Shown: piece by piece, positions 1-36,843 of the stretch | Numbering within the stretch: position 1 is the first letter of the stretch | Layout: each line of letters starts with the position of its first letter | DNA from: Macrostomum lignano | Lineage: Eukaryota | Direction of reading: 5' to 3' | Length of the DNA: 36,843 nucleotides | Assembly (NCBI GenBank): GCA_002269645.1 | Contig: NIVC01004730.1 | Span: 1 to 36,843, forward strand | Program-made: the position numbers and the translations under genes | The notes under the pieces: model-generated | What the model was told of the DNA's origin: nothing | Database searches by the model: none | What the model saw: only the letters and a program-made list of their open reading frames with translations

Positions 1-952
1 GTTTTGAGTTCTCAGGCTTAGTTTTTTTAGTGAGGTTGGCCATAGACTATCGTTCTACTAGAAAAGAAGGAGCCTAGGAATTTAGTGTGAACCGTCATAT
101 CTGTAGGTTAAAATAAAATAATTATCACAAATTGGTGAGCGGATCTCAGCACTGGAAGAAGTGAAAAGATGAAACCAGGAGCACAAGACTAACGGAGAAG
201 CTCCCTAACACCACTGGCCTAAATCCCAAGGTCCTACTCTCAGACGAGGACACTGACGGCCGGACAGTTCAGCGAATCCCTGGCCAACTTCTACCAGGTA
301 TGCCTTTCAGTGAAACACTGGGGCCCTCAGAATCGAGGTCGCGTACTACGTCAAACGACAGTTCCTATCTTGACCACGCTTGCCGGCGACAAACTCTGAA
401 CAAGGTTGTCGCGATTGTTACGCCGGCAATGCTATTGCGGTCGGGCAGCGGAAACAAAAAAGGAGGCCGGGGCTTGACTCAATAAAAGCTCCTCAAAGCG
501 CGGCAGATGGCAAAACGGCCGGGAGATAAGAACGAAGCCAGGCCAAAACCAGAAGTAAGATCCGACCGCCAAAACATACTTTCATAGTCTCTCCAACCCC
601 CCCCCCCCTCAAGCCGGGTGGTGGGTGTCTGGCTGGCGCTCGATAATCCAAATTGCACTGATCCTGCGGCGCGCTCTCAAGCCGGGTAGAGCTGGTTTGC
701 CGCATGCCAGGGTCCAGGCCGGTCCTGATTGCCTGGCAACGCAAAGCCGGAGTACATTGGCAAGTTTGCCAAGCCAGAGCCACACTGGCTTGGAAATGCG
801 TCTAGCTTTTCCGACCTGTTTACTATAATAAACTTGTAAAAGCACTTTGAAAAACCTGACTAAAAAATAGAATGGAAACACAATTAATAATTAATGACAA
901 TTGAAGGCAATTTACATAAGATGCTCACATTACAGTCACCATCTGCGACACA

Positions 953-1618
953 ATGGCTCCGCTGACTCTCCAGTCAGACCACGACTTCTGCTCGGCGACT
1001 TGCGGCTCCGCGACCAGCTCTACCGACCGCCAAAGCAGCGACCACGGCGCTACTATCACGCTCTGTTGGACACCCGCGTCAAGCGTCAATTCGCGGGCGC
1101 CTTCGTAGGCGCGCTTGGAGACCAGCGCGAGGCGGATATTCCGACATCAGCACCGTCGTTGGAGCCGCTGTGGAGCAAACGGTTCCGCTGATGCGGCCAG
1201 CGAAAAAAATTGCTGCCTGTCTGGCAGAGCGACCCGACCATCAAGCAAAGCGCAGGCTCAACATCGAGCGACTCCGCAGAAACCGGGGCCACAGGCGACG
1301 CTGAAGACGCGTCTGAGCGCCTTCTAGACGAGTGGCAGCAGGCCGCTGTCAACGACGCCGTTAGGTCCATCACTGCAGCCGGCCGCTGTCAACGACGCCG
1401 TTAGGTCCATCACTGCAGCCGGCCCAGACGTGATGAGCCGCGTAGTGGGACGGCCGTTCCGGACTCTGACGGGGCGCAAAAGGCGCGTGGCGCTGAATCG
1501 ACCGGTGACACCGGTGCACGCCTACGAATCTGCGGATGTCGCGGTCGCCATCGTCGCACTAACACCGCGAATAGCGTCAGTTAACGGCCGGCCAGTTAGC
1601 ATTGAGAAGCGCCGTTAG
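953..1618 (+). pseudogene. Disrupted ORF of unknown family (about 205-210 aa if repaired), probably part of a mobile or virus-like element
   Basis: GC-rich, coding-like sequence runs from ATG 953 to TAG 1616-1618. ORF pieces 901-1191, 1210-1404 and 1430-1618 join if two small indels and one copy of the exact 40-bp duplication (1341-1380 = 1381-1420) are removed. No family recognised. Confidence 0.35.
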
Positions 1619-1990
1619 ACGGTATCGAATGGCATGCCGTCTTCGTCGCCTGCGTCTACAATTGTGGCTAGCGCCCAGACGACGGACTCGACACACGCCA
1701 TCTGCAAGCGTATTAGAGGATGCGCGTTTTGTGAAATCAGTAACATTACAATGTCTATACAAGCAGTATGTTAATAAATGAAAGCTAATTACGCGTACGC
1801 CGTGAATAATTTCATCGAATGTCTGTTGGAGCAACTGGACGGCGACAGGGTCTTCTGGGTTAACAGATGCGGCGGCCGCAGGAGCGCGATCCTGGCTGGA
1901 AGTTGTGTGCGCTGCTGCTGCGGCTGTGATTGTCTCGTCGTCAACGATGTCACCGTCGACGTACAGCAGCCCTGTGCTGTAGACGGCCAT
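1577..1990 (-). CDS. 137-aa ORF of unknown function, convergent with and overlapping the 3' end of the 953-1618 ORF
   Basis: ATG-started ORF with an Ala-rich linker, a helical-looking segment (QLLQQTFDEIIHGVRVISFHLLTYCLYRH) and an Arg run. It is GC-rich against an AT-rich flank beyond ~2150. No family recognised. Confidence 0.3.
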   Translation of the reverse strand: MAVYSTGLLYVDGDIVDDETITAAAAAHTTSSQDRAPAAAASVNPEDPVAVQLLQQTFDEIIHGVRVISFHLLTYCLYRHCNVTDFTKRASSNTLADGVCRVRRLGASHNCRRRRRRRHAIRYRLTALLNANWPAVN

Positions 1991-2960
1991 AAATTCTCAT
2001 GTTTGAACAGCCAACGCTCTGGGCCGCTTCAAACAGTGATCGGCTCGGTATTGGTCAGCAGGTTTTGTTAAGCTCTGTCAGGCTCTTTCGGCTGTTTTGC
2101 TGTGCAAATGCCTGATGTGGTCGAGTTACACGGACCATCATTAGAAGATTCTAGTGCAGCTGCATGGCTAAGCTGTTTAAATTTTCATTGGTCAACTGCG
2201 TTTTGCAGTAGATTGCAGACGCTGAAATTGCAGGATACATTTATCGTCGGATTGAATACAATACTCACTGTATTGTAAGTAATGTGATGCACATACAACT
2301 GATAATAGTACGACTAAAGTAATAAAAAGACTATTTAAGTAAAACTGTAGCTAAAATATGCAGAATGTATGACTACATAGGTTATAAGGGCAGATGGCAC
2401 CGTTGGCGACGGTTAAGTAGTTTAAAAATGCAAGCAATTTAAAGATTGATGTGTACTGTTGTAACATACAGTAATATTATTGTGCATTGTGTCTATGAAA
2501 TTGCACTCAATGCGTATTATTCCTATGGCGAATACCTGCTGTCCTTTTATGTTGCGTGTTTTGCTATTATGCTTTGTAAGCAGGAGTGGGTGCATAGGAG
2601 CTGAAGAGATACAAGACAGAACATGGCCCCTGTAGCATAAAGTGTATCTGTTGTGGATCCAATTTAAAAAAAATTGATATACGCGCCATGACCCTTTAAT
2701 ATACGCGCTAGTGTACCTACTACTGAGACTACCAATATTAAAACGATAAGAAATAAATGAAAGCTAAACGCAGCAGAAAAGGTAAATTTGTAACTTTACT
2801 TGCGCCAACTGCACAGGATTTTCACGATAATATGAAGGAGGGGAACAGCATTTACTTAAAAAGATACCCTCCTCCTTTTTCAACCGGGCTTGGGACTGGC
2901 TTTGGCTTTTACCCATCCACCTCGTATTCTGTATCAACTGTTCTAGACTTGATCGAAGCT

Positions 2961-3197
2961 TTATTACCCTCGCATTAAAGATTGGCCCGCGTAGTCAAAT
3001 AAAAGTGACTACTCTCATCATGGCGGGACTTTATTATTACCCCTCGGATTAAAGATTGGCCGCGTAGTCAAATAAAAGTGACTACTCTCATCATGGCGGG
3101 ACTTTATTATTACCCCTCGGACTAAAGTTTGACCCGCGTAGTCAAATAAAAGTGAATATTCTATCAAAGCGAGGCTTTATTACCCTGCGGATTAAGT
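2961..3197. repeat. ~73-bp tandem repeat, about 3.2 copies
   Basis: TTATTACCC...CCGCGTAGTCAAATAAAAGTGA... units start at 2961, 3034, 3107 and 3177. Confidence 0.9.
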
Positions 3198-4754
3198 ATT
3201 GCACATTCTTTTGAATTTTTGCCCCTCTTTTAACTTGGAAGTTCCATTCACTTTAGACAACCCATGAGCATGCCCAGACTTGCATGCCCAGACTGAAGAC
3301 TAGATAGCGTCTGCCTTAATAGGATAATCTGTGTTTAACTCACTGGGCCTGCTGGAACATAATTGGAACTATGCTACAGATTTCGGCTAAGACACCCAGC
3401 TGTAAAACAATATACATAGTTTCTGTCTTGGCCTAATGACCGACGGACGGGATGGGGAGCGGGTCCTCCCGCCGGAGACACCCAAGGTCCCAGCCCCAAC
3501 CCTGGCTATGCCTACGCGACCCTGACCGACCCGGCGAGATTTCGCCCTGGCCGATCACCCTGGGACTAGCGAGAGTTCGCCGACCTCAGGTTCCTACTCA
3601 ATCCCACCGGCCCCTCGCGGCAACCCAGAAGAAAGAAGCGCGAGCTCACTCCTAGTCATCGATTTAACAGCTTGACGAAGCGTATATTTGGCCGACCAAA
3701 CGCAGAGCAGCACAAACAGCAACGGACGCAGAACGCAGACAAACAGACAAACAGTGGGGCGCAGAACGCGGAAAACAGTGGAGCGCAGAACAGACAAGCA
3801 GTAGAGCGCAAATCGCAGACAAGCAGTGAAGTGCCGAATGGGCAGGGCGAGAACTTAAATAGAATACTGTACACCAGAGGGGGGTAGAAAGGAGAGGGGC
3901 AGGCCAAACCCTGGGGCTTAAGGCAGCTTATCAGCCGCCAGTCAATGCGAGAGGCCCAGGGTGGGGCGGAGCAAAGAGGGAGGGTAGGGCAAGCGCACAG
4001 ATTGGAAAGGGGACTGGGCGCAGAAAAGACTAGGCCATGGTAGAAGCTTACGCCTCATAAACCCCGGCAAGGGCGCGAGACGGTGGACGGGGCGGCGCAG
4101 CATGAAAACACGAAAACAAAAACAAGGGGCAACAGAAGGGCAGGGTAGACTGAAAGGGCGCTGCACAAGAATAGGATGCTTCAGAAGTAATTAGAATAGT
4201 CTGAGTGCAACACATCCAAAAGGCATCCTCATTTGTTGTATGGTACAGTACACAGACTACATGCTAACGGGAGTCAAACCTTTGTACACAATAATGCAAC
4301 TACCTTGCACTAAATGCAAATTAGTAGAGTATACAAAGGATGGTTGCGACCTCACATTACGAGCAATACAGTTTCAACAAGTCCTTTATTTAATGCAGAG
4401 GTTTAGCGCCACTGACTAGGTGGATTCCAGGGATAGCTTGCCGGGGTAGCTTGTTATGTCATTAAGTATGACAGCCTTCCATCGGAAGCACTCTTATTTT
4501 ATCCCTAACTTTCGAATCTTGTCTTGTCATGATTCGGACCTTGTTATTTGGTAAAATTCGGATTGCTCACCAGATTAGAGTCAAACCAGATAACATTAAA
4601 ATTACCTGGTAACGAATCTGGTGGTTTTACCAGTTTCGCACCCTAAACAAGCATTGGAAGTATAGTGAATCTGACAAGATTCGCAAATTATCTTGTGGTG
4701 TTATCTGGTTTATTTTCCAGAGGGAGTGAGCTAGCTACCGGTTAGGTACAACAG

Positions 4755-4796
4755 TAACAACAACCAAAAGCAACAACAACAACAAAAACAACAACA
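4755..4796 (+). repeat. Imperfect (AAC)n microsatellite
   Basis: aacaacaaccaaaagcaacaacaacaacaaaaacaacaac, read directly. Confidence 0.8.
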
Positions 4797-4939
4797 CTTG
4801 GCACCTCGTCTACGTCGCGGAGGGTAGCCGCTTCATCTGGGGGCGGTCAAAGAGCGCCAAAACTCGGACACAACGTCGAACGAGCGTGTTTTTTGTATTT
4901 ACACTCTAAAGAATCTCGCTCAAAGCGATCATCCACCAA

Positions 4940-5640
4940 GCCGCGGAGCGCCCTGCTCATCAACGCAAGCGGAACTCTACGTGGTCAAGCTGGCCTAAAT
5001 TGGCTCGAAGGCGCACCAGCAAAGGAGAAAGCACCGTGATCATTAGCGACAGTCAGAGCACTCTACAGGCTATTAAGGGCTTGAGCAGAAACACCTTGGC
5101 CATTAGAGTCAGGAAAATGCTGAGGAAGCTGGAGGAGGAAGAGAAGGTGGTTAAGCTAATCTGGGTGCCCGCGCATTGCGGCTTGACAGGAAACGAGTTG
5201 GCGGATGAAGCAGCGAAAGAGGCATCAACCTGGGCCCAGGAAGGCATCAAAGTGCCACCCAGCAGCAACAGGAAGTACAGCCAGAGCAAGCTGGGCAGAG
5301 ATAACGGCAGAAGCCACAGGAGAAGCAGGGAAACCTATGGAGAGCAGGGGGCGGAGCCCAGCCGAAGGGCCTGAGCAAGCAGGAAGCGTTTGACTTCAGA
5401 CGATTCAGGAGTGGCCACTCTATGGACCTAGCAGAGTACAGGAAGCGCATAGGTAGACAAGAGGAGGGCTGGTGTACGAGCTGCGGCTTGGAGACCGAGA
5501 CGCTTGAGCATGTCATGGCGTGCCCCGTCACGCGCAGCCTTAGGGAGGAACTGGACCTGCATGAGATTCGAGTCTTGAGTAGGAGACCAGGAATCTGCAG
5601 CGTCAGAAACAGCACCTCAAAGATTGGGCACCACGCTTAA
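4940..5640 (+). mobile_element. 3' fragment of a non-LTR retrotransposon (I/Ingi-type): RNase H domain plus C-terminal CCHC finger, frameshifted
   Basis: Translations give SSTQAELYVVKLA, VIISDSQSTLQAI and LIWVPAHCGLTGNELADEAAKEA (LINE RNase H motifs). Further on are RFRSGHS and WCTSCGLETETLEHVMAC (CxxC-x8-H-xxx-C). Confidence 0.85.
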
Positions 5641-6522
5641 AAAGGCCCTTTTCCGAGCACAATCTCCCTGGCGTCGATACAGACGAAAACATCGCACCTG
5701 TATCCATCGACCTGAACTGTCCGTGACAATGTATCGGCTTCAAACTTGTCTTGACACTTTCTGAACAAGGAAGGGGACATCCGAATCGAGAAGACAATTG
5801 CAATTTTGCATGTTCGAATCATATTAAATTCAAGTGGAAGCAAAAATCATTTCGTAATACTCACATACCAGGTACTGATGTTGTAATACGATAACAACAG
5901 CTTAATTACTTCCAGCGCAGAACTATTAGCTTATTTTCCCGTAGTCTAACCAGGCTTGTATCGATAGAATCCAGGACAAGAATCTTTCGTCGCTTAGCAC
6001 ACACAACGATAAGATAAAAGTGCTCCTTGTGTAAAAAAGGATTTAATGTCTTATTCAAGCCCTGGGAAATATACAGTGAACTAGAAAATTACGAGCTAAA
6101 AACAACTTTGCATTTGAGAAATGCTAGAGTTACTACGAATTTACTTTTACATACATGTTACAAGAAAAAGCAATTATTCGTACCTTATACACTAAAGTCC
6201 TTTTCGACAAAATTTTCCTCTTAAAAGTAATATTGTTATTATTGATATCCAAAATGCTGTGAAAGTCTCCCTTGCCAATGACAAATTCGTTGGTGCGCCT
6301 GAAGTAAGTGCTGTGCAGTAAGCCGGTAATATCTACACCTTTTTCCATTCTATTTTGGCAAACGTGCAATCAAAGTCAAAATCTTTTCATTCAATTCAGA
6401 CAGTTTATGGTAGTTCTTGGCCGGACGTGCATTCAATTCCGACAAATGTGCTTTCAAAAGCGACAATTTTCAAACAAAGCAAACAAGCTACCACGAGAAA
6501 CCGACACTTTGCAATCAATTCA

Positions 6523-6828
6523 AACAATTTGCAATCCATTCCGACAGTTGGCTATGAATTGGCTTTTTTCTGTCCTCCTATCTATGGCTCATACTAATAC
6601 GCTCGTAATGCCGAATGCAAAAGTGAGTGACAACGATCGGCAGAGGCTCATCGACGCACACGCAAACGGAGACGATTTTGGGCATCTTGCTCGAGTATGT
6701 ACTCCAGTGGCTTGTCTAAATAGATTGAAATTTGTCGGAATTGATTGGAAATTTCGCAGTATGAGCCATAGATAGGAGGACAGAAAAAGCCAATTCATAG
6801 CCACTGTCGGAATGGATTGCAAATTGTT
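6523..6828. mobile_element. Degenerate Tc1/mariner-like remnant with a ~72-bp near-perfect inverted repeat around the start of a transposase-like ORF
   Basis: Arms 6523-6595 and 6758-6828 are reverse complements apart from two 1-nt indels. ATG 6608 reads MPNAKVSDNDRQRLIDAHANGDDFGHLARV, resembling a Tc1 N-terminal HTH start. Repeated (C)AATTC(A/C)GACA subterminal motifs lie between 6385 and 6745. Confidence 0.45.
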
Positions 6829-7586
6829 CCCTTTTGTCTATGGTTTCCGGCATTCATACTTGCGGTAACAATTTAATTGTTTGTCGGCTTTTTTCGATTG
6901 TTGCCGGATTTCAGACGAATGTATTTGGCTATCAAAACAAGGAACAACAATAGCAACACGGCGAAAGTGCTTTCGAAGGGATGAATAGAAAAGCCTCAGA
7001 TAATCGTTCAAAAATCGATCCGGAACACGCTCAAACTCCTGGCAGAGCCCCTTCTCGTTGAGGAACTGTCGGAACCTTGCCACGTGAAGCTTCCGTTGCG
7101 CTCTCGGTCGATTTCGGCACTGAGTCACTCTCAAGTCGGTCCAACATTTCCAGATCTTCGCTACCTAGCTCAGGCAGCCCGTTGGAACTGGACGACGCAT
7201 CCAGGTTGTCCATCTCCAGAACGTAGCGCGTGCTCGACTCTCGGGTGACAAAAGCCAACTCGTCCGTGGAGAGTCCACATATTTCTCCGCCAGGAATGTT
7301 TGCGTAGCGAATCATAGCTACTTTTCCTATTTGCACTCCGAATAGGAGAATTAATTCAAGCTCAAAATCAACTTGAGAATTAACTCATGGCAGCCAGGCT
7401 AGCTGTCTTCACTGTCCTTTAAATTTGCCATAAACGATTAATTATCTCTACAACCCTTTCATTTAGAGAGCAACTAAATTTGCCATTGACGATTGATTAT
7501 CTCTACAACCCTTTCAAAGCGCATTCCGGCAACAATCGCATTTCATACTCAGCATCCGCACTATGTCTGGGCCATAGACAAGGGAA
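6827..7586 (-). mobile_element. Truncated CryptonA-like element; N-terminal part of a DUF3504/KCTD1-ZMYM-type tyrosine recombinase at ~6968-7213
   Basis: ATG 7213 reads MDNLDASS...DSVPKST, then after a frameshift LHVARFRQFLNEKGLCQEFERVPDRFLNDYLRLFYSSLRK. This matches the VPxxT...F..FL...LNxxLxxFYxxLR pattern of the CryptonA core-binding region. It is bracketed by the inverted repeat TTCCCTTTTGTCTATGG (6827-6843) / CCATAGACAAGGGAA (7572-7586). Confidence 0.6.
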
Positions 7587-7611
7587 GTCAAAAGGGTACA
7601 ATAATGACATG

Positions 7612-7678
7612 TACCGATTTTTTTCGGCAGCAATTGCGCGGCTTCAGCTTACGCAATTGCTGCCGAAAAAAATCGGTA
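7612..7678. repeat. Perfect 27-bp inverted repeat (hairpin) with a 13-nt loop
   Basis: TACCGATTTTTTTCGGCAGCAATTGCG (7612-7638) pairs with CGCAATTGCTGCCGAAAAAAATCGGTA (7652-7678). Confidence 0.9.
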
Positions 7679-8074
7679 TATATCGTTACATTGTTTGAAT
7701 TGATCGCAAAGTGTCGGTTTTTCGTGGCAGCTTGTTTGCTTTGTTTGAAAATTTTCTAGTTTGAAAACTAGACGGAGTGGCCGAGGGCGGCTATAGGCTG
7801 CAGTTAGGCAGACGATGGAGCGGCGATGCGCTGAAGCGGCGAGGCGCTGGTGTCGTTCAGGCATTGCTGATGATGATTGGCGGTAACAGACCGCGGACCG
7901 GCAGACGAGCTCACTTGGGGAGCTGAGATAACTTGGCGGTAACAGACCGCAGACCGGCAGAGGTTCGTCTTATAGACGAATAGGTCAGAGCAACGTCTGA
8001 CAGCAAGTCCACAATAGGACGCTTGAGAAGAAGCGCGAAAAGGTTTGAGGATTCTCATGCCGAAAACCGCTTCC

Positions 8075-8155
8075 TTATATAGTCTTCCCAGCCGCCGCTC
8101 CAAGGTCGTTTCCATGACTCCCTCTCTCTGATTGGCTGCCGGCAGAATGACGTCA
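8075..8155 (-). promoter_or_regulatory. Pol II promoter-like module (CRE, CCAAT, TATA), probably from a retroelement
   Basis: On the minus strand: TGACGTCA 8148-8155, CCAAT 8131-8135 and CTATATAA 8075-8082, in canonical order and spacing. Confidence 0.45.
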
Positions 8156-8879
8156 TAATGAGTCATGATGAGAAGCATGAGAACGGCATAGCAACATAAG
8201 AAATGGGAAAATTGCGCAATCCGGAGGTGGGGTGGGGGGTAATTGGCGCAGCGGGAGGTCGCGAAAGTGTTGCGCAAGCAAACATTGAGAACAATGGGGC
8301 TGGGGTCGAGGACAAAGGAAATAGAAAACGGGAATAATTGGGGAGAATCGAGAACAATAGAAAAGCAAACATTGGAGAAAATGTGATAATTGGGTACGAA
8401 AACGAGAACAAAAGAAAAAGAAAATCGGAGAAAATGTGATAATTGGGTGCGAATAGGAGAACAAAAGAATCGAAAACGAGAACAATAGAAGCGGAGGTGG
8501 GGTGGGTGTCGCATGAGAAATTTGGGGAGGAGAACAATAGCATGAGAAAAGGTTGCGCAAGAGAGGGGGATGAGTCATCGATGAGTCATCGAGGGGAAAG
8601 AGGGGTCACACGACTTGCGTCACCGTTTGAGAGTTTGAGAAGGGATGGGGGAACGGTGAGCGCACGAAGTACTGTAAGTAGACACTGAAAAAGGAGGAAC
8701 AGCGCAGAAAAATAGTGCAAAAAGAGACCAAAAGATGGGGGACAGGAGAAGTACATAACGAATAGGGTAGAGCGCATAGGAGATAGGGTAGAGGGGGAGG
8801 TACAGAGAGGGACAGGGAGCTCCGGAAAGGCATGTGTGGCGGCCAGGAAGACGGAACCGAGGCAGCAGGAGGTGCAGCA

Positions 8880-9990
8880 GAGCGGGAATCTGCAGGCCTG
8901 GTCAGAGACTGAGCAGTCGCTCAGTGACGTAGCTGTCGTTTAGGCCTTGCATGAACTGCTCGAGAACTATTTGCTCCACAAAGACCTGGGCTCCCAGTTC
9001 CGGGTGCGCCCGAATCGTCAACCGTTGAAGCTCCATCGGGTACTTTTAAAAGCTCTCGTCAGATTTCCGATGTCGAGCACGGAACTCGCGATGAGGAAGG
9101 GCTGCAATCTTGGCACCACCGTGACGTGAGCGGTGGTGTTCTACCAGATCCTCGTAGTCCACCCTAGGTAGCTGATCCAATGTTAACCCGGGTGGTAGAC
9201 CGAAGTACGCGCACTGCATTGCCAGCCAGGTAGTGTACGTTGCGTATGCCGGACCTTCTCGATGTCCGGGAGGCCGGGGAATCGACCAATGTGAGCGCCG
9301 ATCCTGACGAGGAAGTCGTCGAAGTCTTCACGGCCGTTGTATGGCGGAGGATTTGGCTCCGAGGGAAGAGCAAGCCGTTGATTAGCCACTGGCAGTGCTG
9401 CATAAGCCAGCAGGAGGTTAGGCGGGGCGTACTCCAGCTCCGGGACATGTCGAGCTGGACGGTGAACATCTGCATGGAACAGGTTTATTGAATACGACTG
9501 CGGCTGTGTCATCCGTGGATCTTCGTCTGTGATGAATGGGTTTGTCGATCTGCTGGCTGCTGCAGACACAAACGGGTTGTACGAACTCGAACTGGACGCG
9601 ATGCTTGGCTCCGCTGATGCAGCTGCATCTGCCGTGTTTGCTCGTCTGACGAGTCGTTCTCGAAGCTCCAGGATGTCGTCGTCGTTCGGGACTCGTTCTA
9701 CATAATGAAGCACTAGCGTGGTCGCCAAATATAAATGCCCACGTCTCAGTTTGAAATAATGAAGTCGTGCAGACACCAGGCAGTTACTTGTTGGCTGAAC
9801 TCATTGGTCGAAAGGAGAGAAAACCCTTAAAGATTCTGGCTCAAACCATTACTGTATTTATAGTGATTGGCGATGATTCCAGATTACGTGCGATAGCTTA
9901 AAAGCGTAATTCACGTGCAGGACTAAAACCGATTCGAGCATCTAAGCGAGTCGGGGAAACGAGGCCCGGAGGGAAATTTGAGGCCTGTGT
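8880..9990 (-). mobile_element. Gypsy-type LTR retrotransposon 5' remnant: putative LTR (~9728-9990), PBS and frameshifted gag; pol absent
   Basis: PBS-like TGGCGACCACG at 9717-9727 and TATAAATA at 9855-9862 on the minus strand. Gag-like translations include PPPYNGREDFDDFL and MELQRLTIRAHPELGAQVFVEQIVLEQFMQGL. Confidence 0.7.
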
Positions 9991-10647
9991 GACTTTTAGT
10001 GTGAGCTTGTGTGAGCTTTTCTGTGTGAGCTTTTAAGCAGGGAAAAGATCACACACAAAAGCTCCCACAAATGGTGAAAACGCTCGCACAATGCAACGAT
10101 CTCTACAGATCTCGGAGATTTAGGTGTAAAATTTTCACCCCACCTACTGACAGTAGGCTACTAAGTGGATGTAACGTCCCGTTTATATAGTTAGTAGCAT
10201 ATGCACCTGATTTTGACTTTATAGTTTTGCAATTGAATGTCCATGCAATTGCACGCTATGGCGTAGTACTGCAATTGTGGTTACGATTAGAAGCCACAGC
10301 TTCCTCTAACGAAGAGAGAGACTAATATATATGTAGATACACAGCATTTCTATTCGACTGGAATACAGCAGTCAGATGCAGAAGGAAGCAGTGCGTTTTA
10401 CAATGTAATTAAACAGAATGCAATGCGATCGAAGTTGCAAAAAGCGCGAAAGAAGGCAGCTGCAAAATGTACGGATAAAGGCTTTGCCAGCCAGTCGCCT
10501 CGCGTACTCGCAGCCTTGCCACACCGTGCACGCTGCAGCGTTGATCTTGTTGGCAGTCGTAATCCAATGCTGCGTGACATCTTGGGCTGTAATGCAGCAG
10601 CCCAGTGGCAAGACGCAGAGATGCCTGAGGCCAGACAGTATACGTAC

Positions 10648-10779
10648 CTCTCACGACTCTTAATTGGAAACTTGTGGAAGCGAAGTCCTGGTACATTTCT
10701 ATCCGCATATGATCTGCATCCGTACGATGCGCACTGCAGACGTGGCGCTGTCGGCATGACGACCCGAGAAGACGAGAAG
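10648..10779 (-). CDS. Exon encoding the N-terminal half of a THAP zinc-finger domain, part of a degenerate multi-exon gene at about 10370-11770
   Basis: Reads QCASYGCRSYADRNVPGLRFHKFPIKSRE (C-x4-C...FHxFP). It has an AG acceptor at 10780-10781 and a GTACGT donor at 10647. The next exon carries WITTANKINAAACTVWQGCEYAR, but no clean CxxHF motif was found. Confidence 0.55.
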
Positions 10780-13301
10780 CTACCAGAAACAGTTGATTTA
10801 TTGCAGCTGCAGTAGTGGAAATTAGATAAAACCAAGAAGCGTATGGAACGCAACAGTATTGCGGAGGCAGCCGATGAGAAATAACAAATGGTTGAAGACA
10901 AGATCCATCCAAATAGTAATGAGTTGAAGGAATATATGAGAGTATAGGAATGCAATGTTTAAGCCATTGACAAAATAGTGGTGATAATCGCGATAATCGG
11001 TGATCATCGCAGGAGTTGCATGTCATGAATACATTTTTGCCACGTTTTTTTATGCAGAGGGGTCGATTGAGCATTCTGGTGTATTCTGTAGTCTCAACCG
11101 CCTCAGCTGGAGGTTCCGTCGCAGCGGCCGCAGCAGTCGCTGCAGCCTCAGCCGGACGCTCCGTCGCAGCAGTCGGAGGAGTCGTCGCAGCCGGAACCGT
11201 AATATGTGCTGCATGTCCCGGCACATGTCGAGAACACGTGCCACGTTCTCAGCTCCTGTCTCCATGGACGCAAACTGCCTGCTGATCTGGGCATGAAACT
11301 CCGCTGCCTCCCGGTCCCGATCGGCGAGTTCCGCATGCAGCTATTGACATCGCATGCATGGCATTGGGATATGGGCAGCGTCTTGGCAGTGCTCGTCTGA
11401 GCCGGTCGAGCAACCAGACTGCGAAACTTCTTAAAGCTGGTTGAGAGCGACAGTGCTAGTGCCTTGTTGTCCACGGCGTCCGTTAAGACGGAGGCACGCT
11501 GCACACGGTTTCTTCCACTGAAACGCCTGCCTCCCTGCCGTAACAGAGGTTACTCGGAAGAGACGCTTCGCTGTCTTCATTGAACACCGCCAGCTGTTGT
11601 CGACCAGCTACAGCAATCTCCTGCGGCGTTGTACTATTATCATACATTACGACATACCAGGAGCCACAGTCTGCAACCAGATGACGGCAGATATGTAATA
11701 AAATGCACCTGTCGGAAAGCGTATGATATGTCGTCTGAGTAACATCTGGCATTTGATTACCGGCGTTCGCCATTGGCAGGGAATGCAGCGCGTGCGATCT
11801 GCAAAAGCATTAATGCAGTAAGTCTGTATAGCAGCCAGTCCACAGTGGCCACAGGTACATGTATTCACATTTTTAGTACGGACAAAGAAATTAGGCATTA
11901 CTAAAGAATTGATTTCTGGCATAAGTTTTTTTTCTAATTTACATAATTTATGTTTTATTGAAGCTTTAATGAAGCTGAAATTCTTCATTTCCATTGGCTT
12001 CAATTTGAAATTGTACAGTTTTAGTTAGCTTTCTTGGGCATTTGGTATACTTAATAGAAAAAGTATATTTATTAGAAAGTGAAATTCTAATAGCATTTTT
12101 CAAGCTAGTAGAAAGTGCGAGCATGGAACTAAATACACCATTTTACCCTCGATTTTGAACAAGAACTTCAAAACCGACAAACCCCTCTTCAATATTGACA
12201 CTCTATGGTCGGGCACTCAAAATCTACAATCGATATTGACAGATGAAGCTTTAATTTTGACAAACTCTGGTTCAATTTTGACGATGCACTTTTAGTCACC
12301 TTCTGGGAGAATTGTGAATTCAGTAATAAAGTAATCCAATGAAAGCCTGAACAGGGCTGAAGTTATCTGGGCAAAATCAGCTCATTCTGACTTTGCTTTT
12401 GGGATCTACAAGTATTGATAAAATTGCATGACACGCGAAAAATAACTATCCCCATTTTTCGACACTATTTCGGCTGAAAATCATTAAAACATAAAACTAA
12501 AAGACCTATAGGCCATATGAAAAAATGAGAAACTGCTCCAACTCAAGCATTTACTCGGGCCTGTATGAATAAACTGAGAAATTTTTCTCAAGAGAATTCG
12601 CTCAGATTTCAGAGCAATTACTCAGGTCAATAAGAATAAAACTACTACCATAGACTAAATTTCTGAGCAATTTAATGAGATTCCTCATTAAATTCATTCC
12701 TCATTCCTCATTCCTCATAAATTTGATGAGGACGCACTTTTTTCCAAATCCCGCGCTAGCACATGGGCTCTAAACTTACTAGCCTACTAACAGTGGGCAA
12801 TGGGCATTTTTATCCTTTTTCTGCGATTTGTCGTATAATCTATAGTAGATATAATGTTTGGTCATACTAGTAGTCGTAATAACATAGGCGCAGCTTTTTG
12901 GGTCATAAATCATCGCTCTCGAAGCTGGTTTGACAGCCACCTGCGCCTCACTCAGTGTTGAGGCGGGCGCCAGATGGTCTGAGGGGATGCGAATGATAGC
13001 TTTTTTCTCATCATTTTTGACAGGCCATCAGATTTATGAGGTCAGAGCCTATTGTTCGGGTTCACTGAAGCGTGTGACAGTTTTGACAGCTATGCGTTTT
13101 ACCCCTAAAAGTACTTTGGGATTAGCGATTAGCGATTTCTCTTCATTATCTTCACTTTCTATTTAATAAGAGCTTTCTAATGAATATTTTTTCATTCATT
13201 TTTTTCAATTCTACGCGAAAAGTCATAAATCATTTTGTTGCGATTTTGAGTGATTTATGGCCGCACCTGTCATGTTTTTTACGACCCTGTGGGAACTGAT
13301 A

Positions 13302-13973
13302 GGATCTCCCGGTCACGTGATTTTGGGTGGCAACTAGCTCATCCAATCAGAAAATTCGACGCTCATTTTAACAAATCGGCTCAGCCAATCAGAATCGACG
13401 TGTTCCATTATAACAAACTGCGGTCCAGTTGGCGGCTATTTAAACCGGTGTTTTTGGCCCGCTCGGACTGCAACCTTCTTGCGACCGGGTGCTACCCTTG
13501 GCTCCACCGGCCAGGGACTGACCGTCGTTTCTTGATCCCCGGATTGCGACTTCCCCCCGTCATCATCAAGGACGAATCCCCCCGGTCATCAGCACTGAAC
13601 ATCAAAGTGAAGAGCATCACCTGCTAGCTATCAGCGAAGATTGTGACATCAGCATCATCCCGGGCCTACAGCTGCGAAGCACTAAGCCGATTCGGTCACC
13701 GTGGATTACCTGGTCTCCGGCTGTTGAGTTTCTGATTGGTTAGGTGAGAGGCTGCCCAAGGACTTCTAGACTAGCTAGTCTAGCTTGAGGCTGCCTAGAC
13801 TTGCTTGATTGGGTGATTCCTTATCTGTCCCCTGTTTCAGTAGCTGGATTAGGCGTACACTTTTGCTCATTTTGTTCAGTAGTGCTGTAATCGAGGCAGA
13901 AGTCATTCAATAATACTGCTAGTAGTCTAAAACTCCAATTCAATCTGAAGTGTGAAGTGATCTAAGGAGAAGG
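13302..13973 (+). repeat. Dispersed repeat copy 1: promoter-like 5' end or LTR of a retroelement
   Basis: Closely similar to 22583-23261. Contains CACGTG, two CCAATCAG boxes and TATTTAAA. Confidence 0.75.
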
Positions 13974-14747
13974 TTAAATCTAACAGTTATTTTTATCGGT
14001 TTTATTCCTTTGTTCGCCGATGGCTCAGATGAATAGCTAAGCTAGTAGGCGCCGGTCACAGTGGACCAATGGCAAGGCAGTTCTCAATCGATCAATCTAT
14101 CAAATAAGTTAGCGAAACTGCCAGTAGTGCAGAATCGGCGCCAGAGATGTTCTTTGTGCACTCTAAGTTCGCCAAGCGGCTCGGGTAATGAATCATGCGG
14201 TCTCTGAAGTTCGAGTTAGTCTATCATCAGCGCTATGAGAGGCTAGTTGGCGCGTTGAAGGCCAGAAGTACAATTCCTCGTATTTAGCAATGTAATAGTA
14301 CATGTAGCTACCCCATAGTCTCGCCACTGCAAGAATCCCCTGCACAAGTCCCCTATGTACCTGCATGGCCAATGCGATCTAGTCCCAGCAGTGTCCCTTA
14401 TCATCGGCTATGACTTCGAGATTGACAGCAAAAAGACACTAGTTGGCAGGTAAGTGCAAAGCCCCTTCTAGTCGGAAGCCCGATTTCGAGAGTCCCGGTG
14501 TGGTGGGCCAGGATATACGGGCTGGTGGCAGCGAGTTAGCTAATCTGCGGATTAACTAATTTCTACCTTCAAAATTCTCCCTGCTTGTCTCTCGCTGTCC
14601 CTCTCTTAGCTATAGGACCTAGACTGCTCGCCACACGATCAAGCTACCATGGGCTGACCATCTGACAGGAGTGGGGGGCCGGGACTCTAATTGATTTATT
14701 TCTGAGACCTGAGGCCTGAAGGCTTCCCCAAATGGGGGCCGGAAGGT

Positions 14748-14874
14748 CGAAACCCATCAAATTCCCCTCGCACCACCGTTCGACGTAAACAATGCCAGTG
14801 AGGCCGCGAAAAGAGCGGCCGGAGTCCAGCGCCGGAACGCTATCGCCGACATCATGTTCAGGCATGGGCCATGA
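14748..14874 (+). pseudogene. C-terminal remnant of a PIF/Harbinger transposase
   Basis: Reads ETHQIPLAPPFDVNNASEAAKRAAGVQRRNAIADIMFRHGP*. This matches the G-xx-RR-xx-I-xxxx-F end typical of Harbinger DDE transposases, and it is convergent with the Myb/SANT gene at 19688-20370. Confidence 0.5.
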
Positions 14875-15896
14875 CAAACTGCGTCGCTATCCGTACTGAC
14901 TTACCTCATGCTGCTTACGTTTGCTGTTTTTTCATATTTGTCTAAAACTTGATAAAGCCACGTTAAAGCGAGCGTTAAAGTGTCAACCCCAGCCTGTATA
15001 TGGACATTCAATGTTATCCTGCCGAGTGCGTTAATGTGGGCCATAGAGAGTGCGTGAATGCGGTTGCGGCCATAGACAAAAAGAGTAACTATGTTTTATC
15101 ATAGAACTTGAAACATAGAGGAGATTGAATACATGTATATTATGACTGAAGGTGGTGTATACGACAATTGCAAACCAAGCAATTATATAGAAAAAGAGTA
15201 ATAGCACAATTGCGGCAGTGTGCGTAGCATAATTCCCTTTAAAGAGTATATAGATATAGATATGTATATGTACCTGTAGCTGGTACTTATAAAAATGGCT
15301 GGCTGGCTGGCTGGCTGGCTGGAAGGCTAGTGGCTATATTTTCAGGAAATTGTGCTTAGCATAATTCCTAAATAGTGCGCGACATACCAGCTAGATAGAT
15401 AGCAAGCAGCAAGTGAAAATTATCAATATGCAATTGTACAGCTATTTCAATATAGTTATAAATGCCATGCAACATTGAGCGCTATTTCAAAGCGCTTTGA
15501 ACCCTTCAACCTGCAGCCATGTCCAACCAACCAGCCGACGAAGTAGTAGCTACTGCTAATATTAAAACCAACACTATACGACTATAGTCTAATAAACGCT
15601 AGGAAAAAATGTTATAACAATGGGCACGTAAACAATAAGAGAAAGGGATAGAACGCATAGCAACGCGCGCAATATGAGGCGAAGATGCATTGTAATTACG
15701 CTCGTATGAGATGAAAATATTGAAAAATATTGGGGCCAACATACATATAAAGAAGAGATGAGACAGTTACAACAAAAAAGAGAATCATCTACATTTCACT
15801 ATTACTAATTAATTCAGTTATGTTAATAGCAGCACTTATTAATTAATTAATTTACCCCAAGAAACACTCTAAGTTTGCATAAAAATTTGCAGCAAT

Positions 15897-16063
15897 GGTA
15901 AAGCGCACATTTACTAGATTTCATATAATGGTAAAGCGGTATTTAAAGTTTTAACGTTGTGGTAAAGCGGCCAACAGTTGAAATTTGCAGACAATGGTAA
16001 AGCGGTACTATTTAAAGTTTTAACGTTGTGGTAAAGCGGCAAACAGTTAAAATGGTAAAGAGG
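15897..16063 (+). repeat. Cluster of six GGTAAAG(C/A)G motifs arranged as a ~66-69-bp duplication
   Basis: Copies start at 15897, 15930, 15961, 15996, 16030 and 16054. Confidence 0.85.
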
Positions 16064-16166
16064 CGGTAGACGCGCAGCATGCCTTGAAATTGTGCAATTT
16101 TAGGCTCTAGTGAATTGTGCCATGCCATTTTCAGACAGCAGTATATCTATTACTATAACTAATTGT

Positions 16167-16201
16167 ATCATCATCATCATCATCATCATCATGATCATCA
16201 T
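16167..16201 (+). repeat. (ATC)n microsatellite
   Basis: atcatcatcatcatcatcatcatcatgatcatcat, read directly. Confidence 0.85.
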
Positions 16202-17193
16202 TGATTTCAAATTTATCGAAATGCAGCTGGATGGCACAATTCCATATTTATGCGAAGCACAATTTCGTAAAAATATATATACGAATTAGATATTATAATG
16301 AGAATTAGCTAACAAGAAGAAGACACAACTAGCTTGGGTCTGCAGCAGTCAGCCGTAGAGTCTTGATTATTTATATATATCAATATATATAATTTAGGGA
16401 AATTGTGCTAGGAACTATTTGGGAATTGCGCTACTGGGTAGCTATATTCACTAACTAGTAGACGACTACAAGCAATCTATACTGGTTCAAAAAAGTTGGA
16501 AATAAAAAGAACTCTGTATAGATAGATAAACATAGCAACTGTTGAATTAGGAATTTCTATAATTATTAAAAAAGATTTGTATGCAACAATTTACATTATA
16601 GCTTTGTCGCAATATTGTCACAGCTATTGTACCGACGATTAAAGTTAGACATTAAATCATCAATGACATAAACTATTGGTAAGGTAGCTATAATCCGCAG
16701 GTTTTGACAGCCTGGGTTGGATGCGTGCGGTACCTGCGCATAATCAATCAATCGATTGATCCCAAAATTATGCCGAGCACAAATTATTATCCGTTTCAGA
16801 ATTATAGTCGATTAGATGAGCTACTACTGCTGTACGTGTTAGTTTATTAACTAGCTATTTAGTTGCGATCTGCAGGTCATCTCACGCAACACCATGATTA
16901 ATATGCAATAAATGAATATATATATTTCTAGGGGTATAATTGTGCTCTCGTCATAATTTTGGTATTTCTGCTGCTGCTACTGCTAAAACAACAACTCTGA
17001 GTCTGGCATGCTATAGTCTGGTATATATTCTCTCACCGCCGTTGCGTCTGACACAGAATGCCAGACGTCGGTGCAGCACTCTAACTGATTGTCGTCTTCT
17101 TCCTCTTCGTTTGTTGTTGCTGCTGCAGCAGGGAGCGACTGGCCTCGGTAGCCGCTTTGCGCTTCGATTGGCGTCGCTGACGCTCCATCTGTG

Positions 17194-18326
17194 TTACTGG
17201 TTGTGATAGAACGCCCATCGACATGATCCCCGACGACGATTCTTTGTCTCGACTCTCGAGCAGTGAAGGTGATACTGTCGCCGGGCGGATGCTCGCTGAA
17301 GGTTTGGCTGACGATGCTCGCTGAAGTACCAGCTTGCGACGGTGGCTTGAACGACCGTCCGATTGTTCAGCATGGCGTTGGCCGCGTAGTGGCGCATCAA
17401 CATTGGCACAGAGGTTTCAAATAGCGCCGCTGACTGATCAACCAACTCCGGCCGCCCGCCAGCCACAATGTCCTGCTTGGAGCTCCGAAAAATATTCGGG
17501 CAGACGCCGGAACGACCGAGTATAGCTTTGGCATGATCGACAACCGCCTGGCTGAAGGTGGAAACGGACATCCGCTCACCTCGGTTGGTGCACAGCACAA
17601 ACGGCGAGTTGGCGACGCCGACCATGTCGTTGCAATGACGGCCGTTTCGCCAGGTGAGCAGCAGCTTAATGAATGCGGTCGGCACTGTGAGAACGCTGCA
17701 GCCGACAGACTTTATTTTCTTATGGCTGACCTGGCGACCAGGCAGCCGGATGGTCGAATAGCCGTTGTCATGATTGTCGCGCCGACTGGCGCTACCCGGC
17801 CGGATGTGCGCTATGCGGAGACCGCGCCATGGCCGGACGCGCAGCGGATGCATCGCAGTGGCATGCAGAGCAAATCGATTGCGCATCTTAACAAAGCTGT
17901 CCTCGTCGGCTGGACCAGAGGCGACCAGTGCGGCGTAGTCGTCCAGGATGGTGCGCCACTCTACCGGGGTTAACAGCTTCTCTTTCTTTCTGTCGTGGTG
18001 CAGCGGCGCATCCAGCCTATACTCAAGGTCGTGCGCTGGCGAATAGTTTTGAGCCGCTACTGAAACAGCTTGCACCTGTTTTCCAGCTCGGCTGCAATGT
18101 CGGCCGGCAGTTGCATGCGCTCCACGAGCGATTGAAGATGCGCGCGGTCGTGCTCAACGTAGGCTAGCATGTACTGCATGCATTTTATTAGCGCTTGCGC
18201 CCTGTTTCTAACTGTGCCGGAGCTATTGCTGGTGGCTCGAACCTCCGTTGCGGCGGTCGTTGGGTTGGCTAAGCAATAGACTAAATCTCGCGGCTCGACG
18301 ACTGGACAGCTCTTGTCGGCGGCGCC

Positions 18327-18359
<33 letters not shown>

Positions 18360-18872
18360 CATCTTTGAGCAGACCGACAAGATCAGCAAAAAGGTGTCAA
18401 TGAGAGCGTCAAGATGGCCGTCATAGGCTGGGTTGCGCACGCCTGTTGCATCGTTCCAATACAATGACTGGATTACACGCAGCTGCTTTATCAGCGGAGC
18501 ATCGGCCGAATACTGCGCCAATAGCGAGGAATGCCGCAGTGTAATCACAGCCAAGGCATCACCCGCCGCGATCGCCTCCTTGGCTGACATGGTCGTCGTC
18601 TTTGTCGTCGTCTCCGCTGCACCGCCGACGCTGACTGCCGCAGTCGAAGACGCGCTTGTCGCCGCCGTCACCGCCGCTACACCGCTGGCACCCGCCGCGA
18701 TCGCCTTCTCGGCTGACATGGTCGCCGACGCCGCCGCCGCTGCACCGCCGCTGCTTACTGCCGCTGCCATAGTCGAAGACGCGCTTGCCGCCGCAGACGC
18801 CGCCTCCGTTGCTGCACCGCTGGCACTGTCATCGTCGTTGACGATGTTGACGGGTTGATCACCAGATGGCAT
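17194..18872 (-). CDS. Tyrosine recombinase (about 559 aa), split by one single-base frameshift near 18075-18085
   Basis: ORFs 18057-18902 and 17194-18075 fuse if one A is added to GGAAAACAG (giving ELEKQVQAVS). Motifs are TVRNRAQALIK (core-binding-like), HPLR (Arg codon 17839-17841), HKKIKSVG, CPNIFR (Arg 17485-17487) and FETSVPMLMRHY (Tyr 17385-17387). The first ATG is at 18872. Confidence 0.75.
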
Positions 18873-19687
18873 AATGACGGTGGTGGCAGAATATTCTGTC
18901 AACTTAGCGCCGGCGGCGACCAGTTTTGCGTGCTTAGCTGAAGATGAACTTAACTGACTTAACTGAACGATGAAGTTGACTACAGAGCTGGAACGGCGGG
19001 CTGTCTTTTAATGGATGGATCATTATTATGCCTTGCACACTGTTTTCTGTTCCTGTTGCTGCTGCTGCTGATGCGATATACATTAAAGAAAAAGTGCTGC
19101 TAGGCTATAGCTACTGATTATTTGTCTATGGTAGAAAGACTCAGTTTGAGACTAGCTAAAGCAATACATATATATCTTTTAAGGGAAAAATGCTAGGCAC
19201 AGCTGCCGCGTTGTGCTATTAATAACATTTTTATACTAGGTAGTCTATGGCATGGCGTGTGAGTAGTGACTGACTGCCGCATTAACGCACTCTACCGCTT
19301 TAACACACTCGATATCGCTTTCACGCAGGAGCCGAATTAACGTAGCCGCGTTAACGCAATTTTTACCGCTTACACTCAGAAGCATATTTGTCAACGTTTG
19401 TTTAAAGCTTCCTTACTAGGTAAACTAATTGTAAGGTATAGCAATCTGACCCTAACCTGGCTAATAATATTACCGTTAGTAAATAACAACTGTGTTTTAC
19501 GTTTGTTATGACAACAATAAACGTTTACTGTTTTTTCTTACTTGTCGTCGTATATTTAAAGCGTCGTAACCACGTAAACTAATTGTAAAGTAACAATTTG
19601 ACTGTAACGTAAGTAACAATATTAACAATAACAAGTAACAAGCGTGCTTAGCAGTCCGAAAACCTATAATAATCTTTATATTGGCCC

Positions 19688-20370
19688 CTAAAGTTGCATA
19701 TACGAAGCAGACGCATCCCCGAAGTCACTTGTGTGCTGTTGCATCTGCGACTGTCGTTGGTAGGCCTCCCGTTCCAGCTCGCGCCGTTTCTTCGTACGAA
19801 AATACCTGAGCTGCTCGAGTAGCACCATTTGCTGAAGCTCTCGGCATTGCTCAGTCCTATCGTCTCAGTCGTCTCGTTGGTGACTCGTCGCGGCGCGGAT
19901 GCTCTCGCAGACTGCTGCCGTGATTGAACGCTCGCAGGCGTCGAGGGTTGGCGATCAGACTCCTCGCTGCTCGGGCTGGGTCTCGGGGGTGTCTGTGGTT
20001 CATCGTCGTCAGCAAGTTGTGATGCAACCCCACACACACGAGCGCCAGGGACCTTGGAAAAAACTGGGTTTTCCTCGATGTTGAAAAACTGTAGCATGGA
20101 TTCTTCCCACTTCTTCAGAACAATCTTTTTATTTCCGGTCTTCTTCAAGTCCGTCTTTGCTTTCAGCCGCGTTTTAATGTTCGAAAGTTTCTTGTTGATC
20201 TAATTCTTACAGGTTAGATTTACTCCATTATCCTCCAGGTCCTTTTGTATTGAGCTGAATGCTGCGTTCTTCTTCTCCATTGTACCGGGCGTCTTGGTTT
20301 TGTCGAGGACGACGGGGTAGCGAGAGACAACTTTTACGAACAACTCGTCTTCGGCGTCACTTCCGTTCAT
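19688..20370 (-). pseudogene. Myb/SANT-like DNA-binding accessory protein of a PIF/Harbinger element, with one in-frame stop and one frameshift
   Basis: ATG 20370 reads MNGSDAEDELFVKVVSRYPVVLDK..., then an in-frame TAG at 20200-20202, then INKKLSNIKTRLKAKTDLKKTGNKKIVLKKWEE...NPVFSKVPGA. After a frameshift near 19840 it reads ELQQMVLLEQLRYFR...YMQL* (TAG 19688-19690). Confidence 0.75.
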
Positions 20371-21090
20371 CGTGGCCCAAAGAAGTCGTACGAAGCTGGA
20401 AGGTCTCCGTAGGAACAAAAAAGCTAGATGTTTGCTTCTGAACTTAAGCTTAGCGTAAGGAACGAAAAATCTAGATGTTTGCCTCTGAACTTAAGCTTTG
20501 TGCATGTAACCTCCCAAAATTGAGAAGCGAGAGAAAAAGCAGTCGTGAGTAAGAAGTCCTACGAAAGCCGTAAAAAGCCGTACTAATGGCAAAAAGCCGT
20601 ATGAACGATTTTTGTCTGTGGCCAAAAGCATTCTGATCATTTACCCAAGCTACGGAGAATATTCTCAGAGTTTAAGTTTATGAACGATGAACGCCGAAGG
20701 CTCTCGGGATTTAAGTGAAATACCAACCGAAAAACCCATAGAATATCTTATTTAAACTACTTTAATTTTGCGGGATGTATTCAGATAATATAATATTCTT
20801 ACCATAGACAAAATTTCATTAAGAAATTTCTCGAGTCACGAAGGAAGAGAAGAGAGAAGCTCGCTTATTTAGATGCATACAATAATCCTTGCAATATCTC
20901 AGGGAAAGTGATCGATTAAATCCCGCAAAATAAAATCTATGTCAATAACCTCCCTGAAAGTGAGCTTTAAAGTGGTTTAATCTTTATTCATACCCCCGAT
21001 GAGCACTTGCTCAGACTCAGAGAATATTCTCACGATTGAGCAATTGCTCCGACTCTGAGTTTGAGAATTTTTTCCTGAGAAATTACTCTT

Positions 21091-21105
21091 TTTATTCATA
21101 CGGGC
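21091..21105 (-). repeat. Harbinger-like terminal inverted repeat followed by TAA; 14/15 inverted match at 12559-12573
   Basis: TTTATTCATACGGGC|TAA vs GCCTGTATGAATAAA. The similarity continues imperfectly for ~70 bp inward at both sites. Confidence 0.45.
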
Positions 21106-21280
21106 TAATTTCTGAAGAATTTTTTATTCTATTTGTATTTCATTTCATCATTCTTTCAACTTTTGTTAAGCATTGCTATGTTATTCACGCGATATGTATC
21201 CTGCCGTAAATTTCCGATGTGTGCGCCTAACTAGCTCATAATTTGAAACAGCGCTCAAATTTCCCACCGGGATGGCCTAC

Positions 21281-21730
21281 AGGAACGCATTTGTTTCCCG
21301 ATTGATATTCGCATTGATATTCGAATTTTAACAAAAGCAAAATACTAAAAGCAACCCGCAGCATGAAACTTTACACAGCGTAAACTGCAACCGTGAAACG
21401 ACTATTGGTCAAGTTTCAGCTCGATATGTAACTTTGGCTCTGAGCTGGAGCGATTTTCGATGTGTTCCATTTAAAATACATGTGATTCCAAAATTCATAT
21501 TGATATTCGAGTACAGGTACTTCTGCTTCACTGATCTTGACGAAACTTTACACAGAGTAAACTGCAATCGTGAAACGACTATTGGTCAAGTTTCAGCTCG
21601 ATATGTAACTTTGGCTCTGAGCAGGAGCGATTTTCGATGTGTTCCATTTAAAATACATGTGATTCCAAAATTCATATTGATATTCGAGTACAGGTACTTC
21701 TGCTTCACTGATCTTGACGAAACTCTACAC
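21281..21730 (+). repeat. Non-autonomous element: ~85-bp head plus 177-bp tandem units (about 2 copies); Helentron/HINE-like architecture
   Basis: Unit starts (GAAACT(T/C)TACAC) are at 21365, 21542 and 21719. The same head and units occur inverted at 23261-23925. Confidence 0.8.
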
Positions 21731-22582
21731 ACTGGATGGAAGCCTTTCAATCCCGACTGGAAGCTAAAATTGTTTGACGCAACTGTCAGTTTGGTTTTTA
21801 TTGCAATGAATTCTTTAGAGTTTAGAGTTTAGATAGACCAACATGCAGTTGGTAAATCTACAGATGAAATCTTGAGGGAGACAAAAGTTATTTCACTTTA
21901 AAATTACGTATTTTACTTTGTTTACCCTGTTAATTACAAGGACAGAAGCGAAAACAGAAACGTAAAAAGCCAAAATCATGCAGTATGTGGGTGACTTGCA
22001 TGCTTTAAAGACGAATTATAAAACAGTAATTTACAATATTAAGTAACAGTTGGCAACATGTTTTAAGTACTGTAGATAAGTTATTGTAGTATATAGAAAA
22101 GTATTAGGTCCTGTACCACGTTGAAGCGAACAAACCAAACGTACTTTAATTGATTGTGTAAAAACAATACTACACGAAGAGGATCCTAAACAACGTTCGT
22201 GAATTAGGCCAGGCATTAGGTATGAGGATTTAACCTGGTACAGAAGTTTAAGGTTTTCCTAAAGCAAAAAAGAGTACATTGTGTAGCTGCTCCTCTCCCT
22301 CCACTTGATTCTTGATATTATGCATAACAGTCTTTGTTTTACACACATCCCAATTGCTAGACATTATAAAAGGCAAATTTTCAAGTGACAGGAACCGCTC
22401 ACGAAACGCTTCTGTCGCTCCAGTCTCTTTGATATCAGAGTAAAATTTATTTCGCTCTGCTCTCGTTTTACGTCTGAAACAGCCGACTTGTGCATCTGCA
22501 TGACAAGGACAACTGAAGTTACGTTATCCTTGTCCTTGCTGCATGATTCAGCTCTCAAAAAATTTCAACTCCCGGTCTCCCG

Positions 22583-23261
22583 GGATCTCCCGGTCACGTG
22601 ACTTTGGGTGGCAACAACTCAGCCAATCAGAAAATTTGACGTGCGTTATAACAAATCGGCTCAGCCAATCAGAATCGAGGTGTTCCATTATAACAAATTG
22701 CGGTCCAGTTGGCCGCTATTTAAACCGGAGTTTTTGGCCCGCTCGGACCCAACTGGGTGCCCTCTCTGGAACCTCCTGCTCCGCCACCGCCTCCTGGGAC
22801 TTTGGCCTAACTTAGACCTCCCGGAGCTCGACCGTCGTCTCTTGATCCCCGTATCGCGACTCCCCCCATCATCATCAAGGACGAATCCCCCCGGTCGTCA
22901 GCAGCGAACATCAAGATTAAGAACATTGCACCTGCTAGCTATCTGCGAAGGGTGTGACAGCATCATCCCGAGTCGAGAGCTGCGAAGCACTAAACCGATT
23001 CGGTCACTGTGGATTACCTGGTCTCCGGCTGTTGAGTTTCTGATTGGTTGGGTGAGAGGCTACCTAGACTTGCTTGATTGGGTGATTCGATCCCTTATCT
23101 GTCCCCTATTTCATAGCTGGATTAGGCGCACACTTTTGCTCATTTTGTTCAATGTTCAGCAGTGCTGTTATCGAGGCAGAAATCACTTTTAGTAGTCTGA
23201 ATTAGTAGTCTGAAACTCCAATACAATCTGAAGTGTAATTGAAGTGTAGTTAAGGAGAAGG
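22583..23261 (+). repeat. Dispersed repeat copy 2 (same family as 13302-13973), ending at the 177-bp repeat element
   Basis: Aligns with copy 1 from GGATCTCCCGGTCACGTGA to TAAGGAGAAGG. Confidence 0.75.
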
Positions 23262-23925
23262 AAACTTGAACAATAGTCGTTTCACGGTTGCAGTTTACTC
23301 TGTGTAAAGTTTCGTCAAGATCGGTGAAGCAGAAGTACCTGTACTCGAATATGAATTTTGGAATCACATGTATTTTAAATGGAACACATCGAAAATCGCT
23401 CCTGCGCAGAGCCAAAGTTACATATCGAGCTGAAACTTGACCAATAGTCGTTTCACGATTGCAGTTTACTCTGTGTAAAGTTTCGTCAAGATCAGTGAAG
23501 CAGAAGTACCTGTACTCGAATATCAATATGAATTTTGGAATCACACATGTATTTTAAATGGAACACATCGAAAATCGCTCCTGCGCAGAGCCAAAGTTAC
23601 ATATCGAGCTGAAACTTGACCAATAGTCGTTTCACGGTTGCAGTTTACTCTGTGTAAAGTTTCGTCAAGATCAGTGAAGCAGAAGTACCTGTACTCGAAT
23701 ATCAATATGAATTTTGGAATCACACATGTATTTTAAATGGAACACATCGAAAATTGCTCCTGCGCAGAGCCAAAGTTACATATCGAGCTGAAACTTGACC
23801 AATAGTCGTTTCACGGTTGCAGTTTACGCTGTGTAAAGTTTCATGCTACGGGTTGCTTTTAGTATTTTGCTTTTGTTAAAATTCGAATATCAATGCGAAT
23901 ATCAATGGGAAAACAAATGCGTCCT
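23261..23925 (-). repeat. Second copy of the head plus ~177-bp tandem-unit element (about 3.3 units), inverted relative to the first
   Basis: Reverse complement of the 21281-21730 head and units. Unit length varies by a few nt. Confidence 0.8.
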
Positions 23926-26243
23926 ACAGGATGGTACTGGAAAATATTAATCCCGGGATAATCCTGGGATTTGACATTTCCTAATCCTGGGATCCCGGGA
24001 TAGACAGAATACGGGATTTTGTGACCCCTCTCCCGAGACACAGATCTAAACCCCCGGTACTCAAATACGTGTACTGAGTACAATGCCAATGGTATAGGTA
24101 TAGGGCCATAGGGGAAGGACTAAAAGTCTAAAATTCAAGGGCAAGTTTTTCCAGAAAATGCTTTTGACAATCTGAAAAGTAATGTCAATGACATTATAAA
24201 ATAAATTGATTTTTGTTTCAAGCATTTTAAAATATTTATAAAATGTTAAATCTATTATAGCCTTATGCCTTAGGGCTAGGGGGGGCCTATCGCTATCTTT
24301 AATGGAATAATTTGTAAACATTTTTAAATAAATTACATAAATGATAACTAAAATTATGATTATGTAAATTACAGAAAAGCTTTAGGGCCTAATAATATAT
24401 TTATTTGCTTTTGCTTATTTGTTAGTCCTATTTTATTGTTAGTCATATTTTATTGTATTTATTTGTAGGCCTATCTATTTTATTTGTTAGTCCCATTTTT
24501 GCAAAGCAATGTTTTAGTGAATGTTTTACCAAAGTATTATAATGTTTTGTCAAATTCATTTTCTTAGTGTGTAGGCTTTTTTGAAAACATAATGCTATAT
24601 ATTTTATTAATTTCTGAACAAGTAGTATAAAGATGCACACATCGGGTGCCAGTCGTTTCGTCTGCTGACAGTTCGTCTGCTGAGCAGACAAAAAGTTTTC
24701 TCTTTCTAAAACTGTTTGTCTGCCGGGAAATGGGGTGGGGCTAGGGTATGTGGTGGAGTGGGGTGGGGAGCTGCCCAACTCACAACCTCTTCATTAACAT
24801 TGTTAAACTGCTATAGGGACAGTTGGTCTTTTCAAAATGAATCTCTCTGAATCTCATACGAATGAACTGGAAACCCACACATCTTTTTGCCACTAGTAAA
24901 CGGGCTTCTTTTTAGACATTGGTCTTCATACTACTTGGTAAACCTAGTTTTGTACCAATGAAAAAGAACTTTGAGAAGCTCAAGAAAAATGTAAATCTCT
25001 ACTTCTCCCATTTTATCTCTTTGTCTGCTGTTCTGTTTTTCTTATTTCTAATCTTTCTAGTCTCCCTATCTCCTCTCTTGCTTGTTGCTTCTCTCTCATC
25101 TTATCTCTTATATTGTTTCTCTTCTCTCTCTATTCTCTTTCATTTTCTCTCTTATCTGACCCGCAGCCATGAGCTAGAATTGAATCTTCTAAAATAGGCC
25201 CTCGCAGGCCTCAATCTAAAAATTGTCTAATGACTAAAGTCTTCAGAGTGTAGCAGGGTTATGCACTTATGCCACCTCATTAAGCTGGTTGTTTTGGCGC
25301 ATGATCCACTTAAGGGATTCGCAGATAAGCATCAGCTTAAGTCCTTAGAAAGTCAGGCCAGTTTTGTGGGACATAAGCCTTGTACTCTCAATCAGATAGT
25401 ATACTTAAGATACTGTACGCCTCTTCTCCACTCCAATGGAGTTGCAAAGAAAGCTATAAATAAAGGTCTTTCCAAAACACTATACATAGGTAGCTACTTC
25501 ATAAGCCATATTGCCTGACCTTAATAGTCTAGGGGAGGATTGTATACATAGTAACTTGGAGCTTGCCCCCACCAAACTTTGTAGGCCTACTGGGCTTGCA
25601 AATCAAATGTGCAGTTAAAAAGCTAATATTAATGCTAATCATGTGACGCCCATTTATCAATCTAATTTTCCTTGGTCTGTGTGCAAGTCAAATGAAGCTC
25701 TATTACACACCCTCCAAACCAAGTTGCCAAGCCCTCACGCCACAGCCCTCTACTTAGAAAGGACAGGAGTGTGTGTACATTCTACGATTATTCCTTCTTT
25801 TCCTTTCCTTTCTAACCAGCTTAACTCAGCCCAACACCAAAGCCATGCAACGTGGAAGCAATTGAATGCAAATGCAAATTTTGCAAAGCAGTATATGCAG
25901 CTTAATCTGATGAATTTTGGTGCAAAAAAAGATTTTTTTGCCTAAAAGAGCATTAAATGGTTATGAAACTCAAAAAAAAATTGTTAAATTAGATGTCTGA
26001 AATACCCTGCATTGGTTTCAGTGCAAAATTCCAACCATTTCCCAGTTATTTAGCCCTGGAAGTAGCAAAAATGTCACTAATCAAGTTTTCAGTTTTTTAT
26101 TAATAATTTTTACCCAATGAACCAAATCTCTAGAAATTGCACACAAATAGGCCTTGTCATGTGGGAAATCAGGCGTCATAAAAATATTGCCGTCCTATTG
26201 TATTTTTTGCCTGATTTCAAGCCAAATATTAAAAAATCACTAC

Positions 26244-27659
26244 CAGTATTGCCACTGACTGATTTCGAAAAAAAAACGCAGGCCGAAAAAAATAACGCAA
26301 ACTTTTTTTCTCATAAAAGGACTTCCTTGCTAGCCGTATCACTGTTACCGGATTCGAATATTGTACTTATATTGTATCTATTGCACGTATATTGTGTCTG
26401 GTGACTTCTGACACAGCGGCACTCATTCCAAAAATACCAAAGACGAAAAACCAGTAGTTACTTGTTAGCAAATTTCGAGCAAAAATTATAATAATTAGTT
26501 TTTCTTCTTCTTAGGCACATGGGGAAGGCGTGCAAGAGCAGCATTCTCTGCTTGTCGCTTCAGCCTTGCTGCTTCCTCGGCTGTACACTGAACGACTTGG
26601 TCCATTGCACGCTGTTCAATCTCGACATCTCGACCACAACACTGCCCTCAGAATTAAAATAACGTACGCAAATCATCATAAGACCGTCACTCTCATCATA
26701 GCTGATGGAGTAAAAGCCAAATGACGATTCTAGTGCATCCACACCCACAATCGACTCAGTTATTTTTTGCTGCACAAAAGGAACAATCGTGAATGACAGC
26801 AAGTAGGCCTGCTTGGTGCGGGCACAAGAAAAGCTTGCAGCGATTTTAGAATCCAAAAACATGGCTTGGAATAAATCAGGGCTGTCGTCCTCCATGTTAA
26901 AGCTCTTCGATTTGTATGCCGAGTTCCACACCCAGCGAATTTCGGCTGCAGTCGTTTTGATTGACTTGTCATCGCTACTACTAGCTGCTGGATCTTTCTG
27001 TTTAGTGCAGAAGGATGTGATTGACTTCTGCTTCTGCTGCAGTGCTATAGCTGCATTTGCTTTCATGTGCTGTTTGATGGTGGAAATTCCACCACTTCCA
27101 ACATGTATCGGTCTATCGCAGAAAAGGCAGAACGCGTCTGTATTGACTTTACCCTTCGTCAACCATTTCTCTGCTTCTAGGGAAACAATCCAAGCGGCGT
27201 CGAAAGTTGTTAGCCAAGTTTGCTTTGAATCGTTCAACGCAGTGCTCATGCTCACAGAAATTATTCTTTGTTGTTGTTGTCTGGAGTTTAAAATCAGCTT
27301 ATGATTGAAATGCATATGAAAATACTTAAGTTGTCAGGTATGCTAATAATAACCTATGGTATTGGGTGAGGGTGATTCTGTGGTGTTGAGGGCAGTTCTG
27401 TGGGTTCAAGGGCAATTCTGTGGGGTATTTTTAGTGGTTTCTAAATGTTACTAAGCAGGAAAGCAAAAGCGAGTTCTTTAAATTGTATTTTGTACAGTGT
27501 TTATTATTAGCATTACTGTTATTTGAGTGCAGTACAAAAATATTATAAGGATCAATGAACCATTCAAGAAAAAACGCCAGAAAGTGAGAATTTGGAGAAA
27601 AAAACGCCTAACGCCAAAAAAAATGCCAGCGTTAAAAAACGCCACAAGTGGCAACACTG
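26244..27659 (-). mobile_element. Internally deleted hAT DNA transposon (1416 bp) with 13-bp TIRs and a perfect 8-bp TSD
   Basis: TIRs are CAGTATTGCCACT (26244) and AGTGGCAACACTG (ending 27659). The TSD ATCACTAC is at 26236-26243 and 27660-27667. Confidence 0.9.
26560..27315 (-). pseudogene. Truncated hAT transposase: BED-type zinc finger and N-terminal catalytic region
   Basis: Contains AFCLFCDRPIHVGSGGISTIKQH, LFQAMFLDSKIAASFSCARTKQAYLL and FYSISYDESD. The C-terminal two thirds are missing. Confidence 0.8.
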
Positions 27660-28477
27660 ATCACTACTCTGATTGATTTCTAATCACTTTTGACTTTGAC
27701 ACATGAGCACTTGTTGCACACTCAAAAACTTGGTTGATTTTAGCCAGACATAAGGACAACTCATTGCAGTATTTGCCTTTGATCTACCATTCTTTTAAAA
27801 TTTTATTCATCCATTTTTTGGGCATCCAATCAGCCAAAAATCACTAATTATCAATTTCTGATCAATTTTTTCAACCCGAAAGCAGCAAAATCAAATGGCA
27901 GCCATTTAAACCAATATAGTACAGCAACTATTCTATAGAAATTCGAAGTTGGATTATTCGCACCATGTTCTCAAAATTATAATGAGCAATAATGTGAAAC
28001 TCGTGATTTTTTGAAAAATTGATTCTTGTCGATTTTCTCAGCACTGCATAATCGTATGAAAACAAAAATTTCGACACTTGTAGATTTTTGCATTGCGCAT
28101 CGAACTGCACTGCTTTGAAGCCCAAACTCAAAAAGCTTCATAGGAAAAAGGGGCAAAATAATAAAATGAGGGTCATTTTTTACCCAAAAAACCACCAAAA
28201 CTGTATAAAGATGCAGAAATAAATCAAAGCGCCATGTACAATTTTGTTTAAAAAGTTTGAACTGATATGCTGTCTGTCTAGAGTTTGTAAACAGCCACTT
28301 ACACAATCAATTCATGTGTCATTACTAATTTGTCATTACGGTTGGCAATTGAGGAAAGAAATACACATTTTTGTGCACAAAACTTTTGTGAAAGAAGCAA
28401 TGAAGTTACATTAAAGGTGCAGGCCAGATTACAATAATTAAGATTAAGGAAGTTTGTAGCCCACAAAGAAAGTATTT

Positions 28478-28520
28478 GCGGGCTGGATCTGGCCTGTGGG
28501 CCAGAGGTTGCCAACCCCTG
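28478..28520. mobile_element. Terminal fragment of a hAT (Charlie-type) MITE
   Basis: ...GGCCTGTGGGCCAGAGGTTGCCAACCCCTG resembles the CAGGGGTTGGCAA terminus and GGCCCGCGGGCC subterminal motif of Charlie-type elements. No partner end was found. Confidence 0.5.
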
Positions 28521-28889
28521 AAATAAAAAGTAAAACAAAATATTTTGGTCATTAGTGAGTAGTACAAAATGAGCCTTCTTGAGACTATAATTAATTATTT
28601 ATATTAGGTTAAAATATAAAATTCTGCATAGGATTTTTTAAATTTAATTTAAATTTTTTATTGAATATTTATCAATTATATATATATAGGCTTTAGCCTA
28701 TTTAGTCTTGTCTAATGATTCCTATATATATATACCATATATATACTATATATATTGTTTTACTAGCCTAAATGATCTATTAGTATTAGTTTTAAATATA
28801 TACTATGAATTAGACTTATTTCCTATGTTAAGTTAAAAATATATATATTGGCTTGCATGATATAGAATTAGATAACATAATAGATTAGT

Positions 28890-29446
28890 GGCTATCCTGC
28901 ATTTTCATTCGTTAAATTATTTTTTCACGTGGAATTAATTTTACATGATCTCACGAGTTCAGCACAGGTAATAAAAAATATTATGGGACATACAGAACAC
29001 CCAAAAAGTTTAAGAAAGTTTGTTATAGTCAAGTCAGTTTAAACGTTAGTCTCCGGATTACAGTGGGTAGTAATCTCTCGAAAAAGGAGCCCTTCCTTAT
29101 GGACTCCTGGCTGTGACACTCCTTGCAAGCCCAAGCCCAGCCATCCACATACCAGTCACCCTGACGACGCTAAAGGCGCATTTGAGGTGCAGCAGGGCAA
29201 TGGCACTGACGCTCGTTTGACAGCAGCCGGTATTTGGCCAGCCAGCGCATCAGAGACAGTGTGTCAGTGGTCAAAAGAGCCAAGTCCCGCATCCTTATGA
29301 GCGGCAGGTCGCATAGTTCCGCAGTAGGTCTTATCTCAGCTGGTGGAATGATAGTAGTAGGAGCAGCTGGACAACCCGCCATGTGGATGTGCAGTGTGGC
29401 TGAAAAAATGAAAAAATAATTTAACGAACGAAAATGCAGGATAGCC
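28890..29446 (-). mobile_element. Internally deleted Merlin (IS1016-like) DNA transposon, 557 bp
   Basis: The ~36-bp TIRs begin GGCTATCCTGCATTTTC(A/G)TTCGTTAAATTATTTTTT. The 8-bp TSD is AGATTAGT / AGATTAGC (7/8). Internal translation gives LMRWLAKYRLLSNERQCHC...MRL...GDWYVW...CHSQESIRKGSFFE, the Merlin transposase N-terminal zinc-ribbon region. Confidence 0.8.
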
Positions 29447-30714
29447 AGATTAGCATATCAAGATTGAATTTGGCTTTTCTATTATCAAGATCTCTATCTC
29501 CATTTTACAAAATCTAAATATACTAAATCTCTAAGGTTTGTTTGTTAGTCAGACAGTCAGTCAATCTGTTGTTAATTTTTTAGAACCCTCTGGCCAATTT
29601 TTTTCAAATTTGCATTAAAAATTGTAATTTTTCAACAATCATGCATAACTTTTTTGTTGAAAAATTTTAATGGAAAGTAGGTCAAATATTCAAAAAACTA
29701 TTTTTAATGCTTCCAATGGATGCTCTATTGCTAAATTTAATTGTTCAATTCAACCATTTAGTCCTCTCCTTGACCAATGTACAATGTAGGTTGTACATTC
29801 ACAATGATCCTTTGCACAATTTGTGTGGTTGGTTGAATTTTATTATTGTTTACCAACCAATCTAATAGATAAATGATAAAAGAGTGGGTGCATAGGGGGG
29901 TTAAAAAGCTGGCCTGAAATTTATCAACCCCCTAAACTGCACTGGGGGCTGGAGGCAGTAGCTAATGTGCCCAATTAATTCAGATTCATTTGGCCAATTG
30001 GTATATAAAATTTATACCAATTCTTAGTGAGTCAACTATTTGAAAAACAAAAACAAATGCAGGCTTGGGTTGAGGAATGAAGTGGGGTGCAAGGGTTTTG
30101 TTGGATAGATTAAAGCTCCCAATCAGTTTTCTTGCATCTTTTATTGCAGAATATTCCAAGAGAAATTGATCACTGGTGCATAGAGTGGCGACTTTTCAAT
30201 GTTGCTGTATATATATAAAATTTCAAACAGTGAAAAAATAAATTTGGAAGTTGGTCAAATGATGTTTTTCTTGCTTTTAATGTTTGGATTTTGAATTTGA
30301 ATGGCCCATTGGGGCTTAATGCACTAGTTTAGACTACTTATTTTATAAAATTTGTCTTAATGCTTATTTGCTTTGCTTTTGGGTAAGATTTTAGGATTAC
30401 TAAGACGCAAATTAGTAATCCTAATCCTGATAACCACATAATATCAGGACATACCAAGGCATATCAGTACACACCAAGGCACACCAGGACACACTAAAAC
30501 AAAGGCTAAAAAGTTTTATTTTCAGCAAAATGTACATCAAATAGTATTACAGAATTAGCAATAATATATAATAATATCCAAATAGATTGCTCAAATTTAT
30601 ATTTCAAACTCCCACATGTTAATACTGTTTGTTACATTGTAAACAGTATTATCTGGGTTTCATCCATGATTATAAATTATCATTATGCAACATTTCAATG
30701 CGGTCAAAGCAGAC

Positions 30715-31106
30715 ATGTCAATTCTGGTAATGTCCCTTTGCCTAGCCGGCAGTCTGGCGCTCCTGTTCCTGGCTGTCTACCTGTTGATGACCCTCTCCGA
30801 TCTGGACTGCGACTATTTGAATGTTCGGGAAGGCTGCGACCGGCTCAACAAATGGGTATGGCCGGAGGCTGCTGTGGCCGCTGCTGTGCCCATCCTGCTG
30901 CTGCTGACCCTGCACTGGGTCCTGTTCCTGCTGTCAGCGCCTCTGCCCTGCTACCTCATTTATCGCTGCTTAACCCTGCCGAAAGGTCAGATCGGCTTGT
31001 TCGATCCGTTCGAAATCAATAATCGCAACTATATTAAACGGGCGATGTACTTTTGCACCTTTAAGCTCGTGCATTACCTGCTTGTGTTCTTTGTCCTGCT
31101 GTACAG
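30715..31106 (+). CDS. CNIH4: Cornichon homolog (CNIH4-like), exon 1
   Basis: Reads MSILVMSLCLAGSLALLFLAVYLLMTLSDLDCDYLNVREGCDRLNKWVWPE...GLFDPFEINNR...KLVHYLLVFFVLLY, with the cornichon LSDLECDYLN and DPxEI motifs. A GT donor follows at 31107. Confidence 0.9.
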
Positions 31107-31131
31107 GTGCGTTTGGGTTCACTTTATCTGT

Positions 31132-31535
31132 CTGAATCTGCCACACCGCTCCCTGCTCTCCCAGTGCCTGAATCTGCCTCACCGCTCCCTGCTCCCCCAG
31201 TGCCTGAATCTGCCACACCGCTCCCTGCTCTCCCAGTGCCTGAATCTGCCTCACCGCGCCCTGCTCCCCCAGTGCCTGAATCTGCCACACCGCTCCCTGC
31301 TCCCCAGTGCCTGAATCTGCCTCACCGCTCCCTGCTCCCCCAGTGCCTGAATCTGCCACACCGCGCCCTGCTCCCCCAGTGCCTGAATCTGCCACACCGC
31401 TCCCTGCTCCCCAGTGCCTGAATCTGCCTCACCGCTCCCTGCTCCCCCAGTGCCTGAATCTGCCTCACCGCTCCCTGCTCCCCAGTGCCTGAATCTGCCT
31501 CACCGCTCCCTGCTCCCCCAGTGCCTGAATCTGCC
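31132..31535 (+). repeat. Intronic 35-36-bp minisatellite, about 11 copies
   Basis: Unit CAGTGCCTGAATCTGCC(A/T)CACCGC(T/G)CCCTGCT(C)CCC. Confidence 0.95.
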
Positions 31536-31589
31536 ATATTTTAATTAATTTCAACTCCAATCTAAAGAGTCCCGCCAACTCAATTGCAG

Positions 31590-31620
31590 CATAATCTACT
31601 ATCTGGTGGCCGGTGAATAG
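31590..31620 (+). CDS. CNIH4: Cornichon homolog (CNIH4-like), exon 2 (terminal)
   Basis: Acceptor TTGCAG ends at 31589. The phase-2 join gives ...LLYSIIYYLVAGE* (TAG 31618-31620), 140 aa in total, the expected cornichon length. Confidence 0.8.
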
Positions 31621-33252
31621 AGATCCAACAGTCAGTCCCGAATCGAACTGAGTGCCAGCACTGTGCCAATCTTAGTTTTCTATTTTGTTCTTTTTTAATC
31701 AAATATGCAATGTTTTGTACTTGCTAGCTAGATAAATTTCAGTTTGTGTAAATATCTTAGTATTGCTTGTGAACTTGCACAGTACAGTAGCGTATTAGGT
31801 TTAATTTATCTGAAACCCACTGTTTAGGCATGTCACATATTAATTATTTCCCTTTTTATTAATTATCTAGGTGTAACACAAAAATTATTTTACATTTACA
31901 ACACGCATTCAATATTTGTACTTTGCGAACTGCACATGCCATTTTATTTTCTTACTGATTCTCGTATTAAATTGCCTACGGTCACGTGATCTGTATCAAA
32001 TTAATAAAACTTGAATGGAATTTTTTGCCAACAACTGGATGTTCTGGCGCGGCTTTTGGAAAGAAATTATTTTGTTGAATGCTTGACAGTGTTGCTTCTT
32101 TGACAATGTTGGCTCTCGGTCTGACAATTCTGTCGACCAGATCTGGATCACTATAACTTAGGGATCCATGAGCTTATCGAGTAGTAGTAGTCGACTCTGC
32201 TGTATTTATATATCAATTTGAAGAGAGCAGCAAGGACGACTAAAGTACGTTTTTGTAGATGAAGAAATGTTGAACTGGGTCAGACTTTGGACTGTTTGTG
32301 ACTTGTGGGTCATCGAATACCCCATCATATTTTGCGGGAGTTGGAAGCAATCAATCCACGCCTTATCACAGTGCTTCGCCACTACTTTACTGTTTACATG
32401 TACATGTAGACGTAGGTCGTAGATCTTATTTGTAACCAAGAAAAAAACAGTACAAGTATCGTGTTTCTGTTGTTTTATCTGGATTTATGTATTACGAGCT
32501 TTGTTTCGCTTAAAAGTCGTCACGCACATTTATACCCATGTAACAGTACTTGGTATTTCGATCTACCGGAAAATTTTACTCAAGGACGACCAAGGGTTTA
32601 CGTTGCTAAAAGGTATGTACATGCATGTAATGGTTCTCGAATCAGAATTTGCATGATATTGTGTACGTGAATAAATATTAAAAAGTAATAGAAACTAAGG
32701 CCTTGAAACAAGCAACTTGCGTATTTACGGGGATAGGTTTGTCCGCGTCTATATGGAGGTTATAATATTTCCCATTTCTGAGAAATTTAATATTTTAACA
32801 TTAAATTTAAACGAAATTGTATTTTCTGCCACTTTTCTTCTATTTTTATATCTTGATGTTCTTTTTCTTCCAACCAAAGTTAACCCTACATTCGGAGTAT
32901 GTACTTATGCATGCAGGCCAACGCAACAGAGAAAAGCTTGGAAAAATGGCGGGCTTAGCACTTTTATAATTAAAACAAACTTAGATTTGCAAAACATAAA
33001 TAGTTTAAGTTGTGATTTCGTACACTTAAAAATAAAAAAATGAAGTCAAAATTCGTTTTCTTCTTTTATATTTTATGATATAAAAATATTTTTAAATATT
33101 TGCGGTGGCAATTCAGTGGTTTGATTTAGCTTTTCTGAAGTTTTTATCATCACGGATATTGTTTCCATTTTTGTAATCAAAGTAATTCGAGCTTTTCTAT
33201 AATTATTTCCTTTAGATTATCAGTCCTCGGACTAGAAAAATAATTGGATATC

Positions 33253-33294
33253 ATGGCAGATAATGTTAAAGTCGCCGTTCGTGTTCGCCCATTC
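33253..33294 (+). CDS. KIF28: Kinesin-3 (KIF28/KLP-6-like), coding exon 1
   Basis: Reads MADNVKVAVRVRPF, the kinesin motor start motif. It is missing from the ORF track because it is short. Confidence 0.85.
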
Positions 33295-34050
33295 ATATCC
33301 TTTTGACATTGCTCAGTAGTGCTGCTGTACGTTATGCATTGTCAATATATCAATTATACTAGGTGGCATTTTTCGTTTTTAAATCATTTTTGTCAAAGAT
33401 TTTAGTTTTCAACAAAAGGATTAAGACGTTACTAATGAGACACATAAAATATTACGTAAGCGTGTACATCTGTAGATACACAGACGTTGACGTCACTTTT
33501 TGTATGCTATAAATATACATATGCAAGGATCTAATATTTATTTATAGCATAGAATACAATATAGATAGAAGATTTAACTTAACATTATGTATTTATTAAA
33601 AGAACTGTCTTTTATAGTAAAAATTATCACAAATGTTTACGTTTTGACTTGTTTGATAATAATTAGCGAAGTGAATTGGGTGTCATTTGTTAGTTTTTAA
33701 AAAAAAACATGAAGGATGTCATGAAAATTTGTTTAATATAAAGAGCTAAAGCATAAGTTCTGAACTACAAGCTGTGGGTATTATGGTTTTAAATCCAATA
33801 AATCAATTTACATTTTACAAACGATTCACCATACACCTAACCATTCAAAGATATTTTGCTAATTACTATTTTTTAAACTTTGATTTTAGCCATATTTATA
33901 ACAGATTATAACTTTATATCGTCTTTAGAAGTTATGTTTGATTAATTTCATAAATTTTACCACGGTGCTACTTAACCTAATTAATAATCGAAAAATTATC
34001 ATTATTTTTATTTTTCTTAACCGCGCACTTTTGAATCGCAACCCTGACAC
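33295..34050 (+). other. U12-type (minor spliceosome) AT-AC intron, phase 0
   Basis: The 5' site is |ATATCCTTTT, a branch-point-like TTTTCTTAAC lies at 34012-34021, and the 3' end is ...GACAC|. Removal gives VRVRPF-NERERTR. Confidence 0.88.
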
Positions 34051-34239
34051 AATGAGCGCGAGAGGACTCGCGGCAGCAAGCTCATCATCAAGATGGACGG
34101 CACCCAGACTGTCATCACCGACCCGGCCAGCGGCCAGGATAAAAAATTTGCCTTCGATTATTCCTATTGGTCACACGACGGCTTCACGGAGCAGGCAAAC
34201 GGCTACTTTGCCCCGGCCAACCCCAAGTACGCTGATCAG
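34051..34239 (+). CDS. KIF28: Kinesin-3 (KIF28/KLP-6-like), coding exon 2
   Basis: Reads NERERTRGSKLIIKMDG...KKFAFDYSYWSHDGF...KYADQ, followed by a GTGAGA donor at 34240. The FDYSYWSHDGF segment is characteristic of KIF28/KLP-6. Confidence 0.9.
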
Positions 34240-34291
34240 GTGAGAGATTTGGCCGGTTGCTCCTGGCGTGCCATGCAACTTCAGATTCCTA

Positions 34292-34595
34292 CAGTGAGCT
34301 GCCATCCCCATCTCACCAATCCTTCAGTGAGCTGCCCTCCCCATCTCACCAATCCTTCAGTGATCTGCCATCCCCATCTCACCAATCCTTCAGTGATCTG
34401 CCATCCCCATCTCACCAATCCTTCAGTGAGCTGCCATCCCCATCTCACCAATCCTTCAGTGATCTGCCATCCCCATCTCACCAATCCTTCAGTGATCTGC
34501 CATCCCTATCTCACCAATCCTTCAGTGATCTGCCATCCCTATCTCACCAATCCTTCAGTGATCTGCCATCCCCATCTCACCAATCCTTCAGTGAT
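34292..34595 (+). repeat. Intronic 33-bp minisatellite, about 9 copies
   Basis: Unit CAGTGA(G/T)CTGCCATCCCCATCTCACCAATCCTT. Confidence 0.95.
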
Positions 34596-34662
34596 TAAGC
34601 ATATTTAGGAGTAAACTTCAATCATTCCAACGCTAAAATCCACTATCAATTCTCAATCGCAG

Positions 34663-34980
34663 CAAAAAGTATTCAACGACCTTGGCCGAGGCGTCCTTGA
34701 CAACGCCTGGGAGGGCTACAACTGCAGCCTGTTCGCCTACGGACAGACCGGTAGCGGCAAGAGCTACTCAATGATTGGCTACCAGGCCAACAAGGGCATT
34801 GTGCCCATCGCGTGCGAGGACCTGTTCAAAGCCATCGAGGCCAAGAAGCCGGAGATGAAAGCTGGCGAGGAATACCAGGTATCGCTGAGCATGATCGAGA
34901 TCTATAATGAGCAGGTGCGCGACCTTCTCGTGTCCAAAACTGTCAAAGGCGGCTTGAAAATTCGCCAGCACCCCAACAAG
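34663..34980 (+). CDS. KIF28: Kinesin-3 (KIF28/KLP-6-like), coding exon 3 with the P-loop
   Basis: Reads QKVFNDLG...GYNCSLFAYGQTGSGKSYSMIG...SMIEIYNEQVRDLL...KIRQHPNK. It is flanked by CGCAG| and |GTAAGT. Confidence 0.93.
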
Positions 34981-35653
34981 GTAAGTTGGAGATCTAGAGC
35001 AGGTTCAGGAGGTGGATGGTCGCTCGTCCGATAGCCCTTAGGTAGATATCTGGAGAGATCTGAGTTGGGGCCGAGGTAGGTGAGCCTGTCCTGAGTAAAG
35101 ACAGATTCGGTGTTCCACATTCTCAACACCGGAGAGGCAGAATGCGCATTCCTCGCTAGGGATTTTTCCCTGGAGGCGGCGATGCCTGGAAATACAGCGC
35201 CATGGCCCCCCGAGAGAGACAAGAAGGCATGATATTGGGGATTTTATGCTAAAAACTGACTAATTCCTATGCATACGAGCTAGATAGCTTACGAGTATCA
35301 AAACCGTCCTGAGAAACTCAAGGTCTCGTTGGTTGCAGAAACTTCAGCAGTCCTCGACTGCTATTGCCGTGCTGAACTCAACTGCTTTTCAATTATTTAT
35401 TGATGACTGAAGGCTTCAGTTTGTGCTTGGCTACTCTTCAGGTTTGAGAAGCTTTTCTATAGCCAAATCTTTTTTGAATTTCTGGTTCTTTAACTTACTC
35501 GTTAGAATTTGTTTGGAGGAAATTTCCTGCAGAAAAGTGGTTCTCTTTTGATGAGCTGTCAATGTTGTCAAAAACTGATCAATTCAGGATAAGTTGGTGG
35601 TGGTGGCGCGGGGCCCTCATTAACAGTCATATTAATCCAACTGATCACGGCAG

Positions 35654-35882
35654 GGCTTCTACGTCGAACAGCTGACCACCTCGCCCGTGAGCAGCTACGC
35701 TCAGATCGAGCCAAGATCGCCGAGGGCTCGCACAACCGCACCGTGGCGGCCACCAACATGAACGCCACCAGCAGCCGGGCGCACACCATCGTGGCCATCA
35801 GCTTCACGCAGAAGACCTTAGACGGCAGCGGGCAGAGCATGACACGGTCGTCTGTGATGAACCTGGTAGATCTGGCTGGCAG
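35654..35882 (+). CDS. KIF28: Kinesin-3 (KIF28/KLP-6-like), coding exon 4 (switch I to DLAG), with an apparent 1-nt deletion at ~35710
   Basis: Reads GFYVEQLTTSPVSSYAQIE, then (frameshift) KIAEGSHNRTVAATNMNATSSRAHTIV...VMNLVDLAG(S). It is flanked by GGCAG| and |GTGAAG. The gene continues beyond the window. Confidence 0.88.
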
Positions 35883-36067
35883 GTGAAGACAATTTTACAG
35901 TACAGATTGCGCAATTAGATGACCAGACTGCGCCTTTTCGGTCCAGGGTAGCAACCACACAGAGACAGATGGTCGAGAGCTGTTGACCCATCATTTATCC
36001 TCAAAAGTATGAGAAAAATCAATCATGTTCGTAGGTTAGAAGATTAGATAAGCAGCTCTCGAAAAAC

Positions 36068-36829
36068 CTTAGTGCTGGCGCCCCTTGGTGCTGGCGCCCC
36101 TTGGTGCTGGCGCCCCTTGGTGCTGGCGCCCCTTGGTGCTGGCGCCCCTTGTGCTGGCGCCCCTTGGTGCTGGCGCCCCTTGGTGCTGGCGCCCCTTGGT
36201 GCTGGCGCCCCTTGGTGCTGGCGCCCCTTGGTGCTGGCGCCCCTTGGTGCTGGCGCCCCTTGGTGCTGGCGCCCTTGGTGCTGGCGCCCCTTGGTGCTGG
36301 CGCCCCTTGGTGCTGGCGCCCCTTGGTGCTGGCGCCCCTTGGTGCTGGCGCCCTTGGTGCTGGCGCCCCTTGGTGCTGGCGCCCCTTGGTGCTGGCGCCC
36401 TTGGTGCTGGCGCCCCTTGGTGCTGGCGCCCCTTGGTGCTGGCGCCCCTTGGTGCTGGCGCCCCTTGGTGCTGGCGCCCCTTGGTGCTGGCGCCCCTTGG
36501 TGCTGGCGCCCCTTGGTGCTGGCGCCCCTTGGTGCTGGCGCCCTTGGTGCTGGCGCCCCTTGGTGCTGGCGCCCCTTGGTGCTGGCGCCCCTTGGTGCTG
36601 CGCCCCTTGGTGCTGGCGCCCTTGGTGCTGGCGCGCCCCTTGGTGCTGGCGCCCCTTGGTGCTGGCGCCCCTTGGTGCTGGCGCCCCTTGGTGCTGGCGC
36701 CCCTTGGTGCTGGCGCCCCTTGGTGCTGGCGCCCTTGGTGCTGGCGCCCCTTGGTGCTGGCGCCCTTGGTGCTGGCGCCCCTTGGTGCTGGCGCCCCTTG
36801 GTGCTGGCGCCCCTTGGTGCTGGCGCCCC
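36068..36829 (+). repeat. Intronic 16-bp minisatellite, roughly 47-48 copies
   Basis: Unit GGTGCTGGCGCCCCTT, with occasional single-base losses in the C run. Confidence 0.97.
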
Positions 36830-36843
36830 AGTAATGGCGCCCG

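Follow-up and report, generated by a model that had tools for sequence, protein, structure and literature searches.

A putative single-gene mobile DNA element bounded by a 10-bp direct repeat in the genome of Macrostomum lignano

The stretch of DNA analysed here (the window) comprises 36,843 nucleotides and is the whole contig NIVC01004730.1 of the Macrostomum lignano assembly GCA_002269645.1; the host is therefore an animal, as an earlier note on this DNA, made from the sequence alone, had supposed. Between two copies of a 10-bp direct repeat, the window contains what appears to be a single-gene mobile DNA element of ~4.45 kb inserted into a ~154-bp repeat of the host genome. The features of the locus are as follows (YR, tyrosine recombinase).

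14933-14942, plus strand: left copy of the direct repeat, CATATTTGTC; the left flank matches the paralogous unit through the last base of the 10-mer
14943-15262, plus strand: left subterminal region, with 4 copies of motif A in plus orientation and the inverted block 15199-15252
15204-16945, no strand assigned: field of motif B (AATTRTGC), with 11 copies, mostly in pairs 10-25 bp apart
15893-16062, plus strand: internal motif-A-like array of 5-6 sites ((C/T)AATGGTAAAGCGG) within a 69-bp tandem repeat
16985-17396, minus strand: possible acidic C-terminal tail of 137 stop-free codons, read in a third frame and putatively joined to the rest of the gene
17194-18075, minus strand: coding part 2, 293 codons, with a YR-like pattern and a weak YR-profile match (residues 130-183/197)
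18017-18145, minus strand: frame switch from part 1 to part 2, a 1-nt indel or a short intron
18057-18902, minus strand: coding part 1, 281 codons, with an Ala/Thr/Ser-rich N-terminus and no family match
19150-19382, minus strand: right subterminal region, with 4 copies of motif A in minus orientation and the inverted block 19169-19221
19383-19392, plus strand: right copy of the direct repeat, CATATTTGTC; the right flank matches the paralogous unit from the 10-mer onward
19521-19649, plus strand: uninterrupted paralogue of the target (~154-bp repeat unit) with a single CTTACTTGTC, used as a stand-in for the empty site

The 10-mer CATATTTGTC is present in the window in exactly two copies, both at the element boundaries, where the earlier note had placed them. 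By itself, a 10-bp repeat is not significant, given that 152 pairs of identical 10-mers occur at distances of 3-6 kb in the window; this particular pair becomes meaningful because an empty-site paralogue exists within the window and because the two copies exactly bracket a motif-enriched interval. When the flanks are rejoined (14501-14942 + 19393-19900), they align across the junction to 19521-19649 (75% over 131 bp, E=4e-19). This uninterrupted unit, which reads ...TTTTTTCTTACTTGTCGTCG..., corresponds to the empty site predicted in the note, ...TTTTTTCATATTTGTCAACGTTTG.... The 10-mer pair encloses 13 of the 14 motif-A sites and 11 of the 12 motif-B sites of the window (the one other motif-B copy is found in the remaining 32 kb), and both the motif enrichment and the inverted similarity of the ends stop at the 10-mers. 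The G+C content of the element also differs from that of its surroundings.

The flanks of the element are themselves part of a local repeat, and no tRNA or Rfam family that could be a target was detected in the window. Conceivably, nothing has moved at this locus, the 10-mers being a chance pair in a fast-evolving ordinary host locus or in a rearrangement within a repeat array. The abundance of similarly spaced 10-mer pairs, the single copy seen and the repetitive flanks are compatible with this explanation, but the contiguous alignment of the rejoined flanks to the paralogous unit, with the join precisely at the 10-mer, the termination of the inverted similarity and of the motif enrichment at the same positions, and the distinct G+C content make it very improbable. 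A retroposed (LINE-mediated) insertion was rejected because there is no poly(A) tail at either end and no RT.

Neither the window nor the paralogous contig NIVC01005181.1 yielded a second copy of the element; this contig, identified via the cornichon gene, ends 6.5 kb upstream of cornichon, so that the insertion site falls outside it, and all inferences on mobility and target pertain to one copy and one insertion. The element protein, used to scan contigs from metagenomes and viruses, revealed no related loci, the 16-mer end motif produced only chance single matches in metagenome contigs, with no similarity to the element, and exact-protein look-ups (the ORFs in four start-codon variants, and one neighbouring ORF) returned no record.

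The two ends of the element are related to each other in inverted orientation, except at the very tips: the left end starts with TAAAACTTG and the reverse-complemented right end with CTTCTGAGTG, which are not inverted repeats. Inward of the tips, four copies of motif A (GKKAAHGYG; fuller form GAGTGCGTTAATGYGG) at each end face those at the other, and the strongest inverted block, 15199-15252 against 19169-19221, shows 85% identity over 55 bp (E=1e-8), in line with the original description. When the left end and the reverse-complemented right end are aligned globally, the score is 116.5, compared to 43.4 +/- 6.5 (maximum 61) for shuffled sequences, which bears out the ~300 bp of patchy inverted homology noted previously; the same two ends aligned in direct orientation score only 40.5. 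The non-coding DNA of the element totals ~2.5 kb (14943-16984 and 18903-19382; the left part has 36% G+C), slightly above the ~2.2 kb of motif-rich sequence estimated at first, and contains no ORF longer than 59 aa in 14933-16939. Neither the ORFs nor the joined protein contain an RT, DDE, capsid or helicase domain detectable by Pfam, again as initially reported.

This end anatomy bears on a serious rival explanation, in which the element would be a Mutator-like cut-and-paste (DDE-type) class II transposon, the 10-bp repeat a target-site duplication produced by a staggered cut, and the subterminal arrays transposase-binding sites; the element would then be either non-autonomous or equipped with a transposase too divergent to recognise. 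Target-site duplications in the Mutator superfamily are 9-11 bp long, subterminal motifs repeated in inverted orientation are characteristic of Mutator, hAT, CACTA and P elements, and clean terminal inverted repeats are missing from non-TIR MULEs as well. Accordingly, the perfect 10-bp flanking duplication, the inverted subterminal similarity that spans several hundred base pairs, with short motifs oppositely oriented at the two ends, and the weakness of the YR evidence for the ORF (see below) would all fit; long ends (hundreds of base pairs) that contain transposase-binding motifs, with termini that in some cases match poorly, are indeed known from Mutator-like elements, including non-TIR MULEs. 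Compared with the long TIRs of Mutator elements, the inverted similarity is patchy, peaks at ~85% over 55 bp and does not extend to the tips, so that the bases adjoining the duplication have no inverted counterpart. Furthermore, no MULE, DDE (including MURA-type transposase) or zinc-finger (SWIM or other) domain was detected in Pfam at E<=10, no protein search recovered a relative among transposases, and there is no host gene from which the ORF could derive, such as would be expected for a captured fragment of the Pack-MULE type. Finally, the target resembles the joined ends of the element outside the 10-mer, which a staggered cut does not predict. On balance, we consider Mutator-like transposition somewhat unlikely.

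The coding region of the element is single and lies on the minus strand, with one or two frame changes, and amounts to ~631 aa as joined. The earlier note spoke of one YR gene; a single coding region is indeed observed, yet it is split (18902-18057, 18075-17194 and perhaps 17396-16985), and its identity as a YR is not established. In part 1, a tandem repeat of 129 bp (43 aa) occupies 18560-18826. The switch from part 1 to part 2 could be caused either by a 1-nt indel (e.g. in the T4 run 18079-18082) or by a 59-nt GT..AG intron (18075-18017); enumeration of frame-joining introns gives so many GT..AG possibilities that it is uninformative. The tail can be reached if one unit of an imperfect 25-nt repeat (17288-17337) is removed. 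Unless a short intron or assembly indels account for the frame changes, this copy may be inactive. Several features argue that the ORF is probably coding and belongs to the element, namely, two adjacent ORFs on the same strand, a longest stop-free run of 319 codons (151 +/- 34 in shuffled sequences), and a G+C content by codon position in part 2 (0.61/0.47/0.67) that is similar to that of the host cornichon gene. No host gene matches the ORF, which argues against a captured gene fragment.

Database searches did not identify the protein. The separate ORFs, the joined 631-aa protein and a 183-aa core showed no meaningful match in Pfam, PHROGs or NCBIfam; in particular, no Phage_integrase, DUF3504 or GCR1_C match was found in Pfam at E<=10, in agreement with the earlier remark that features of the latter two families are lacking. 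A sequence search of the PDB produced no match, and nothing was recovered from 5.8 billion proteins when they were searched twice with a word index, once at E<=10. An exhaustive phmmer search of 1.84 billion representatives recovered only two sequences, both giant fasciclin-repeat proteins, which were rejected as spurious because their scores arise from a repeated weak match. Pairwise comparison with 48 published YR domains using phmmer and BLASTP gave nothing below E=0.4. AlphaFold2 run without an alignment produced unusable models (pLDDT 35 for the 293-aa ORF and 34 for a 176-aa core); the best Foldseek match of the 293-aa ORF model (E=0.96) was disregarded.

The protein is thus a complete orphan among ~15 billion proteins, which raises the possibility of a recombinase class that is neither YR nor DDE, or of an integrated small episome or plasmid-like replicon with motif fields for replication or partition and an orphan protein unrelated to known recombinases. 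Also compatible with such an origin are the 2-kb non-coding field, which, with its ~9 motif-B pairs and the internal motif-A array, exceeds the needs of a simple transposon, and the imperfect ~600-bp palindrome around the core that would form upon circularisation of the ends. However, orphan status alone is weak evidence because proteins of transposable elements are commonly absent from annotated proteomes, there is no positive sign of another catalytic class, and the sole signal above noise comes from YR profiles. We regard both variants of this explanation as distinctly unlikely.

The YR signal itself is a weak, collinear match that covers the middle of the catalytic domain. In hhalign comparison with an alignment of 48 pooled YR sequences, the ORF obtains a score of 24.0 (P=0.002, probability 14%) over ~46 columns only; shuffled versions score 12.3 +/- 2.4, none of the 300 reaching the score of the ORF, and five control ORFs show probabilities of at most 0.8%. 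Forced HMM alignment likewise accommodates the middle segment only, and global profile tests are weak (z=-0.15 for box I, 1.8 for the middle and 1.5 for the C-terminus), with the box I and C-terminal segments not exceeding shuffled sequences. By eye, a pattern R..K..NxxR..(33 aa)..Y can be read in part 2, comprising R87 (17815-17817), K119-122 (17710-17721), N194-x-x-R197 (17485-17496) and Y230 (17386-17388), where NIFR aligns with the HxxR box and the spacing between R197 and Y230 is 33 aa (~32 aa in Cre and XerD). Under the YR reading, the first catalytic His would be replaced by Asn194, and the second His/Trp by Phe219 or Glu220. The baculovirus protein VLF-1 also has Asn at the His position (alignment in PMC3212892, Additional file 4). 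Against profiles of Cryptons A, I, F and S and of DIRS, built from noisy, machine-read alignments of Kojima and Jurka 2011 (PMC3212892, Additional file 4), the ORF scores no better than shuffled sequence (-1.4 to -1.7 bits with the CryI, CryA, CryF and CryS HMMs, within the shuffle range). The assertion that the protein is a tyrosine recombinase is backed by no search that identifies it as such and goes back to a motif pattern recognised by eye, and so does the Crypton label; we consider the YR (Crypton-like) identity, as read from the sequence, a weakly supported guess.

Additional evidence on the mechanism comes from the target. In the predicted circle junction and in the reconstructed empty site, the core is followed on its right by TAAAGC at a distance of exactly 10 nt, as it is (+10) in the paralogous unit, and GCTTAC is found to the left of the core in the predicted junction and the reconstructed empty site (9 and 14 nt); the per-position background frequencies are 3.4e-4 for TAAAGC and 1.2e-4 for GCTTAC, and the resemblance was noticed post hoc, in one insertion only. 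Together with the non-inverted tips and the hhalign match to YRs, this resemblance between target and junction would favour an att-type mechanism. Our preferred reading, held tentatively and with less than even confidence, is a single-gene mobile element that most likely moves by YR-type site-specific recombination. Such recombination would be conservative: the arrays of the 9-16-bp motif at the ends, inverted with respect to each other, presumably bind the protein encoded by the element; joining of the ends would create a complex site reminiscent of attP, in which the 10-bp core is flanked on either side by motif arrays; and recombination between this site and a target that resembles it would leave a copy of the core at each junction, in the way suggested for Cryptons and Starships.

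Few DNA elements of eukaryotes move by tyrosine recombination, and those that do are poorly understood; animal Cryptons, to our knowledge, lack defined ends, and for this reason the way in which they move has never been established. Sharp junctions, an identifiable core, candidate binding-site arrays and a reconstructable empty site in an animal element would make the mechanism testable, which is facilitated by the status of Macrostomum lignano as a transgenic-capable model. Should the protein represent a new recombinase class, a new enzyme family would be added to the transposon catalogue; should other copies carry unrelated 10-mers, this would be an odd Mutator-like element, mainly of interest for repeat annotation.

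Among known systems, the element was originally compared to the Crypton DNA transposons, reportedly described by Goodwin in 2003. The comparison holds with respect to the compact DNA (3-5 kb), which carries in essence a single gene and lacks RT and DDE, the short direct repeats at the ends that correspond to a single copy in the target (here, for one insertion), and the tips that are not inverted repeats, movement via a circle by YR recombination having been proposed for Cryptons. It does not extend to the protein, which matches none of the Crypton A, I, F and S profiles, DUF3504 or Phage_integrase and in which the first catalytic His would be Asn, or to the end anatomy, with ~300 bp of inverted subterminal similarity, motif arrays and a repeat of 10 bp rather than 4-6 bp. 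Cryptons have 4-6-bp repeats, and those of animals lack terminal repeats, although the oomycete CryptonF-2_PI is listed with 602-bp TIRs; CryptonA and CryptonI occur in animals, and CryptonF and CryptonS in fungi and stramenopiles (PMC3212892).

Starship/Enterprise elements resemble the element in having direct repeats of variable length that represent a core in common with the target, sometimes asymmetric TIRs, and a target-site preference (PMC13465315). Unlike the element, Starships span tens to hundreds of kilobases, carry cargo genes, are confined to filamentous fungi and encode a DUF3435 'captain' YR that is easily found by Pfam, where nothing was detected for the element.

Complex donor sites or long inverted repeats are known in other YR systems, namely, lambda attP/attB, yeast 2-micron/FLP and Euplotes Tec3. 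Lambda-type attP/attB shares with the element a complex donor site with multi-motif arms around a short core identical to a simple target, and in 2-micron/FLP and Tec3, long inverted repeats accompany a YR gene; these are, however, a phage, a plasmid and a ciliate element, respectively, without sequence relationship to the element, which has no accessory genes. We know of no lambda-like attP architecture described for eukaryotic transposons. That the element represents an undescribed superfamily of animal DNA transposons, with a highly divergent YR (Asn for the first His) or a new recombinase, att-type integration, and a complex palindrome-like attP in which inverted arrays of a ~14-bp motif surround the 10-bp core, appears unlikely. 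Tec elements and FLP are both listed among eukaryotic carriers of YRs (PMC3212892).

The interval 14933-19392 very probably represents a real insertion, about 4.45 kb in length, of an orphan, single-gene mobile element. Both ends of the interval (14933-14942 and 19383-19392) carry the 10-mer CATATTTGTC, which is found in this exact form at no other place in the window; since 152 exact 10-mer pairs with a spacing of 3-6 kb are present there, this pair alone is weak evidence. The sequence to the right of the element is part of a local repeat of about 154 bp (repeat families D4 and D18), an uninterrupted neighboring copy of which is located at 19521-19649 (hereinafter, the paralogous unit). When rejoined (left flank to 14942 plus right flank from 19393), the flanks align with the paralogous unit unbroken across the junction (75% over 131 bp, E=4e-19). 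In a three-way alignment, the match of the left flank to the paralogous unit extends to the last base of the 10-mer, and that of the right flank begins at its first base; the paralogous unit itself contains a single 10-mer, as CTTACTTGTC. This pattern is characteristic of an insertion that left one copy of the target on each side; precise excision in the paralogue could equally account for it. That the interval is not mobile appears quite improbable. The predicted empty site reads ...GCTGTTTTTTCATATTTGTCAACGTTTG..., and no further copy of the element was found within the window. The target region (19385-19649) comprises at least two tandem copies of the ~154-bp unit (73-80% identity), which also holds TTTAAAGCG, a sequence similar to motif A (GKKAAHGYG), one of the two repeated motifs of the element.

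The ends of the element share inverted similarity. The best inverted block pairs 15199-15252 with 19169-19221 (85% over 55 bp, E=1e-8), and the global alignment of the left end (~320 bp) with the reverse complement of the right end (~230 bp) yields a score of 116.5, compared to 43.4 +/- 6.5 (maximum 61) for shuffled sequences and 40.5 for the direct orientation. This similarity is largely due to motif A (fuller form GAGTGCGTTAATGYGG), with 13 of its 14 matches in the window located inside the element; no inverted repeat is present at the extreme tips, where the left end starts with TAAAACTTGA and the right end, reverse-complemented, with CTTCTGAGTG. The non-coding stretches 14943-16984 and 18903-19382 contain no ORF of note. 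The left stretch (36% G+C) harbors motif B (AATTRTGC), which is represented by 11 copies in 15204-16945 vs 1 in the other 32 kb of the window; these copies are mostly paired, 10-25 bp apart, in direct or inverted orientation, and degenerate versions are present in the vicinity of the right end (repeats I6 and I17). Given this motif distribution, the motif-enriched interval is bracketed exactly by the CATATTTGTC pair.

Motif arrays and candidate binding sites of the element
Left end, plus strand: motif A, 4 copies, all in the same orientation
15897-16038, plus strand: internal array of motif A, 5 copies, all in the same orientation
Right end, minus strand: motif A, 4 copies, all in the same orientation
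Motif A sequence as candidate binding site: GAGTGCGTTAATGCGG
Motif B sequence as candidate binding site: AATTGTGC

The block between the non-coding stretches (16985-18902) is G+C-rich (58%) and coding-like on the minus strand, with ORFs of 281 and 293 codons (18902-18057 and 18075-17194) plus a stop-free stretch of 137 codons in a third frame (17396-16985). Stop-free runs here reach a maximum of 319 codons, compared to 151 +/- 34 in shuffled sequences, and the G+C content by codon position in the 293-codon ORF (0.61/0.47/0.67) is similar to that of the host cornichon ORF (0.60/0.36/0.72). The first frame change, located somewhere in 18145-18057, could be caused by a 1-nt indel (for example, in the T4 run at 18079-18082) or, alternatively, could reflect a 59-nt GT..AG intron (18075-18017). 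At the position of the second frame change lies an imperfect 25-nt tandem repeat (17288-17337), and removal of one 25-nt unit brings the tail in frame; if, as we infer, the tail belongs with the rest of the protein, the joined product would consist of 631 aa. The N-terminal part of the gene (18560-18826) contains a 129-bp (43-codon) tandem repeat with about 77-80% identity, the units of which encode an Ala/Thr-rich sequence, MSA(E/K)(K/E)AIAAG....

The joined protein and its core showed no match in Pfam, even at E<=10, and the element protein had none in PHROGs, NCBIfam, PDB sequences or, at thresholds including E<=10, an index of 5.8 billion proteins. When 1.84 billion representatives were searched exhaustively with phmmer, only 2 matches were retrieved, both giant fasciclin-repeat proteins with scores built from a repeated weak match, which we judged spurious. 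AlphaFold2 run without an alignment yielded pLDDT values of 35 and 34, and no meaning attaches to a Foldseek comparison made with such a model. The orphan gene might be that of another or a new recombinase, or of an integrated episome, readings that together seem rather improbable. For the tyrosine recombinase (YR) postulated in the earlier note, we built profiles from the published alignment of YR domains from Cryptons, DIRS elements and prokaryotes (PMC3212892, Additional file 4), which was machine-read and is therefore noisy. With the Crypton I, A, F, S and DIRS HMMs, the ORF scored within the range of 500 shuffles; with the pooled 48-sequence YR HMM, it scored 4.2 bits, a value equaled or exceeded by 6 of the 500 shuffles. 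The hhalign comparison with the pooled YR alignment gave a score of 24.0 (P=0.002, probability 14%), the effective P being nearer 0.01 because seven profiles were tried; none of 300 shuffles reached this score (mean 12.3 +/- 2.4, maximum 22.4), and five control ORFs had probabilities of at most 0.8%. The aligned stretch, TVPTAFIKLLLTW...SPFVLCT..RGERMSVSTFSQAVVDHAK...NIFR, is collinear with the YR segment 'CPv..l..yl / plF / pls..t / HxxR'. By eye, a YR pattern can be traced in the 293-codon ORF through GLR87, K119-122 and N194-I-F-R197 to MRHY230, 33 residues on; in Cre and XerD, about 32 residues separate that Arg from the Tyr. Baculovirus VLF-1, too, has an Asn at the His position in the published alignment (PMC3212892, Additional file 4). 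Counting against a YR, segment-wise global profile tests were weak, with z=-0.15 for box I, z=1.8 for the middle and z=1.5 for the C-terminus, and pairwise comparisons with YR domains produced nothing. A YR-like catalytic domain is a reasonable lead rather than a finding, with a chance of being correct that we put somewhat below even.

If the element ends were joined in a circle, two motif arrays would flank the 10-bp core, resembling a lambda-type attP with arm sites; the stretch expected in excised circles is ...CTCAGAAG-CATATTTGTC-TAAAACTTG.... The inferred circle junction (...ACCGCTTACACTCAGAAG + core CATATTTGTC + TAAAACTTGATAAAGCC...) and the inferred empty site (...GCTGCTTACGTTTGCTGTTTTTT + core CATATTTGTC + AACGTTTGTTTAAAGCT...) both contain TAAAGC exactly 10 nt to the right of the core, as does the paralogous unit (+10), and GCTTAC to the left of the core, at 9 and 14 nt; within the window, TAAAGC and GCTTAC have per-position frequencies of 3.4e-4 and 1.2e-4. 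Since TAAAGC forms the core of motif A, the target resembles a weak copy of the putative end-binding sites of the element around the crossover. An attB-to-attP resemblance of this kind, here noticed post hoc in one insertion, would be predicted by site-specific recombination but not by a staggered-cut transposase. A YR or att-type mechanism is the leading reading, with a probability somewhat below even. The 10-bp duplication and the long motif-bearing ends equally recall Mutator-like cut-and-paste elements, but no DDE transposase was detected in the element. A Mutator-like origin is a strong competing reading, somewhat less probable than the YR or att-type mechanism.

Among known families, Crypton and Starship-type elements are the closest in their working, sharing with it a single gene, the absence of RT and DDE, a short repeat that also occurs in the target, and tips that are asymmetric. 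On two tested features, the element does not qualify as a Crypton: its protein matches no Crypton clade, nor DUF3504, and it possesses long inverted subterminal similarity, which is absent in animal Cryptons (PMC3212892; PMC13465315). The 10-mers, inverted ends and motif-rich body described in the earlier note were borne out, except for the identification of the gene as a YR, and the Crypton-like reading is only partly supported, by the layout but not by the protein profiles or the inverted subterminal similarity. A literature search for a published eukaryotic transposon with this combination of features found none, and we know of none.

The window, which is the whole of contig NIVC01004730.1 (assembly GCA_002269645.1), carries a cornichon gene at 30.7-31.6 kb (30706-31620; 97% identity with a protein from Macrostomum lignano), annotated as spliced and encoding 143 aa, the span of which includes a 36-bp tandem repeat in 11 copies (31132-31535). 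A second cornichon copy resides on the paralogous contig NIVC01005181.1, which stops 6.5 kb upstream of that copy, short of the insertion site, and contains no element-like sequence. Just right of the insertion, adjacent minus-strand ORFs of 166 and 72 codons (19648-20418), the shorter one matching mTERF below threshold (E=0.002, 17.4 bits vs the cutoff of 23.1), may belong to a host or transposon gene with the target repeat as its 3' flank. A foldback-type element occupies 21285-23922; its inverted arms (21285-21731 and 23472-23922, 97% identical) are made of 177-179-bp tandem repeats and enclose a 194-codon ORF (22608-23192) without a Pfam match. The central ORF region of this element (22583-23261) matches, in direct orientation, 13302-13973, 1 kb left of the insertion (77% identical, about 700 bp), so that related repeat fragments are located on both sides of the insertion. 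Other tandem repeats in the window include a 73-bp repeat in three copies (2961-3182, 90% identity), a 33-bp array of 9.4 copies (34287-34595) inside the ORF 34093-34608 and, at the contig end (36067-36829), 48 copies of a 16-bp repeat (CCTTGGTGCTGGCGCC) that is also readable as a 249-codon ORF.

Follow-up and report, generated by a model that had tools for sequence, protein, structure and literature searches.

The window analysed here is the whole 36,843-nucleotide stretch of the Macrostomum lignano contig, and its 3' part carries the beginning of a kinesin gene on the plus strand. Elsewhere in the window, a cornichon-domain ORF (30685-31125; PF03311), apparently intronless and 97% identical to M. 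lignano BOX15_Mlig014191g2, extends into a tandem array of 36 nt x 11 at 31132-31535. At 5000-5374 there is a fragment of an RNase H domain (PF00075), presumably left by a retroelement, and satellite-like repeats of 177-179 nt occupy two blocks in opposite orientations (21365-21731 and 23261-23842). Two long overlapping ORFs, one of 293 aa and the other of 281 aa with a repetitive, Ala-rich sequence, lie on the minus strand at 17194-18902. Neither of them has a Pfam match, and for the ORF at 17194-18075 (minus strand), presumed to be of transposon origin, no homologue was found in a database of 5.8 billion proteins. The visible part of the kinesin gene is arranged as follows.

33253-33294, plus strand: coding exon 1, MADNVKVAVRVRPF, from the start codon up to and including the motor-domain beta-1 strand
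33295-34050, plus strand: intron 1, predicted to be of U12-type AT-AC, 756 nt, phase 0, 27% G+C
33295-33303, plus strand: 5' splice site of U12 type, ATATCCTTT, in agreement with the RTATCCTTT consensus at 9/9 positions
34012-34021, plus strand: candidate U12 branch-point sequence TTTTCTTAAC, with the branch A at 34019 or 34020
34027-34028, plus strand: competing AC, 8 nt past the branch A, the use of which would give RPF-F-stop (TTT TGA)
34049-34050, plus strand: AC 3' splice site, after which exon 2 begins with Asn, as in 5/5 orthologues
34051-34239, plus strand: exon 2, NERERTRGSKLIIKMDG...KYADQ, then a GTGAGA donor
34240-34662, plus strand: intron 2, U2-type GT-AG, holding a 33-nt x 9.4 tandem array
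34663-34980, plus strand: exon 3, QKVFNDLGRG...GQTGSGKSYSM (P-loop)...IRQHPNK, then a GTAAGT donor
34981-35653, plus strand: intron 3, U2-type GT-AG
35654-35882, plus strand: exon 4, GFYVEQL...SSRAHTIV (switch I)...NLVDLAG (switch II), with a 1-nt frameshift at 35711-35712
35883-36843, plus strand: intron 4, with a GTGAAG donor, running off the contig end via a 16-nt tandem array

The visible codons contain the kinesin motor signatures GQTGSGKS (P-loop), SSRAH (switch I) and DLAGS (switch II), and the Pfam domain PF00225 is present in all homologues of the gene. Exons 1-4 together give 260 codons without a stop codon and with every motor motif kept, at 70% identity to the bivalve orthologues. 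Among PDB structures, the best bit score was obtained with 7wrg (347), compared with 218 for KIF1A, 186 for KIF13B and 180 for KIF14. The record of 7wrg is titled just 'Kinesin-like protein', and we take it to be C. elegans KLP-6. The best named database matches carry the name KIF28P. The original prediction had placed the gene in the KIF28/KLP-6 subfamily, and both the 7wrg bit score and the KIF28P-named matches bear this out. By similarity, the assignment of the gene to kinesin-3 and its KIF28/KLP-6 subfamily holds, closer to KLP-6/KIF28 than to KIF1, KIF13 or KIF14. Because the contig ends within the tandem array of intron 4, the remainder of the gene lies outside the window. This array is built of the 16-nt unit CTTGGTGCTGGCGCCC in about 48 copies (36067-36829) up to the contig end, and it probably explains why the contig ends here. 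The 33-nt x 9.4 array of intron 2 spans 34287-34595, and its variants are substitutions, not indels.

The original prediction joined position 33294 to 34051, giving VAVRVRPF-NERE, and held that no GT-AG pair restores this start motif. All GT, GC and AT donors within 33256-33420 were combined with all AG and AC acceptors as far as 34140. The 33295/34050 pair was the only one to keep VAVRVRPF-NERE, at exactly the predicted coordinates, and in this full enumeration no GT-AG or GC-AG pair kept the kinesin motif, as all of them delete part of the conserved strand; both claims are thus confirmed. Translation from 34051 reads NERERTRGSKLIIKMDG...FAFDYSYWSHDG and opens as NERERTRGSKLIIKMDGTQTVITDPASGQDKKFAFDYSYWSHDG, the start of a kinesin-3 motor (NERERTRG). 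An in-frame TGA at 34045-47 stands directly 5' of exon 2 and therefore blocks any upstream acceptor, and read-through from an unspliced exon 1 yields only Ile-Ser-Phe, three codons, before a stop. The predicted exon junction is CCATTC/AATGAG, that is, ...CGCCCATTC/AATGAGCGC....

The first ten bases of intron 1 (33295-33304) are ATATCCTTTT, of which ATATCCTTT matches the U12 donor consensus RTATCCTTT (PMC1635337). ATATCCTTT occurs a single time in the 36.8-kb window when both strands are searched, and its chance expectation is about 0.4 matches in the 73.7 kb of two-strand sequence, or about 5e-6 per position. Since it is unique and so improbable at any given position, its position directly behind the RPF codon cannot be put down to chance. 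The last 20 nt of the intron, TTGAATCGCAACCCTGACAC, contain 11/20 pyrimidines with no run, so that there is no polypyrimidine tract. The U12-like donor, the AC end and the branch-like motif about 30 nt upstream are all found where the original prediction had located them.

To place the intron in a wider context, we compared the genomic loci of ten homologues, in nine of which the RPF codon could be located; in the tenth, the Mytilus locus L004 (P0087), the 10-kb flank did not contain exon 1. Five of these nine loci have an intron at exactly this phase-0 codon boundary; they are listed here with the spacing between the branch A and the final base of the intron.

Pecten maximus (bivalve): donor ATATCCTTTT, branch GTCCTTGAC-N9-AC, 10 nt, intron of 1740 nt
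Mactra antiquata (bivalve): donor ATATCCTTTT, branch ATCCTTAAC-N9-AC, 10 nt, intron of 2618 nt
Portunus trituberculatus (crab): donor ATATCCTTTT, branch CCCTTAAC-N10-AC, 11 nt, intron of 410 nt
Ciona intestinalis (tunicate): donor ATATCCTTTT, branch ACCTTAAC-N9-AC, 10 nt, intron of 650 nt
Lamellibrachia satsuma (annelid): donor GTATCCTTGT, branch TTCCTTGAC-N9-AG, 10 nt, intron of 1581 nt

The comparison of intron position and type among KIF28/KLP-6 orthologues, which had been proposed together with the original prediction, thus returned four AT-AC introns and one U12 GT-AG intron at the same boundary, and these five support the U12-type AT-AC reading of intron 1. The exception in subtype is the Lamellibrachia intron (L005 12858-14438), which belongs to the U12 GT-AG subtype (GTATCCTT...TTCCTTGAC...AG). 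Switches between the AT-AC and GT-AG subtypes of U12 introns have been described (PMC3584512), and among the loci compared here there is one such switch from AT-AC to GT-AG, in the annelid lineage. In Pecten, Mactra, Portunus and Ciona the Met of exon 1 sits 4-7 residues before VKVAVRVRPF. The Ciona intron has two BPS-like motifs (L010 7870-7960): AATCTTAACC lies 35 nt from the acceptor and AACCTTAAC 10 nt.

No intron at the RPF/N boundary was found in Toxocara (nematode, L008) or Calicophoron (trematode), from which the intron is, as far as these loci indicate, lost. Minor splicing has been lost in most nematodes, which agrees with the absence of the intron in Toxocara. In distant kinesin-3 paralogues of Bugula and Lottia, U2-type GT introns lie 6-8 nt downstream of the U12 position (L002 ~11568, L006 ~10060 and L011 ~8060, after N-Q-R, N-S-R and N-Q). 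Conversion via a cryptic U2 donor close by may account for them, or they may be introns of independent origin.

Flatworm, molluscs, annelid, arthropod and tunicate share the position and type of the intron as well as its ten donor bases, which probably dates the intron to the bilaterian ancestor. The same conservation across groups shows that selection acts on exon 1 and the U12 donor, and it is the strongest support for the U12 AT-AC reading. It also bears on the possibility that exon 1 is not used at all. In that case the mRNA would start at exon 2, either because a spliced leader is trans-spliced to an AG, for example the one at 34055-56, or because an internal promoter is used, and translation from the Met at 34093 would produce an N-terminally truncated motor. 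Trans-splicing affects about 39% of M. lignano genes (PMC5730564), the ATG at 34093 opens the same frame, and the public Mactra and Ciona models are built in just this way. However, such a product would be without the conserved beta-1 strand and the RPFN motif, and exon 1 and the U12 donor could not be conserved codon for codon in five phyla unless they were expressed and spliced. Exon 1 is, moreover, plainly present upstream in Mactra and Ciona, so that the public models of these two species represent annotation errors and not biology. We therefore regard a start at exon 2 as highly improbable.

Slightly more remote still is a U12 intron with another acceptor, namely an AT-AG intron ending at 34056, whose junction CCATTC/CGCGAG would give RPF-RERTRG with Asn-Glu deleted. 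This acceptor is in frame, and AT-AG U12 introns have been observed (PMC1635337). Yet its use would remove the Asn with which exon 2 begins in all orthologues, AT-AG is a disfavoured combination of termini (PMC3584512), and the branch site would be still more distant, at 36 nt. We consider this reading extremely unlikely and retain the AC at 34049-34050 as the acceptor.

A feature that sets the M. lignano intron apart from its orthologues is the position of the candidate branch site. A single C-to-T change separates TTTTCTTAAC from TTCCTTAAC and would produce a G-U wobble with U12 snRNA, and TTTTCTTAAC fits the 12-nt branch-site description TTTTCCTT-AA-YY (PMC1557818). In the 756 nt of the intron there is a single TYYTTRAY, at 34014, inside TTTTCTTAAC and in the last 40 nt; by chance, this pattern would be found in a given 35-nt stretch with a frequency of about 1.5%, and the 12-nt pattern TTTTYYTTAAYY with about 0.05%. 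The duplex of TTTTCTTAAC with the branch-site-binding segment of U12 was the best in the search, at -6.8 kcal/mol, and those of the orthologues range from -5.7 to -9.1. The branch A, however, is 30 nt away from the final base of the intron, versus 10-11 nt in 5/5 orthologues. The optimum for the U12 branch site is 11-13 nt from the 3' splice site (PMC3584512), while SpliceRack allowed 8-30 nt, and a BPS at the optimal place is not needed in every case (PMC1557818). The original prediction gave the distance of about 30 nt without remarking that it is an outlier.

No convincing branch site came to light closer to the acceptor. CTTTTGAAT, with its A at 34034/35 and 15-16 nt from the acceptor, would form only about 4 bp with U12 including two wobbles, and GCAACC, 9-10 nt from the acceptor, would pair with U12 even worse than CTTTTGAAT. 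A hairpin that would shorten the 30-nt gap was rejected as well, since 34021-34050 folds at just -1.2 kcal/mol (z-score 0.3). The tetranucleotide AACC occurs at 34019-22 and again at 34040-43, and removing the 21 nt between the two copies would leave a 9-nt spacing, which makes a small insertion a plausible origin. The branch site may thus have been displaced by a 21-nt AACC-flanked insertion.

There are several ACs downstream of the candidate branch site. A mis-spliced junction from the AC at 34028 would read CCATTC/TTTTGAATC, and the AC at 34047-48 is out of frame; of the ACs after the branch site, the one at 34049-50 alone is productive. The choice of a U12 acceptor depends on distance and is prone to error (PMC3584512), so that splicing of this copy may be less efficient than that of the orthologues, in other words slower or with more errors. 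It is rather unlikely, in our estimate, that the 30-nt spacing is functional and not damage. One version of this idea is that the minor spliceosome of Macrostomum may tolerate distances far beyond the vertebrate-derived 10-20 nt rule. In another version, the displaced branch site and the AC at 34027-28 may form a deliberately inefficient intron, prone to nonsense-mediated decay, that throttles the expression of a ciliary or sensory kinesin.

The original prediction did not mention a frameshift in exon 4, in which the parts GFYVEQLTTSPVSSYAQIE and KIAEGSHNRTVAATNMNATSSRAH... lie in different frames. At the frame join (35708-35715) we found GAG-CC-AAG, where GAG-GCC-AAG (Glu-Ala-Lys) is expected from KLP-6 and the bivalve orthologues; KLP-6 reads EIEAKIEEG at this point. 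This comparison suggests that one G was lost from GAG-GCC-AAG. The true sequence at 35708-35715 would be GAGGCCAAG in the case of an assembly error and GAGCCAAG in the case of a real frameshift. The neighbouring 16-nt array contains 35 canonical and 10 deviant units, and the deviants are all indels, nine of them single-base losses in C/G runs, with 0 substitutions, which suggests uncorrected long-read errors. Such variation, made of indels and homopolymer losses alone, is the signature of long-read consensus error, and the assemblies of M. lignano are PacBio-based (PMC5730564). The frameshift in exon 4 is therefore probably a long-read assembly error.

The frameshift and the displaced branch site together raise the question of whether this copy is a decaying duplicate, either a pseudogene or a redundant homeologue, with relic U12 signals, a real frameshift at 35711-12 and perhaps no productive splicing. 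The displaced branch site could then be read as relaxed constraint after the recent genome duplication of M. lignano, in whose assembly non-repetitive blocks with at least 95% identity amount to about 180 Mb (PMC5730564). The 30-nt spacing as opposed to 10-11 nt in orthologues, together with the nearer out-of-frame AC, would be in line with such decay, as would the top database matches, which are without any M. lignano kinesin model. On the other hand, the 260 visible codons are stop-free, the P-loop, SSRAH and DLAGS are all kept, the 70% identity to bivalve orthologues is retained, and the donor matches those of the orthologues at 10/10 positions. The sole defect, GG to G, is of the very class that dominates the indel-only variation of the neighbouring array, which points to an assembly error. 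Decay of this copy thus appears quite unlikely to us.

A working minor spliceosome in M. lignano was implied by the original prediction. Complete sets of minor snRNAs have been reported in Schistosoma (PMC2770079), for which minor introns have also been reported (PMC10639083), and U11, U12, U4atac and U6atac in the planarian Schmidtea (PMC6312358). With minor snRNAs known from Schistosoma and Schmidtea, a working flatworm minor spliceosome comes as no surprise, and in M. lignano it would be expected rather than notable. Minor snRNA genes gave no Rfam match at the gathering threshold in the window, a result that is uninformative for a 37-kb piece. Our literature searches found nothing on minor splicing in Macrostomum, which is also not among the species listed in a supplement of PMC10639083, and nothing linking KIF28 to U12 or minor introns. 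The deep conservation of the KIF28 intron thus appears to be undiscussed in the literature searched.

Since exon 1 comprises just 14 codons and is joined via an AT-AC intron, gene-prediction pipelines restricted to GT-AG truncate the motor domain. The original prediction had anticipated that predictors would miss exon 1, and two public models illustrate this by starting inside exon 2. The Mactra model P0002 starts at a Met inside exon 2, and its real exon 1 is unannotated 2.6 kb upstream (L003 7311-7340). Likewise, the Ciona model P0117, labelled KIF1C, starts at the exon-2 Met, with the real exon 1 unannotated 0.65 kb upstream (L010 7285-7308). In both, the unannotated exon 1 reads M..VKVAVRVRPF and the AT-AC intron is unannotated too. 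The public models of Pecten maximus (P0001) and Portunus (P0017) already splice the AT-AC intron correctly. The main value of the present observation is therefore practical, in the correction of KIF28-type gene models. The intron also illustrates cleanly how a minor intron can stay at a single codon boundary from the bilaterian ancestor onwards, and it is a candidate marker for minor-splicing competence in flatworms. It belongs to a known class, ancient but ordinary, and leaves the knowledge of the minor spliceosome unchanged.

Taken together, positions 33295-34050 very probably constitute an AT-AC intron of the minor, U12-dependent class that separates the Phe codon of RPF/N from its Asn codon. 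We infer its splicing in vivo and the identity of the branch adenosine from the sequence. In the proposed course of events, the U11/U12 di-snRNP would pair with the donor ATATCCTTT and the branch site TTTTCTTAAC, U4atac/U6atac.U5 would join next, and the exons would be ligated at CCATTC/AATGAG to give a product beginning with MADNVKVAVRVRPF-NERE.... The intron would have been inherited from the bilaterian ancestor and kept as U12-type in flatworm, bivalves, annelid, crab and tunicate.

Compared with known systems, the M. lignano intron resembles the U12 AT-AC class in its donor ATATCCTTT, its TTCCTTAAC-like branch site, its AT and AC ends and the lack of a polypyrimidine tract, as well as in the deep conservation of its position and type across phyla. 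It differs in the 30-nt spacing, which lies at the outer edge of the 8-30 nt classifier range. U2-type AT-AC introns (type II, spliced by the major spliceosome) share the terminal dinucleotides AT and AC with it. Their donor, however, is AT followed by the GT-AG-type consensus (PMC1557818), thus U2-like, and they are without a TCCTTRAC branch site. The intron in the window has the U12 consensus as its donor and so does not fall into this class. The closest individual counterparts are intron 1 of KIF28P in Pecten maximus (P0001, L001 10043-11782) and in Portunus trituberculatus (P0017, L007 6049-6458), with which it shares the boundary (RP[F/M]/N, phase 0), the ten donor bases and the AC. These introns differ from it in length (1740 nt and 410 nt versus 756 nt), and there is no alignment outside the splice signals. 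At the protein level, the gene in the window shares the N-terminal V(A)VRVRPFN-(D/E)RE with the KLP-6/KIF28 motors and has about 60% motor-domain identity over 259 residues to C. elegans KLP-6 / vertebrate KIF28 (7wrg). Unlike in the full KLP-6/KIF28 motors, only the first 260 residues are contained in the window.
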